Shown: positions 1 through 64,000 of the stretch, piece after piece
Layout of the letters: each line of letters starts with the position of its first letter
How positions within the stretch are numbered: position 1 is the stretch's first letter
Assembly (NCBI GenBank): GCA_965223295.1
Contig: CBDCWC010000003.1
Coordinates: 320,001 to 384,000 of the forward strand
DNA length: 64,000 nucleotides
Origin: Nitrospirales bacterium
GTDB taxonomy: Bacteria > Nitrospirota > Nitrospiria > Nitrospirales > UBA8639
Reading direction: 5' to 3'
The notes under the pieces: generated by a model
Seen by the model: only the letters and a program-made list of their open reading frames with translations
Databases searched by the model: none
Told to the model about the DNA's origin: nothing
Position numbers and translations under genes: made by a program

Positions 1-70
1 TCAACTATCTCAAATTTTCATGAAATGAGGCTAGATGATACCTTTCCCTCGCATTCGCTAATCTGAACTG

Positions 71-1321
71 CTATTTGATTTCAGCCAGCATGGATTTGAC
101 ATGGGAATCTTTTAATTTATTGAGCGCCACGACTTCAATTTGACGAATACGTTCTCGCGTCACTGACATCGAACGCCCCACTTGTTCAAGAGTCCAAGGC
201 TCATCGACCCCAATACCGAATCTCAACCGGACGACTTGTTGTTCACGAGGATTTAACACCCGAAACACTTTTGTCAGCCATTGCGCATTCGATTTACGAA
301 TCACTTCCTCATCCGGAGCAGAACAGTCAAGATCAGGGATGAGATCACCAATTTCGGTTTCTCCATCAGCAGATGGCGCATCCAATGAAACTGGATCTTG
401 GAACGCTTCGATGGTTTCTTTTACCCGCTGACTGGTAATATCCAACACTTCACCAATTTCTTCGAAAGTTGGCTCTCGATCATATTGCTGAGATAACCGC
501 TGGGCCGTTTTGGCGATTTTGGTACAAGCTTCATTGGTATGAACCGGAACTCGAATGGTCCGGCTTTGATCGGCAACCGCGCGAGTAATCCCTTGCCGCA
601 CCCACCAGGTGGCATAAGTACTGAATTTGAATCCGCGTGTGTAATCAAACCGTTCGGCCGCCTTCATTAAGCCAATGTTGCCTTCCTGTACCAAGTCTAA
701 AAAATTTAGACCCCTCCCTAAGTAGCGTTTGGCAACATTCACGACCAGGCGGAGATTCCGTTGAACCAATTCGTCTTTAGGTTCCTCAATCTCCACTCGG
801 CAGGCTTGAATGGCACGCCAAAGATCAGCGGCCTGCTCACCGACCTTTTTCCCCATTTTTCCTTTCGCAGCCGCGAAAGACCCGAGTGTTAACATGGCTT
901 GAAGGATCTCTTCAATCACCGGCGCTGAATATCCTTTCAGATTTAGAAATTCTTGGAGTTGTTCCCGTAACTCCTCGGCTTCTTGTCGTCCTTGAAGTTT
1001 CTGCGTTAAATCCACACCTTGCTGGAGCAAGGCCCGAAGCTGACTGGTTCCTTCATAAAGTCGGATTCCTAATTGCCGCTCTTCATCCGCATGCAACAGG
1101 GGACGAGACCGAAATCCTCGAAAATACATGGACTCTAAATTCACGGAACCGGACTCAGCCGTTTTCCTAGCTTGTTCAGCCTGCCCCCATGTGGCTTTCG
1201 CCGATTTTGAAGAAGAGCTAGACCGTAACGTCACACGTTTCATTACGCGCCGCTTCTTTAAATACGGTGCATGATTTTTTTGTATGGTCTGAAGAGTCGG
1301 TAGAGCTTGCAATGTTGTCAT
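71..1321 (-). CDS. RpoD/RpoS-like (group 2-type) sigma-70 factor
   Basis: Regions 2 ([30 protein letters not shown]) and 4.2 ([10 protein letters not shown]) present; no acidic region 1.1. Start set at ATG 1321 (AAGGGG RBS); the track starts at 1390. Confidence 0.9.
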
Positions 1322-1460
1322 GACAGTCCCCTTTCCAGAAATGGCGTTGATGACTTCATCATTTCGATGGTACGGGTATAGATGTACCACCTCGACATGA
1401 ACGGGGAATTAAGCCAACATTAGAACTTGCTAATAAAACTGGTGCGGAAAAAGAACTACC

Positions 1461-2873
1461 TCAGGCTGGATTGGGAGAGAGTGGCAGAAAAACCGTAAAA
1501 CAAGAACCGTGTTCGAGCGCACTTTGGAGTTCAATCTTTCCTTGGTGTACCTCAACAATCCATTTGCATATTGCGAGGCCCAAACCCGTCCCTTTTGCCG
1601 CATGGGCACGCGCGTCATCGGTGCGATAAAAACGATCAAAGACTCGGGCCTGATTTTCCGGAGCAATCCCAATACCATAGTCCTGAACTGTAATATTGGC
1701 TTGCCTTCCAACTACCTGTAAAGACAGCTCCACGGTCTGCCCCTCTTGAGAATATTTCACGGCATTATCGACTAAATTTAAGATTAATTCACGCAACCGC
1801 AAATCATCGCCGTGAATCACAACCGGTTCAACAACTTTCAGGACGGGTCGGACTTGACGTTCTTTTCCCAGGATTACTGCCTGTTGATGAATTTCGCGAA
1901 TAAGATCGTCTAACTGCACAGGGGCCATCTTTAATTTAATTTCCCCAAGATCGGCACGGGACAGAAATAACAACTCATCTACGATCCGGCTCATACGATC
2001 AATTTCTTCTAAATTACTTTCCAAGACTTCTCGATAATCCTCCGCTTGCCGGGGACGGCGTAAGGCCAACTCTGTTTCACCTTTGGTAATTGTGAGGGGC
2101 GTGCGCAACTCATGTGAGGCATCTGCACTAAATTGTCGAATTTGTTTAAATGACACTTCCAAGCGGCCAATCATGTCATTAAACGTAGAAGCGAGTTGTC
2201 CAATTTCATCATTGGAAGGCGGAGATTGAATTCGTTGGCTTAAATCACCAGCTGCGATACGTCGAGCTGCCTGGGTAATGGCATGAACAGGACGTAAGGC
2301 CCGACCAGCTAAAAACCATCCTCCCATTAACGACACAATTAGGGCGAGGGGAGAAGCAATATACAGGCCCGTTAAGAGTCGGTGTAACATTCGCTCAGTT
2401 GGTTGCAATGAGGTTCCGACACGCAAAATATTGACAAGTTGATCACCCTGACGAATTGGCACAGAAAGCAACCGGAGTGACACACCTTTTTGAAATTGAA
2501 CTGATTCAAATGTGGGTTCCCCTTCAAGCGAAGCTCGAAACGCGGATTGACTTAATGGGATTTCCCGACTTTGGATATTGGAAGATTGAATGGTCACTTG
2601 ACCTGCCGGACCAAAAATTTGAAAAAATTTATCCAACAAGGCAATTTCAGGAAAATCTTGAGATAAATCTTCGAAAATAAGGAATGGCCCAAAACGATGT
2701 TCGCCCAAAGTCCGAATGGCCACAGACGAGGCCTCCTCTAAGGAGGCATCCACTTGCTCTCGAAGCGCACGAGACATCACTAAATAGAGGGCCACCGCAA
2801 AGAGGAGCAAGATGAGCGCCAACGCCGTGCCATACCACAAGGTCAGTCGAACACGAATGGAGGTATTATTCAC
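1461..2873 (-). CDS. Sensor histidine kinase, CusS/heavy-metal sensor-like (2 TM, HAMP, HisKA, HATPase)
   Basis: ADASHELRTPL H-box, NLVDNAVKYS N-box, GTGLGLAI G2 box; overlaps the response regulator stop. Confidence 0.9.
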   Translation of the reverse strand: MNNTSIRVRLTLWYGTALALILLLFAVALYLVMSRALREQVDASLEEASSVAIRTLGEHRFGPFLIFEDLSQDFPEIALLDKFFQIFGPAGQVTIQSSNIQSREIPLSQSAFRASLEGEPTFESVQFQKGVSLRLLSVPIRQGDQLVNILRVGTSLQPTERMLHRLLTGLYIASPLALIVSLMGGWFLAGRALRPVHAITQAARRIAAGDLSQRIQSPPSNDEIGQLASTFNDMIGRLEVSFKQIRQFSADASHELRTPLTITKGETELALRRPRQAEDYREVLESNLEEIDRMSRIVDELLFLSRADLGEIKLKMAPVQLDDLIREIHQQAVILGKERQVRPVLKVVEPVVIHGDDLRLRELILNLVDNAVKYSQEGQTVELSLQVVGRQANITVQDYGIGIAPENQARVFDRFYRTDDARAHAAKGTGLGLAICKWIVEVHQGKIELQSALEHGSCFTVFLPLSPNPA

Positions 2874-3544
2874 TCATCCGACCTCATCATATATCCGCTC
2901 CCCCGAATCGTTTGGATTAAATTTCGTTCGCGTCCTTTATCAATTTTATTCCGCAGATAACTAATATAGACATCGATCACATTCGTAAAGGTATCAAAAT
3001 CTAAGTCCCAGACATGCTCCGCAATCATCGAGCGGGTCAACACCCGTCCAGCATTTCTCATCAAATACTCTAAGAGCGCATATTCCTTGGTCGTGAGTTC
3101 CAAGCGTTGACCATCACGAGTCACCTCTCGCGTCACAGGATTTAACACCACATCATCGACTTGCAAGACTCCCGTGGGAGCACCTCCCGCTCGTCGTAGT
3201 AAGGCTCGAGCCCTCGCCAATAGTTCTTCAATCGCAAAGGGTTTGGTGAGGTAATCATCCGCACCGGCATCCAGACCTTTGACGCGCTGATCCACTTCCG
3301 AGCGAGCGGTTAAGATGATCACTGGGGTTTTCACTCCAGCGACACGGGTACGCTTTAACACTTCAACCCCTGGCAGACCCGGCAACATTAAATCTAAAAT
3401 AATCAGATCGTAATTCACGGTTTGCGCCCAATCCGATCCACTCACCCCATCAGTACAGACATCGACAGCATAACTCTCTTCTTCTAAGGCACGCCGAATA
3501 AACGACGCCACTTTGGGTTCATCCTCTACAACTAAAATTCGCAT
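2870..3544 (-). CDS. OmpR/CusR-family response regulator
   Basis: MRILVVEDE, LDLMLPG, GADDYLTKPF, winged-helix end TNVIDVYISYLR..QTIRGSGY. Confidence 0.95.
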   Translation of the reverse strand: MRILVVEDEPKVASFIRRALEEESYAVDVCTDGVSGSDWAQTVNYDLIILDLMLPGLPGVEVLKRTRVAGVKTPVIILTARSEVDQRVKGLDAGADDYLTKPFAIEELLARARALLRRAGGAPTGVLQVDDVVLNPVTREVTRDGQRLELTTKEYALLEYLMRNAGRVLTRSMIAEHVWDLDFDTFTNVIDVYISYLRNKIDKGRERNLIQTIRGSGYMMRSDE

Positions 3545-3649
3545 ATGACTAAAATGGTATCATCTCAAGAAGAAGGGGAGAAGAGTAAATTCCTCAAACA
3601 AGAAATATGAGAGGTCGAGACAGAAACCAATAGGCAGCATTTCTAGCGC

Positions 3650-3686
3650 AAAAAAAGGCCTCGTCATGGATATGACGAGGCCTTTT
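3650..3686 (-). terminator. Intrinsic terminator downstream of rpoD (bidirectional-looking)
   Basis: Perfect stem AAAAGGCCTCGTCAT / ATGACGAGGCCTTTT with a 4-nt loop and A7 tract. Confidence 0.9.
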
Positions 3687-3710
3687 CGTATTGTTCAATT
3701 TTCTTGTAGA

Positions 3711-5534
3711 TCAAAGATGATCAACCAAACTCCGCAACTTATGACTGCAGCTTGGATGTCGGAGCTTTTTCAAAGCTTTGGCTTCGATCTGACGGATCCG
3801 CTCACGCGTCACGTCGAAGTCTTGACCAATCTCTTCTAACGTGTGATCCGTGCTATCTCCAATACCAAACCGCTTCCGAATAACGGTCTCCTCACGTGGA
3901 GTCAACACACCCAAGGCATTGGCTATTTGACGTTGCAGATCATATCGGTTCGCCGCATCCATGGGTGACACCGCATTTTTATCTTCAATTAAATCACCTA
4001 ATTGACTATCTTCTTTTTCCCCAATAGGTGTCTCCAGCGAAATGGTTCCCTTAGAAATGTCCAACATCATACGAACTTTTTCCGGGGTCAAGCCCATCCG
4101 CTCGGCAATTTCCTCAGGAGTCGGTTCACGTCCTAATTGCTGCACCAACTGACGAGCGGTTCGCGCAAGCTTGGTATTGGCCTCGATCATATGGACTGGA
4201 ATCCGAATCGTCCGAGCCTGATCGGCAATGGCACGGGTTACTCCCTGTCGAATCCACCAGGTGGCATAGGTACTAAATTTGTAACCCCGTTGATATTCAA
4301 ACTTATCCACTGCCCGCATTAAGCCAATATTACCTTCTTGAATGAGATCAATAAACTGTAGCCCTCGATTCGTATATTTTCGAGCAATACTCACAACTAA
4401 GCGTAGATTGGCTTCTATCAATTTAGCTTTGCCACGTTTTACCTTTTCTTCAGCGTTGCTTAAGATCGTCAGGGCTGCTTTGAATTCTTCCAAGGGCATG
4501 GCCAACACATCCTTTTGAAGGTCGGCGATCTTACCTTTGGCCGTCTGCACATCTTTTTTGAGTCGATCGATTGCTTCAGGAGTTAAATGAGTCTTCCGCC
4601 TTTGACTCGTCGTCTTTGCAGAATTCTTTGATTTCTTCCCAATAACCTGAATGCCATCTTGCCCGACAAAGCCTAATTTTTTGGTATTCCGGGTAATAAC
4701 CAACTCAGCAGAACGAATGTCTTGACCTAATTCTTTTATCCGCATCAACATCTTGTCTTTCACCCGTTGATGGAGATTTAACGATTCAACCTGATCAACA
4801 TATTGATCCGTCACAGCCGTCAACCGTTTATCAATTTGAGCTTTTTTTGTCTTTGGGGCTCCACCTTCACGATTTTGCATGTACCGGCTCAAGAGATTCC
4901 GCCCGAGCTTCCGAACCGAGGCCAAACCTTCAAGCGTACGAAGCCGCAGTTCTTCATCTTCCTGCTCACTATCCAGAGATTCCTCTTCCGCATCTTCATC
5001 ATCCAACGTCTCTTGGGACAACACAATATCCCTCACTCGAATTTCCTCTTGTTTTAATTGATCATACAGCGACTCGAGATAGTGAATGTTCAGAGGCATC
5101 CCATAGACCGCGCAGGCTAAATCCCGCTTACCTTCTTCGATATGCTTGGCCAGTTCAATTTCCCCATCACGGGTCAACAACGGTACCCGCCCCATCTCTT
5201 TTAGATACAAACGGACAGGATCATCGATTCGCGTTGGCTCTCCAGGCGTGAGATCAATGTCCAACGATGAATCAGTTTCTTCTTCAGATTCTTCACCTTC
5301 TTCCAGTCCCCCACCTTTCTTCAAGGTAGAGGCCTGCAGCACAGTCCGCTTTACAGGATCAATAACCTGGATGCTTGCTTCATTCAAGGCGCCCAAAATC
5401 ACATGCAATTGTTCAGACGTGATTTGATCGGCAGGCAGGACTTGCGTCAAATCCTTCACGGTGATGTGCCCTTTGGGCTGGCCAATCACAATTAACCGTT
5501 GAATCACCTCTGCCAATGTTGTCGTTTTTCCCAT
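3711..5534 (-). CDS. rpoD: RNA polymerase sigma factor RpoD
   Basis: Region 1.1, [12 protein letters not shown] (1.2), long non-conserved region, [30 protein letters not shown] 5534 follows an AAGGAG RBS. Confidence 0.93.
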
Positions 5535-6122
5535 GCGTGGCTCCTTAAAAATTAGTACCGTCTTCAAATCCTAACACTTTTCCAAAGCTTCAGTGAGGCC
5601 GCATTTTGTATTGAGGATTTTCCTGACTCAAGAACTTGTTGTATGTCGTGATAAAAAGTTCTCAATACTTCTGAGCAAAGTAATAAACAGCTAAATTCCC
5701 AAAAAAAACACCACTTTTTTCGCGATTACAGCGAAATCAGAAAGAAGAACTATTGTTGAAGAATATTCAATAAATAGTCACAAGGCGCAACTTCATAGGA
5801 CTATACGAAAAAAAATTAGCAAAAGTAAATAGATCGAACATCATGCGTGAGAAAATCATCTTCAAAAAAACAAGAATTTATACTTAGCAATAAAACATTA
5901 TATACAAATAGATTGCACCGTCCTAGAAAATGATAACCTTTTAATTTCATTGAAGTAAAAAAGAAAAGCCTCTGCCTTTCACCAATCTTTCATCATGCTC
6001 ACCTCTCATTAAGGAATCATTAAGAATGCCATCCAAAATCCGAGAAGATGAGTAGAACAAAAGAGTTAGCACTTATTATTCAAAGAGCAGGATAAACAGG
6101 CACATGCAGGAAAGGTCAACTC

Positions 6123-7811
6123 ATGATTAAGCTCCTTTTGGTAGAAGATGATCATAACGAAGCCTTAATGATTACAAAAATGTTGCAAGAAGGCCTACAG
6201 AATCAGTTTACGCTCGAACAACGTTTTTCGGTCAGTGAAGCCTTAGAATTAGTACGGCGAGAGTCCTTTCAAGCCATTATCCTCGATCTTCATTTACCTG
6301 AAGGACAAAGCTTCGATTCCATTCCTCAATTTATCCAATACTGTCCTGGAGCACCCATTTTGATTTTGAGCGGTGTGGAAGATGAAGAACAAGCCATCAA
6401 TGCCGTAAAAAGCGGGGCACAAGACTATCTGATTAAAGGACAAACTAGCAGCTCGACACTCTGCCGAGCCATCCGTTACGCCATGGAACGCCATCGGGCC
6501 ACTCAGCGTATTACGCAATTGGCCCATTACGACCATCTCACCGGATTAGCCAATCGTGGTCTTTTTTATGAGCGCCTAAATTGTGCTGTGGCTCGATGCA
6601 ATCGTAACGATATGGCTATGGCACTCATGTTTTTAGATCTGGATCACTTCAAAGAAATTAATGACACCTTCGGACACGAATGTGGCGACTCGTTACTCAA
6701 AACCGTAGCCACCCGATTAAAAAAATGCATTCGAGAAATTGACACCGGTGTACGCTTAGGCGGAGATGAATTTGCCGTCTTACTCGAACAAATCATCTCC
6801 GTTGAAGACGTAGCATTGGTTGCCGAACGCATTCTTCAACTTTTAGCCCAGCCAATTATCGTCAACCATCATCAACTCCAAATTACCGGAAGCCTTGGTA
6901 TCACTATTTACCCCTGGGATAGTGCCAATCCACAAGAACTCCTATCCCATGCCGACGCCGCCATGTATAGAGCAAAAGCCCAGGGAGGGCATAATTATCA
7001 ATTTTATACGGCCGGGATGAAAACCGCCGGGTTGGATGGCTCAACACTCGAAGTTGAACTCAGTCGAGCCTTAGCCAAAAAAGAGTTCCTGCTCCATTAT
7101 CAACCACAAATGAATTTACGGACAAAAGAAGTCATCGGAATGGAAGCCCTCTTACGCTGGCATCATCCGTACCAAGGACTGATCGGCCCAAATCACTTCA
7201 TTCCTCAAGCCGAGGAAAACGGCATGATTATTCCCATTGGAGAATGGGTATTGCGAGCCGCAAGTAAACAAGCCAAGTATTGGGAAAAACAAGGCTTCCC
7301 CACTCCACACGTGGCGGTAAATTTATCAGCCAGGCAAATTCACCAAGGGGATTTACCGACCCTCATTCAAGATATCCTTCATGGCTCTCATTTAGAACCG
7401 GAACATCTCAAGTTAGAGCTCACAGAAACCTTCTTAATTCACGAAACAGAAGAAACACTCCATACGCTTCGCGAGCTGAGGGCCATGGGTGTCCATCTCT
7501 ATATCGATGATTTTGGGGCAGGCTATGCTTCGCTTCGCTATCTCAAATCGTTCCCTGTCGATGGGATCAAACTTGATCAAAGCCTCATTCAGCAGCTCCC
7601 CCATAACACCAATGATGCCGCCATTGTCGAAGCCCTTATTTCTTTAGGAAAAGCGTTAGGCCTCGAAGTCATTGCCGAAGGCGTGGAAACACAAGAACAG
7701 GTTGATTTTCTGGAAGAACATGGCTGCGATGCCATGCAGGGCTATTGGCTTGCTCCTCCCCTTCCCGCCCATGAAAGTGCACAGCATATGGTCCAGACCC
7801 TCGTTTCGTAA
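6123..7811 (+). CDS. REC-GGDEF-EAL diguanylate cyclase/phosphodiesterase
   Basis: Receiver domain (LLVEDD, ILDL), RxxD I-site (REID), intact GGDEF, EAL and DDFGAGY motifs. Confidence 0.95.
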   Translation: MIKLLLVEDDHNEALMITKMLQEGLQNQFTLEQRFSVSEALELVRRESFQAIILDLHLPEGQSFDSIPQFIQYCPGAPILILSGVEDEEQAINAVKSGAQDYLIKGQTSSSTLCRAIRYAMERHRATQRITQLAHYDHLTGLANRGLFYERLNCAVARCNRNDMAMALMFLDLDHFKEINDTFGHECGDSLLKTVATRLKKCIREIDTGVRLGGDEFAVLLEQIISVEDVALVAERILQLLAQPIIVNHHQLQITGSLGITIYPWDSANPQELLSHADAAMYRAKAQGGHNYQFYTAGMKTAGLDGSTLEVELSRALAKKEFLLHYQPQMNLRTKEVIGMEALLRWHHPYQGLIGPNHFIPQAEENGMIIPIGEWVLRAASKQAKYWEKQGFPTPHVAVNLSARQIHQGDLPTLIQDILHGSHLEPEHLKLELTETFLIHETEETLHTLRELRAMGVHLYIDDFGAGYASLRYLKSFPVDGIKLDQSLIQQLPHNTNDAAIVEALISLGKALGLEVIAEGVETQEQVDFLEEHGCDAMQGYWLAPPLPAHESAQHMVQTLVS

Positions 7812-8203
7812 AGAGACAAAACGTCTGCAAAGCCATTACTTGTCGACGGAATCTAGGGCTTAGGCTTCTTCCTTTTTCATTCTTCATTCCTACATTTTGC
7901 ATTTTTCTCCCTATCCCTTGTCTACTCAGTCATTGCTCTCTTCTACATTGGCCTTCTTCCTCAAAACAATGGTCCTCACTCCATGTAAATGATAAAACAC
8001 TCCATTGCAACAGATCTTTGCCCAGAGTATGATACCCTCCATTCAACACTTCCTCACATTCAAAAACATAACGTTCGTACAGACATGACCGCACAAGAAA
8101 AGAAAACCATACCAGAAGAATTTGCTCCTCAATAACGGCAACCCAACATAATGTGTACCGGGCCTCATCTCTTTGACGCCTCTTTCACTAGCTGGGTCTG
8201 AAC

Positions 8204-10141
8204 ATGCACCTTCACAGCTCACAATCTCCACTCGTCAATGTCCAGATTTTCATTGTTGATAGTGATCCCAATACCCGCTCCAGATATGCGCAGTGGATAC
8301 AACAGGCAGCTCCCAATCACATAGAGATTCAAGAAATACGGACAGGCGCCCAGGCCCTGGAAGCTTGCACCAACATTTCACCCCACTGCATTCTTCTCGA
8401 TTACCAACTGTCCGATATGACGGGATTAGATTGTTTCTCAAAGCTGAAGGATTTACACACACATGCTGATATCCCAATTATTTTCTTCAAAGGAGAAGCC
8501 GACGAACAGATTGCCATACAAGCCATTAAGCTTGGCGCCCAAGATTACTTCATCAAGAATACGCTCACGGAAGAATTCTTATGGCGGCATATACAACAAG
8601 CCCTCGATCAACTGACCACATTGCGTCGCATTCACACTCTCGAGCACCAATTCAGCACAATCCTAGAATCCTCCGGAGATGGCTTGATGGTCATCGACAC
8701 TCACGGACTCATCCGCTTTACTAACTCGGCGGCAACTCAAATCTTTCAACAACCAGAAGCAGACCTTTTGGGCTCACCATTTGAGTTTCCAGTGGTACCA
8801 GGAGAGGCTCAAGAAATTACGATCCGACATCAAGGCACACAGACGACCCCTGTTGAAATGAAAGTTGTACCAATTGAGTGGGAAAATGAACCAGCTTACC
8901 TAGCCTCCCTTCGCGATCTCACCGAACGTCGGAAAGCAGAAGAAGAACGACAACGCCATGAAACAGAACGGCAATATGCTCAAAAGCTGGAAAGCTTGGG
9001 AGTATTGGCAGGAGGCATTGCTCATGACTTCAACAATCTCCTCATGGCCATTGTGGCTCGGGCTGGTCTCGCCTTACGATTCCTTGCAGCCGACTCTCCA
9101 GTTCGTGAGCATATACACATCATAGAAAAATCCGGTCTCCGTGGTGGAGAGCTCGCCAACCAAATGCTCACATTTGCGGGAAAAGCGCAATTAGATATTC
9201 AGCCGATCAACTTGCAACAATTTCTGAAAGACAGCCAAGCATTTCTACGTTCAACAGTATCGAAGCGAATCACCATGAGGTTCAATGGCGACAGCAATCT
9301 CCCAACCATTCGAGGTGATCGTTCTCAACTCCGTCAATTACTGATGAACATCGTCATGAACGCCGCTGAAGCGATCGGAGAACAAGACGGGCACATTTAT
9401 CTCAGTACGAGTCGCATAGATACGTCGACACAAGATTTCCGGCCGTATCATGTTATGGGGGATTTACCCTGGGGACCCTGTGTCTCATTGAAAATACAGG
9501 ATACAGGAAGTGGAATCCCATCAAACGTCCTTCCTAAAATTTTCGATCCTTTTTTTTCCACCAAATTCCCTGGACGAGGACTTGGGTTAGCGGCACTGCT
9601 GGGAATTGCCCGTGGACACGGAGCGGCCATTGCCGTTCATAGTCAAGTTGGTCAGGGCACAGAATTTATCTTCCTCTTTCCTATCACAACGAAACCATCC
9701 GTGCAGGATACTCCTTCTTTCAGGTTGCCAAAGGAACCATCGGATGCCTCCACAGGCACGAAAGTGCTCGTGGTTGATGACGAAGAAGAGATCCGAACAG
9801 CCTGTTCGCTGATCCTCAAAGAAATTGGGTACGATGCCCTGGTTGCTCAGGATGGGAAAGCCGGCCTGCACATTTTTGAACAATATCAGGACCAGATTGC
9901 GCTCGTATTTCTTGACCTCACCATGCCTCATATCGATGGTGGCCAATTAGCAAAAACCATTCGTCAACGAGACCCAGATATCCCTATTCTCGTTTCTAGC
10001 GGATTTGCCGAGGAAGAAGCCATGAAGCATTTCATTCAATCTGGGATCTGTGCATTTATTCAAAAACCTTTTCAAGTCGAAGTCCTCATCAAGAAGATCC
10101 ATGCACTCATAGGAGTAGGAGTCGCTAATAGGCCGCAATAA
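8204..10141 (+). CDS. Cytoplasmic hybrid histidine kinase (REC-PAS-HisKA-HATPase-REC)
   Basis: GIAHDFNNLL H-box, DTGSG, FDPFFSTK, GRGLGL, C-terminal receiver; no TM segment. Confidence 0.93.
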   Translation: MHLHSSQSPLVNVQIFIVDSDPNTRSRYAQWIQQAAPNHIEIQEIRTGAQALEACTNISPHCILLDYQLSDMTGLDCFSKLKDLHTHADIPIIFFKGEADEQIAIQAIKLGAQDYFIKNTLTEEFLWRHIQQALDQLTTLRRIHTLEHQFSTILESSGDGLMVIDTHGLIRFTNSAATQIFQQPEADLLGSPFEFPVVPGEAQEITIRHQGTQTTPVEMKVVPIEWENEPAYLASLRDLTERRKAEEERQRHETERQYAQKLESLGVLAGGIAHDFNNLLMAIVARAGLALRFLAADSPVREHIHIIEKSGLRGGELANQMLTFAGKAQLDIQPINLQQFLKDSQAFLRSTVSKRITMRFNGDSNLPTIRGDRSQLRQLLMNIVMNAAEAIGEQDGHIYLSTSRIDTSTQDFRPYHVMGDLPWGPCVSLKIQDTGSGIPSNVLPKIFDPFFSTKFPGRGLGLAALLGIARGHGAAIAVHSQVGQGTEFIFLFPITTKPSVQDTPSFRLPKEPSDASTGTKVLVVDDEEEIRTACSLILKEIGYDALVAQDGKAGLHIFEQYQDQIALVFLDLTMPHIDGGQLAKTIRQRDPDIPILVSSGFAEEEAMKHFIQSGICAFIQKPFQVEVLIKKIHALIGVGVANRPQ

Positions 10142-10211
10142 CTGAGGGGCATTCGTTGATGCGACCGCTCAACTGCTTATAATTTCTTCTTCTCGGTTCG
10201 CTTCACTCCTT

Positions 10212-10640
10212 CTATTGATACCGATACCCACCACTCAAATGCCGCTCAAGTGTTGACGACAAACCTAGGTGATTGCGATAAAGCGTAGACTGGACAATTG
10301 CTTGGTTCTCAGGGTCCAACTCACCAGCCCGTTTGAAATGCTGTGCAGCTTCTTTGTGACGTTCTAATTGATGCAACGTCAGTGCCGTATTAAAATGAGC
10401 CTCCACCAAGATAGGATTGAGGCTCAATGCTGCTTGAAAAAATTGTAAGGCAGACTCCCATTTTTCGATATGATATTCATCAATGCCTTTCATATTGAGT
10501 GCCGAAGCCTCAGGCTCGATGACAGGCAGACTTGCCAGAGGAACGGTCTGCGGAAAACATCCTCCCAGTATCACCATCCCCACTATCATGACTACACCTG
10601 ACAACACATTCGGTATTTTTGATAGACTCCATCTAGTCAT
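10212..10640 (-). CDS. TPR-repeat lipoprotein
   Basis: Hydrophobic stretch ending ILGG-C; TPR pattern EAHFNTALTL..A..HFKRAGELDP. Start approximate. Confidence 0.75.
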   Translation of the reverse strand: MTRWSLSKIPNVLSGVVMIVGMVILGGCFPQTVPLASLPVIEPEASALNMKGIDEYHIEKWESALQFFQAALSLNPILVEAHFNTALTLHQLERHKEAAQHFKRAGELDPENQAIVQSTLYRNHLGLSSTLERHLSGGYRYQ

Positions 10641-10666
10641 ATGGCATCCTTCCATGACTTTTTACG

Positions 10667-12085
10667 ATGACTCAATTATCCAAATCCCCCAATCAACCAT
10701 ATAACCACGATATCGTCATCATCGGAGGCGGTTCAGCCGGATATGCGGCTGCACGCACGGCCGAAGCTGAGGGAGCCAACGTTGGGATTGTCGACCACGG
10801 CCCGCTTGGAGGGCTCTGTATCTTACGCGGCTGTATGCCAACAAAAGCCATGCTCCGCTCCTCGGATATTGCTGCACTCATGAGTCGAGCCGCAGAATTT
10901 GGCCTTAATATCACCCAAACTCAAGCCAACCTCAGCGCCATTATCGATCGAAAAAATCGGTTAATCAAGGAATTTGCGGATTATCGCATTCAAGCCCTTC
11001 AGGACTCACGGTTTACGCTTTATCAAGAACCGGCTCACTTTCTTTCCCCATCCCTCATACAAGCTGGCTCTCACCAACTCACCGCAAAAGCCTTCATTAT
11101 CGCGACAGGCTCCGTCGTGACACATATTCCCATCCCAGGACTAGAAGAGGCTGGCTTCATCACAAGCGACGAAGCCTTAGAACTGCGAAAACTTCCAGAT
11201 TCCATGATTGTCCTAGGAGGAGGAGCCGTAGCCCTGGAATTGGCTCAATTCTATTCTCGAATTGGAGTCCAGGTTACCCTCATTCAACGCAGCGCGCATG
11301 TGATGTCACAAGCAGACGAAGACTTAGCGATACCTGTTCAAGACAAACTCCAAGAAGAAGGGATGGCCATTTTTACGAACACATCGATCAAAGAAGTAAC
11401 ACAGTCTCCTAGTGGTCAGAAAACCGTTCATTTCCTGCATGACGACCAACCACACCAAGTCACCGCCTCCACCATCCTTCAAGCACTTGGACGCCACCCT
11501 AATATCGGTCGATTGCAGATAGATGCCGCTCAGGTGGCGATCGACAACAATACGATTGTCGTCAACAAACACATGCAAACATCTCAGCCACATATCTTTG
11601 CAGTCGGCGATGTGAATGGACTACATGAAATCGTTCATATTGCCATAGAGCAGGGAGAAATTGCCGGATGGAATGCAGTTCACCCGGATCAGCCACTGAA
11701 GCACTATGATGACCGCCTCAAAACGCAGGTCGTCTTTACTGACCCTCAGATGGCCAGCGTGGGGCTATCAGAACGAGAATGCATTCAGGACCATGTTCCA
11801 TTTCTTGTCGCCTCGTACCCCTTCAACGATCACGGTAAATCACTCTGCCTGGGCGAACTCCATGGACATGTCAAAATTCTATGCCACCCGCAATCCGGGG
11901 AAATTCTGGGTGGACATATCGTCGGACCAGAGGCTTCTGAACTGATCCATGAACTCACTGCCATTATGCATTTCCATGGAACCGTGCATGACCTCATAAA
12001 AATACCTCATTACCATCCCACCTTGGCCGAAATCTTGACCTACCCTGCCGAAGAACTTGCCGAAGAACTTCCCTCAGCCTCTTAG
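10667..12085 (+). CDS. Class I pyridine nucleotide-disulfide oxidoreductase (Lpd/MerA-like)
   Basis: GGGSAG FAD motif, GGLCILRGCMP redox disulfide, C-terminal YHPTLAE. Confidence 0.88.
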   Translation: MTQLSKSPNQPYNHDIVIIGGGSAGYAAARTAEAEGANVGIVDHGPLGGLCILRGCMPTKAMLRSSDIAALMSRAAEFGLNITQTQANLSAIIDRKNRLIKEFADYRIQALQDSRFTLYQEPAHFLSPSLIQAGSHQLTAKAFIIATGSVVTHIPIPGLEEAGFITSDEALELRKLPDSMIVLGGGAVALELAQFYSRIGVQVTLIQRSAHVMSQADEDLAIPVQDKLQEEGMAIFTNTSIKEVTQSPSGQKTVHFLHDDQPHQVTASTILQALGRHPNIGRLQIDAAQVAIDNNTIVVNKHMQTSQPHIFAVGDVNGLHEIVHIAIEQGEIAGWNAVHPDQPLKHYDDRLKTQVVFTDPQMASVGLSERECIQDHVPFLVASYPFNDHGKSLCLGELHGHVKILCHPQSGEILGGHIVGPEASELIHELTAIMHFHGTVHDLIKIPHYHPTLAEILTYPAEELAEELPSAS

Positions 12086-12252
12086 ATCACTTCTCCGTGA
12101 TCATCATTGCACAAATACCCTACTCGAAAAATTCATCAATATGTTGGGCCCATGGTGAATCTTTTACCTTAGGCTTCGAGCAAGGAACAAAGGTTTCCGC
12201 TGATGTTTTTGTCCGTAACAATTTTCAGTAAAGGTGGACTACATCTCAGCAA

Positions 12253-13068
12253 ATGGGGAAAAGCCTCGAGAAAAATAATCCGCATATTGAGGCCATCACC
12301 TGGAGAATTCTCATGAAAAACGACATAATGGAATCCAACATGGCCACGACCGCCACTTCACCCCAATCCTCATCATCATCCTCAGGAAAAATCCTTATCG
12401 GAATCGTCTTTCTTTTCGGGTTAGGAGCCTTCATGTATTTTGATCTCGGACAATATCTTTCCCTTGATTCCATCAAATCCAATCGCGATCTCTTACGAGG
12501 TTATACCGAATCGAATTATACGGTGGCGGTCATGCTTTTCATTCTTCTCTATGTACTCCAAACCGCATTTTCTTTGCCAGGTGGCGCCATTCTCACACTC
12601 ACAAGCGGCTTCTTATTTGGCAGTGTCATGGGAACAATTTTTGTCAACATCGGCGCAACGCTGGGGGCCACACTCGCGTTTTTGGCTGCGCGCTATCTCC
12701 TAAGAGATTGGGTAGAACGCAAAGTGGGGGATCGACTAGAAGCCATTCAGTCAGGATTTGCTCAAAATGCATTCAGCTATCTCCTGACTCTGCGTCTCAT
12801 TCCTGCCTTTCCCTTTTTCTTAGTCAATCTGGTATCCGGACTGACGCGCATCAACCTTGGAACCTACATTCTGGCAACCTCTCTTGGGATTATTCCTGGA
12901 AGTTTTGTCTTTGCTTTTGCGGGGCAGCAACTTGGCTCCATTAATTCACTGAGTGAAATAGCCAGCCCACCGGTCCTTCTGGCTTTTACACTATTAGGGC
13001 TCCTTGCCCTAATGCCAGTGGCCTATAAAAAATGGACGACCAGAAATACGTCCTCTTTGAACCCATGA
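12253..13068 (+). CDS. TVP38/TMEM64 (DedA superfamily) membrane protein
   Basis: SLPGGAILTLTSGFLFG, LRLIPAFPFFLVN motifs; true start may be ATG 12313 or 12340. Confidence 0.9.
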   Translation: MGKSLEKNNPHIEAITWRILMKNDIMESNMATTATSPQSSSSSSGKILIGIVFLFGLGAFMYFDLGQYLSLDSIKSNRDLLRGYTESNYTVAVMLFILLYVLQTAFSLPGGAILTLTSGFLFGSVMGTIFVNIGATLGATLAFLAARYLLRDWVERKVGDRLEAIQSGFAQNAFSYLLTLRLIPAFPFFLVNLVSGLTRINLGTYILATSLGIIPGSFVFAFAGQQLGSINSLSEIASPPVLLAFTLLGLLALMPVAYKKWTTRNTSSLNP

Positions 13069-13106
13069 CCACGCATTTGTCAACTGTGTAACTTTTGAGA
13101 TAGCTC

Positions 13107-14657
13107 ATGGAACGTCCACAAGCTACAGATAGGCCAGCGTTGATCCTTCCTGATGATCAGTACAATCAGGAACTGGTCAATAATGTGCATCCTCCTCACT
13201 GGAAAAATCCCAGTCCGACAGGGCGGTATAATTTAGTGGTGGTTGGCGCTGGAACGGCTGGGTTGGTTACGGCGGCAATCGGAGCGGCACTTGGAGCAAA
13301 AGTCGCGCTTGTTGAACGACATCTCATGGGCGGAGATTGTTTGAACGTCGGCTGTGTTCCCTCAAAAGGTCTGATACGGGCAGCCAAAGCCTGGACCTCA
13401 GTCAGGGAAGCTGAAGAATTCGGTTTGCACATATCAGGAGGCATCCAACAAGATTTCGGCGCGGCGATGACTCGTATGCGCCAACTACGGGCACGCATGA
13501 GTCAAGTTGATTCGGCTAAACGTTTCACTGAACTCGGAGTCGATGTCTTCATCGGAAACGGACGTTTCAGTAGCTCAGACACTGTCGATGTAGAAGGCAC
13601 CTCTCTGCAATTTGCCAAGGCCGTTATTTGTACTGGCGCACGAGCTGCAGCTCCTCCCATCCCCGGACTCGATCGAATCAAGTACCTGACTAATGAAACG
13701 GTGTTTTCTTTAACCGAGTTACCTAGACGACTGGGAGTCATTGGGGCAGGATCAATCGGTTGCGAAATGGCCCAAACATTTGCACGCTTTGGCAGTCGAG
13801 TGTTTCTGGTTGAAGCGATGCACGGCATTCTCCCCAATGAAGATCGAGACGCGGCAGAAATCGTCGAACGCTCCATAATCCGCGATGGCGTACAATTACT
13901 CTGCTGCGGGAAAGACTTAAACCTGAAAATGGTGAACGACACAAAACAGATGTCTGTCGACTCTCATGGCCAACATTACGATCTTTCAGTTGATGAGATT
14001 TTAGTTGGCGTCGGTAGAGCCCCGAACACAGAAAACTTGGGACTTGAAACCGTCGGCGTGGAATTTGATGGAAAGGGTGTGCAGGTCAACAACCGATTAC
14101 AAACCACCAACCCCAAAATCTTTGCGGCTGGCGACGTCTGCTCTCCCTTCAAGTTTACGCACACGGCAGATGCACAAGCCCAGATTGTCATCCAAAACGC
14201 CTTATTTCCACATCCTTTAGGTCTGGGGTACAGCAGCACAAACGATCTGACCATTCCATGGGCCACGTATACTCAACCAGAAATTGCCCACGTCGGGCTA
14301 TACGAAAAAGACGCTAAAACTAACGGCATAGCAATTGACACCTTCACGTTCCCACTCAGTGAAGTGGACCGGGCCATTCTTGACGGAGAGGAAGAAGGCT
14401 TTGCCCGTGTTCATGTGAAAAAAGGGACAGATGAGATTATTGGGGCAACCATTGTGGCCACTCACGCGGGAGATTTGATTAGTGAATATACGTTGGCCAT
14501 GAAAGGGAAACTCGGACTCAATACTATCGCTGGCACCATTCACCCTTACCCCACACAAGCAGAAGTCATCAAAAAAACAGCCAATGCTTGGAGAAAAGCC
14601 ACACTCACCGAAACCAAAAAACAGCTCTTAGGAAAACTTTTTTCGTGGACTCGTTGA
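13107..14657 (+). CDS. Mercuric reductase-like FAD-dependent disulfide oxidoreductase
   Basis: GAGTAG, GGDCLNVGCVPSK, IHPYPTQAE; no C-terminal Cys-Cys pair. Confidence 0.88.
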   Translation: MERPQATDRPALILPDDQYNQELVNNVHPPHWKNPSPTGRYNLVVVGAGTAGLVTAAIGAALGAKVALVERHLMGGDCLNVGCVPSKGLIRAAKAWTSVREAEEFGLHISGGIQQDFGAAMTRMRQLRARMSQVDSAKRFTELGVDVFIGNGRFSSSDTVDVEGTSLQFAKAVICTGARAAAPPIPGLDRIKYLTNETVFSLTELPRRLGVIGAGSIGCEMAQTFARFGSRVFLVEAMHGILPNEDRDAAEIVERSIIRDGVQLLCCGKDLNLKMVNDTKQMSVDSHGQHYDLSVDEILVGVGRAPNTENLGLETVGVEFDGKGVQVNNRLQTTNPKIFAAGDVCSPFKFTHTADAQAQIVIQNALFPHPLGLGYSSTNDLTIPWATYTQPEIAHVGLYEKDAKTNGIAIDTFTFPLSEVDRAILDGEEEGFARVHVKKGTDEIIGATIVATHAGDLISEYTLAMKGKLGLNTIAGTIHPYPTQAEVIKKTANAWRKATLTETKKQLLGKLFSWTR

Positions 14658-14658
14658 T

Positions 14659-15456
14659 ATGAGAAAGAAAGCCATGCTCACACCAACACACCTACTTGGC
14701 AAAATTTTGGCGTTATCATTCGCACTCGGGCTCATTTTTTTCTTCGCTTGTTCTCCAATCGTTTTGGCCAAAGCAGATGAAGAATTCCCGATTGGCCTAT
14801 TTTCACAGGCTCAACCCGGTGGCAGCTTTCCAGACGGCTGGAAACCGCTGACCTTTGAGAAAATTCCAACCCATACACAATACGAACTGGTGAAGGATGG
14901 AGAACAGACTGTTGTCAAAGCCACCAGCCGTCAGTCCTCCTCTGGTCTCACACGGGAAATCATGATTGATCCGAAGGAATATCCCATTATTCAATGGCGC
15001 TGGAAAGTGAGCAATACATTCAACAATGGAGATATGACAAAAAAATCAGGTGATGATTATCCAGCCCGCATCTACATTACGTTTCAATACGATAGGGACA
15101 AGGTAGGGTTTTTTGAAGAAGCCAAATATGAAGCAGCCAAACTTCTCTATGGAGAATATCCTCCAATTGGAGCCATTAATTATATTTGGGAAAGCAAAAG
15201 CCCCATTGGCACCATTGCCCCAAATCCTTACACAGACCGCGTTCAAATGTTTGTCATTGAAAGCGGGGAGACGCGCTTAGATGAATGGGTCATGGAAGAA
15301 CGCAATATATACGAGGATTACAAAAGAGCCTTTGGAGAAGACCCGCCAAAAATCTCAGGCGTGGCCATCATGACAGATACCGATAATACACAAGAAGAGG
15401 CGGTGTCTTTTTTCGGAGATATCGTATTTAAAAAATCACTGATGAGTCATAAGTGA
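14659..15456 (+). CDS. DUF3047-family exported protein
   Basis: Signal peptide; WRWKV, KSGDDYPARIY, INYIW, IMTDTDNT motifs typical of DUF3047. Confidence 0.85.
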   Translation: MRKKAMLTPTHLLGKILALSFALGLIFFFACSPIVLAKADEEFPIGLFSQAQPGGSFPDGWKPLTFEKIPTHTQYELVKDGEQTVVKATSRQSSSGLTREIMIDPKEYPIIQWRWKVSNTFNNGDMTKKSGDDYPARIYITFQYDRDKVGFFEEAKYEAAKLLYGEYPPIGAINYIWESKSPIGTIAPNPYTDRVQMFVIESGETRLDEWVMEERNIYEDYKRAFGEDPPKISGVAIMTDTDNTQEEAVSFFGDIVFKKSLMSHK

Positions 15457-15611
15457 AAGATCTAGAGCAACAATCCTGACACAAAATTGAGCCATGCTCA
15501 CTTATACTCTAGGCATTTACTTCTATAGTATTTTAACTTTCAACTGGTGTCTCTTAAAATTCCTTCTCCCTCAAGGGCTTGGTTCCGAAGAGGAAACAAG
15601 GATCTCCTACT

Positions 15612-15802
15612 GGGTCTGTTGAAAAAACCCGCCAGCGGCGTTCTCGCCATTTTTCCGCGCTCACATAATGCCAGTATGCTCCGCCCGCAAAAAATGGCTG
15701 TGGCCTTGCTGGACGGACTTTTTTGACAGACCCGAGGCCTCTGACATGTGACACCACAGAGGCTAAATGTGGCCATTGATATCATCATTATTCAACAGTC
15801 TC
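15612..15802 (+). mobile_element. MITE-like element family A, copy 1
   Basis: Ends GGGTCTGTTGAA ... TTCAACAGTCTC, flanked by direct repeat CTACT; homologous to 29506-29762 and 42346-42534. Confidence 0.85.
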
Positions 15803-15867
15803 CTACTAGTTAAATCGCGATATTTGCGAAATCTCGGCACGAGGGCGAAGCTTCCACATTCACTTTA

Positions 15868-16008
15868 GGGCACCTCTAAAAACTGATGATTTTTTCTGAG
15901 GGCAAGGAAGCGGCGCGCGGAAAACTGGAGTGTATGGGCCAATACATGAGGATTTGAGCACGACGCTGACGCCACCATCGGGGAAAAGGACAGTTTTTAG
16001 AGGTGCCC
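15868..16008 (+). mobile_element. MITE family B, copy 1
   Basis: Perfect 18-bp TIR GGGCACCTCTAAAAACTG; 4-bp direct repeat TTTA on both sides. Confidence 0.9.
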
Positions 16009-16247
16009 TTTAGTGAGAACATGGCATCATTGCGAAAAACAGCTAGGCGTGCAATGTTATTGGACCCATTGAAATGAATGGAGAGAAGCTGAAAGCTCTT
16101 TCACCGTCAGCCTGAATGGTTAGCTCAAAGCTGCAATCGGCAGAAGGTCATGCCCATTGTTCATCACCTCATATGCTGTCATCTTCAGAAACCCAGATGA
16201 CATTCCTTATTACTTGAGGTTCCAGATCCAGTTCGGCTGGGAGAGAA

Positions 16248-16526
16248 TTACTCCTTCTGTCCGGTTTTTTTTATGATGTGATATCCAAATTGCGTTTTGA
16301 TGGGCTGGCTCACACTGCCATGTCCCATGCGCTTCACGGCGTCTTCAAATGCCTTGACCATTTTTCCTGGACCGAACCACCCCAGATCCCCACTTTTGGA
16401 TTTGCTGGGACAAGTGGAAAATTCTTTCGCCAACTCCGCAAATTTCCCACCCGTTTTCAAGCGTTTTCTCAGTTCAACGGCTAATCCTTTTTCTTTCACT
16501 AAGATATGACTCGCTCTCCACTCCAT
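16248..16526 (-). CDS. ppiC: Parvulin peptidyl-prolyl isomerase
   Basis: ASHILV, FAELAKEFSTCPS, GDLGWF, TQFGYHII; 92 aa. Confidence 0.93.
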   Translation of the reverse strand: MEWRASHILVKEKGLAVELRKRLKTGGKFAELAKEFSTCPSKSKSGDLGWFGPGKMVKAFEDAVKRMGHGSVSQPIKTQFGYHIIKKTGQKE

Positions 16527-16697
16527 ATGCTCTCCTTTCCCTTTATCATTCCCTAATCACTCTAGTTCTTTCGCAAAACTAACCGCTATAAATTTTGGCA
16601 CAACGAGATCACCCATGAAGCTCAGCCCATTTTTGACATTCACTGGTTTGCTCATTGCTATGAGGACAAGCCTATCAATCGCAGTTCTTTTTACATC

Positions 16698-17156
16698 TTA
16701 AAACCCTCCCGTCGGGCCGGTGCTTCCACCACTAAACCCTGGAATGACAGGAGACGCAGTGGGTTCGACTGGCGCATCAGGAACATTGCCATAGCGCCGA
16801 AGCGGAGGAGAATTCCAAATGACTTTATGACCAGGTGCAAGATTAGCGGCTTCAATAAAATGAGGCTTTGCCCCTACTGAGTCTCCCAAATGTTCCATGG
16901 TCACGGCTAAGTTGTAATGCGCTTCTGCCAGATCCGGTTGCGCTTGAACCGCCGATTGAAACTGCTGCCGGGCTCCCTCCCATCGCCCCTCCCGAAACAA
17001 ACGGTTCCCTTCTGTAAAGAAGTTCTGCACTTGCGCCATCGAATTGGCAGGAGGATCAAGCACCGTCAAAGGTGCAGGTTTATCGGAGGCACAGCCCAGG
17101 CTGATTAAAATATAAAGACAACACAGAAAAAAAACGATCAATTGCAACCCCTTCAT
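16698..17156 (-). CDS. TPR-repeat lipoprotein
   Basis: Lipobox SLG-C; AEAHYNLAVTM..A..HFIEAANLAP. Confidence 0.78.
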   Translation of the reverse strand: MKGLQLIVFFLCCLYILISLGCASDKPAPLTVLDPPANSMAQVQNFFTEGNRLFREGRWEGARQQFQSAVQAQPDLAEAHYNLAVTMEHLGDSVGAKPHFIEAANLAPGHKVIWNSPPLRRYGNVPDAPVEPTASPVIPGFSGGSTGPTGGF

Positions 17157-17257
17157 GGATCCCTCCTTCTGAAAACAATTTCGTATTCAACAGTGTTTTA
17201 ACGACTCCATAAGCCTTTACTCTCACTCCAACCCTTTCCCTAATAGAAAGAGAGAGT

Positions 17258-20200
17258 TTAAAACTTTCTATGACTTACGTTACTACTGCTATCAGTCGAG
17301 CCACGCTTCACAGTCACGACTTCTCCGATTCTCAAAAAAAACAACTTACATCCTTCGACATGGGGACCAAGTGACTGAAAAGCGGCATTTGCATAGATGT
17401 GCGCCTGTGATCTATATCTCTCCGCATACTCCACCACGTTAGAGGTAGTTACTCTATCAGTTTTGTAATCCCCAACCCAGACCTCCCCAGATTTTTCATA
17501 CACCACATCCATGATCCCTTCCATTATTCGGGGTTCTTTCTTTTCGTTAAGTGTTTCATGATCTGTCCAGGGTATGACGAAAGGCACTTCTCGTCCAAGA
17601 ATTGTCGCATTGTGTAACTCATCGTAAGAGGAAGAATGCAGAAAGGCTTCCATCAATTCTTCAATGTCCGCAACCACAAGATCAGTTTCTTGATCAGAAC
17701 GATCATGAAACATGTTATTGCGTAATATTGCTTGTAAAGGCTCTCGAAACGTTTGGAGGTCCAATTGAAAATTCCATTGTTCCAATATTCGATGCACCAA
17801 GGTTCCAATCTGTTGACTGCCTAATTTCGAATGTATTTGCCGAACGTAGGAAGGGTCAGAAGATGGGGACGTATGCAGCAAAGACGGACTCAGGAAAGCA
17901 CGATCTTGAACGATCTGTTCCCAAGCCATCTCCCGTTCACGATCTTTTTCTGGTGAAAGAAATACTGCTCTTTTTGGCTCAGGCACCCCAGATTTTGAAC
18001 CATTCTGAATGTTCTTTGACAGCAAGAGGTCTCGAGAAGTCACAACCGTTTGCCGAATCACTGATTCACCGATATGTAGGTTATCATGTTCAGGGTTGCC
18101 GATGTCTTCTTGGGCTACATCCTGGAGAAATCCCAAAAAACTCTCGCCGATCGGTTTGATCAATTTTCCTCCAGACAGGACTAACCGATCTCGAGCACGA
18201 GTCATGCCTACATACATCACTCGTCGTTGTTCCGCTTTCTGACAAATCTGTTCTTTTTCCCATAAGAACACCTGCCCTACATTCCAGGTCGGCGGAAACG
18301 TACACCCATAGACTCCACTCATCCAGTCAGCGGAGAGGTGAGCATGGCGATCTATCCCGGATGACTTTTGGTGCAAGCCTGGTAACACCACGACAGGAAA
18401 CTCCAATCCCTTGGCTTTATGAATCGACAACACCCGCACGGCATCTAACGACTCTTCCTCTAACACAGCTTCAGGTTCTGGAGGGTGGGTCATAATCGAT
18501 TCAACCAATTGAGCCACCCAACCGGAGAATGAAAGATGAGGAATTGCCGCCTGGGCCGTCATCAGGTCGCGAAGCTTCCAGATATTCCTCACAGCCTGCT
18601 CACCATGACTCGACGCTGCGGCTAACTCCAAAACCGGAAGCTGAGAAAAGATCTGGTCAATGCATTCAAAAACAGGAATACGTTTAGCCTGAACATGCAA
18701 CACGTTCAATTGTTCAAAAAGAAGAGTCACCACTGCCTTTCGTGGGCTGTTCCACGATTCCAGCATAGCAGTTCGTCGAATATCTAAAGGCCCAATCCGA
18801 ACGAGACTCATAATATCCTGATCAGGCACCCCACCGAGAGAGGAGCGCAAGATCCCAACCAACGCAATCGCATCGGTAGGATCATCCAACACTCTTAGCA
18901 CATTGACGAGATCGATGACTTCTTGCCGGCGATAGAAATGCCGTTCGCCATCAGTTAGATATGGCACGCCTCGACGATGCATGGCTTCCAAATAGACATG
19001 CGCATTGGTAAACTTTCGAAATAATACGGCCACATGGCCTGGACGCAATGGGCTCTGAATTCCCCCCTCTGACACCCATTGTGTATCTGAAGTCAACTGC
19101 TCCTGAAGCCATGCAGCCAACCATTCCGCTTCAACACGCGTGGCCCGATCGGCATCCCACTCTTCTTCTTCCGCCTTTGCCATCACACACAACTTCACTC
19201 CGGCCTCAGGCAAAACTTCTTCTCCTCCTCGCCCTGCCATCAAGGGAACATTGGGCGGTTGAACGTGCTCCTCCTGGACAAACAATCGATCAAAGATTCC
19301 GTTCACCACGTCAAGCACAGCGCGACCGCTGCGAAAATTTGTCGCCAAGGTACAGACAACTCCACCATCGTCCGTCAACCTACGAACCACATGATCAAAG
19401 GCTTGGATATCCGCTCGACGAAACCCATAAATGGATTGTTTAGGATCACCCACAATAAAGAGTTTTCCTGGCATCAATCGAATCGCGTCCCATTGCTGAC
19501 AGTGTTCACCTAATCGTTCACCCAAATACAAAAGAATTTCATATTGCAAGGGATCGGTATCCTGAAACTCATCAACCATGATTGCCTGAAAGTCAGCCTT
19601 GAGTTGCTCGCGTACGTGTGGAAAATCACGCAGAACATCTCGCACACGGACAATAAGCCCATCAAACCGAATCCACCCCTTGTCGGCATAAAGCTGACGC
19701 ACATGTTTCACAAATGGTTCGAGAAGAGATACCATTTTTTTCAAGAATTCCTCATCCACTTTCACAAGACGTTGTGCACTTTGAATCATTCGTCGCGCTT
19801 CCTGAAAATCGCTAGGATCCCATGCCTTCGGCGCTTGGCCAAGAGCGGATGCCAAGAGCGCGAGTTCATCAGCATCAAGAAGTTCATCCCCGACACAACT
19901 CCCTCCCAGCATGTGGTGAAATACGCGCTCGGCTAGGATCAACACTTTTTCTATCTTTCGTGGTTTCGCTGGACCATATTCTCGCAATAGAGATGCAATT
20001 CTTTGCCGATTCTTCTCTAACCACGACATCACAGCCGGCGAGGGAATAGCCGCATCTAATTGCCGATGGATCTCTGAAATTGAAACGTGATCATCACACA
20101 AGGCCAACGCACATTCTCGAATCCCTTTGAGATCCATGACATCCAGGATCTCTCGCCATTGCGCATGATGGGTTCCATCCTCACCAAGCGCTTCATCAAG

Positions 20201-20719
20201 CCAACGGTCCCATACCTCAGAAAACACCTGCACAAAGTGGGTCCCATCATCTTCTTGGAAATGGGGATCGACGCCACTTTCCAAGGGATAGAGTCTCAAG
20301 ACATGCGCGGCAAAACTATGGAGCGTCGTAATATGGGCTTGTTCAAGATCATTCAGAGCTTGCGTGATGGTATTTTCAATATGCTTCGCTGAAATTTGGT
20401 AACGTATTTGAAATGACTGGAGGAGAGGATACTCAGATGTTCCATTCTGTGTTACTGACTGACAGGCTGCTGAAAACTCATGTAATCTCTCGCGTAGCCG
20501 CGCTTTCATTTCATTCGCCGCTTTGTTTGTGAAGGTGAGCGCCAAAATTTCAGTTAATCGGAATGGACGTGGTTCTCGCAACAACGCATGCAGAAGTCGA
20601 TTCACGAGCAATGTGGTCTTCCCCGTTCCTGCGCCAGCCAAAACCACAACGTTGCGATCAAATGTTGTTTCTCCGAGATGCCGCGCTTCAGCATCCACCA
20701 GTGGAGAACGATTAGACAT
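17258..20719 (-). CDS. addA: AddA-like UvrD helicase with C-terminal PD-(D/E)XK nuclease
   Basis: AGAGTGKT, LTFTNKAA, VDEFQDT, VGDPKQSIY, SIHKAKGLEF, GIMD..DYKT. ATG 20719 overlaps the upstream gene's stop. Confidence 0.88.
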   Translation of the reverse strand: MSNRSPLVDAEARHLGETTFDRNVVVLAGAGTGKTTLLVNRLLHALLREPRPFRLTEILALTFTNKAANEMKARLRERLHEFSAACQSVTQNGTSEYPLLQSFQIRYQISAKHIENTITQALNDLEQAHITTLHSFAAHVLRLYPLESGVDPHFQEDDGTHFVQVFSEVWDRWLDEALGEDGTHHAQWREILDVMDLKGIRECALALCDDHVSISEIHRQLDAAIPSPAVMSWLEKNRQRIASLLREYGPAKPRKIEKVLILAERVFHHMLGGSCVGDELLDADELALLASALGQAPKAWDPSDFQEARRMIQSAQRLVKVDEEFLKKMVSLLEPFVKHVRQLYADKGWIRFDGLIVRVRDVLRDFPHVREQLKADFQAIMVDEFQDTDPLQYEILLYLGERLGEHCQQWDAIRLMPGKLFIVGDPKQSIYGFRRADIQAFDHVVRRLTDDGGVVCTLATNFRSGRAVLDVVNGIFDRLFVQEEHVQPPNVPLMAGRGGEEVLPEAGVKLCVMAKAEEEEWDADRATRVEAEWLAAWLQEQLTSDTQWVSEGGIQSPLRPGHVAVLFRKFTNAHVYLEAMHRRGVPYLTDGERHFYRRQEVIDLVNVLRVLDDPTDAIALVGILRSSLGGVPDQDIMSLVRIGPLDIRRTAMLESWNSPRKAVVTLLFEQLNVLHVQAKRIPVFECIDQIFSQLPVLELAAASSHGEQAVRNIWKLRDLMTAQAAIPHLSFSGWVAQLVESIMTHPPEPEAVLEEESLDAVRVLSIHKAKGLEFPVVVLPGLHQKSSGIDRHAHLSADWMSGVYGCTFPPTWNVGQVFLWEKEQICQKAEQRRVMYVGMTRARDRLVLSGGKLIKPIGESFLGFLQDVAQEDIGNPEHDNLHIGESVIRQTVVTSRDLLLSKNIQNGSKSGVPEPKRAVFLSPEKDREREMAWEQIVQDRAFLSPSLLHTSPSSDPSYVRQIHSKLGSQQIGTLVHRILEQWNFQLDLQTFREPLQAILRNNMFHDRSDQETDLVVADIEELMEAFLHSSSYDELHNATILGREVPFVIPWTDHETLNEKKEPRIMEGIMDVVYEKSGEVWVGDYKTDRVTTSNVVEYAERYRSQAHIYANAAFQSLGPHVEGCKLFFLRIGEVVTVKRGSTDSSSNVSHRKF

Positions 20720-23700
20720 GCGAAGCCTTTTGCCTACGGAAAGCGCGGTAGGCTCGTGCCAGAGGTAGCCCATAGGCACGAGACCAGGAAGGATGATGCT
20801 GAAATCGACAAGCCGAGGCATACTGACAGTTTTGACAATGGACACCAGACATCATGAAAAACTGCCCGGTACGAATCCCCTGCACCCATGCCCGAAGTGT
20901 GTTACTCAGTTGCACCCCTGTCGCCGTATTCCACACGTCCCCTGAAAAGGAGGCCGAACGCACGGACTCCTCTTGCATAGGCCGCAAGTAGCGGAACTCC
21001 ACCGAGTGCATGGGAACGCAGCCTGACTCATCATGTGCTGAATTCTCTTCCTTTGGCAGTGGTCGCATGAGGGAATACAAAGGGGGCTGCAACCGCCGGC
21101 CTTGAAGAGCTTTCGTCACCAGATCCAATTCATCATCCTGAAACATCCGGCGCATGGAAACCTTATAATCCACAATACGAATCCCTGAATGACCCTGTGC
21201 CGTATCAACTCGATCAAATCGGCCACGAATTTTGAGCAACTCATGCGGTGCCTCTACATCATCACTCAACTCTCCGGCCGCTTCCACCTCAAAGCTATGC
21301 GACACTAAACCATGTTCGATATGCTCGCGTTGGTCATACTCAATCATCGCCAACATCATGCCAGTCAAACGCACATTCATCCAATCCCAAATAAGGCGAT
21401 ACCCTCTCCCAAATTTTCGTGCATGGACCTCACACACTTGAGACATCTGTTTCACGAGAAGAACCTCTATCTTCTCGGAGCTGATAAGCTGTTGCGGCCA
21501 CCCCTCTTGCAACAGAGCTTGATACACATTACAAAGCACCTGATGCACAAGTTCCCCCCAGACACGGCTGGGAAGCTCTGTTGACAAGCAATCCTGAAGT
21601 TCTCCAACCTGTAGCACCTGTTTCATCCAATAACGCATGGGACATTGGGCATAGGTGCCCAATGCCGTTGGTGAAAGACCACGCGCAACCAGATCCAGCC
21701 AATATTCCTGTGAGTCATCGATGATGCCATCATAGGGTCCAGCTTTTCCTCGACTCCTCTCTAGATGCGGAATCACTCTCATTCCCTCATGAAAGATACT
21801 CCACCATGGAGACCCTTCAGGTGCCTTAGGCTGAAAAGTATGTCCTTCGAGGACACCGCGCACACGTGACTCTAGCGCAGTTTCACTCTGCGACGGCCAC
21901 AATCCAACTCGCGCTCGTTCACTCAAGCTGCTAGGCAAACTTTGTTCTGTATCAAATCGCGGCAGATCCATGCCATGGAGAGAACCCCGCAGGAGAGAGG
22001 AGGGAATCAATGAGCGTCCATCCTGATCAGCCCGCTGACACACAAGATAGAGATACTCTTGAGCCGACTGTTGAAGCAGACTAAACAACAACTGCTCTTC
22101 ATCAAAGCCCTTAAGTTTTTCATCAATTTTATAGCCTAAACTTTCGGCTAACACCTTTCGATCCCAGTCACGTAAAAAGGCATCTTCCCGTACAATCCGT
22201 GGAAACACATGATCGTTCATTCCCACAATAAATAAGGCTTTGAAAGGACGCCCGCGAGCCGCCATCACATCTAACACTTGCACTCCCATTTCCGCTTGTC
22301 CTGACAGAGAGAGTACAGCTTTTTCTAATGCCGCTCGAAACACATTCGCCCATTGTTCCCAGGTCACCTGACGACCTAACTGGTCAAGTTGCCGGACTGA
22401 CGCTAGTACTTGTTCAAACCCATATTGCAAACGCACATTTCGCTCGTCGAGTATGCCAGCATCTGTTGAAGACGACGGATTTTCTGAAAACCAGGCATAT
22501 TTTTTGACGAAGATTTCATAGGCTTCAGTTAACTCTCCCACGGAGCCGGATACAGGAAGAGCACGACAATCAAACAAAAGTTCCGCAACAGCTTCCGCAA
22601 ACACTTGCAATGAATCGGAAACTTCCTCTACTGATAGATCACAATGTTCCTGCCATTCTTGAACTGCCGCAGGATCTCCAGCCACAGAGGCAAGCCGCTC
22701 CCAATCTTCATCACCTCTGACGAGACGAAAATAATGGACCGCCTGCACCCACACATGTGAACATCCCTGAAAAGACCGCCCGGCCTTGGACCTTCCAGGA
22801 AACCATGGTGAAGTCAGCACGTCCAACATCTGCCGCCAATGAAACCGATCTTCACGAAGTCCAGCCAATATCCACCAGACTTTCGCCAGCGGTTCTTCTA
22901 ACAAGGGCCGGGTTGCCGTCGTCCAATAAGGAATGTGATGAGCATTGAAGATTCTCGTAAGATCTGCGGAGTAAGGTTCAAGGCTTCGAGCTACGACTCC
23001 AATTTCGTGCCACGCATAACCAACCTGTTCACGATGCTGAACAATCGCTTTGCAGATGTACGTCAATTCACCTTCCGCGCCAACGGCATTAACGATTTGC
23101 ACTTGGGGAGTCCAACGTTCAACATGGCTTTCTGATTCAATTTCTTTATCTGCGGCAACCGATTGGTGCACGACACCAGCCTTCAGAAGATGCCGATCAA
23201 AAAATCGTTGTGCAAATTGAAACGACTCGCCCTCACCAAGAGGAAAAAAAACGGAAACCGTTGAGTGACGAGCCACTTCTTCTAGCAGCGTCAACTGCAC
23301 TTGGTTAATATCGTAGAATCCGTAATACAAAATTTCGGAAAGGCGAGCAAGGTAAAGGGAATACGGAATCCACGGAATGACCGCATGAGCCAGATCATCA
23401 GGCAACCCCACTGCAAGTTGACGGCTCCATGCCTGAAGCCTTTCATGCAGACGAAACACACCTTCCAGTCGTTCAGAAGCGGCTTCGTCAAACAGACCTT
23501 CTTGTAGACCCCGAAGTGCGACATGAGGCTCTACCTGCGCTTCCTGCAAATCCCGAATGGTTCGCCATAAAGCCTGGCACATTCCCAACGATCCCGCCCG
23601 CGATGCAAAGGGATTCGACCCGACGGGGTCTTCCTGCAAGAGATGAGATACGGCATAGTCAAAAAATATGTCGTCAACAAGCTCAACAGGGGAACCCACC

Positions 23701-23954
23701 ATGTACCCTTGACCGGTCACGCTCCGCTCAGCATCTAGACGCAATGCGAATTGATGAAAGGTTAAATAATGCACATCAAACAGGGCACACTTATGCTCGA
23801 CACTCAATAACCATTGAAGACGTCGTCGTAATGACTCAGAAGGAACAACGATAGCAAGAGGAGTTCGAGCGTCAGCAGATTTAATTCGCCGAACAACTTC
23901 AACCAAGCGAGATTCTAAATAGGGATGGAAAGGGCCACTGTGAAGAGTAAACAT
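20712..23954 (-). CDS. addB: AddB-like inactive helicase scaffold plus PD-(D/E)XK nuclease with Fe-S cysteines
   Basis: SPTALGTYAQCP, GRFDRVD, VDYK, CQNCQYASAC; adjacent to addA. Confidence 0.82.
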   Translation of the reverse strand: MFTLHSGPFHPYLESRLVEVVRRIKSADARTPLAIVVPSESLRRRLQWLLSVEHKCALFDVHYLTFHQFALRLDAERSVTGQGYMVGSPVELVDDIFFDYAVSHLLQEDPVGSNPFASRAGSLGMCQALWRTIRDLQEAQVEPHVALRGLQEGLFDEAASERLEGVFRLHERLQAWSRQLAVGLPDDLAHAVIPWIPYSLYLARLSEILYYGFYDINQVQLTLLEEVARHSTVSVFFPLGEGESFQFAQRFFDRHLLKAGVVHQSVAADKEIESESHVERWTPQVQIVNAVGAEGELTYICKAIVQHREQVGYAWHEIGVVARSLEPYSADLTRIFNAHHIPYWTTATRPLLEEPLAKVWWILAGLREDRFHWRQMLDVLTSPWFPGRSKAGRSFQGCSHVWVQAVHYFRLVRGDEDWERLASVAGDPAAVQEWQEHCDLSVEEVSDSLQVFAEAVAELLFDCRALPVSGSVGELTEAYEIFVKKYAWFSENPSSSTDAGILDERNVRLQYGFEQVLASVRQLDQLGRQVTWEQWANVFRAALEKAVLSLSGQAEMGVQVLDVMAARGRPFKALFIVGMNDHVFPRIVREDAFLRDWDRKVLAESLGYKIDEKLKGFDEEQLLFSLLQQSAQEYLYLVCQRADQDGRSLIPSSLLRGSLHGMDLPRFDTEQSLPSSLSERARVGLWPSQSETALESRVRGVLEGHTFQPKAPEGSPWWSIFHEGMRVIPHLERSRGKAGPYDGIIDDSQEYWLDLVARGLSPTALGTYAQCPMRYWMKQVLQVGELQDCLSTELPSRVWGELVHQVLCNVYQALLQEGWPQQLISSEKIEVLLVKQMSQVCEVHARKFGRGYRLIWDWMNVRLTGMMLAMIEYDQREHIEHGLVSHSFEVEAAGELSDDVEAPHELLKIRGRFDRVDTAQGHSGIRIVDYKVSMRRMFQDDELDLVTKALQGRRLQPPLYSLMRPLPKEENSAHDESGCVPMHSVEFRYLRPMQEESVRSASFSGDVWNTATGVQLSNTLRAWVQGIRTGQFFMMSGVHCQNCQYASACRFQHHPSWSRAYGLPLARAYRAFRRQKASHV

Positions 23955-24016
23955 TTAGACTGCGACCATATCAAATTGGTCACAAAAAGAGGAAAGGATC
24001 CAACTGACAGGAGAGT

Positions 24017-24187
24017 TCAACCAGTTTCAGGACCGATCAATTCGCCATTACAATCAGGGCATCCCCAATCACCGTCAATGCGCGACATGGGGTCGCCACA
24101 AAATGGACATTCCGGTGGAGGTCCGGAATCAACGACAGGGAAAATAGGGAGTTCAATATCTAATTCAGGTTCGTCATCATCATACAT
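24017..24187 (-). CDS. 56-aa acidic zinc-ribbon protein (not in ORF track)
   Basis: Translated by hand: MYDDDEPELDIELPIFPVVDSGPPPECPFCGDPMSRIDGDWGCPDCNGELIGPETG*. Two CPxC motifs; GAGGAAG RBS inside the upstream gene's end. Confidence 0.8.
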   Translation of the reverse strand: MYDDDEPELDIELPIFPVVDSGPPPECPFCGDPMSRIDGDWGCPDCNGELIGPETG

Positions 24188-24196
24188 AGCGCAAGT

Positions 24197-24475
24197 CTAC
24201 TCTTCCTCAGCCTTCTTTTTGGGTTTTGCCTTTGCCTTAATCGCTTTCTCAGCGCTTTCCCGCGGCGGCACCCCAATGAAGGTTAAACGCCCATTTATAA
24301 TCGTCGCCGGCACTGCCCGAATCGAATGCCGTTCCGCTAATTCTTGCCCCGGCTCGGAAGAAATATCAATTTCTCGATAGGTAAAACTATATTTCACTTT
24401 CATCCCCTTCCACATCGTTTTCGCGGAAGGACAGGCCGAACAGGACTTCGAGACCAACAGCGTCACATTTGCCAT
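24197..24475 (-). CDS. Thioredoxin/glutaredoxin-like protein
   Basis: CSAC motif, IRAVP cis-Pro, IING..FIGVP; ATG 24475 after AAGGGAG. Confidence 0.85.
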   Translation of the reverse strand: MANVTLLVSKSCSACPSAKTMWKGMKVKYSFTYREIDISSEPGQELAERHSIRAVPATIINGRLTFIGVPPRESAEKAIKAKAKPKKKAEEE

Positions 24476-24664
24476 ACCCCAACACTCCCTTTCACTTAAC
24501 AAAATAAAAGATTATGTTAGCATCGAAGAAAAGAGGCGAGCAAGGATAACGGAAATATCCTTATTCAAACAAAGAATCGGATTCGAAGAAGAAAACCGAC
24601 GAGAGAAGCATAGAACATCACTCTATGACTTGGAACAGTGTGTCTCCTCATGCTACGTTTGTGG

Positions 24665-27235
24665 TTAATTCCACAATCGTTGCCAGTTGGCCCATTCATG
24701 TTTCCAAATTCTGACATTGAGAGGAACAGGAATAAACTCATGTTGCTTTGCAGTGATGATATGCATTTGGGGTGAATCAAGAGAAGCTTCAATGACAATC
24801 GCACCATCACGATCTGTCCGGTAGATGGGGAAACCTTGCTCTACATAGGCGTCAATGACCTCAGCAGCTGGATGCCCATAGCGATTGTGAGATCCAACCG
24901 ACATCACCATAGCTTGAGACTTAATCTGATTGATCCAACCATGATGCAAGGAACTCTTGGCTCCATGATGCGGAATTTTCACAATGGTCGCCGAATGCCC
25001 CTGCGTTTCGTGCTGTAGCTGTTCTAGGGCTTGCTGTTCAGCATCTGCCGTGAATAAGACCGAATGCCTTCCACATTCCAGCCGAATGACCAGTGAACGA
25101 TTGTTCAACTCTGCTCCACTCATCTCATGTGTTGAAACAAGCATGACTGGGTTATTCCTCGCCAATGGACTCAACACCGCCAGCGAACAGGGCCCAGATC
25201 CAATGATGTCGGATCCTGCTCCAATCACGCGGTCGTCAAGATCAGAGGCGTCGACGGCCATCTGAAGCCGTTGGAAAAATTCTCTGGATCGTACAACGCC
25301 GTTACTCCAATATTTTCCTACATGAAAATTTTCTAAGACCCACGGGAGTCCCCCCACATGATCCCATTGCGGATGCGTGGCTACAATATGATCAATGCGA
25401 TGGATACCCTGATTCCAGAGATACGGGCCAATAACTGCCCGTCCCATATCTAAGCGACGATATCTAGGCCCGCCATCAATTAAGACGGTTTGACCATCTG
25501 GCAACTCCAGAACCGTCGCATCTCCCTGCCCCACATCTAAAAAAGTTACGCGTAGGACGCCTGGCTCCCAATTCGTTCGAGGAGACCACGCCCACCATAT
25601 CAAAATTGCGACTAATCCGGTTACGCAACTCCATCGTATGGTTGGCCGATGTGGTAATAACATGATCCCCGCCAACATGCCCCAAAACAGAAGCATTAAA
25701 CTTATAGAAGGGGATGCCACATGCCATTCCGCATATGGTACAGAGGACAGCCACACAACTGTGTGAGCAAAAAGGTCAAAGATCCATTGATTGACCTGTT
25801 CCAGAGGAAGGTTTTCCGCTCCACTCACTAACACACCAAGACCTGTCAGAAAACCAATTGGAATAACCAAGATTCCGACCATAGGCACAATCACCATGTT
25901 AGTCACCAGACCTAACCATGGAATTTGATGAAAGTAGAACGCCACCAACGGCAAAGTCGTCAGGCTCACCGCTAATGTCATGAACCAGGCAAGCTTGCCT
26001 TTTTCTTGTAAACTGACGAACCATTTTGAGAGTCTAGAATGGTCAGCCCCTTTCCGTTTGTCTGCGTTCAGTTCCTCAGTTTTTCTGCCCAACCACACCA
26101 TCCCAATGGCGGCCACCGAAAGATAGGACAACTGGAAAGAAATATCATGTATGGCTTCCGGATGAGGCAACAGCATCAACAATGCTGCAACCGCTAAGGC
26201 CGTGATCAGATTGCGTTCCCGCCCTAACCATATCCCGAAACACGCCACCACAATCATGATCCAGGATCTCACGGTCGCCATTTCTGCCCCGGCCAGAAGC
26301 ATATAGAAGGAAACTACCGGCAATGTGATCAAAACTGCACATTGCGTCGCTGTGAGATGAATGGAGACACGTTCCAACCAAGACGCTGGCAGTCGGTGAA
26401 TGCCCCATCGTGTTCCGGCGAAAACAACCAGCGCTAAAAGCCCAAGATGGGATCCGGAAATGGAAAGAATATGTACCGTCCCACTGGCCATAAACGCGTC
26501 GCGGATACCTTGATCGATATAGCTTTGCTCTCCAAGAATCATCCCTAAAAATAAACCCAATGCAGGATTGGAGAGGCTTTTCGTAGCCGCGTGATGAATA
26601 GATTGGCGTCCTTCATCTATCATTCTCAGCAGAGTGACTCCTAACGAATGTGACCGTGAGGCTGACACATTGATAGCTCCTGGTCCATAGACTGTCGCAA
26701 CAGCGTGAATACCTTTTTGCTTCAGATATTCACCATACTGAAAACCTCCCGGATTACGCGTCCCATACGGCTCTCGCAACCGCGCCCTCACATTCACATG
26801 ATCCCCATACACCAAGGAGACATTGGGTTCTCGCCAGGAAAGACGGACCCGACCCTCCGTGGGATCCGCCTGTCCATTGGACATGATAGACTCCACCTCT
26901 ACAAGCAGAATGACGCCATCCGGCGTTCGACGAACAGGGGCATCAATGACACCCTGAAACGTGACCGGCTGGTCGGTGGAAAATTCCAAGAGAGAAGAGT
27001 CTACCCGGCTCAAAACCGCCCAATGGGCTTGGCCTATCCCAGCGATGAACACGGCAAAGAACAAGACTCCTCCCCATCGGGAAAGAATTCTTCGTTGTTC
27101 AAGCCAGGTTAAAAGTAGACCGCAACTAAGAAGTGCCCCAAGAAAAGAAAGGGGAAATTGGGAGAGAAACGGGCCGAACCACAGCCCGACCAGATAGGCA
27201 CCCACTCCAAGCTGAATCACATAATTCAAAGCCAA
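24665..27235 (-). CDS. comEC: DNA uptake competence protein ComEC/Rec2
   Basis: HILSISGSH, ISFQLSY, DVGQGD, THPQWDH, KIPHHG, NRYGHP. Confidence 0.93.
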   Translation of the reverse strand: MALNYVIQLGVGAYLVGLWFGPFLSQFPLSFLGALLSCGLLLTWLEQRRILSRWGGVLFFAVFIAGIGQAHWAVLSRVDSSLLEFSTDQPVTFQGVIDAPVRRTPDGVILLVEVESIMSNGQADPTEGRVRLSWREPNVSLVYGDHVNVRARLREPYGTRNPGGFQYGEYLKQKGIHAVATVYGPGAINVSASRSHSLGVTLLRMIDEGRQSIHHAATKSLSNPALGLFLGMILGEQSYIDQGIRDAFMASGTVHILSISGSHLGLLALVVFAGTRWGIHRLPASWLERVSIHLTATQCAVLITLPVVSFYMLLAGAEMATVRSWIMIVVACFGIWLGRERNLITALAVAALLMLLPHPEAIHDISFQLSYLSVAAIGMVWLGRKTEELNADKRKGADHSRLSKWFVSLQEKGKLAWFMTLAVSLTTLPLVAFYFHQIPWLGLVTNMVIVPMVGILVIPIGFLTGLGVLVSGAENLPLEQVNQWIFDLFAHTVVWLSSVPYAEWHVASPSISLMLLFWGMLAGIMLLPHRPTIRWSCVTGLVAILIWWAWSPRTNWEPGVLRVTFLDVGQGDATVLELPDGQTVLIDGGPRYRRLDMGRAVIGPYLWNQGIHRIDHIVATHPQWDHVGGLPWVLENFHVGKYWSNGVVRSREFFQRLQMAVDASDLDDRVIGAGSDIIGSGPCSLAVLSPLARNNPVMLVSTHEMSGAELNNRSLVIRLECGRHSVLFTADAEQQALEQLQHETQGHSATIVKIPHHGAKSSLHHGWINQIKSQAMVMSVGSHNRYGHPAAEVIDAYVEQGFPIYRTDRDGAIVIEASLDSPQMHIITAKQHEFIPVPLNVRIWKHEWANWQRLWN

Positions 27236-27238
27236 AAA

Positions 27239-28591
27239 TTAATGGATACATGATTTCACCACATTGGCTAAATCTTCGGCAATCTCTTGAATAACGGTAG
27301 CATCTTGCCCTTCCACCATGACCCGTAGCAGAGGTTCTGTTCCTGAATACCGCACTAGAACACGCCCCGTACCATTGAGCTGCTGTTCTTTATCCTGAAT
27401 CACTTGTTGGAGGACGGGCAAGGACTCTAAAGCTGGTTTATGGGGCACTTTGACCCCCAGCAAGACTTGTGGGCTGGCCTGCATACATTGAGCAATTTCC
27501 GATAGAGGTTTCTGTGCACGTGTCATGAGCTTCAGCATTTGTAGTCCAGTAATCAGACCATCCCCGCTGGTATGATAATCCATGAAAATCATGTGGCCGG
27601 ATTGCTCCCCACCTAAATTATACTCATCAGCCACCATACGCTCTAAGATATACCGATCCCCTACAGCCGTGCGAACCAATGTAATCCCGGCTTCCCGCAT
27701 ACACATGTCAAAGCCAAAGTTGCTCATGACCGTTCCTACGACCGTGTCTTTCTTGAGCCGCCCTAACCGCTTGAGATCCAAGGCAAACGCGGCTAAGGCA
27801 TGATCCCCATCCACCACTTGTCCTTTTTCACACACAAACATGGCTCGATCAGCATCACCATCCAATGCGATGCCAATATCGGCTTTTCGGTCCCGCACCA
27901 TTTGTTGGAGCCGTTCTGGATGCACCGCCCCACATCCATCGTTAATGTTCAGCCCATCCGGTTCGTTCCCTGTTACCCAAACCTTTGCACCGAGTTCACG
28001 GATAACTTTGGGAAACACGTGATATCCAGCGCCATTCGCACAGTCCAAGACTACTCTTAACTGTTGAAAATCCATTTCCCGTGGCAAGGAACGTTTGACA
28101 AACTCAATATACCGGCCTTCTGCATCATCAATACGAAACGCTTTGCCAATCGCATCGGCTGTCGGGCGAATATGATCAATTTCATGGGAGAGAATAAGGT
28201 CTTCGATACGCTTCTCCACGTCATCAGGCAATTTCATGCCATTATTTGAAAAAAACTTAATGCCATTATCCTGATAAGGATTGTGGGAGGCGGAAATCAT
28301 GACTCCGGCATCCGCTCGAAGACTTTTGGCTAAAAAAGCAATGGCCGGTGTCGGCAACGGACCAACAAGGAGGACATCGACTCCCATGGAACAGAGACCT
28401 GCCGTTAATGCCGATTCCAGCATGTACCCGGATATGCGAGTATCTTTGCCAATAATAATTTGATGACGGCCTTCTTCCCGCTTTCGGAAGACATGTGCAG
28501 CGGCTCGACCGACTTTCATCGCCATTTCACTGGTCATCGGATCCTGGTTTGCTACACCCCGGACCCCATCTGTCCCAAATAGTCGTCCCAT
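27239..28591 (-). CDS. glmM: Phosphoglucosamine mutase
   Basis: FGTDGVRG, ISASHNP, DGDADR, GGEQSGH, RYSGTEP. Confidence 0.97.
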   Translation of the reverse strand: MGRLFGTDGVRGVANQDPMTSEMAMKVGRAAAHVFRKREEGRHQIIIGKDTRISGYMLESALTAGLCSMGVDVLLVGPLPTPAIAFLAKSLRADAGVMISASHNPYQDNGIKFFSNNGMKLPDDVEKRIEDLILSHEIDHIRPTADAIGKAFRIDDAEGRYIEFVKRSLPREMDFQQLRVVLDCANGAGYHVFPKVIRELGAKVWVTGNEPDGLNINDGCGAVHPERLQQMVRDRKADIGIALDGDADRAMFVCEKGQVVDGDHALAAFALDLKRLGRLKKDTVVGTVMSNFGFDMCMREAGITLVRTAVGDRYILERMVADEYNLGGEQSGHMIFMDYHTSGDGLITGLQMLKLMTRAQKPLSEIAQCMQASPQVLLGVKVPHKPALESLPVLQQVIQDKEQQLNGTGRVLVRYSGTEPLLRVMVEGQDATVIQEIAEDLANVVKSCIH

Positions 28592-28633
28592 ATTGTTCTT
28601 CTTTCTATATTGGATAGAAAAAGAGCGTTACTA

Positions 28634-29494
28634 TTACTTTTCGCACGAATTTCGCAAAGCTTGAGCCACGAGAGTCACATCCTTCATCGCGGCCACATCA
28701 TGAACCCTCAAAATATGAGCACCCTGCCAAACAGCCATGGCTGTTGCGGAAGCATTGGCCATTTCCCGTTCAACCACAGGTTTTCCCGTCAATTCTCCAA
28801 GAAAGCCCTTCCGGGAAAAACCAATCATAAGTGGCTGTTCTAATTCAAGAAAATCCCCAAGATTCGCTAAAATCTTAAGATTATGAGAACAGGTTTTTCC
28901 AAACCCAATACCTGGATCGACGATAATATGATCAAGTGGAATCCCGTGTGATTGAGCCCTAGCTACCTGCTTGGCTAAAAAACTTTTGACCTCATCTACA
29001 ACGTCCTCATAATAAGGAGAATTCTGCATGGTGACACTATGACCTTGCCGATGCATAAGCACGACGGCCGCGCCAGCGTCTCGAACAACCTGCGGCATAC
29101 AAGAATCATCTTGCAACGCGCTCACATCATTCACAATGGAGGCCCCACAATCCACGGCCATCTGAGCGACAGCCGCCTTTCGTGTATCAATAGAGAGAAC
29201 AGCTTTCGTCTGTTTTCCTAACGCCTTCATGATAGGACCAATTCGCCGTAGTTCTTCTTTTTCATCGACATATAAGGACCCAGGTTTTGTGGATTCTCCT
29301 CCAATATCAATAATATCTGCGCCCTCATCGATCATTTTCTGAGCCTGATCGACTGCATCGACTGGATCAATATACCGGTTTCCATCAGAAAATGAATCTG
29401 GGGTCACATTCAGAATTCCCATCATGAGAACATGGGAGTCCAAAGGAAGAGTTCTTTCGCAGCAACGAATTTCAGGGAAAGCTAATGCTGTCAT
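28634..29494 (-). CDS. folP: Dihydropteroate synthase
   Basis: MGILNVTPDSFSDG, IGGEST, DPGIGFGK, SRK, RVHDV. Confidence 0.97.
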   Translation of the reverse strand: MTALAFPEIRCCERTLPLDSHVLMMGILNVTPDSFSDGNRYIDPVDAVDQAQKMIDEGADIIDIGGESTKPGSLYVDEKEELRRIGPIMKALGKQTKAVLSIDTRKAAVAQMAVDCGASIVNDVSALQDDSCMPQVVRDAGAAVVLMHRQGHSVTMQNSPYYEDVVDEVKSFLAKQVARAQSHGIPLDHIIVDPGIGFGKTCSHNLKILANLGDFLELEQPLMIGFSRKGFLGELTGKPVVEREMANASATAMAVWQGAHILRVHDVAAMKDVTLVAQALRNSCEK

Positions 29495-29505
29495 TTTCGC
29501 CCTTT

Positions 29506-29762
29506 GGAGTGTTGAACAATGAAGATATCAAAGGCCATATTTCACCACGGAGCCCTTCGTGATCAACAATCTCGGGTCTGTTCAAAAAAGTCCGTCCAGC
29601 AAGGCCACAGCCATTTTTGCGCGCGGAGCGTCCTGGCATGACGTGAGCACAGGAAAATGGCGACCCGCCTGTGCGAAGCCGCTTTCAGCCTTCGTAGTCA
29701 CTACGGCGAAGTAGGCCCGGAGAAGGCAGGGAACGCCGCTGGCGGCTTTTTTCAACAGATCC
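29506..29762 (-). mobile_element. MITE-like element family A, copy 2, with 67-bp nested insert
   Basis: Reverse-complement homologue of 15612-15802; CCTTT direct repeats; extra sequence at 29664-29730. Confidence 0.85.
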
Positions 29763-29906
29763 CCTTTTGGAGTTGACCAATTCTTGCCACTATTGTTTTG
29801 AAAGCCTAAAGATTCCTAACGTTTTGGTCAACGACAGAGGTACGGAAGAAGAGCCGCCCAAGAATACACGGGAATGTTGTTGGGGGAAGAACTTGAAAAA
29901 AACTGA

Positions 29907-31724
29907 TCAGACGGCAGCAATTTGTTCCAGCGAAGAAGTCTGCTGAACAATTTGATCAATTTCTACACCGTCTAAGACTTCTTTCTCTAACAAGGCTTCG
30001 GCCAGAGCCCGGAGGGTATGGATATGTTCTGTCAGCATTCGCGTGGTTCGCTCGTATGATTCAACGACAAGCCGTTTGACTTCTTTATCGATCTCCAAGG
30101 CCACTTGATCACTAAAGTCCCGTTTGGCCCCAAAGTCACGCCCTAAAAACACTTCTTCATCCTTTTTCCCAAAGGTCAATGGACCTAACTTTTCACTCAT
30201 ACCCCATTCACAAACCATTTTTCTGGCTAGATCCGTAGCTCGTTCAATGTCATTACCAGCGCCGGTCGTGACACTTTTGAAAATTAACTCTTCAGCAACG
30301 CGACCCCCGAAAAGAATCGAGAGAGTATTGTACAGAAACTCTTTTGAATAACTATGCCGGTCATCGATAGGTAATTGCATCGTCATACCCAAGGCCCGTC
30401 CACGAGGAATAATCGTGACCTTATGGACAGGGTCCGTTCCGGGAAGCAATTTAGCCATGAGAGCATGCCCCGCCTCATGAAATGCGGTCGTACGCTTCTC
30501 TTCTTCACTCAACACCATACTCTTACGTTCAACTCCCATGAGAACTTTATCTTTGGCATTTTCAAAATCAATCTGATCCACTGATTTTTTATCAAGTCGT
30601 GCCGCCCACAATGCGGCCTCATTGACCAGATTTTCTAAGTCGGCTCCAGAAAACCCAGGAGTCCCTCTAGCAATTTTCTCCATATCTACATCTGGGGAAA
30701 TAGGCACTTTTTTGGTATGCACATTTAAAATTTCAGCACGTCCACGAACATCAGGACGATTCACTACGACCTGGCGGTCAAAACGGCCAGGTCTTAGCAA
30801 CGCAGGGTCCAGCACGTCAGGCCGATTCGTGGCGGCAATCAAAATCACCCCTTCAGTGGTATCAAAACCATCCATTTCAACCAACAACTGGTTCAGCGTT
30901 TGTTCACGTTCATCATGTCCACCACCAAGCCCAGCCCCTCGTAACCGTCCAACCGCATCAATTTCATCGATGAAAATAATACAAGGAGCATGTTTTTTCC
31001 CTTGTTCAAACAAATCACGAACACGAGACGCCCCAACCCCCACGAACATCTCGACAAAATCAGAACCACTGATACTAAAGAAGGGAACACCCGCCTCTCC
31101 GGCAATGGCTTTTGCGAGAAGCGTTTTACCCGTTCCTGGAGGGCCAACAATTAAGACACCCTTAGGAATTCGGCCACCGAGTTTTTGAAATTTTTGAGGA
31201 TCCTTAAGAAACTCAATGATTTCAACCACTTCACCCTTGGCTTCATCGACCCCTGCCACATCAGCAAATGTCACCTTTTTCTTTTCCTCGGTTAACATCC
31301 TGGCTCGGCTTTTTCCAAATGAAAGCGCTCGATTGCCTCCCACTTGCATTTGGCGCATGAGGAAAAACCACAGGCCTAAAAACAGGATAAAGGGTCCCCA
31401 AGAAACCAAAAAGGTGATATACCACGGATTATCTTCTGGCGGTTTGGCTTCGATTTGTACAGATTTTTCGCGTAAGACTTTGACAAGGTCGGGATATTCA
31501 ACGGAATAGGTGTGAATTCGAGTACCATCCCGCAATATTGCACTGATATTATTATGTTTAATAATAACTTTTTCCACATCCCCCCGCTCTAGATGGGCCA
31601 TAAATTCACTAAAGATGACTGGATCTTCAGGATGTTGATTGGGTACCGTAAACAAATTGAACAACAGGATCATAAATAGGCAAACGAATACCCAAAATAA
31701 GAGATTTTTCACCCGAGAATTCAT
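29907..31724 (-). CDS. ftsH: ATP-dependent zinc metalloprotease FtsH
   Basis: 2 [29 protein letters not shown]. Confidence 0.98.
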
Positions 31725-31799
31725 ATCCAGAACAGCTCCCCTATCAATTCGTTCCTGTCAATGCGGAAGGTAAGGACAAGCCCTTACGACAACCAACTG

Positions 31800-31829
31800 A
31801 TTGTACCATGCATTTTTGAGAACTGACAA
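31800..31829 (-). promoter_or_regulatory. Putative sigma-70 promoter for ftsH
   Basis: TTGTCA-N18-TACAAT with TG extension on the minus strand. Confidence 0.5.
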
Positions 31830-31840
31830 CTATAGACATT

Positions 31841-32389
31841 CTAGGATTCCATGGGAACACCCTCAAAACCCATAGTGGCCAAGTAAGGAAGATTTCGATA
31901 TTTTTGCTTAAAGTCTAAACCGTAACCCACAACATAGGTTGACGGTACTTCAAAACCCACATATCGTGGATGAAAATGAATTTCTCGATTAGCTGGTTTA
32001 TCTAACAACGTACATAGCTCAACAGATAGTGGCCCATGTTTTCGTAAGTTAGAAACCAAGAAGTCTGCCGTAAGACCTGAATCAACGATATCTTCTATCA
32101 GCAAGACATGCCTATCAGAAATCTTCTCGGTCAATTCCGTCCATAATTTGACCATTTTTGGTGGATGCCCAACTTTCTGTGTGCCTTTGGCAATGAGAAA
32201 ATCAATATGGATGGGCAATTGAATAACTCGAACCAAATCGGCGAAAAAGACATAGGCCCCTTTGAGAACCCCCACCACAACGAGATCTTTGCCCTGATAA
32301 TCTTGCGAAATCTGGTGTCCTAATTCCTGAATACGCGTACACATGGCTTCCTGGGTCACAAAGGGTTTTCCAAAAATTTCCGGCATCAA
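31841..32389 (-). CDS. hpt: Hypoxanthine phosphoribosyltransferase (divergent)
   Basis: VLKGA, IEDIVDSGLT PRPP motif, VVGYGLD, YRNLPY; located between tilS and ftsH. Confidence 0.88.
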   Translation of the reverse strand: MMPEIFGKPFVTQEAMCTRIQELGHQISQDYQGKDLVVVGVLKGAYVFFADLVRVIQLPIHIDFLIAKGTQKVGHPPKMVKLWTELTEKISDRHVLLIEDIVDSGLTADFLVSNLRKHGPLSVELCTLLDKPANREIHFHPRYVGFEVPSTYVVGYGLDFKQKYRNLPYLATMGFEGVPMES

Positions 32390-32398
32390 ATAATCCGC

Positions 32399-33826
32399 TC
32401 AGTCGTCAATGGTCGCAACAACAATTGATGATGTTGCGGATGTCACTCGAAACCGTTCATCCGCTCGCAAACCCCCAACCCAAAGAATACCTTCTGGGGC
32501 AACCAACAACGGTACTTTTTTGCGTTGCGAACGGGGGAGCTTAATATCCGAAAAAAAATCTTGGAGCTTCTTCCTCTTCCCACCCATGCCTGTCGGGCAA
32601 AAGACATCTCCTGGCTTATAGTTACGGAGAGTCAATTTAGGGGTAAACGTGTCAACATCAAGACGCAGCGACAACTTCTGTGGGTGGCTAGAAGTTTTTA
32701 AATCCTGTTTCAAGGAAACAGCCATCGATTGACCTGTCAACGGCCACGCAGCGGCTCCTGGAATCTCGAGGTCGACTTCTGTCGATAGATCATTATCCAT
32801 CTGATGCGTCCCAACTTCTTTGATTTGAGAAAAAATGAGTCGATCATATTCCTGAGTCACCTGAACGTTCTTCGTAGCCAAGGTCCAGCCAGATTGCCGA
32901 TGCTGCAAGCAAGAGAGCAACTCTTGAACGATATCAAAGCGAGGCCCTTGGGTATGTCCCATGATCTCCTGAAAACTCTGGCGAACCACGCGCCGTCGAA
33001 TCGATACTGGCAATGTCAGTAATCCGGTTCGTGTTAACGTAATTGTTCCCACACCTTGAGCTAAGATGTTTTTTTGAAACGCTTCGGCTGCGACTTCTTC
33101 AAGATACGCATGGTCCTCAGAAAGAATCTCAGCTTGCCGCGCCAGGACCTTTACGATTCCAGGCGAGATATCTTTGAGTTGAGGCAGCAGGTCCTGACGA
33201 AGACGATTTCGGAAATATACGGGCTGGCTATTTGAAGAGTCGATTCGCCATTTCAACTTCTGTTTCTTCAAATAGGACATAATGTCACTCCGGGGAATAC
33301 CAAGAAGTGGACGAACAATGCGTTCTCCCCGTCTCATGGGGATACCACTCAACCCTCCAGTGCCACTGCCCCGGAGCATCCACATCACAACAGTTTCGGC
33401 TTGATCATCAGCAGTATGCCCAGTCACAATTTTTGTGGCACGACGCTCTTCGAAAATATTCACCAGTGCTTGATACCGAACCTCCCTCGCATATGCTTGG
33501 AAGGACTGTTTAGAAAGTTTCGCATTCTGCTTATTGAGTGGAACCTCACAAATACTGACGGGGATACCAAAATGAGCCCCAAGCTCTTTCACAAAGACTG
33601 CGTCCTCTTCACTTTCACGTCCCCGAAGGCCATGGTTGACATGCCCAATACTAAGAGCCCAATTCCATCGTGCTGACAAGGCCGTTAAGCAAGCCAACAG
33701 AGCAACGGAATCTGGTCCTCCAGATACCGCCACTACAAGATGCTCACCCGCACTCAAGAGGTCACGGGTCTTGATCATTTGATGGACTCTTTCTTCCATT
33801 TTTAACAGAGGAGTTAACTTGCCCAT
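32399..33826 (-). CDS. tilS: tRNA(Ile)-lysidine synthase
   Basis: AVSGGPDS, HVNHGLR, GHTADDQAET, RPLL, RNRLR. Confidence 0.96.
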   Translation of the reverse strand: MGKLTPLLKMEERVHQMIKTRDLLSAGEHLVVAVSGGPDSVALLACLTALSARWNWALSIGHVNHGLRGRESEEDAVFVKELGAHFGIPVSICEVPLNKQNAKLSKQSFQAYAREVRYQALVNIFEERRATKIVTGHTADDQAETVVMWMLRGSGTGGLSGIPMRRGERIVRPLLGIPRSDIMSYLKKQKLKWRIDSSNSQPVYFRNRLRQDLLPQLKDISPGIVKVLARQAEILSEDHAYLEEVAAEAFQKNILAQGVGTITLTRTGLLTLPVSIRRRVVRQSFQEIMGHTQGPRFDIVQELLSCLQHRQSGWTLATKNVQVTQEYDRLIFSQIKEVGTHQMDNDLSTEVDLEIPGAAAWPLTGQSMAVSLKQDLKTSSHPQKLSLRLDVDTFTPKLTLRNYKPGDVFCPTGMGGKRKKLQDFFSDIKLPRSQRKKVPLLVAPEGILWVGGLRADERFRVTSATSSIVVATIDD

Positions 33827-33839
33827 TTTGCGACTATCA

Positions 33840-34787
33840 TCAGATATGTGCGGAATTGTCTTGGTACTTCTTTAAAATTTCTCTGGCCTGGATTCCATCT
33901 TGATCCATTTGCTTCAGCAAATCTCTGACGCTAGGAAAAGTCTTATCTTCCCTGATCTGCTCAATAAATAGGACCGACAGAATTTTGCCGTACAATTGCG
34001 GCATTTGATCAAAAATGTGGACCTCTAAGAAACGTTCCCCTTCTTGAAATGTAGGCCGCGTGCCAATATACGCTACAGAAGGAAAAAGGACGCCATCAAC
34101 CTCAGCCAACGTGGCATAGATGCCATCGGCAGGATGCACACGGTGAGAGGGAATACGAATGTTGGCCGTCGGCCACCCTATTTCACGTCCACGCTTTTCT
34201 CCCTCAACCACCGGACCTGCTAGCCGATAGGGCCGGCCCAAGCATGCCCGCCCATCCACCACATTGCCGGAGGTCACCCCCTTTCTAATACGGGTGGAGC
34301 TCACCACGTCACCGTTCAACATCACAGGCTCCACAGGTTGAACCTCAAAATGAGCCTGTTCCCCTAACCGTACTAAATCTTGGATCGTCCCATTGCGTTC
34401 TTTTCCAAAAACAAAGTTTTCACCAACCAGTAATTGTCGAACTCCCAATCCATCATGTAAGACCTGCTGCACAAATAGATCCGGCGTAAGCCTGGCCAAC
34501 TCGAGGGTAAAAGGAAGCATGATCAGCTCAGCGATCCCCAATTGCTTAAAAAAATGGCACTTGTCTTGGGGGTCAGATAAGAACTTAGGATGGGTCCCTG
34601 GTCGCAAGACTTCGATAGGGTGCGGATCAAACGTCAGCACCATGGGAACACCATGATGACGCCGGGCTTGTTCAATGACCGCGTCGATTAAGGCACGATG
34701 GCCGATGTGCGGACCATCGAAATTTCCAATGGTCAAGACAGGGAACGTAGCAAGCGGGGCTGACGGCAAACCTCTTGTAATATTCAT
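33840..34787 (-). CDS. ribF: Bifunctional riboflavin kinase/FAD synthetase
   Basis: [29 protein letters not shown]. Confidence 0.96.
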
Positions 34788-35767
34788 AGGTCATGTTGAT
34801 TGAGAAGCTGAGCAGCTTCCTTCGCAAAATACGTGAGGATAAGATCCGCTCCTGCACGTTTAATGGAGAGGAGGCTTTCCATCATGACCGAAGATTCATC
34901 AATCCAGTTTTGCTGGGCAGCTGCTTTAATCATGCTGTACTCACCACTGACCTGATAGGCTGCCACTGGCACACAAGCCATTTCACGCACCTGCTGAAGA
35001 ATATCCAAATACAGTAGAGCAGGCTTCACCATCACAATATCAGCCCCTTCGTCCATATCTAATTGGACTTCCCTTATCGCTTCCCGGGCATTCGCCGCAT
35101 CCATCTGATACGAACGCCGATCACCAAAAGACGGGCAAGAAAACGCTGCGTCACGGAATGGAGCGTATAAGGCCGACGCAAATTTTGCGGAATAAGACAT
35201 GATCGGCATATCCACAAAACCCTGCTGATCTAACGCCCCACGAAGAGCTTGAACTCGTCCATCCATCATATCCGATGGCGCGACCATATCAACTCCTGCC
35301 TCAGCATGACTTAGCGCCATGGCTTGCAGACACTCCAAAGTCTCATCGTTCAGAATGCGGCCATCCCGGACAATACCGCAATGGCCATGGGAAGTGTATT
35401 CATCAATACAGACATCAGTAATGACCATTAAATCAGGGAGATGATTCTTCAGCTCGCGAATCGCACACTGCACCACGCCATCTTTGTCCAACGCGGAAGT
35501 TCCCCGTTCATCTTTGTGCTCCGGAATCCCAAAGAGAATGACTGCTGGCACACCAAGATCCCAAACCTCTCGAGATTTTTGAATCAGTTGATCTACGGAC
35601 CAGCGAAATTGGCCCGGCATGGAAACAATCGGTTCTTGTTTATTTTTCCCAAACGTGACAAACAGAGGGAAAATCAAGTCAGCAGGGGTCAATCGGGTTT
35701 CCTGCACCATGCGCCTCAAAGAAGCATGTTGGCGAAGCCGCCGCATTCGATGAATTGGAAATCCCAT
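34784..35767 (-). CDS. hemB: Porphobilinogen synthase
   Basis: [34 protein letters not shown]. Confidence 0.97.
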
Positions 35768-35881
35768 TTCTGCTCCTACTTGTACTCTAGTGGCTTATCT
35801 CAGATGCATTGCTCTCAATACGCATGATTCCATCATGCAGACATAAAATACCGCTAATCATGGAATCTGAAATTGTGGATG

Positions 35882-36274
35882 TTATTTTCGAGGAAGATTG
35901 GTTAAAAAAACGACAAGGTCTCGAACGGAAATCATCCCGACCATCGCTCCGTCTTTAGTAATCCCCAAATGCCGAATATGTTGTTGGGCCATTAAATCAT
36001 TGGCATCCAACAGCGTCCGATTTCCTTCAATGGATGCAATGGGAGCAGACATGATCTGTTCAACCGTTGTCGTCCGAGGATCAGATCCGGCTGCAACAAC
36101 TCGCCGGACTAAATCCGTATCCGTCACAATCCCAATAATTTCACCGCCACTCATGACAAAGATACTGCCAATCCCGCTGTCGCGCATCATTTCCGCAGCA
36201 GTTTTAACCGACACATCCCGGTCAACTTTGACAATTTTTTCTATTGGGACCATACATGACTTGACTGGAACCAT
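35882..36274 (-). CDS. CBS-domain pair protein
   Basis: Two CBS repeats (IIGIVTDTDL, MVGMISVRDL). Confidence 0.9.
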   Translation of the reverse strand: MVPVKSCMVPIEKIVKVDRDVSVKTAAEMMRDSGIGSIFVMSGGEIIGIVTDTDLVRRVVAAGSDPRTTTVEQIMSAPIASIEGNRTLLDANDLMAQQHIRHLGITKDGAMVGMISVRDLVVFLTNLPRK

Positions 36275-36310
36275 GGCTCTACTCCTCCCATCAATCGGTT
36301 AACAAGACAT

Positions 36311-36452
36311 GGGCACCTCTAAAAACTGTCCTTTTCCCTGATGGCGACGTCAGCGTCGTGCTCAAATCCTCATGTATTCCCATTATACACTCCGGTTCTC
36401 CGCGCGCCGCTTCCTTGCCTTCAGAAAAAATCATCAGTTTTTAGAGGTGCCC
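36311..36452 (-). mobile_element. MITE family B, copy 2
   Basis: Same 18-bp perfect TIR; 4-bp direct repeat ACAT; inverted relative to 15868-16008. Confidence 0.9.
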
Positions 36453-36495
36453 ACATGATGCTGACAGAGTCGTCTACGATTCTTCATGACCATTC

Positions 36496-38055
36496 TCATG
36501 ATAAGTGCGCAGGACGAGAACTCTGCCTGGCATGCGCCACAATAGCATCAACCAACGCCGGCACGGTATTTTTCTGTGCCACAATATCAACTGGCAAGCC
36601 TACATCTCGAACTGTTTGGGCCGTAATCGGGCCTATGCATGCAACCACCGCATCCTGAATCAACGTCCGAACCGCCTGATGATTGCCAAACAACTGACAA
36701 AAGTTTTTCACCGTCGATGAACTGGTAAAGGTCAGATACTGAATATCTCGATTATGGAAACGGTCAAAAATTGGCTCCCGTTCCGCTTCAGGTGGCACAG
36801 CCTGATATCCATGCACCACTCGAACATCCGCACCCATCTCCGCCAATTGTTCTGGAAGAATCTCACGAGCAATTGTCGCTCGAGGAATCAATATTCTTTT
36901 TCCTTTGATATCTGATTTTCCTAAACCTTCCAAAATTCCTTCAGCTTGAAATTCTTTGGGAATGAGGTCAGCCACAAGTCCCCAATGGCTCGCTTCTTCG
37001 GCCGTCCGAGGCCCAATGCAACAAAGTTTTGCATTCGCAAAACTTCGGGCATCTTTTTGACGAAATCTCACACGCTGCATAAATGATTGGACGCCATTCA
37101 CACTCGTAAAAATTACCCAATCGTAAGTGGAAAGTTGATCGATCGCCTCATCAACTGGACGCCAGCTCTCAGGGGGACAAATTTCCAATGTGGGACATTC
37201 AATAGGCTCAGCCCCATGCGCAGCCAACAAATTTGACAGAGCCGGTGCTTGTGCACGTGGTCGTGTAACTAACACGCCTTTTCCGAATAACGGTTGTATT
37301 TCGCACCAATTGAGACGGTCACGTAATCGGACAACCTCCCCTACAACAATCACCGTTGGCGGACTAAGATCAGCTTTTCTGACTTGTTCCACAATATCCC
37401 CTAACGTCCCAACAACCGTTTTCTGACGAGCATAGGTGCCCCATCGAATAGCAGCAATAGGCGTTGTCGCAGACTTTCCCTGCTCAAGTAACTGATCCAC
37501 GATATGCGGAAGATTCTTGGTGCCCATTAAAAACACAAGCGTCCCTTCGGCAGATGCAAGACGAGGCCATTCCATGGCGCTTGAGGATTTCGTCGGATCT
37601 TCGTGACCTGCCACAAAGGCTACAGTCGACGCGAAAGTTCTGTGGGTCACCGGAATTCCTGCATAAGCTGGAACTGCAACAGCAGCCGTGACTCCAGGAA
37701 CGACCGTAAATGGAATTCCAGCCTCAGCCATAGCTTCAGCTTCTTCACCGCCCCGCCCAAATACGAATGGATCCCCGCCCTTCAACCGCACGACGCAACG
37801 ACCGTCTTGAGCCTTAGTCACCAGTAACTGGTTAATGTCAGCTTGGTCTCGATAGGACCCGCGTCCTTTCCGGCCAACATATATCCGCTCGGCTTGGGTT
37901 GGTGCATGTTTTAATATTTCTGGATTGGCTAAATGGTCATACAGCACCACATCGGCCATCTCTAGACATTCTCGTCCACGCAACGTTAGGAGTTTGGCAT
38001 CGCCTGGACCTGCCCCCACAAGATAGACCTGCCCGAGAGTTTGAGAAATTGCCAT
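36496..38055 (-). CDS. cobA: Fused uroporphyrinogen-III C-methyltransferase / uroporphyrinogen-III synthase (CobA-HemD)
   Basis: VYLVGAGPGD, RLKGGDPFVFGRGGEE; HemD part VLVTRP, IFTSVNGV, FTSSSTV, CIGPIT. Start set 1 nt past the hemC stop. Confidence 0.93.
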   Translation of the reverse strand: MAISQTLGQVYLVGAGPGDAKLLTLRGRECLEMADVVLYDHLANPEILKHAPTQAERIYVGRKGRGSYRDQADINQLLVTKAQDGRCVVRLKGGDPFVFGRGGEEAEAMAEAGIPFTVVPGVTAAVAVPAYAGIPVTHRTFASTVAFVAGHEDPTKSSSAMEWPRLASAEGTLVFLMGTKNLPHIVDQLLEQGKSATTPIAAIRWGTYARQKTVVGTLGDIVEQVRKADLSPPTVIVVGEVVRLRDRLNWCEIQPLFGKGVLVTRPRAQAPALSNLLAAHGAEPIECPTLEICPPESWRPVDEAIDQLSTYDWVIFTSVNGVQSFMQRVRFRQKDARSFANAKLCCIGPRTAEEASHWGLVADLIPKEFQAEGILEGLGKSDIKGKRILIPRATIAREILPEQLAEMGADVRVVHGYQAVPPEAEREPIFDRFHNRDIQYLTFTSSSTVKNFCQLFGNHQAVRTLIQDAVVACIGPITAQTVRDVGLPVDIVAQKNTVPALVDAIVAHARQSSRPAHLS

Positions 38056-38056
38056 G

Positions 38057-39004
38057 TCAGGCTGCACCATAAATTTCCTGAAGAATAGATTCTGCTCCAC
38101 GGCTTAATAGTTCTTCCGCGACATGTGTCCCAAGAGAATCAGCGTCATCCGGAGATCCTGTCTTTGAAATACGCACATATTGCTTACCATCTAAACTCGC
38201 CACTAAGCCATCTAATGTGAGGATCGCATCTTGAAGAGTAGCATGACCAGCAATTGGCACCTGGCATCCTCCTTCCAGACGTTTTAACAACGCACGCTCA
38301 GCCATTACGGTGATACGAGTTGGATGATGCTCAAGCTTCGCCACCAAGTTTTCGACAAAATCATCGTCTTCCCGGCCCTCAATTCCTAGAGCTCCCTGTC
38401 CAATTGCGGGGAGACTAACCATGACAGGGAGATATTCGGTAACATGTTCATCCCACCCCAAGCGCTTGAGCCCGGAGGCCGCCAGAACAATGGCATCGAA
38501 CTGCTCGTCTTTTAGCTTACGCAATCGGGTATCAACATTCCCTCGCAACATCTCAATCTTGAGATCTGGCCGCGCATGTAGCAATTGCGACTGCCGACGT
38601 AAGCTACTTGTTCCCACTCGTGCACCAACCGGCAATGCATCTAGGCTTTTTACTTCACGAGCAATCAACGCATCCCTGGGATCTTCTCGTTCAGGGATAC
38701 AATTAATATGCAAGCCACTGGGCAGCTCAGCGGGCACATCTTTCATGCTATGGACGGCTAGATCAATATCTTTTCGCAACAACGCTTCTTCAATTTCCTT
38801 CACAAACAGTCCTTTACCGCCAACTTTGGCCAAAGGCACATCCTGAATTTTATCTCCGCTTGTCTGAATTCGCTTAAGAACAATTGAGAGATCCGGAGCA
38901 ATGAGTTTGAGCTGACGTTGCACCCATTCAGCCTGCCAAAGAGCCAACTGACTACTGCGGGTTCCAATAACAAGGGTGGAACGTGCGTCCGTAGCCAAAC
39001 TCAC
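38057..39004 (-). CDS. hemC: Hydroxymethylbilane synthase
   Basis: IGTRSSQLALWQA, AVHSMKDVP, GTSSLRR, LEGGCQVP. Confidence 0.97.
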   Translation of the reverse strand: MSLATDARSTLVIGTRSSQLALWQAEWVQRQLKLIAPDLSIVLKRIQTSGDKIQDVPLAKVGGKGLFVKEIEEALLRKDIDLAVHSMKDVPAELPSGLHINCIPEREDPRDALIAREVKSLDALPVGARVGTSSLRRQSQLLHARPDLKIEMLRGNVDTRLRKLKDEQFDAIVLAASGLKRLGWDEHVTEYLPVMVSLPAIGQGALGIEGREDDDFVENLVAKLEHHPTRITVMAERALLKRLEGGCQVPIAGHATLQDAILTLDGLVASLDGKQYVRISKTGSPDDADSLGTHVAEELLSRGAESILQEIYGAA

Positions 39005-40359
39005 AGCACATCTTTCCGAGATAGTGAGCTTTCCGGAGCCTCATCGTGCTTCTCAGGCTCTATGGACTGAGACTCTATCGAATGCAGTTCTCGTTCCCGA
39101 AGCTCGAAAAACCGCCTGGCCGCTTCAATGAAAGCAAATCCATTTTGTGACTGGGCTTCCGCTTTTAATGTCACCAATGGCCCATGAAGCAGCTTATTCA
39201 CAATCGCCGATGCCAACCCTTCGATGGCCACACGGTCTTTTTCACAGACATCGCCTAACCGACTATAGGCTTTTTCTAATTCACTATTCTTAATATCTTC
39301 CGCTTTTTTCCTGAGGGCGACAATTGTGGGCGTCGCCTCTAACCCTCGAACCCAGGCCACCATACTTTCCACTTCTTCTTTCACTAATTTTTCAGCCATC
39401 TCAGCTTCTTTCAACCGTTCACCTTGATTCTGTCCCACATGAGCTTTCAGGTCATCAATGTCAAAGACAAAAGCGTTATCCACATCCTTCACCGCAGGAT
39501 CGATATTTCTAGGTACACTGATATCAATCAAAAAGATAGGCCGATTCATTCGTTGTTGAACCGCTCCCTCAACATCTGATTGAGAAATGACAAAGTGAGG
39601 CGCTCCCGTTGCACAAATCACAATGTCGGCTTTCGGTAAGGTACTACGAAGTTGTTCATAGGGAACGGCATGCCCTTGAAAACGCTCGGCCAACGTCAAC
39701 GCTCGGTGTTGGTTACGCGTCGTCAATAACACTTCCTTGACGCCATGATTCACCAAATGTTGAGCGGCCAGTTTTCCCATTTCCCCCGCTCCAACCAATA
39801 GCACCACCCGTTCCTGAAGATTAGAAAAAACTTTCTTGGCTAACTCGACTGCGGCATAACTGATAGAGACCGCATATTCACCAATCCGAGTATTCGTTCG
39901 GACATTCTTCCCAACGGAAATAGCTTTCTTGACAACTTTATTAAGAATGACCCCAGAGGAACGATGCGTTAGCGCACACTCATAGGCTTCCTTCACCTGC
40001 CCAAGAATTTGGGGTTCACCCACGACCATGGAATCTAAACTGGCCGACACTCGAAAGAGATGCGCGATTGCTTCATCATCACTGTAGCGGTATAAATGCG
40101 GCAACAAATCTTGAGATGATAGAGACAAATGCGTCGAGACGAGAAAATCTTCCAGCTTTCGAAATCCCCATTCGCCTTTTTCAACAACGGCATAGACCTC
40201 AACCCGGTTACAGGTACCTAAATACATGGCCTCCTTCACTCCGGGATACGCCCGCAACCGACCTAACGCTTCCCCCATACGACTATCGGGAATCGACAAC
40301 AATTCTCGAAGTTCCACCGGGGCTGTTCGGTGACTGAGTCCTAATGCGATGATATTCAT
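39001..40359 (-). CDS. hemA: Glutamyl-tRNA reductase
   Basis: GLSHRTAP, TCNRVE, GEPQILGQ, GAGEMG, DISVPRNI. ATG 40359 overlaps the upstream stop (ATGA). Confidence 0.96.
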   Translation of the reverse strand: MNIIALGLSHRTAPVELRELLSIPDSRMGEALGRLRAYPGVKEAMYLGTCNRVEVYAVVEKGEWGFRKLEDFLVSTHLSLSSQDLLPHLYRYSDDEAIAHLFRVSASLDSMVVGEPQILGQVKEAYECALTHRSSGVILNKVVKKAISVGKNVRTNTRIGEYAVSISYAAVELAKKVFSNLQERVVLLVGAGEMGKLAAQHLVNHGVKEVLLTTRNQHRALTLAERFQGHAVPYEQLRSTLPKADIVICATGAPHFVISQSDVEGAVQQRMNRPIFLIDISVPRNIDPAVKDVDNAFVFDIDDLKAHVGQNQGERLKEAEMAEKLVKEEVESMVAWVRGLEATPTIVALRKKAEDIKNSELEKAYSRLGDVCEKDRVAIEGLASAIVNKLLHGPLVTLKAEAQSQNGFAFIEAARRFFELRERELHSIESQSIEPEKHDEAPESSLSRKDVL

Positions 40360-41165
40360 AAATGTGCAATGCCTTGAGGACTTTTTAAGAGAATCCCCAC
40401 AAACGTTAGGATCACCCCTGCAAACCCGACAATGGTCAAATAGGCGGCCCGTTTTGCTCGCCAACCCGCAGTGACCCTTCCCATGAGCACCACAAAATAA
40501 AAGACCCAGGTAATCAGGGCCCACACTTGCTCAGGATTCCAACTCAGATACGAACCAATGGTTAACTGAGCAGAAACCGCTCCTGTCAAAATTCCTAACG
40601 TTAAGAGAGGAAATCCGAAAAGAATAGAACGTTGATTGAGCATATCCAAAAAATCCAAGGGCGGGAGTTTGAAATTTAAGACATTAAATTGCTTAGATTT
40701 CAACAAGTGTTCCTGCATCAGATACATCAACCCAGCCACAAATGCCACAGCAAATCCGATAGTGCCAAGGATGCTTAAAGTGACATGAACCCAAACTGCT
40801 TGAAACACAGGAACCACCGTCCCAGCCTCCACTGGAGCCAATGTCGCAGAGACCATTGAGAGGAAGGCCAGAGGAAGTATAAAGGCCCCTAATACCTGCA
40901 ACCCACGTTTTAATCCAACTACCAAAAAGACCAAAACTAACCCCCAGGCAAAAAAGGACATGGCCCCCCGAAAAGTCATGATCGGCACCTGTCCCATCGC
41001 CACCATGGCTAAACCCAAGGCAACCGTGTGGGCCAAAAACCCTGCACCCGCCACAACAACAGACACTCGAGACAGCCCTTCCGAGCGATGAAGAAGGAAT
41101 GCAAGAAAAAGCAGCGTTCCTACAAAATACAGGCCCATTGTCAGAAAGGACAATGTTTCAGACAT
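40356..41165 (-). CDS. ccsA: Cytochrome c assembly protein CcsA/HemX-like
   Basis: Multi-TM; conserved His, GFPLLTLG, WNPEQVWALITW (WWD-like); directly upstream of hemA. Confidence 0.82.
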   Translation of the reverse strand: MSETLSFLTMGLYFVGTLLFLAFLLHRSEGLSRVSVVVAGAGFLAHTVALGLAMVAMGQVPIMTFRGAMSFFAWGLVLVFLVVGLKRGLQVLGAFILPLAFLSMVSATLAPVEAGTVVPVFQAVWVHVTLSILGTIGFAVAFVAGLMYLMQEHLLKSKQFNVLNFKLPPLDFLDMLNQRSILFGFPLLTLGILTGAVSAQLTIGSYLSWNPEQVWALITWVFYFVVLMGRVTAGWRAKRAAYLTIVGFAGVILTFVGILLKSPQGIAHL

Positions 41166-41207
41166 AGGATCCCCTCTCACTCAGACAGGTAAAAATACCC
41201 AAAATCG

Positions 41208-41236
41208 AGTATAGATCTGCTTCCAGAGAAGGTCAA
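41208..41236 (-). promoter_or_regulatory. Sigma-70 promoter for the ccsA-hem operon
   Basis: TTGACC-N17-TATACT on the minus strand. Confidence 0.7.
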
Positions 41237-41290
41237 GAAAATCAACAGGTTACTAGAGGGTACACGGAATGATAGGCATGCAATCTTTCC

Positions 41291-41319
41291 TAGACAATCT
41301 CCCACTGACGCAGTACCAT
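41291..41319 (+). promoter_or_regulatory. Putative sigma-70 promoter for rsmI
   Basis: TAGACA-N17-TACCAT. Confidence 0.5.
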
Positions 41320-41367
41320 GCCAAACTTTTTACAACTCCTAAAATCTCACAATTTGAGTCATCCATA

Positions 41368-42105
41368 ATGAGCGGCCAACTCTACATCGTCAGTACACCA
41401 ATTGGAAATTTGGAGGACATGTCATTCCGAGCAATACGAATTCTCAAAGAAGTGAGTGTTATCGCTGCAGAAGATACCCGCAGAACCCAAAAACTCTGTA
41501 ACTACTATCAAATCAGGACGCCGCTCACAAGCTACCATGATTTCAATAAAGAGGAAAAGACCGATATCCTGTTACATAGACTGCAAGAAGGTAGTCCAAT
41601 TGCCTTAGTGTGTGATTCTGGCACTCCATTGGTTTCTGACCCTGGATACTATCTAGTCAGTCGAGCGGTGAAAGCCAATATTCCCCTTGTTCCCATTCCT
41701 GGCCCCTCGTCCGTATTCGCCGCACTGTGCGTTTCTGGCCTCCCGACTGATCGATTTATCTTTGAAGGATTTGTGCCTAGAAAGTCAGGCGCACGAGAAA
41801 AGTTCTTTGAACAGCTTCAGAAAGAAATGGGAACAATTATCGTCTTTGAAACTCAACATCGAATCATTAAAACCTTACAGGCTATTCACAAGATGATGGG
41901 AAACCGTCAAATAGTCCTGACACGAGAACTGACAAAACTCAATGAGGAAATCATGCGCGGAGACGTGGAGGAAATATGCGCAATCTTAGGAAGGAAATCG
42001 ATTAAAGGAGAAATTACATTAGTCATTCAGGGCCTCCCTCAAAGAAAAACCAAACAAGGAACGTTCACCGATTCTAAGCGTCTTAAGAGTCCTCCTTTTG
42101 AATGA
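41368..42105 (+). CDS. rsmI: 16S rRNA C1402 2'-O-methyltransferase
   Basis: LYIVSTPIGNLED, AAEDTR, DSGTPLVSDPG, RELTK..EE. Confidence 0.95.
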   Translation: MSGQLYIVSTPIGNLEDMSFRAIRILKEVSVIAAEDTRRTQKLCNYYQIRTPLTSYHDFNKEEKTDILLHRLQEGSPIALVCDSGTPLVSDPGYYLVSRAVKANIPLVPIPGPSSVFAALCVSGLPTDRFIFEGFVPRKSGAREKFFEQLQKEMGTIIVFETQHRIIKTLQAIHKMMGNRQIVLTRELTKLNEEIMRGDVEEICAILGRKSIKGEITLVIQGLPQRKTKQGTFTDSKRLKSPPFE

Positions 42106-42307
42106 CAATTCGATAATGGTCATCAACTTTTTCTTTGGAGACTACTTGATGGCCTTCATTCTTGAGACTTTGGGGAACATTGTGAATCGGCTCTCCTTCA
42201 TCTAACAACACGGCTAATTGTGATCCTATTGCTAAAGTATCCAACTTTAGTTTCGTTTTCACAAAATTGTATGGACAAATCACGCCACGTAAATCTAGTT
42301 CTTCCAT
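42083..42307 (-). CDS. TusA/SirA-family sulfur carrier
   Basis: LDLRGVICPYN motif; 74 aa. Confidence 0.9.
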   Translation of the reverse strand: MEELDLRGVICPYNFVKTKLKLDTLAIGSQLAVLLDEGEPIHNVPQSLKNEGHQVVSKEKVDDHYRIVIQKEDS

Positions 42308-42345
42308 CGTTCTCTTAACCTATTTCTCTTGCTTAGAACTATTTT

Positions 42346-42534
42346 GGGTCTGTTGAAAAAAGCCACCAGCAGCGTTCCGTGCCTTCGCCGAGCCTGCTTC
42401 GCCACAGTGGTTACGAAGGCTGAAAGCGAATTCGCGCAGGCGAGCGAACTTTTTCGAACCGACCCTACGCTGTTGATCGCCAAGGGCTTCCTGGCGAAAT
42501 ATGGCCTTTGTTATCTCCATTATTCAATACTATT
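42346..42534 (+). mobile_element. MITE-like element family A, copy 3 (internally deleted, keeps nested insert)
   Basis: GGGTCTGTTGAAAAA start; ATTTT direct repeats; homologous to copy 2 in reverse. Confidence 0.8.
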
Positions 42535-42561
42535 ATTTTCTTGAAAAATAAACGGCCCATA

Positions 42562-42603
42562 ACAAAAGAGCGTGCCGGTTATAAAACCGACACGCTCTTT
42601 TGT
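42562..42603 (-). terminator. Intrinsic terminator after the 42632-43387 gene
   Basis: ACAAAAGAGCGTGCCGGTT / AACCGACACGCTCTTTTGT long stem with A/T tails. Confidence 0.85.
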
Positions 42604-42631
42604 AAGGTCTAGCTAGAATAAAAGTTATAGC

Positions 42632-43387
42632 TTACTGAACGGTACCTTTATTGAAGTTCTTTCGATCATCGCCATAATCGGTGGCAATGGTTTTATCGGT
42701 TCGTTCATTAACAGTATCCGGTTGAGGAGCACATTGCCAGCATGGAGCAGCACCCGTCACAGTACCAATTTGGCTAATAATGCCAGAACCCACAGCACCC
42801 TCCTGCATCCCACCTTCAGGGACGCCCGTATAACCGGCGGTTCTGGTGTTAATTCCACGATATTTGTAAGGATTTGGACGTTGGCCTAGCCCACCACCAA
42901 AATCTTCATTGTCAGCTCCACCCAATGTTTGAGCTCCTTCCAATACATAAACCGTTCGGACCATTTTCTTACCGGTACCGAACTTTTGACGGTCATTAGT
43001 TTCATTCACAGCCTGGATAGAGACATAGTCTCCCTTTTTAACGGCCTTGAGGTTTTGCATGTTTGTCTTGCCATCAAACCACAATTCTTTCATGTTCAAG
43101 GATCCAGTTAAAGATTGACGCTCATCATGGGAACTTCCGCCCATATCGATGTATAACTTTCCTGATGGATAGTCAATCGCTACAATCTCGCCCATAATCG
43201 TCTCAGGTGCAGAGAGGTACCGTAACATGTCATCTTGATCCATAACCCTCGATCTGTCTCCAACACCCTGGGAGTCCCCGACTCCAGTGCCAAACCCGAC
43301 GTTTTGAGGCGCACGTTCTTGCGCACCTGCCACGCTCACAGAACCTGCAAGAATAATTGCTAATCCAAAATACCCTACCTTCCGCAT
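42632..43387 (-). CDS. Secreted hypothetical protein (Gly-rich, possible OB-like barrel, CxxC)
   Basis: Signal peptide MRK..AGA-Q; AAGGAGGAG RBS; CWQC near the C-terminus. Confidence 0.8.
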   Translation of the reverse strand: MRKVGYFGLAIILAGSVSVAGAQERAPQNVGFGTGVGDSQGVGDRSRVMDQDDMLRYLSAPETIMGEIVAIDYPSGKLYIDMGGSSHDERQSLTGSLNMKELWFDGKTNMQNLKAVKKGDYVSIQAVNETNDRQKFGTGKKMVRTVYVLEGAQTLGGADNEDFGGGLGQRPNPYKYRGINTRTAGYTGVPEGGMQEGAVGSGIISQIGTVTGAAPCWQCAPQPDTVNERTDKTIATDYGDDRKNFNKGTVQ

Positions 43388-43473
43388 GTGGCTCCTCCTT
43401 GGAAGTGTGAGTGAATAATCAAAAAAACGATTTTAATATTTAAAAAATTTTCAGAGCTTTGTTCAGGGCGTTC

Positions 43474-43502
43474 ACTATAGTCAAGGCCGATGCCCCTGTC
43501 AA
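43474..43502 (-). promoter_or_regulatory. Near-consensus sigma-70 promoter
   Basis: TTGACA-N17-TATAGT on the minus strand, upstream of the 43387 start. Confidence 0.8.
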
Positions 43503-43586
43503 GTCAGTTTCATCACTCTGACATTCCTTAAACCAACGAATTTTATCTTAAGTGAATAATCTTATTTTTTGCACCTAACCACCACC

Positions 43587-43673
43587 TGGTGCCCGGAGGG
43601 AGGGTCGAACTCCCACTCTCTTGCGAGAACCGGATTTTGAGTCCGGCGCGTCTGCCAGTTCCGCCATCCGGGC
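43587..43673 (-). tRNA. tRNA-Leu(CAA)
   Basis: GCCCGGATGGCGGAACTGGCAGACGCG-CCGGA CTCAAAA TCCGG-long variable arm-GTTCGAC..CCGGGCACCA; 87 nt with encoded CCA. Confidence 0.97.
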
Positions 43674-43814
43674 AAAAAATATTGAAAGTCTACTTATATT
43701 TATCTTACTTGAGAGAACCAGTTTCTAACATGAACCTCAAAACAGGTCAAACAGCTGCCGCTCAGTTGCAACACCCTCTTTACCTTAGAGCGGTACATTC
43801 TATATGCATGCACC

Positions 43815-46052
43815 TTACCCGATGTTTCCCAGCGCTAATTTCTCACCCCATTTTCGAAAAAGTGTTGCTTTGAGATCCTGATGTTCCGGAGCGGCCAAAT
43901 CAGGATCACGTTGTAACAATTCGGCTGCACATTGCCTGGCTTCCATTAACAAAGACACATCCCGCGCCAAATCTGCAACACGGAAGGCGATTTCTCCCCA
44001 TTGCTTCACCCCTAAGACTTGCCCCGGCCCGCGAATTTTCAAATCTTCTTCTGCCAAGGCAAACCCGTCGCCACAATGTGCAAAGACGGCCAGCCTCCGC
44101 TTGGCCGTAGATGGAGAAACTGACTCCAAAACCATGGAAGAAGGCCGAGAGCCTATGCTCTGACGATCACTTCTTGAACGTTGCTCTACCGCCATCCGCA
44201 TTTGTTGGGTATAAGCAGGAATCCTGCCCAGTGAATGAATCAGCAAACAATGGCCTTGATGGCACCCCCGCCCCACCCTGCCTCGCAATTGATGGAGTTG
44301 AGCCAACCCAAAGCGTTCCGCATGTTCAATGAGCATCACCGTCGCATTGTGAACATCCAGTCCAACTTCAACTACCGTTGTAGCCACTAACACGTCAATG
44401 TCTTTTTGATGAAATTGCCCCATGACTGCCTGTTTTTCCCGGGAAGGAAGACGCCCATGCAACAACCCGACTCGAAAGGGAGAAAATTGCTCACGCAGAT
44501 CATCCACAGCTTCCATCGCGGCTTGCAAATCCACTTTTTCCGATGGCTCAACCAAAGGATACACCACAAAAGCTTGCCGCCCAGCTTCTAATTCGGTGCG
44601 CAATATGTGATGAGCTCGGCTGCGGTTTTTCGACTCAAACAACGTGGTCTGTACGGGTTTTTTCCCCGGAGGAAACTCATCGATCACAGAGACGTCCAAA
44701 TCCCCATACCACGTCATGGCTAATGTTCGAGGAATTGGCGTAGCCGTCATCACTAAAACATCGGGGCGCCACGAGGCTTTTTCTCGCAAACTCGCACGCT
44801 GCAGTACACCAAACTTATGTTGTTCATCCACAATCACTAACCCTAACTTGGCAAATTGAACATCCGGCTGTAACAACGCGTGGGTCCCCACGACCACATC
44901 CACAGCCCCGGACTGGATAGCCGCCAATGCTTCCGCCCGTTCCCCACTTGCTTGCCCGCCTTTCACAAGCACACCGGTGAGATTCAGGGCCTCAAAAAAG
45001 GGCTTCAAAGATAAAAAATGCTGTTCACTTAAGACTTCGGTAGGTGCCATCAACACGGCTTGGTAGCCGGATCCACATGCCATGACCATGGCATGCAATG
45101 CCACAATTGTCTTGCCACATCCCACATCCCCTTGCAGCAAACGATTCATGCACGTTCCACGACCCATATCTTGTGTAATCTCATCTATAACCCGACTCTG
45201 TGCCTCAGTTAAGAAAAAAGGCAAGATGTTCTTGAGTCGTTCGGTCAACGCATTTTGTCCTGAAAACGCTATGCCAGGTGCGCTGGTCACTTGACGATGC
45301 CGTTTCAACATGAGAGCCAGCTGCAGCAAGAGCAGTTCCTCAAAGGCCAAGCGCTTGTGCTCCATAGTCGCCTGCTGATTCAACAGAGTAATTAAACGGC
45401 TGGAATCAGGACCATGCAAGATGGGCAGAGCATCACATAAAGTCGGGAACCCCAGTCTTTGCCTCAGATCATCTGGCAGAATTTCTTCAATTTGGTTACG
45501 ATAATGATCAAATATTGATTGCATAATCCGACGAATTTGCTTCGAGCTCAATCCGTGTGTTTCATGATAGATCGGAACGATTTTGCCTCCCGCATTTCCT
45601 CCTATAGAATCTCCCTCATCGACATCCAAAATTTCATACTGGGGTCCTTTCATAAGCAATGGGATACTCTCCGTTGGATTCGAAACAACCGCACCGGTCA
45701 ATAACACAAAGACGCCTTCTCGAAAGGTATTTTCCAAATATGGCTGATTAAAAAACACACATTCCATATGGCCCGTCTCATCATGAACTCTCATCGTCAC
45801 CACAACGAGACGGCGGCGGGAGGTCATACTCACTCGACAATGTTCGACTCGCCCCCGAATAGTCGCCGTCATCCCTGGCAGTAAATTTCCAATAGGAAGA
45901 ACTTCCAGTCGATCATCGTAACGCCAGGGGACAAACCAACAGGCATCCTCCACAGTGAAAATGCCTAGTTTTTCCAATAAGCGAGCCCTTCGTGGACCCA
46001 CTCCTTTTGCAAATTGAATCGGGATATTCCAAAGAGGAGGCAGGGTCACCAT
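43815..46052 (-). CDS. recG: ATP-dependent DNA helicase RecG
   Basis: GDVGCGKT, DEQHKFG, MTATPIPRTL, QLHQLRGRVGRG, DLKIRGPG. Confidence 0.96.
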   Translation of the reverse strand: MVTLPPLWNIPIQFAKGVGPRRARLLEKLGIFTVEDACWFVPWRYDDRLEVLPIGNLLPGMTATIRGRVEHCRVSMTSRRRLVVVTMRVHDETGHMECVFFNQPYLENTFREGVFVLLTGAVVSNPTESIPLLMKGPQYEILDVDEGDSIGGNAGGKIVPIYHETHGLSSKQIRRIMQSIFDHYRNQIEEILPDDLRQRLGFPTLCDALPILHGPDSSRLITLLNQQATMEHKRLAFEELLLLQLALMLKRHRQVTSAPGIAFSGQNALTERLKNILPFFLTEAQSRVIDEITQDMGRGTCMNRLLQGDVGCGKTIVALHAMVMACGSGYQAVLMAPTEVLSEQHFLSLKPFFEALNLTGVLVKGGQASGERAEALAAIQSGAVDVVVGTHALLQPDVQFAKLGLVIVDEQHKFGVLQRASLREKASWRPDVLVMTATPIPRTLAMTWYGDLDVSVIDEFPPGKKPVQTTLFESKNRSRAHHILRTELEAGRQAFVVYPLVEPSEKVDLQAAMEAVDDLREQFSPFRVGLLHGRLPSREKQAVMGQFHQKDIDVLVATTVVEVGLDVHNATVMLIEHAERFGLAQLHQLRGRVGRGCHQGHCLLIHSLGRIPAYTQQMRMAVEQRSRSDRQSIGSRPSSMVLESVSPSTAKRRLAVFAHCGDGFALAEEDLKIRGPGQVLGVKQWGEIAFRVADLARDVSLLMEARQCAAELLQRDPDLAAPEHQDLKATLFRKWGEKLALGNIG

Positions 46053-46291
46053 GACCAAAAAGGAAGGCGCTTACTCGATAAAATAGAAGTATTGACGTAT
46101 TTCATTTGTCTCAGTATCTCTTCCAGGATCTCTTCCCGACTATCTTCTCGATATGAATTCATCAAAAAATATAGAGGATTATCATCAAAGTTCTTTAATA
46201 TAGGGCACCTTGAGTGTACAATACCACTTGTGGTACGACAGTAAGGAATCTGACCGTCTATCCTTCCAGAAAATTTGTTAGGGAGTCTGTT

Positions 46292-46483
46292 ATGGCCTTT
46301 TCATGTGAAGTCTGTGGAAAAAATCGTCTTGTTGGAAACAATGTCAGTCATGCCAATAACCGCACGAAACGGATCTTTCGGCCAAATTTACGAACCGTTC
46401 GGGCGTTAGTTAAAGGTGTCGCCAAACGCATCAAAGTCTGCACTCGCTGTTTACGTTCAGGATTGGTGCAAAAAGCTGTCTAA
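46292..46483 (+). CDS. rpmB: 50S ribosomal protein L28
   Basis: [29 protein letters not shown] after GGGAG. Confidence 0.97.
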
Positions 46484-46839
46484 TCAGGTGTAAACCCAGG
46501 GGTTAGTTAGTCAGTCGTTCAGCTTGATGAATGCTCCCACTTCTCCAACCTCTTCCCCTTCTTTTCCGCGACGCTATTTTTTACTGTATCATCATACTTT
46601 GAGCAGAACCCTTCTCCATTACCCACTGAACCGAACAAGCTGAATTTTCCATCATTCTTCTGGCCTTGTTTAATCCTTTTTCGACCCATTAAATACGCAT
46701 TGAAAAGGCTTTGTCTTTAGTGGAACCATGTGCTAGAGTATTTTTTTCAGTGGTACTCTCTGAGTATTTGCAACAAGTAAAAGTTTTCGCAGGATGCGGA
46801 AGAATTGATTATTCATGAGATGCAAAAGGAGTTGCGGCT

Positions 46840-47562
46840 ATGAACATCTCAAGCATTCCAAAGAATTCCCTAGCGATTGCTCTGGCAGCCGCTTTCTTGA
46901 CGGCTCCAACCTTCTCCTTCGCCATAACAGTTACTGATGTTGATGGAAGTTGGCAAAATCCGAATGGCGGAACTGCCATAACATTCAACCCTACTGGCGA
47001 TCAAATTCGATGGGGCACACCAGCTACAGCTGCTGGAAAAAGCGGCTTTAATTTTAACGCGGCATCGGGCGACCTAGTTGTCGATCCTAATGAACAATTT
47101 GTTCTCGGCACGTTTGACCATGTTAATAATCCTGTTTTTGGTAGCGGCCCAAGCCAGGTGGACCTTGAGGTGAACTTCAATATTGTTGGAGCTGATTCTT
47201 CCCCTAATACAGCATTGTTCCAGTTCGAATTCACCGAGACCCTCAATGGTGCCAATCCTTGCGCAATCCCAGGCACAGTAAGTCCTTGCCCGGACTTGGT
47301 TGGATTTTCGAACAATGGAGTATCCGAGAGCGTGGTCAACATTGGTGGCACGAATTTTGACCTTCAAATTCTTGGTTTTCAAGTAGATGGAAATCTGGTA
47401 GAAGAGTTTGTTACCGCTGAAAATGCAACCAACACTGCGCCTTTGCTAGCGCGATTTGTCCAATCTCAATCAACAATTCCTGAACCCGGTACCGTCATAT
47501 TATTTGGAACGGGTTTAGCTGGATTGGCAATCTGGCGTATACGACAAACAAAGAAAACATAA
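46840..47562 (+). CDS. PEP-CTERM sorting-domain surface protein (THxN/choice-of-anchor-like)
   Basis: Signal peptide; FVLGTFDHVNNP; C-terminal IPEPGT + TM helix + RIRQTKKT. Confidence 0.9.
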   Translation: MNISSIPKNSLAIALAAAFLTAPTFSFAITVTDVDGSWQNPNGGTAITFNPTGDQIRWGTPATAAGKSGFNFNAASGDLVVDPNEQFVLGTFDHVNNPVFGSGPSQVDLEVNFNIVGADSSPNTALFQFEFTETLNGANPCAIPGTVSPCPDLVGFSNNGVSESVVNIGGTNFDLQILGFQVDGNLVEEFVTAENATNTAPLLARFVQSQSTIPEPGTVILFGTGLAGLAIWRIRQTKKT

Positions 47563-47585
47563 GCCACTTTCAGATTTTTGGCACC

Positions 47586-47627
47586 CAAAACCCTGGTGCC
47601 CCTTCATGGGGTCCAGGGTTTTGTTTT
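47586..47627 (+). terminator. Intrinsic terminator
   Basis: CAAAACCCTGG..CCCC / GGGG..CCAGGGTTTTG followed by TTTT. Confidence 0.85.
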
Positions 47628-47670
47628 ATCGGCTTGCCTCTAAACATCGGTTCATTTATATCCTCTAGTT

Positions 47671-49242
47671 GTGCGATCAAACTATCTTATACGTCTTTTT
47701 GCGGTCTGCCTCACCGGATTATTGCATCCACTCTGTTTCCCACATTTTGATCTAGAATGGCTGGCCTGGATCGTTCTGGTTCCACTCCATTTGGGACTAA
47801 CCGGATTACCCTCAGGAAAATCCTTTCAGTATGGCTGGCTGGCTGGCACAATTGCGTTTACCGGAACTATCTCATGGGTCATCACCGCCATGAACCAATT
47901 TGGACAGGTACCTTGGGTGATCAGCGCTCTATTGATGCTGCTGTTGGCAACCTATCTTGGAATTTTTATTGGCGTCTATGCCTGGGGTTACCAGCAATTG
48001 CACAAAGACTATTCAAGGTGGATCTGGCTAAGCGCACCTTCCTTGTGGGTTTCCCTGGAATATGCACGAACATATGTCCTAAGCGGGTTCCCATGGACTC
48101 TCCTGGGCTATTCACAATATCAATGGCTTCCGGTCATTCAATTCTCAGACCTGACCGGAGTCTATGGCGTCTCATTTTTACTCGTCATGGGTAATGTCGC
48201 AGTCACATCAATGGCCAAGTGGATGTGGAGCCAAAAATCAGGGCATTCAGCTTCCTTTCCCTGGCAAGCAACCCTGGGATTTCTCGTAATCCTGAGTGCC
48301 GCGTTTGGCTATGGACATTGGCAGATAAATCAGCAAGCCATCATAGATCAATCAGTCAAATCGTTAGCCATGGGACTCATCCAGCCCAATATTTTACAAG
48401 ATAAAAAATGGGATACCGCCTACATCGACGAAACCTTGACACGTTATACCTCCTTGAGCCTACAGGCAGGACAACAGCTTGATCTCCTCATTTGGCCGGA
48501 AGCCGCAACCCCATTTTTCTTTGAAAAAGAAAAAGGCTATCAACAGACGATTCTGTCTCTTCTTCAACAAACACAAAGCCCGTTGTTATTCGGTAGTCCC
48601 ACCCTTCGGTTTGAATCAGACGGTACCCCTTACCTGCTCAATAGTGCATACGTGTTATCTCCAGACAAAATGATGATCGGACGATACGACAAGCGTCATC
48701 TTGTTCCATTTGGCGAATATATTCCATTCAAGTCGTTGTTATTTTTCTTGGAGAAGCTCGTCGTGGGCATTGGCGATTTCAAGCCTGGCCAAGGTTCGAT
48801 GACCCTTTCCTTTTCTGATTCATCCGAAAATACCCAACCGTTATTCGCTGTTCCCATTTGCTACGAAATCATTTTTCCCGATCTCGTACGGCAGATGGCT
48901 CAGGAAGGCGCCAACTTCCTCGTCACCATCACTAACGATGCGTGGTTCGGCGACTCCGCCGCACCCTACCAACATTTTTCGATGGCCGTTTTTCGTGCCG
49001 TGGAAAATCATCTTGCCGTGGCACGCGCAGCCAACACCGGCATTTCCGGATTCATTGGCACAGATGGCCGCATTCTGGCAAAGACCCCGATCTTCACGCA
49101 GCAGGCCATCACAGGCTCCATTCCACTTCGTTCGTCAGGACCCACATTTTATACGCAGTATGGTGATGTCTTTAGTTGGGGTTGTGTTATACTGGTGGGA
49201 TTCTTGTTACTCAGGTGCTATAGGTCAAACATCACTTCCTAG
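47671..49242 (+). CDS. lnt: Apolipoprotein N-acyltransferase
   Basis: GFPW, IWPEAA, YDKRHLVPFGEY, ICYE, TNDAWF, AANTGIS. Confidence 0.96.
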   Translation: MRSNYLIRLFAVCLTGLLHPLCFPHFDLEWLAWIVLVPLHLGLTGLPSGKSFQYGWLAGTIAFTGTISWVITAMNQFGQVPWVISALLMLLLATYLGIFIGVYAWGYQQLHKDYSRWIWLSAPSLWVSLEYARTYVLSGFPWTLLGYSQYQWLPVIQFSDLTGVYGVSFLLVMGNVAVTSMAKWMWSQKSGHSASFPWQATLGFLVILSAAFGYGHWQINQQAIIDQSVKSLAMGLIQPNILQDKKWDTAYIDETLTRYTSLSLQAGQQLDLLIWPEAATPFFFEKEKGYQQTILSLLQQTQSPLLFGSPTLRFESDGTPYLLNSAYVLSPDKMMIGRYDKRHLVPFGEYIPFKSLLFFLEKLVVGIGDFKPGQGSMTLSFSDSSENTQPLFAVPICYEIIFPDLVRQMAQEGANFLVTITNDAWFGDSAAPYQHFSMAVFRAVENHLAVARAANTGISGFIGTDGRILAKTPIFTQQAITGSIPLRSSGPTFYTQYGDVFSWGCVILVGFLLLRCYRSNITS

Positions 49243-49289
49243 ACCCACAAAGCGACAAGTCGCTAAACATAACGAGAGGAACACCACAG

Positions 49290-50403
49290 ATGCTCGAAGA
49301 CATTCGAAACCGTATGGATAAGATTAATGCGCACATCCTCGACTTTCGGAGGTATCTTTGACCTCCCTCGCCTGACAACCGAACTCGACGAAATTCAGCA
49401 AGAGACCTCCCAACCGGAGTTTTGGAATGACCCTCAACATGCCGCCAAGATCGGCCGCCGTCAAGCTGAACTAGAAAGTCAGATCCATCGACTTGAGAAA
49501 CTTGAACAACAACGCGACGATCTTCTGGCTATTCAAGAGTTGATTGGGCAACAAGGCGACCCAGAACTTGAAGCTGAGTGGACACTGGGAATTGAAGCAA
49601 TTGAAGGCTCACTCGAAACCTGGCGTCTTGAAAAGCTCTTATCGGAAAAGCATGATCGCAACAATGCTATTCTTTCCATTAACCCTGGGGCTGGTGGAAC
49701 TGAATCTCAAGATTGGGCACAGATGCTCATGCGCATGTATATGCGGTGGGCACAAGAACGAGAGTTCAAAGTGGACACCATCGATTTACAGCCTGGCGAT
49801 GAGGCCGGGATCAAAAGTGCGACGCTTGGTATCGCTGGACCACTCGCGTATGGGTATTTACGTGCAGAGGCAGGGGTTCATCGCCTCGTCCGCATTTCGC
49901 CTTTTGATGCGAATAAACGCCGACATACCTCCTTTGCTGCCGTCGGAGTATACCCGGAATTAGATGATGACATCGAGATTGCCATCGATGATAAAGATTT
50001 ACGAATTGACACGTTCCGCGCCGGCGGCGCCGGTGGTCAAAACGTCAATAAAGTTGAAACAGCCATTCGCATGACTCATATTCCTACAGGTATCGTCGTT
50101 CAATGCCAAAATCAACGGTCCCAGTTACAAAACCGAATTGGCGCCATGCGGGTGATGAAAGCAAAGCTCTATGAAGTCGAGCAACAAAAAAAGGATGAGG
50201 AATTCCAAAATATTGTGGGCGAAAAGAAAGATATCGCCTGGGGTAGTCAGATTCGATCTTATGTCTTTCAGCCTTATCAAATGGTAAAGGATCATCGCAC
50301 GAATCATGAATCAGGCAATTTGGCAGCTGTCATGGATGGCGGCCTTGATCCGTTTATTGAAGCCTATCTCACCATGAAAGCTTCGAATACTCCCCAACAA
50401 TGA
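49290..50403 (+). CDS. prfB: Peptide chain release factor 2, with programmed +1 frameshift
   Basis: ATG 49290, 23 codons to CTT-TGA-C (49356-49362) with GGAGGT just upstream; +1 frame has SPF and GGQ. Confidence 0.96.
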
Positions 50404-50481
50404 CCTTCATAAGCACAACTTTTATTCGGACAACCCCACTCTCCCATATCCAGACGAGAACGACGAGAACTTTGGTGCGCC

Positions 50482-51969
50482 ATGGATGAAATCAACGAAC
50501 AACAGCAACAACGGCTGGACAAATTGCGCCTTCTTCAAGAAAAGGGGGTCCGGCCTTTCGGGACAAGTTTTTCTACGACCCATACCGTGGAAATGATTGT
50601 GCAGACCTATTCATCCTTACCCAAAGAAGAATTGGAGGCCACGCCAGTTTCATGTACCATTGCTGGACGCATTACAGCCATGCGCCGTTTCGGCAAAGCG
50701 GCATTTATGGGAATTCAGGAGGAAGGACATCGTCTACAAATCTATCTCAAAAAAGATGTCCTAGGAGATCAGGCTTATGAACTCTGCCAACATTTGGACT
50801 TAGGCGATTGGATTGGGACTGAAGGCCAACTCTTCCGAACAAAAACTGACGAACTCACCGTTGAAGTACGTACTCTCACTTTTCTTACAAAAGGCTTACG
50901 CCCACTTCCAGAGAAATGGCATGGACTGACTGATATTGAAACCCGTTACCGCCAACGCTATGTCGATCTGATTGCCAATCCTACTGTGCATCAGGTCTTT
51001 CGAACACGCAGTCGTATCATTTCGACCATACGGGCATTTCTGACAGATCGAGGATTTCTGGAAGTGGAAACACCGATGATGCATCCTATTCCAGGAGGCG
51101 CAACAGCTCGTCCCTTTGTCACACACCATAATACCCTTGATGTTGACCTCTATCTGCGCGTCGCTCCAGAACTGTACCTCAAACGTCTCATTGTGGGTGG
51201 ATTTCGTCGGGTGTTCGAAATCAATCGAAATTTCCGCAATGAAGGCATATCCACTATTCACAATCCTGAATTTACGATGTTGGAATTTTATCAGGCCTAT
51301 GCAGATTTTCATGACCTAATGGACCTCACAGAACAACTCTTTCATCAATTAGCCATGAATGTCCGTGGAAACTTAACTCTTGATTACCAAGGACAAGCGA
51401 TAAATCTGGAGCCTCCGTGGTCGCGCCTCTCCTATTTCGATTCCATTGTAAAAGTTAATAACTTGGATACGGCTGTCCTCTCGAATCATGACGCAGCACG
51501 GGACGCTGCCAAAACTTTGGGCGTCACGGTCCAACCCAAATCCAGTCACGTTGATCTTCTCATCTACCTCTTTGAAGAAACCGTAGAACCAACTCTCATT
51601 CAACCAACATTTATTACAGATTTCCCAATCGAAATTTCTCCATTGGCACGCCAGAACGAATCAAATCCTTCGCTGACTGACCGCTTTGAACTCTTCATTG
51701 GTGGACGAGAACTGGCCAACGGCTTCTCAGAGTTAAATGACCCGATCGATCAACGGAAACGATTTGAAGCACAGGTGGCCCTTCGTGATGCGGGTGATGA
51801 AGAAGCACAGTTTTTTGATGAAGACTTCGTCCGCGCGCTGGAATATGGTATGCCGCCCACAGCGGGCGAAGGTATTGGAATTGACCGGCTCGTTATGCTG
51901 CTAACCAACCAAGCCTCTATCCGGGATGTCATTCTCTTTCCTCAATTGCGGCCGGACCATACCTCGTGA
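50482..51969 (+). CDS. lysS: Lysine--tRNA ligase (class II)
   Basis: RYRQRY, FRNEG, HNPEFT, YGMPP, GIGIDR. Confidence 0.98.
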   Translation: MDEINEQQQQRLDKLRLLQEKGVRPFGTSFSTTHTVEMIVQTYSSLPKEELEATPVSCTIAGRITAMRRFGKAAFMGIQEEGHRLQIYLKKDVLGDQAYELCQHLDLGDWIGTEGQLFRTKTDELTVEVRTLTFLTKGLRPLPEKWHGLTDIETRYRQRYVDLIANPTVHQVFRTRSRIISTIRAFLTDRGFLEVETPMMHPIPGGATARPFVTHHNTLDVDLYLRVAPELYLKRLIVGGFRRVFEINRNFRNEGISTIHNPEFTMLEFYQAYADFHDLMDLTEQLFHQLAMNVRGNLTLDYQGQAINLEPPWSRLSYFDSIVKVNNLDTAVLSNHDAARDAAKTLGVTVQPKSSHVDLLIYLFEETVEPTLIQPTFITDFPIEISPLARQNESNPSLTDRFELFIGGRELANGFSELNDPIDQRKRFEAQVALRDAGDEEAQFFDEDFVRALEYGMPPTAGEGIGIDRLVMLLTNQASIRDVILFPQLRPDHTS

Positions 51970-53249
51970 CCTTGCCCTATGAAATGATGATCGGCCTGCG
52001 ATACCTGAGGGCCAAGCGGCGGCAGCGCACAATTTCACTTAACACATTTATCTCTATCGCCGGAATTACCTTAGGCGTGGCCGCACTCATTGGCACCTTG
52101 GGCATTATGACCGGATTCAAAGAAGATCTCCAATCAAAAATTCTTGGCACAACCGCTCATATCATCGTACAAGAGCGCGGCATCAATGCGATGAAAGACT
52201 ATCTAACCCTCATACAACAAATCGAAGAGACCCCAGACGTGGTCGCTGCCGCCCCCTTCATTTTCAAACAAGTCCTGATCTCTTCCAAAAACAGCGTACA
52301 AGGCGTTATCCTACGCGGCATTCAACCTGATCGAGAAATTCACGTCACCGATCTGCAAGCCAATATGAAGTTTGGCGATTTAGCGGGCTTGGAAGATCCA
52401 TCACTCGTTCCACCTGAACGTGGTCGTTCTTTGTCAGGGCAAGACCCAACACCTCCCAAAAATCGTCCAGGCATCATTCTGGGCAAAGAATTGTCGCTCC
52501 GGCTGGGTGTGTTTATCGGAGACCCCATTAATGTCGTTTCTCCAGTCGGGCCCATCAAATCATTTACCATGACACCTAAGATTCGACCCTTTACGGTGGT
52601 GGGCATCTTCGAATCAGGCATGTTTGAGTATGACTCATCTCTTTCCTACATCAGTTTAGAAGAAGCACAGAAATTTTTCGGTCTTGGAAAGTCGGTGACC
52701 GGCATTCAAGTGAAGGTCAATGATGTCTTCAAGGCAGAGAAAATTGGGCATCGTTTGGAAGCCACACTCGGCATGGATTTTATGGCACGCGATTGGATGC
52801 AACTGAATCGTAATTTATTTTCAGCCCTAAAACTCGAAAAGACTATGATGTTCCTCCTCTTGGTGCTCATTACCCTCGTGGCATCATTTAATATCGTGGG
52901 CACATTGACGATGATCGTCAACGAGAAACAACGGGAGATTGCCATCCTCAAGGCCATGGGCGCGACACCTCAATCCATTATGCGAATTTTCATGGTCAAT
53001 GGATTGGTCATAGGATTGGTCGGAACCGGAATCGGTGTTCCGCTTGGCTATTCCTTTTTATGGCTGATACAAAACTATTGGACCTTCGATGCCTCGGTCT
53101 ATTACATTTCTCGCATTCCAGTTCATATCCTTCCCTTGGATGTGATTTTGGTCGCTGCCTCGGCTATTCTCATCAGTTTTGCCGCCACATTTTACCCCTC
53201 ATGGCAAGCCGCCAAACTCGATCCCGTCAGCGCACTGCGTTATGAATAA
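51966..53249 (+). CDS. lolC: Lipoprotein-releasing ABC permease LolC/E
   Basis: N-terminal TM, periplasmic domain, ALKLEK, EIAILKAMGA, ALRYE end. Confidence 0.9.
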   Translation: MTLPYEMMIGLRYLRAKRRQRTISLNTFISIAGITLGVAALIGTLGIMTGFKEDLQSKILGTTAHIIVQERGINAMKDYLTLIQQIEETPDVVAAAPFIFKQVLISSKNSVQGVILRGIQPDREIHVTDLQANMKFGDLAGLEDPSLVPPERGRSLSGQDPTPPKNRPGIILGKELSLRLGVFIGDPINVVSPVGPIKSFTMTPKIRPFTVVGIFESGMFEYDSSLSYISLEEAQKFFGLGKSVTGIQVKVNDVFKAEKIGHRLEATLGMDFMARDWMQLNRNLFSALKLEKTMMFLLLVLITLVASFNIVGTLTMIVNEKQREIAILKAMGATPQSIMRIFMVNGLVIGLVGTGIGVPLGYSFLWLIQNYWTFDASVYYISRIPVHILPLDVILVAASAILISFAATFYPSWQAAKLDPVSALRYE

Positions 53250-53964
53250 TACTGAATCTTCTCCAACAGATGCACCAGCACCCCTCGTTTTGGTCGACAA
53301 CCTTCAACGATCCTTCACCATGGGACAACAAACCGTGCATGTCCTCAATGGCATCACGATGACTATTCAACGGGGAGAAATGGCCGCCATTATCGGCGCA
53401 TCCGGAGCAGGAAAAAGTACGCTGCTCCATATTCTGGGCACACTGGATCACCCGACCGAAGGAACGGTGTTGTTTGAAGGGAAAGACATGTTTCGGGTCA
53501 GCGAAACAGCGTTAGCCAATTTTCGCAATCAACGAATTGGATTTGTGTTTCAATTTCATCACCTGCTCCCAGAATTTACAGCCCTTGAAAACACCTATCT
53601 CCCTGCCTTGATTCAAAAAATACCTCAACAGACAGCCATGGAAGCCGCTGAAGCTCTTCTAGCGGAGGTGGGGTTATCTCATCGCTTACATCATAAACCC
53701 GGTGAACTATCAGGTGGGGAACAACAACGCGTGGCGGTGGCACGTGCGCTCATGAGACAACCCGACTTGGTCCTCGCCGACGAACCGACCGGAAATTTAG
53801 ACACGCATACCGGCGAGGAACTCTTCGAATTGTTACAAAAGTTAAATGAGACACACGGAACCGCGTTTATCATCGTGACCCACAATGAAAAACTCTCCCA
53901 GCAAACCCATCGCTTGATCCATCTCCAGGACGGCCAAATTCTCGAAGACCGCTACCGCTCTTGA
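53242..53964 (+). CDS. lolD: Lipoprotein-releasing ABC ATPase
   Basis: GASGAGKST, GFVFQFHHLL, LSGGEQQR, ADEPTGNLD; start overlaps the permease stop. Confidence 0.93.
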   Translation: MNNTESSPTDAPAPLVLVDNLQRSFTMGQQTVHVLNGITMTIQRGEMAAIIGASGAGKSTLLHILGTLDHPTEGTVLFEGKDMFRVSETALANFRNQRIGFVFQFHHLLPEFTALENTYLPALIQKIPQQTAMEAAEALLAEVGLSHRLHHKPGELSGGEQQRVAVARALMRQPDLVLADEPTGNLDTHTGEELFELLQKLNETHGTAFIIVTHNEKLSQQTHRLIHLQDGQILEDRYRS

Positions 53965-54026
53965 CTGAATCATATGCTTGAATGTAGCAATTCATAAAAT
54001 AACGCTCGATAGATGTCGGGCTCAGG

Positions 54027-54058
54027 TGTAAGCTTCCCCGTCAAGCGGACAGGCTAAA
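54027..54058 (+). mobile_element. Possible isolated IS terminal inverted repeat (IS3-like)
   Basis: TGTAAGCTTCCCCGTCAAGCGGACAGGCTAAA sits at the shift to AT-rich DNA. Family assignment is from recall only. Confidence 0.35.
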
Positions 54059-55097
54059 CTAATTAACTAACCTATGTTTTATTTTTTTTATCTTGTTTAT
54101 AGTATTTGGACCAAAGAGTTTACATATTAATAATAGTATTTTTTTATCTAAACCAGAATTAATAAACTTCGTAACAACATTAGCATCACAGAAGAATTCA
54201 ATTTCCCCAGTACTCCATACAAAAGCATCACCCTGGGTACATTTTTCTGTAAAACTTGGAAATATTTGTTTTTTGTTTCTAAAATGCTTTTCTAAAATTT
54301 CTCGATGGTCTATCATTCCTGAATATCTACAATCAAGGTTTTGTTCAAATAATATGCCTTTACCTCCAAGCATTGAAACCATCCCTCTTGAATAGTTGTC
54401 CACTTGCTCAATAGATAACTCTGGAAACGATAGCGTGTTGATTGCCAGGTCAAGTTTCATTGTCTTTGAAAAATCATCGAAATAATAGTTCGGTACAAAA
54501 CAGAAGTTTTTACTCTTTTGAGGCTGAGCCTTATCAAAAATGATAACTTCATCAAAAACTTTGTTTACATACAAATACACTGCTGAAAAAAGCATTGATT
54601 CAGGTAGATCACAAATACAATAATTTACAAATGGGAAGATTTGCTTGATATACCGCGCTACCCCCCCATACCCTGCACCAATTTCTAAAACATTAACTTC
54701 TTCTCCCTGCTTGTTTTTCTCTTCAATTTTCTCAAAAATTCCAGCTTTATACATTAAATAGATACGTTCAGAGGTGGCATAAAAATCATGACTAACGGGA
54801 AAACCATTTACTTCCCACCCAATTTCACCTAAAGACTTACTATTCTCTATTTGATAAACATCAGGAATATAGTTAATAATTTTATTATATTTGTTGAGCC
54901 ATTTTTTAGATTTAACAATATTCTTCCTAATAATTTCATCAATGTCATCTCCAATCGAATTAACTGATGATTTTCCGAATGCATTAGAAAATGACAAAAG
55001 TTGGTATCCAGAAAAGGCTTGAGAGAACAATCTTAACTTATCAATTGTCGATCTATTTCCATTAACGATCCTATAATATGCTTCGTAGAAATCATTA

Positions 55098-56481
55098 GAG
55101 CTATTGTCAAATCTGGTGTCTGGATGATTGATTACGCGGCGACGGGTTCCTGTATTTCTAGGCCATCGGTAAATTGAATGCCCTTGATCACTTGAGCCAA
55201 CTGTTTGAAGCCCCGGAGCCGTCGCCAGGTCTTCTCCGCACAGCGTCCCAACTTGAACATCATGTGTAACATCCCATCTCGCGTCAGACAGCCTTTGGTG
55301 CGCTTGGTTCGGTGGCGAATCGTGGCAAAGGTCGATTCAATGGGATTCGTGGTTCGTAGACTTTGCCAATGGGCTGCGGGAAACGCATAGAACGTTAGCA
55401 AGGCCTCCCGATCTTTCTCCAAACAGGCCGTGGCCTTCGGGTACTTGGCTTCATAGGTCGTCAGAAACACGTCGAAGGCTCGGATGGCATCGGCTTTGGT
55501 CTCCGCTTGCCAGATTTCGTGCAAGGCCTGTTTCGCTTTGGGCTGCACACTCTTGGGCAAGGCATTGAGGACATTCCGCGTCTTGTGCACCCAGCACCGT
55601 TGCTGCTGCGTGGTGGGATAAATTTCCTCCAAGGCGCCCCAGAAGCCCAAGGCCCCATCGCCAATGGCGACGCGGGGCGCCTTCATGCCACGGGCCTTTA
55701 GCTGGAGCAGCACTTCTCGCCAACTCTGCGTCGACTCCCGCACCCCATCTTCGATGGCTACCAGCTGTTTCTCGCCCGTGCTGGTCACCCCGATGACCAC
55801 CAGGGCGCAGAGCCGCTGCTGCTCAGCCCGGAGCCCACTGTAAATCCCATCCACCCAGAGATAGACCCACTCCTCTTTATCCAGCCGTTGCTGGCGCCAG
55901 GTGTGGTACTCCTCCCGCCAGGTTTGTTTGAGCCGTGCGACGGTACTCGCGGAGAGCCCTTGGGCCTCAGGGCCCACTAACGCTTCCAAGGCCGCCTGCA
56001 TCTCCCCTGTCGAGATCCCTTTCAAGTAGAGCCACGGAATTGCGGCATCCAGTGTGGCCGATTTCCGGACATACGGCGGCACCAACGCCGAGTGAAAGCT
56101 GATTGGTGCCCCCTGACGACTCCGCACCTTCGGCACTTTGACGGACACTGGCCCGAGGCCGGTTTGGATGTCTCGTTCCGGCTGATGCCCATTGCCGACG
56201 ACGATTGCTCGCCCTTGCTCATCCTGTTGATCCGCATAGTGAGCCAATAATTCGGCTCGCTCGGCCTCCAAGGCCTGGGCCAGAAGTTGCCGAGCCCCGG
56301 TTCGAAGCAACTCGGTTAACATATCCCGGCTCACTGGTTCTTCTGCTGGTACTTTGCTACGCTCTGGCATCGTGGCGTCTCTCCTTTTAGTGGTTGATCT
56401 GAGGATGTCTTGCAACACCCATTTCAACCCGAGACGCCGCGTCTTTTCAACTCACCCAAACACCACTTTCAATCTTAACTC
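55098..56481 (-). mobile_element. IS256-family insertion sequence (1384 bp)
   Basis: 9-bp TSD AAATCATTA (55089-55097 and 56482-56490); imperfect TIRs GAGCTATTGTCAAATCTGGTGT / GAGTTAAGATTGAAAGTGGTGT. Confidence 0.95.
55132..56370 (-). CDS. IS256-family transposase
   Basis: YLWVDG, IGDG, QRCWVH, RTTNPIES; ATG 56370 after AAGGAG; intact ORF. Confidence 0.96.
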   Translation of the reverse strand: MPERSKVPAEEPVSRDMLTELLRTGARQLLAQALEAERAELLAHYADQQDEQGRAIVVGNGHQPERDIQTGLGPVSVKVPKVRSRQGAPISFHSALVPPYVRKSATLDAAIPWLYLKGISTGEMQAALEALVGPEAQGLSASTVARLKQTWREEYHTWRQQRLDKEEWVYLWVDGIYSGLRAEQQRLCALVVIGVTSTGEKQLVAIEDGVRESTQSWREVLLQLKARGMKAPRVAIGDGALGFWGALEEIYPTTQQQRCWVHKTRNVLNALPKSVQPKAKQALHEIWQAETKADAIRAFDVFLTTYEAKYPKATACLEKDREALLTFYAFPAAHWQSLRTTNPIESTFATIRHRTKRTKGCLTRDGMLHMMFKLGRCAEKTWRRLRGFKQLAQVIKGIQFTDGLEIQEPVAA

Positions 56482-56692
56482 AAATCATTATCGGTATTAT
56501 TCATAGCCCAGTTATTAGCGGGGACATTTGTTCCTTTTAATTTCTCTCCACATCTCAATCTTTCTATTTTGGGAATTATCTCATTTTTTATATAGTCGTA
56601 CTCACCATCAGATATAGGCCTATTACTTGATGTATCAAATATACGAGCATTCATACTTATCGAATAAATAAGGGGCAAGGCGCTTTTTAAGA

Positions 56693-56880
56693 TGTAAAAT
56701 TCAAGACTTCATCTGACAGTCGGTGACTCTTACTCGGTGTCAGTTTTCTCATAGTGTCAATGATCTCCTAAGCGGCCACGTGCTTCTCTTTGGCAAGTGG
56801 CACATGAAATGTTTGTGTGGGCCTTTTCCCGTAACAACACCGACCCAACTCAACCAGGAGTGATCCACTTATCTGCGACC
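56693..56880 (-). mobile_element. IS481-family remnant (transposase 3' end and right end)
   Basis: Minus-strand GRCCYGKRPTQTFHVPLAKEKHVAA*, then CTGTCAGATGAAGTCTTGAATTTTACA; TGT..ACA termini are typical of IS481. Confidence 0.7.
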
Positions 56881-56914
56881 AATAAGTCGTTCAACAAAAC
56901 GGGGCCACCTCTGA

Positions 56915-57761
56915 TTCAAACCCTGCGCACCAGGTATTACTCGCTAAAACAAAAGCCCCATCGATCCTAAAATTGGATCTTTATCACTAAAGACCGTTAG
57001 AAAAGGCTTCTCAAAGGTCGTGAGTTGCTCAAAAGTCTCAGCGCATTCTTTTCTTTGTGTAGGCACTAAACGAGGGAACACTTTCGCACCTGCTTTGTAG
57101 GTATTGTCGGGAAAAGGTGCATCATAGGCACGAATGACCTCTCGACTTAGCTTGGTCGTGGTGGCCATATTGATAAGCTGCCCGATTTTCATTTCTGGGA
57201 TTACCTGAGAAAAAACATACCAGCCGCTAAAACCTACAAAGGTTTTTAGCATTGGCACGACCAAATCCTTCGCTGGTAAATTTTTATGTTTAGGGGGCTT
57301 ACCGGGCAAACCGGTGTTACCGGCTACAACTCGAGAAAACCAATCGGGATGTTTGGCGACGATTCTTAAACCAATGAGACCACCCCAATCCTGACAAAAT
57401 AAATTAATATTTTTTAAGGCTAAGGTTTCCATAAAGTTTTCCATAATATCCAAGTGGAACTGAAAACTGTAATCGCTCTGCTTTACAAACTTATCGGACT
57501 TACCAAAACCGATTAAGTCTGGCGCAATTGCACGAAAGCCTGCATCGGCAAAAATAGGAATCATTTTTCGATATAAATACGACCAACTGGGTTCGCCATG
57601 CAACATTAAAACGATCTCACCATCCTTGGGTCCTTCATCAACATAGTGCATACGCAGGCCATCGATATCTACGTATTGTTAGGCTGGAAGGGATAATCCT
57701 CTAGATTTTCGAAACGCTCTTCTGGAGTGCGAATGACTTCCTTATATGAATACGTAGCCAT
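56915..57761 (-). pseudogene. Haloalkane dehalogenase pseudogene
   Basis: RTPEERF..YPF, MHYVDEG, HGEPSWSY, QDWGG. Frameshift near 57677, in-frame TAG at 56944-56946, catalytic-His segment missing. Confidence 0.85.
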
Positions 57762-57886
57762 AAGCTTTCTTTTTAGCTCATGGAATCTTTTTAAAGACTC
57801 TTCCGCATCCAGTTTTCGTTACTGACACTACATGGAATCTTTTTAAAGATGGTTTTCACTGACACTACAACAGAAGATCCAGTCGA

Positions 57887-58294
57887 TTAGCTCATCGGCA
57901 AGGGTGCTTCGTCCATTAGATGTAATATGCCTCGAACAATACGATAAAGCACCCAAAGCCCCGTGAAAATAATAATCACGATTGCGACAGGGATGCCCAC
58001 AACGGTAACAAACATCAAACCCGCAAGCACAATGGCGAAAGCCGCATACCAGAACGTTGTTATCATCCAAGAGAAGTGAGACTCAAGATACGTACCTCTA
58101 GCGTCACCTCGCTTAGCGTAACTTAAAATAACCGCAATAATAGAAGGCCAGCCCGTGAGAAAAGCAGTCACCACAAAGGCCTGAGTCATGACACCAGTCA
58201 AGGCACTAAAGCCATGCAAGGCATAAATAATATAAGCCACGCCCACCAAACCCGCACTAGGGGCCCCATCAATAAACAACTGTTTATCTGGCAT
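57887..58294 (-). CDS. DUF4870-like small membrane protein
   Basis: 3-4 TM; IYAL, YAKRGDARGTYLESHF.W.ITTFW, YRIVRG pattern. Confidence 0.75.
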   Translation of the reverse strand: MPDKQLFIDGAPSAGLVGVAYIIYALHGFSALTGVMTQAFVVTAFLTGWPSIIAVILSYAKRGDARGTYLESHFSWMITTFWYAAFAIVLAGLMFVTVVGIPVAIVIIIFTGLWVLYRIVRGILHLMDEAPLPMS

Positions 58295-58621
58295 TTTACT
58301 TACTCCTGTTCTTTAAAGGTCGCCTAACTCACAGCAATTCTACGTGTCCTTTGGGGTAACTCACAATCATCAAAGCCGGCGCCAACCAAAAATCAGCTTG
58401 GTCGTCGCACTGTAGATCAATTAAGGCTCGTGGACGGCTCAGCTGAAGAGGCAGAGCAGTCAGACGGGAAGCAGCTTTTCGAAGTCCTGTTTGTTCGTCT
58501 TGTAATTTTCTTATTCTCCAAATCCTTGCAAACCGGATACAGCTTGAGCCAGTAAGTTTCTTCTGTAGGTGTTATATAGGTTACTGCACTGGTAGTCTTT
58601 GAGCTATACATTAATCTGTAT

Positions 58622-58639
58622 ATATACATTAATGTATAT
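58622..58639. promoter_or_regulatory. Palindromic operator of the TA operon
   Basis: Perfect 18-bp palindrome ATATACATTAATGTATAT ending 2 nt before the toxin ATG; imperfect copy at 58605-58622. Confidence 0.7.
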
Positions 58640-58641
58640 TA

Positions 58642-58914
58642 ATGTGGGTAGTTTATGAGAAGAGACCGGTCTTAAAAATTCTTGATCGGCTTCCTTCTGA
58701 TGTTTTATTAAAGTATGAAGCTTGGAAAAGGATCGTCGAGTTAGAGGGTCCGATAGGTCTTCGGTCTATTAAGGGGTTTCACGATGAAGCCTTAAAGGGG
58801 AATTGGAAAGGCTATCGATCATCCAGATTAGGCAAGAAATGGCGCGTGATTTACCATATTGCGAAAGGGCAACTCGAAGTGTACGTCGTTGAAGTCATGG
58901 CACACACGTATTAA
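58642..58914 (+). CDS. RelE-superfamily (HigB/YafQ-like) mRNA interferase toxin
   Basis: 90 aa, basic; EALKGNWKGYRSSRL..KWRVIY, C-terminal H-x-Y. Confidence 0.85.
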   Translation: MWVVYEKRPVLKILDRLPSDVLLKYEAWKRIVELEGPIGLRSIKGFHDEALKGNWKGYRSSRLGKKWRVIYHIAKGQLEVYVVEVMAHTY

Positions 58915-58929
58915 CCTGGGAGAATCCAT

Positions 58930-59196
58930 ATGGCGATGAATAAAAAGGAATTCGTGCGAGCCAAAGTGAATCGTAAGATTACACCTGGCGAAATGCTACG
59001 GACCCTAAGGGAATTACAAGAATTCACACAAAAAGAACTTGCGAGTGCAACAGGAATCTCGCAATCCAATATCTCGGCTATGGAAAATGATAGGAGTCAA
59101 ATAGGCCGAGAACGGGCTTTGGTCTTAGCGAATGTGCTCAAAGTTCATCCCGCTGTGATTCTTTTCCCCGACTTTGACATTGCCCAATTTGCCTAG
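58930..59196 (+). CDS. XRE-family HTH antitoxin (HigA-like)
   Basis: TPGEMLRTLRE..TQKELA..GISQSNIS.MEN; follows the toxin gene. Confidence 0.85.
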   Translation: MAMNKKEFVRAKVNRKITPGEMLRTLRELQEFTQKELASATGISQSNISAMENDRSQIGRERALVLANVLKVHPAVILFPDFDIAQFA

Positions 59197-59908
59197 GGCA
59201 AGAGCAAAAAGACCCCACAGTTCTTAAAGACCCCTAATCCCGCCGGGTTCACAAGCTTCCCTCTAGATTCCGGTTCAAGTTGTGAGTCGACTCTCCCTCT
59301 GTGCCCCGCGCCTACCCACATATACCACAATGCCCCCCGACGGGCCCAATCCAAGAACAATGAGCCGGTCAGCCCTCACTCACAGGAGATACGCCCGCCG
59401 GTCGCACAACCACATCTGGGGATGGAATCCCCGATGAAGTTTTTGGTCCTTGGCGATTCTCTCAAAAAGGCCGTCTAAAATTCCTATTCCCAAAAGGACC
59501 ACAGGACATTAGTCAGTTTGCTGGAGTTCGCATCACTGGAAATATTCCTTTTGGACCATCTTTGCTCTAGCTTCCTGTTCAATCGCTACTTAGTCTGTAT
59601 CTTTTTAGAAAAAAATTTATCTGAAATGATACAGGATGATTAGTCTTTTCCTGATTTTTACGAACGCATCCATCAAGACCCCGCCTACCTAAGATTAGTG
59701 CTCTCACTAGAAATTTCACCCCATGGACTTTAGATAGACCAAATCTAGGCGCTGATGCCTTAACGAGACTTTTTCCCTTTTGAATCTCAGCCTAGATCTT
59801 GTGATCCAACCTAGAATTTTCACCCATTCCTGATTTATATTGCAGCCTTTGGCCTAGGTGAAAGAATCCTACTCTTCTCCGCTCAGGAGTAAAAACAAGG
59901 AGGTTCCC

Positions 59909-60118
59909 ATGGCAACAGGTCCTTGTGATTTCTTCATCAATGCTGCACACCGCGGAAACCCTGCTACCGAGGTCTTCGATCTTGACGTAGATGCACTCAA
60001 AGGTGTCTCAACCGAGGACAAGCAGAACCTGAAAGACCCCTTTGGCGTGATGACTATTAACGATCTTGGCCGAAACCACTTCTCGCGCACAACCGTGCAA
60101 TCCTTGAAAATAGTGTAG
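59909..60118 (+). CDS. 69-aa hypothetical protein with HhH-like motif
   Basis: AAGGAGG RBS before ATG 59909; VDALKGVS..D..NL...FGV.TINDL. Confidence 0.6.
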   Translation: MATGPCDFFINAAHRGNPATEVFDLDVDALKGVSTEDKQNLKDPFGVMTINDLGRNHFSRTTVQSLKIV

Positions 60119-60569
60119 ACATCGGTCATAACCTAAGTTCTGTCGCGAGTACACCATCGATTTTTAAAAGCTCTGACCGATTGCTGGCATTCCAAGGTGA
60201 GGGCCAAAAACATTTTTGCAGGAGATTGATTGCCTCACACCAATATCTTTATCTGCCCTTCCTTGATTGTGCCCTTCACTTCAAAACCGGCTAATATTCA
60301 TTGAGTCCCATGCGCACAAAGAATGAATGCTTCGGTAAATCATCAAATACGTGCCATTTTATTTACAGAAAATAAAGCTTACATATCTAATAATATCGTG
60401 TTTGAAATAATGGCCATTGTTATATTTCAAAGAATCCGATACGGTGCACATGGACGTTCCAAGACGAGGCATTACCTTGGGCCAACACTTTCTTATTGGA
60501 TGTCTGAATAAAGAATTTTTATAGAAAGCATTATTCATTATCAAATTTCATCAAATTACGGAGGGGAAC

Positions 60570-63497
60570 ATGAGTCGTCTTTCACTTGCGTTATCAAAAA
60601 CCACTTTTCGCAGCCGAAAGAATGTTGAACGTACTCTGAAGAAGATCAATTACGATCCTGTAGAATTGGCCCCTGCTTTCCTAAATATATGTAATGAAAG
60701 TCAAGAGAATGGTGTAAAGCTAGCTGAAGCCTACGCCGTTGGACTAAAAGATTCCGAGCAGCATCGTGAAGTGTTTCAGCAGGTTTCATTAATGCCAAAA
60801 ACAGTACGCAAATCCTTCATCAAAGGGTATTGCAATGTGGGACAGGGTCGAGGCGTCGTGCATGCCATCAGTCAATTACCTCGGACACAGGGGCGCACAC
60901 TTATGGAAGATTTTGTAATAAAAGAGGACAAATCGAAGAATGAAGCTGCTATTGAGGAAGTTTTGTATTGGTTACGTGATGCGGGCAGAGAAATGCGAAG
61001 ACTTGAAGCGGACCATGCCCAATCAATACCGCTTGCCGGAAGTGATTCTGCTGTAATTGAATTCTTTGAGGATGTTGCTGATGCAATTTCTGATGCCGTA
61101 ACTGCAGTGGTTGATGCAATTGTGAGCGTTGCGGAAACGCTAGCCGAAGCAATCGTTGACGTTGTCAACTGGGTGGCTGAAGAAGTGGCCGATCTTGTTC
61201 GAGCCTTAATAGAAGCTGGCAAGACTATCTTCGATCTATTAGAAGCAGCTGTTCAGACTGGTTATCAACTTGCGAAGAAGATAATAAAGGCTTTGGAGGA
61301 CGTTGGAAAGGCAATGCGGGAGATTCTTGAATCAGCATTCAATTTAGCTAAGGATGCTCTCGTTACTGTATTGAAAGCAATTGACCAGTTGGGACGTACG
61401 TTGGGTGAACTTCTCGCGGAGCTTGCGACGAAGACATTTGATATTGTCAGAAAGGGTATCGAGGCATTGTTGGAAATTGGAAAATCAATTGGAAATATTC
61501 TGCAGCAGGCGCTGGAATTTGGTGCAACATTAATCACAAATACCGTCAGAACGCTCTTAGAAGTAGGGAAAACAGCGCTAGAAATACTGGTGGCTGCAGT
61601 CACCCGCCCTGGTCAATTATTCGATCAAGTCGTCGCGTCGCTCAAAAATCTTGGTAAAACCGTCACGGAACTTTTTGATGATGTAGTGAACGCTGGCGCT
61701 GACCTTATCCGCGAGGTTGCTGAAGCAGCAGCCAATGTAGGAACGGCCATTGCAGAGTTTACATCGTATATAGCCCAAGCCACTATTGAGGTTGCAACCA
61801 AGATTGTAGAAGGGTTACTAAAAGCAGGGAAAACACTAGTAGACATGGTAGCTTCCATCGCCCAACACGGATTTGAGGCAATAAGGAAGGTTGTTGATTC
61901 TGTCTTCAAGCTAGGAAAAAGCTTTATCGGTCTGCTTCGTGATGTGGCAAAACTTGCTTTTGATTCGCTTAAAGATGTTGTGCGTGCCGCTTTTGATCTA
62001 GGGAAGACGATAGCAGAGTTCACACTTTCGATGGTGGAATTCACCTATCGCACGGCCGCGAGGTTCATCCAAGCTGCTCTGGAGGTTGGTGCAACTGTGG
62101 CTGAAGTGCTCGAGAGCGTGGTCTCGAAGACATATTATGTGCTGCGTAAGATTGTAAATGGGGTACTGCAGGCTTTGGGGCCTGTCGGAGATATTTTTCA
62201 GTGGTTAATAGATCGTGGAGAGGAGCTAGCTTCGAAATTATGGCGTGAAACAGTTCTTGCAATCCGCTTTGTAAAGAAAAGTGTTACCGAGGTGTTGGAT
62301 TGGGCTTTTGCCAAGGGTCAAATTTTTTTAGATCGAATGATAGAAATTGTTGAAGATATCGGTGAAGCAATAATTGACATAATCGAGTGGGCGCAAGCTA
62401 CTGGTGATGCAGCTCTTGAGGCGCTAGGGGAGGCAACCGTTCGAGCGCGCAACTCGGTAAATTACGTTCTCAGCTATCTTGAAAAGGATCTTATCCCTGG
62501 TATAGCCAAGTTTGTGAAGGGTGTTCTTCAAGCCGGCTATGAAATTGGACGACTGGTTGCCTGGATGGCAAGCCGTAGCCTTCAGATCGTTACCGAGGTT
62601 GTTAAGGCGTCTCTTGAGGCGGGAGTTACCTTGGCGGTACTAATTACAGAAACAGTAGCGCATCCTGACCAAGCATTAGAGAATCTTTTGAGAGCTGCCC
62701 GCACTCTGGGGCAAACACTTGAGGATATCTATCAGGCCGTTATTGTAGAAACAGAAGAGCAATTTCTGGAACAAGTGACGCTGACCTTAAACAACCTAGA
62801 AGAGCCAGTCAGAGATATAATTGAAGCAGTTGCTGAAACAGCCACGGGAGCAATAAGTGCCACTATTAGTATTCTCCTGAACGAATTAGCTACTTATAGA
62901 CCGCTGACAGAAAATGAGAAAATGGACGCTAGAGTTGTCTATGGTGATACCATTGACCTCGAAAACACCTATATTTCTGCTGAGAGTTTAGTAAACAAAA
63001 TCATTTTCGGCATCCAAGACTGGGCCACAGGTAATCCTACCTCACGTGCATTTGTCACGAATAACCTCATTAATTTTGATGTTAATGAGGCAATTGATAT
63101 TGATGGCCAAGGCACTTTAGGAGTTAAGAGATCTACATTCATTCATGAATTGAGTCACGTATGGCAATCCGAAGTTGAAGGACCTTTTTATATGTCAGAA
63201 GCCATTCATGCACAAGCTGTAGGTGGTGGCTATAACTATGGATATAACGAATCTCTGGGGAATATCGCTGTGCCCATAGACTATATTGGAACTACAGAAA
63301 TGCTAAATAATGGTTTTTCGACAGGAGAAGGAGGCCAGGATGCACTCAATACAGCCGCTGGAGATTTCGATGAATTCAATCGTGAGCAGCAAGGGCAGAT
63401 TGCCATGCACTACTTTGTCAGGAGAGTGCTACTTAATCAAACTCCAACAGAGTATGAACCTTGGCAACCCTATGTTAATGCTATACAAGCAGCATAA
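60570..63497 (+). CDS. Alpha-helical 29-aa repeat protein with C-terminal HExxH metallopeptidase-like domain
   Basis: GGAGGGG RBS; about 20 repeats over residues 188-773; FIHELSHVWQ at residues 857-866. Confidence 0.88.
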   Translation: MSRLSLALSKTTFRSRKNVERTLKKINYDPVELAPAFLNICNESQENGVKLAEAYAVGLKDSEQHREVFQQVSLMPKTVRKSFIKGYCNVGQGRGVVHAISQLPRTQGRTLMEDFVIKEDKSKNEAAIEEVLYWLRDAGREMRRLEADHAQSIPLAGSDSAVIEFFEDVADAISDAVTAVVDAIVSVAETLAEAIVDVVNWVAEEVADLVRALIEAGKTIFDLLEAAVQTGYQLAKKIIKALEDVGKAMREILESAFNLAKDALVTVLKAIDQLGRTLGELLAELATKTFDIVRKGIEALLEIGKSIGNILQQALEFGATLITNTVRTLLEVGKTALEILVAAVTRPGQLFDQVVASLKNLGKTVTELFDDVVNAGADLIREVAEAAANVGTAIAEFTSYIAQATIEVATKIVEGLLKAGKTLVDMVASIAQHGFEAIRKVVDSVFKLGKSFIGLLRDVAKLAFDSLKDVVRAAFDLGKTIAEFTLSMVEFTYRTAARFIQAALEVGATVAEVLESVVSKTYYVLRKIVNGVLQALGPVGDIFQWLIDRGEELASKLWRETVLAIRFVKKSVTEVLDWAFAKGQIFLDRMIEIVEDIGEAIIDIIEWAQATGDAALEALGEATVRARNSVNYVLSYLEKDLIPGIAKFVKGVLQAGYEIGRLVAWMASRSLQIVTEVVKASLEAGVTLAVLITETVAHPDQALENLLRAARTLGQTLEDIYQAVIVETEEQFLEQVTLTLNNLEEPVRDIIEAVAETATGAISATISILLNELATYRPLTENEKMDARVVYGDTIDLENTYISAESLVNKIIFGIQDWATGNPTSRAFVTNNLINFDVNEAIDIDGQGTLGVKRSTFIHELSHVWQSEVEGPFYMSEAIHAQAVGGGYNYGYNESLGNIAVPIDYIGTTEMLNNGFSTGEGGQDALNTAAGDFDEFNREQQGQIAMHYFVRRVLLNQTPTEYEPWQPYVNAIQAA

Positions 63498-63511
63498 CAT
63501 CTTAACTCCTC

Positions 63512-64000
63512 ATGGTCATAACAATTGTCACTCCAGCTTCGGCCATAAGGCCACTGGAACCACTACTGCAAGCATACCGCCGAAAGAACTATTCCGTATG
63601 CTTTGAGATAGCAAAAGATTTCTCAATGTTGCCTCAGTTTTTACAGAGGATTACAGAAAAAACGGATGCCACATTAGTTATTGGCCCACGAAAACGATCC
63701 CCCAGGACAGCCATACGTGGGCCTGTATTAAGGTGTGGTGGGGGAAAGTTGATCCCTGTTGGATATGTTCCCGATATGGGAGGGAAAGCCCTAAATGTTT
63801 TTGCTCAAACAGCAGCCCATATTCATCAACGAGTACCCGCATTACAACCTATTGCTATTCTTTCTCAATGGAATCCGCAATATCTGAGACTCGCAACCCG
63901 AATAGAAGACCTTCTCCGAATACAAAAAAACCCTGTATTTCGTTGGACAAGTGATTTAATCCTTCGGGAAGACATGGTTCCTGGCCTAAGATCGGGGTTA
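63512..64000 (+). CDS. Partial ORF, probable peptidase C25 (gingipain-like) family; runs off the window
   Basis: 163 open codons from ATG 63512 (MVITIVTPASAIRPLEPLL..TLVIGP..IPVGYVP..REDMVPGLRSGL); starts 14 nt after the previous stop. Confidence 0.65.
   Translation, partial: MVITIVTPASAIRPLEPLLQAYRRKNYSVCFEIAKDFSMLPQFLQRITEKTDATLVIGPRKRSPRTAIRGPVLRCGGGKLIPVGYVPDMGGKALNVFAQTAAHIHQRVPALQPIAILSQWNPQYLRLATRIEDLLRIQKNPVFRWTSDLILREDMVPGLRSGL

Follow-up and report, generated by a model that had tools for sequence, protein, structure and literature searches.

The window, a 64,000-nt stretch of a Nitrospirales genome, ends inside the second gene of a conserved, horizontally mobile gene pair (60570-64426) coding for a 975-aa protein (M975) and a 304-aa peptidase. 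The pair occurs in many bacterial phyla, with the peptidase gene almost always directly after the gene for the giant repeat zinc-peptidase protein, and no description of it was found in the literature searched. A tentative reading, given a probability of roughly 40%, is that the two genes form a self-contained effector module in which a cytoplasmic mini-gingipain processes or holds a tape-measure-like metallopeptidase, with lipid chemistry as an add-on in the clade of the window. The features concerned are listed in Table 1.

Table 1. Location of the gene pair, its predicted domains and its surroundings in the window.
Feature	Position	Strand	Basis
Mutator/IS256-family transposase	55132..56427	-	PF00872, E 2.6e-68
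RelE/ParE-like toxin gene	58642-58914	+	Weak Pfam matches: YafQ/YoeB/ParE/HigB, E 3e-4 to 5e-3
HTH antitoxin gene	58930-59196	+	Pfam HTH_3, E 4.6e-13
Direct repeat of about 100 nt, copy 1	59391..59493	+	Low-copy in this genome
Shine-Dalgarno GGAGG, 5 nt upstream of M975 ATG	60560..60564 (L002 2560-2564)	+	Read from sequence
M975 gene (N-terminal domain, 29-residue helical repeats, C-terminal gluzincin)	60570..63497	+	ORF, homologues
M975 N-terminal all-helical domain, residues 1-145, without assignable family	60570..61004	+	pLDDT 80-89 in model
Long helical region, residues ~160-780, like phage tail tape-measure proteins/phasin	61047..62909	+	PHROGs, Pfam, PADLOC
About twelve tandem 29-residue repeats, residues 189-536, conserved terminal Gly, mostly followed by Lys/Arg	61134..62177	+	Self-similarity
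VgrG2b-type (DUF4157-like) gluzincin domain, residues 755-975	62832..63494	+	Structure match
HExxH zinc/catalytic motif, HELSH 859-863 (H859, E860, H863)	63144..63158	+	Invariant in 23/23 sequences
Glu939, predicted third zinc ligand (NREQQG)	63384..63386	+	Aligns with VgrG2b E983 (NIEQQG)
C25/gingipain-fold cysteine peptidase, codons 1-163 of 304	63512..64000	+	ATG-started ORF; Pfam, model, fold match

The original prediction placed an additional ORF 14 nt 3′ of the M975 gene, open for 163 codons up to the window edge; both statements agree with the ORF list, and the sequence patterns that it quoted (IVTP..L.PL, LVIG, IPVG.VP and L.SGL) are all present in the translation. When the contig is read onward, the frame closes after 304 codons (window 63512-64426, equal to 5512-6426 in the coordinates of locus L002). 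The His-Gly and Cys dyad that was to be looked for past position 64000 is there as His171 (VYVGHGRP) and Cys204 (SLCCRTASR), with codons 22 and 121 nt beyond the edge. All 21 homologues that were aligned carry both residues, and in the wider family the Cys is retained in 106 of 106 members and the His in 101. A loop next to the catalytic His (residues 174-183) is also invariant, and is disordered in the predicted model. Pfam C25 (PF01364) matches the protein with E 1.2e-4, the match covering the half of the profile that is catalytic, but the score of 21.8 bits is just under the cut-off of 23. In a search of the PDB, the family profile matched PorU best (E 0.0048) and also RgpB (E 0.0071), with the GHG and Cys of the dyad aligned to His211/Cys244 of RgpB. 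The model (pLDDT 86.8), whose N-terminus forms beta-strand 1 of the fold, resembles gingipains of family C25, clan CD, over their whole catalytic domain, including both sub-domains and the order of the dyad, with Z scores of 28.1 for RgpB (rmsd 3.1, 284 residues aligned) and 25.8 for Kgp, the comparisons spanning rmsd 3.1-3.3 and 281-285 aligned residues. Separase (Z 16.6) and CHAT (Z 14) lie far below RgpB. Pfam, profile, alignment and structure therefore agree on an intact His/Cys dyad in a gingipain fold, as had been proposed for this clan CD peptidase, and the protein is little beyond a gingipain catalytic domain.

Identity to the gingipains is only 13%, and unlike them the mini-peptidase is carried by many phyla beyond Bacteroidota and has no signal peptide, pro-domain, Ig-like domain or C-terminal domain of the type IX secretion system (T9SS), and is therefore predicted to be cytoplasmic. 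A crude hydrophobicity check gave maximal 19-residue Kyte-Doolittle values of 1.6 for M975 and 1.25 for the peptidase, in line with the earlier statement that both lack a signal peptide; the same scan found no stretch of transmembrane grade in M975. PorU (PDB 6za2), a T9SS protein, shares the GHG...Cys core, but it has 1156 aa and resides in the outer membrane, whereas no T9SS context was seen for the 304-aa peptidase. Many of the phyla carrying the mini-peptidase are not known to have a T9SS.

Both genes are real: GGAGG precedes the M975 ATG, and homologues at 38-68% identity are found across many phyla. Full-length M975 homologues (40-68% identity) are present in 57 of 58 genome loci, and an alignment of 23 sequences (A2) has a mean column identity of 61%. 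The N-terminal helical domain is novel: it has no match in Pfam, its profile finds only 96 representatives at E ≤ 0.001 among 1.84 billion proteins, and its matches by structure (Z 8-9.7) are of the generic helical sort. It is followed by a motif, D159-x-A161, which is invariant in the M975 family and missing from a sister family. The long helical region matches 15 PHROG families, twelve of them tape-measure proteins (best phrog_1272, E 4.9e-18), as well as Pfam Phasin_2 (35.1 bits, cut-off 24.9), with weaker matches to ApoLp-III, PhaP and BAR and a ZorA-tail-like match (E 2e-8), the sole PADLOC hit. Part of the similarity to tape-measure proteins and phasin may stem from a common composition, with helices rich in Ala, Val, Ile, Glu and Lys. 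Self-similarity of M975 peaks at an offset of 29 residues and again at 58, 87 and 116, and the Gly of the repeat is invariant or nearly so at 246, 275, 304, 333, 362, 391, 420, 449, 478 and 507 in the 23 sequences. The repeats are amphipathic and regular, the net charge of the whole protein is -45, and the central region is modelled with low confidence (pLDDT 32-65). No conserved candidate for a cleavage site emerged, the D159-x-A161 motif not extending to the sister family.

The C-terminal domain of M975 resembles in structure that of VgrG2b, an H2-T6SS toxin of Pseudomonas aeruginosa of the DUF4157/eCIS_core type. When the model of residues 755-970 was compared to 48,161 chains with VIA-align, 6h56_B ranked first (Z 12.7, rmsd 3.6, 158/179 residues aligned, 24% identity); Foldseek also matched VgrG2b (E 6.2e-3, probability 1.00, TMt 0.58), as did phmmer at the level of the motif. 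Pfam DUF4157/PF13699 itself gave no match to this domain at E ≤ 10. The two proteins share HExxHVWQ, the HExxH of M975 aligning with FIHEMTHVWQ, and the third-ligand Glu in N-x-E-Q-Q-G; in the 23 sequences E939 is nearly invariant and Q941 fully so, while 101 of 102 strong M975-like ORFs carry HExxH[VT]W. The upstream protein had been described as a repeat-metallopeptidase, and its helical repeats and C-terminal zinc-metallopeptidase domain, with HExxH invariant in 23 homologues, fit that description. The VgrG2b study gives H935, E936 and H939 as catalytic and zinc residues and describes an antibacterial toxin which acts in the periplasm, is toxic only there and needs HExxH for toxicity (PMC6899460). 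In contrast to VgrG2b, the domain of M975 is joined neither to a VgrG spike nor to any secretion-system part, is followed by no small immunity-like gene and lies in a genome in which TssC and sheath genes are missing. Because VgrG2b is toxic only in the periplasm, the predicted cytoplasmic location of M975 speaks against an effector reading.

Conserved pairing of the two genes had been named as a test, and the pairing proved to be general. A gene of the M975 type lies directly upstream of the peptidase gene in all 51 evaluable genome loci, from at least nine phyla according to the database records. Alongside intermediate clades there is a sister family (about 650-790 aa) that shares this architecture, whose repeats are basic instead of acidic; in these groups a C25-like gene is directly 3′ in 46 of 51 evaluable metagenome loci, or 47 if one further neighbour above the Pfam C25 cut-off (30.4 bits) is counted. 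Genes for an acyl carrier protein (ACP) and a ketosynthase (KS) are present in only 17 of these 51 distant loci, and at genome locus L013 the pair stands by itself, so the pair persists where ACP and KS are absent. In a clade lacking KS (5/106) the His of the peptidase is lost, yet the gene and its adjacency are retained, an argument that the partnership is physical and goes beyond catalysis. In the tree the phyla are intermixed, and the genes flanking the pair bear no relation from one lineage to the next. Of 41 genomes searched, the peptidase was found in one, that of the window, and in none of the 24 others of the genus or 16 others of the order.

In the clade of the window the pair opens a five-gene unit, continued outside the window by an ACP, an active KS and a Cys-less half-KS. 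Among evaluable genome loci the ACP is present in 56 of 57, each time directly 3′ of the peptidase gene, the KS in 52 of 53 and the half-KS in 47 of 50. The last two junctions of the cassette overlap by 4 nt (GTGA and ATGA), which is consistent with a single operon. KS Cys139/His272/His306 and the DSL serine of the ACP are kept in at least 95% of sequences, while the half-KS (~207 aa) corresponds to the N-terminal half of a KS without the active Cys. Three loci (L078, L080, L084) have a second arrangement, with a more distant KS and ACP on the opposite strand, L080 having an AMP-binding ligase in addition. The metagenome protein P0114 reads through in frame from peptidase to ACP, on a single contig of 1282 nt in which a sequencing error is possible. 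The closest known relatives of the set are highly reducing type II PKS-like KS/CLF/ACP systems (cispentacin AmcF/AmcB and the polyene-type KS 6kxd and 9s5h), which have the same KS Cys-His-His, ACP DSL serine and Cys-less KS partner. PDB matches reach E 1.8e-74 (9s5h_B) and E 8.1e-55 (6kxd); the NCBIfam scores, including 228.9 bits for AmcF and 35.8 bits for AmcB, are all below the family cut-offs. The cassette also differs from these systems in its short KS partner, in having no KR, DH, AT or tailoring genes and in being coupled to two peptidase genes.

These neighbours bring two other explanations into view. PorU is a C25-like sortase of the T9SS which replaces a C-terminal domain by a lipid-linked amine; GPI transamidase and legumain-type ligases are further members of clan CD. 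The gingipain-fold enzyme might then be a transpeptidase or acyltransferase instead of a hydrolase, forming a thioester with M975 or taking an acyl group from its dedicated ACP so as to yield a lipid-anchored effector. The rank of PorU among sequence-level PDB matches, the ACP gene next to the peptidase gene, the P0114 read-through, the recruitment of KS and ACP in two different arrangements and the lack of any other acyltransferase in the cassette speak for such a lipidation or transamidation machine, as does the disorder of the invariant loop, which is expected of a site ordered by a partner. It is nevertheless judged unlikely: P0114 is one possibly erroneous contig, the cassette has no amine-forming enzyme, no acyl-accepting residue was identified, and lipid chemistry is not the core function because 34 of the 51 distant loci carry the pair without ACP or KS. 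That the five genes, a Pro-rich ORF and two B12-radical-SAM genes make up one RiPP or polyketide pathway, in which the C25-like enzyme would serve as leader peptidase or thioesterase, is highly improbable. The PKS-like set and a TIGR03975 RiPP-maturation radical-SAM gene (697.6 bits) 3.7 kb downstream would suit it, but among the 58 genome loci none has a counterpart of either adjoining radical-SAM gene or of the Pro-rich ORF, the radical-SAM genes do not accompany the cassette, and a copy of the direct repeat sits between the two sets. Most distant relatives, moreover, do without KS and ACP, and such a pathway would have no use for a conserved 975-aa protein bearing a toxin-type peptidase.

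The helical body of M975 allows two further readings. As a structural or housekeeping protein, it would coat or scaffold a lipid body, membrane or granule in the manner of phasins, apolipophorins or BAR proteins; the peptidase would mature it, and KS and ACP would make the associated lipid. The Phasin_2 score above cut-off, the regular amphipathic repeats and helical structure matches to BAR-domain proteins and phasin PhaP (Z 9.6-11.6, a range which the tool deems uninformative for helical repeats) can be cited in its favour. This role appears quite unlikely in view of the complete toxin-type gluzincin, with all four catalytic or ligand residues conserved in 101 of 102 members, the very patchy distribution within the genus and the switch of repeat charge between the families. 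A domesticated phage-tail remnant, in which a tape-measure protein with a lytic peptidase and a processing protease would serve a tail-like particle encoded elsewhere, is suggested by the twelve tape-measure PHROG matches and by the automatic cluster name 'phage tail protein' and JGI name 'phage-related protein'. The contractile-injection effector Tme of Streptomyces is a known case of a DUF4157 domain combined with a region of tape-measure type (PMC11126660). M975 shares the long regular helical repeats, but in Tme the DUF4157 domain is N-terminal, the reverse of the order in M975, and unlike tape-measure proteins M975 has a strict 29-residue period and neither nearby tail genes nor predicted TM helices. 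The loci clustered or scanned show no phage or tail genes beside the pair, the genome of the window (100% complete) has no contractile sheath (PF04984) or TssC (PF05943) gene, and the peptidase has no PHROG match and no viral structural relative in BFVD at E ≤ 0.001. A tail remnant is thus very unlikely.

In the effector module favoured here, the mini-gingipain would be a dedicated partner of M975, which it may cleave, for example to take off the N-terminal domain or set the metallopeptidase free, or may simply hold. M975 would be the effector: by analogy with tape-measure proteins its helical body may engage a membrane and, by analogy with VgrG2b, its gluzincin may attack a target in the envelope or in division, with self-lysis, abortive infection or antagonism as possible outcomes. 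The ACP/KS set could supply an acyl chain modifying the effector or its target in the window's clade only. Cleavage, toxicity and a role in defence or cell death are inferences, as is the proteolytic cascade of the original prediction. Bacterial gasdermin-protease pairs, SAVED-CHAT, Craspase TPR-CHAT/Csx30 and the CPD of MARTX toxins are comparable protease-plus-effector modules. Like caspase-fold systems in general, the pair has a clan CD protease beside or within a large effector, its proposed substrate, and the peptidase has a patchy, accessory distribution; CHAT and Craspase structures give weaker fold matches (Z 11-14). The pair differs from these systems in lacking any sensor or nucleotide-binding domain, in having an effector other than a gasdermin and a protease of gingipain instead of CHAT or C14 type, and in that no PADLOC model matches either protease. 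The pair also comes without a secretion system or small immunity-like gene. The release of toxins by clan CD peptidases is an established theme (PMC3482391).

The original interpretation is thus supported in part, namely for the C25-fold peptidase, the repeat metallopeptidase and their pairing. The IS/TA setting that it invoked, with the transposase and toxin/antitoxin genes, is real in this genome but is not conserved at other loci, where the flanking genes are mostly housekeeping and not defence genes. The direct repeat upstream of M975 has its second copy just 3′ of the fifth cassette gene, outside the window (L002 8755-8856, where L002 5512 equals window 63512), and is low-copy, with only six matches in the whole genome.

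The region from 60570 onwards carries two peptidase genes, both intact and both with recognised folds, which form a tightly conserved, mobile pair, and in the clade of the Nitrospirales source genome (G000) a trio of ketosynthase (KS) and ACP genes is attached to this pair. The original prediction of an ORF 14 nt downstream of the gene for the 975-aa protein (M975), starting with an ATG at 63512 and open for 163 codons at the window edge, holds; reading of the next 12 kb (locus L002) shows that this frame ends after 304 codons. It is followed on the same strand by genes for an ACP, a KS and a fifth protein resembling half a KS, the five together being referred to here as the cassette. A GGAGG motif is found ahead of the ATG of the M975 gene. 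Scans for consensus promoters (9 found, 14.4 expected from shuffled sequence) and for terminators (7 found, 8.8 expected) show no enrichment, the GC content of the cassette (0.41-0.50) presents no contrast with its flanks and no Rfam match occurs across 18 kb.

Features of the cassette and its surroundings, in window coordinates unless a locus is named (window coordinate = L002 coordinate + 58000; the window itself is G000:C3:320001-384000)
Feature	Position	Strand	Remark
323-aa ORF	54059-55030	-	
alpha/beta-hydrolase gene	56944-57651		
135-aa hydrophobic ORF	57887-58294	-	
Direct repeat, copy 1	59391-59493		
M975 gene	60570-63497	+	from ORF list
Peptidase gene	63512-64426	+	14 nt after M975 gene
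ACP gene, 87 aa		+	35 nt after peptidase gene
Ketosynthase gene, 377 aa		+	4-nt overlap (GTGA) with ACP gene
Fifth gene (half-KS), ~207 aa		+	4-nt overlap (ATGA) with ketosynthase gene
Direct repeat, copy 2	L002 8755-8856		
176-aa ORF	L002 9742-10272 (G000:C3:387742-388272)	+	~3.7 kb past window end
Direct repeat, copy 3	L002 14242-14310		
Direct repeat, two further copies	L142 ~2047-2152, 3433-3535		

The 304-aa product is a C25-like peptidase, a form of minimal gingipain. The His-Gly and Cys dyad expected beyond the window edge is present there as His171 (VYVGHGRP) and Cys204 (SLCCRTASR). A search against the Pfam family Peptidase_C25 (PF01364) gives a divided result: the E-value is 1.2e-4, yet the score of 21.8 bits falls below the cut-off, which is 23, and the match covers profile positions 212-373 of 374. 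Most of the listed homologues carry a precomputed PF01364 match and some the NCBI name 'C25 family cysteine peptidase', while a gene neighbouring a distant M975 relative (locus L077) scores 30.4 bits, above the cut-off. The proposed C25-like identity is confirmed by the fold of the protein, which is that of RgpB, and by alignment of its dyad with RgpB His211 and Cys244. The AlphaFold model (pLDDT 86.8, pTM 0.89, low confidence being confined to an invariant loop at 174-183) superposes on RgpB (1cvr) with Z 28.1 and an rmsd of 3.1 Å over 284 of 304 residues, model residues 1-292 lying on RgpB 10-351, and a Foldseek search with it returns an E-value of 4.1e-12 and a TMq of 0.75. Kgp is matched with Z 25.8, with weaker matches to separase (Z 16.6) and to the CHAT proteases of Craspase and SAVED-CHAT (Z 11-14). 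The model shows the caspase-haemoglobinase fold with both gingipain catalytic sub-domains, and a profile of 21 diverse members finds PorU (E-value 0.0048) and RgpB (E-value 0.0071) among solved structures, with the GHG placed on RgpB His211, the second Cys on Cys244 and the PorU core aligned as well. Nine residues are invariant in all 21, namely Y168, G170, H171, G172, R173, C204, T206, S208 and R209.

As the alignment takes in residues 1-292 of 304, the peptidase is essentially a bare catalytic domain. Its N-terminus forms strand 1 of the modelled fold, and a signal peptide, pro-domain, Ig-like domain and T9SS C-terminal domain are all absent from it. Such a secreted architecture is the mark of the gingipains proper rather than of peptidase family C25, and the protein here does not share it. 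A word-indexed search yields 274 relatives at E-values of 0.001 or below among 2505 candidates, nearly all of about 300 aa; no viral relative was found in BFVD at the same threshold. Across a wider set of 106 peptidases the Cys is kept in all and the His in 101. The five exceptions, from metagenome loci (L079, L089, L090, L092, L096), make up one clade without KS genes, in which the His is replaced by Arg, Gln or Glu while an M975-like gene with an intact HExxH still adjoins; these proteins may be pseudo-peptidases which continue to bind their partner.

M975 itself was analysed by means of an alignment of 23 sequences (A2) and a structure model, and is composed of three parts. The first 145 residues make up a helical domain, modelled with confidence, that belongs to no assigned family; its profile retrieves just 96 representatives from 1.84 billion proteins. 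The region of residues ~160-780 is helical and poorly modelled (pLDDT 32-65), has no transmembrane-grade segment and includes, at residues 189-536, about twelve copies of a repeat that is always 29 residues long and ends in a conserved Gly; the only PADLOC match of the cassette, a ZorA-tail-like one (E-value 2e-8), is to these helical repeats. With a net charge of -45, the full protein is strongly acidic. Residues 755-975 (pLDDT 70-93) constitute a gluzincin domain whose best match out of 48,161 chains is the effector domain of VgrG2b (6h56_B; Z 12.7, rmsd 3.6, 158 of 179 residues aligned, 24% identity), which is likewise the top Foldseek entry (probability 1.00, TMt 0.58). With phmmer, FIHELSHVWQ aligns with FIHEMTHVWQ of VgrG2b and FNREQQGQI with YNIEQQGDI. 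H859, E860 and H863 never vary in the alignment and E939 is nearly constant; they correspond to VgrG2b H935/E936/H939 and E983. VgrG2b-type domains usually carry the annotation DUF4157 and, in Pseudomonas aeruginosa, toxicity of the VgrG2b domain is confined to the periplasm and accompanied by blebbing at midcell, no substrate of VgrG2b being known (PMC6899460). Neither the C-terminal 215 aa nor the whole of M975 matches the Pfam DUF4157 family (PF13699) at an E-value of 10 or below, and this family surfaces only as a lead in an Atlas search (rank 3, score 0.89).

Two positions in M975 were considered as cleavage sites. A caspase-like site at D159-x-A161 was dropped, being absent from the sister family described below, and the invariant Arg777, a candidate Arg-gingipain-type site, probably has a structural role instead, since the model places it in the opening strand of the gluzincin domain. 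A word-indexed search with M975 returns at least 12 proteins, but the repeat words saturated the candidates, and counts based on loci were used instead. The names met with in databases are 'hypothetical', 'C25 family cysteine peptidase', 'phage-related protein' and 'phage tail protein', and neither protease is covered by an NCBIfam model.

A pattern scan restricted to one genome per species provided 58 loci, with genes counted only where enough DNA is present. Their hosts belong to the Pseudomonadota, Bacteroidota, Acidobacteriota, Chloroflexota, Campylobacterota, Gemmatimonadota, Actinomycetota and Krumholzibacteriota, along with one Thermoplasmatota bin. Conserved pairing of the two genes was borne out, a homologue of M975 lying directly upstream of the peptidase gene in 51/51 evaluable loci. 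Downstream, the ACP is found in 56/57, the KS in 52/53 and the half-KS in 47/50. At one locus (L013) the pair stands alone, and at two others (L034, L042) a single query did not find the half-KS; the 58th locus (L022) begins 92 nt ahead of its peptidase gene. Beyond the five cassette genes, ORF clustering of the 58 loci identified none common to more than 10. Nearer to home, the peptidase was found in just one of 41 genomes searched, that of G000 itself, and was not found in the 24 others of the genus or 16 others of the order, some of which are incomplete.

Searching with the N-terminal domain also yields a sister family of ~650-790 aa with the same three-part architecture (examples being P0209, P0223 and P0225; loci L062-L071), whose repeats are strongly basic (Lys/Arg-rich) in contrast to the acidic ones of M975 and whose C25-like neighbours have diverged widely, scoring 19-112 bits with the family profile. 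A metagenome scan with this family gave 80 loci, 55 of them with a strong M975-like gene and 51 of these with at least 900 nt downstream. A C25-like gene lies directly downstream in 46 of these 51 (47 with L077, whose neighbour passes the Pfam C25 cut-off), and ACP and KS genes occur in 17. The remaining misses are L066, where a ParA/NUBPL-type ATPase gene follows, L069, where the neighbouring protein shows a weak alignment with the family profile (hhalign probability 47%) but keeps YWGHG and FSCST, L070, and L071, with no C25-like candidate downstream. In a quick maximum-likelihood tree of the 106 peptidases, rooted by midpoint only, the KS-bearing loci fall into one large clade, the deep branches are KS-less pairs and phyla are intermixed. 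The pair predates the five-gene cassette. Within an otherwise KS-less clade, three loci (L078, L080, L084) have more distant KS and ACP genes on the opposite strand, the KS scoring 187-192 bits against the cassette profile compared to 442-590 for those loci of the KS-bearing clade that have a complete KS gene; L080 also has an AMP-binding ligase.

Our best reading, to which we give a probability of about 0.4, is that the mini-gingipain partners an effector whose gluzincin hits an envelope or division target. The mini-gingipain would act on or together with M975, and M975 would be the effector, its gluzincin attacking that target. Precedents are the clan CD domains which release toxin domains, as described in PMC3482391, tape-measure-related effectors with DUF4157 (PMC11126660), and the toxicity of VgrG2b. 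Against it, no conserved cleavage site emerged, action of the VgrG2b kind needs the periplasm whereas M975 is cytoplasmic and has no export signal, and no defence-system model matches, with none in PADLOC-DB 2.0 (2023 library) matched by the peptidase, ACP, KS or half-KS. That the pair is a phage-tail remnant is improbable: similarity to tape-measure families is present, with 12 such PHROGs matched by the helical region (E-values 4.9e-18 to 3e-4), possibly a compositional similarity, but the pair does not sit among tail genes (chaperones, tube, baseplate). No tail families were detected among 99 flanking ORFs of 15 metagenome loci, and G000 has neither a contractile-sheath gene nor a TssC gene. 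The helical region also matches Pfam Phasin_2, and a structural, phasin-like role is quite unlikely.

The lipid genes bear on two further alternatives. Cys139, His272 and His306 of the KS are kept in at least 95% of 54 sequences and D44-S45-L46 of the ACP in at least 95% of 56. The nearest PDB entries to the KS are 9s5h_B (E-value 1.8e-74) and 6kxd (E-value 8.1e-55), both ahead of FabF, and it falls below all NCBIfam cut-offs (FabF 273.5 against 493.75; AmcF 228.9 against 325). The fifth protein corresponds to the N-terminal half of a KS only (KS positions 115-203, E-value 0.06; FabF residues 88-191) with Arg in place of the FabF active Cys. In comparison with type II PKS-like KS-CLF-ACP sets, the KS triad and ACP serine are matched but a full-length CLF partner is not. 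No reductase, dehydratase, acyltransferase or thioesterase is encoded in the cassette. A natural-product pathway is highly improbable. A variant in which the peptidase homolog serves in lipidation or transamidation is considered unlikely. In its most far-reaching version, rated distinctly unlikely, the cassette would be a protein-lipidation and activation machine of a hitherto unknown type, in which a cytoplasmic gingipain-fold transamidase or acyl-transferase would couple a chain, built on the cassette's own ACP by the KS and half-KS, to the tape-measure-derived protein. The lipidated protein would then enter the cell's own membrane and bring a VgrG2b-type metallopeptidase to the envelope, giving a self-contained, secretion-system-independent suicide or lysis device, for example for abortive infection.

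The gingipain fold, the gluzincin toxin domain of T6SS type, the tape-measure-like repeats and the KS/ACP genes are each recognisable. For their fixed combination in a small, sharply defined family that is free-standing and widely transferred, with no secretion or tail apparatus, no description was found in the literature searched (open-access PubMed Central, bioRxiv). The arrangement that we favour, in which an effector has a clan CD peptidase of its own, is of a known kind, and could be more unusual if the ACP/KS link is one of protein lipidation. Should the peptidase process M975, the pair would represent a gingipain-type branch of the caspase-fold protease-plus-effector modules and a cytoplasmic role for a family known chiefly from secreted virulence proteases, with a possible link between dedicated acyl-carrier chemistry and effector maturation. 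The two genes adjoin in 51/51 genome loci and 46-47/51 metagenome loci, and the system is therefore open to direct test.

A number of apparent gene fusions were encountered. The 1093-aa protein P0133 mixes peptidase, ACP and KS sequence, some of it in frame and some not, and is attributed to a garbled assembly. The long fused ORFs of L054, L055 and L058 are an artefact of applying the longest-ORF rule to GC-rich DNA; their tblastn pieces lie in different frames. The one in-frame peptidase-ACP read-through seen, P0114 (286 aa, from a metagenome contig of 1282 nt), may reflect either a genuine gene fusion or a sequencing error.

The placing of the genes in an IS/TA island applies to G000 and is not conserved, the flanks at other loci being mostly housekeeping genes. 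In G000 the cassette follows a Mutator-family transposase gene and then a pair encoding a RelE/ParE-like toxin and an HTH antitoxin. The 323-aa and 135-aa ORFs, neither with a Pfam match at an E-value of 0.001 or below, sit among the transposase, alpha/beta-hydrolase and toxin-antitoxin genes. Single cases are known of a pair adjoining a type III-B CRISPR module (L090) and a group of genes that resemble those for lipases and peptidases (L086). GH46 and peptidoglycan-binding genes lie near the KS-less metagenome pairs of L086 and L096, the former also being near genes for a Tle1-like phospholipase, a patatin, an LGFP-repeat protein and an astacin; this antagonism-like neighbourhood was not seen at other loci.

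Past the cassette, the 176-aa Pro/Gly/Trp-rich ORF contains three or four tandem copies of a ~21-23-aa unit (DPAPW-PGGGF-PRWPVP). Two B12-binding radical-SAM genes come immediately after it, including one for a RiPP-maturation C-methyltransferase (TIGR03975, 697.6 bits). The set resembles a RiPP precursor with several cores and the enzymes that mature it, and none of its three genes has a match in any of the 58 genome loci. For a direct repeat of ~100-150 nt, with copies 77-88% identical, the 3.78-Mb genome gives only six matches, three of them in this locus, and Rfam gives none. Copies 1 and 2 flank the five-gene cassette at a distance of 7.36 kb, and copies 2 and 3 flank the Pro-rich and radical-SAM set; the repeat may mark cassette boundaries or be a shared regulatory element. 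Two further copies, at locus L142 of the same contig, flank a single SGNH/GDSL-like gene beside a VapBC-like pair.
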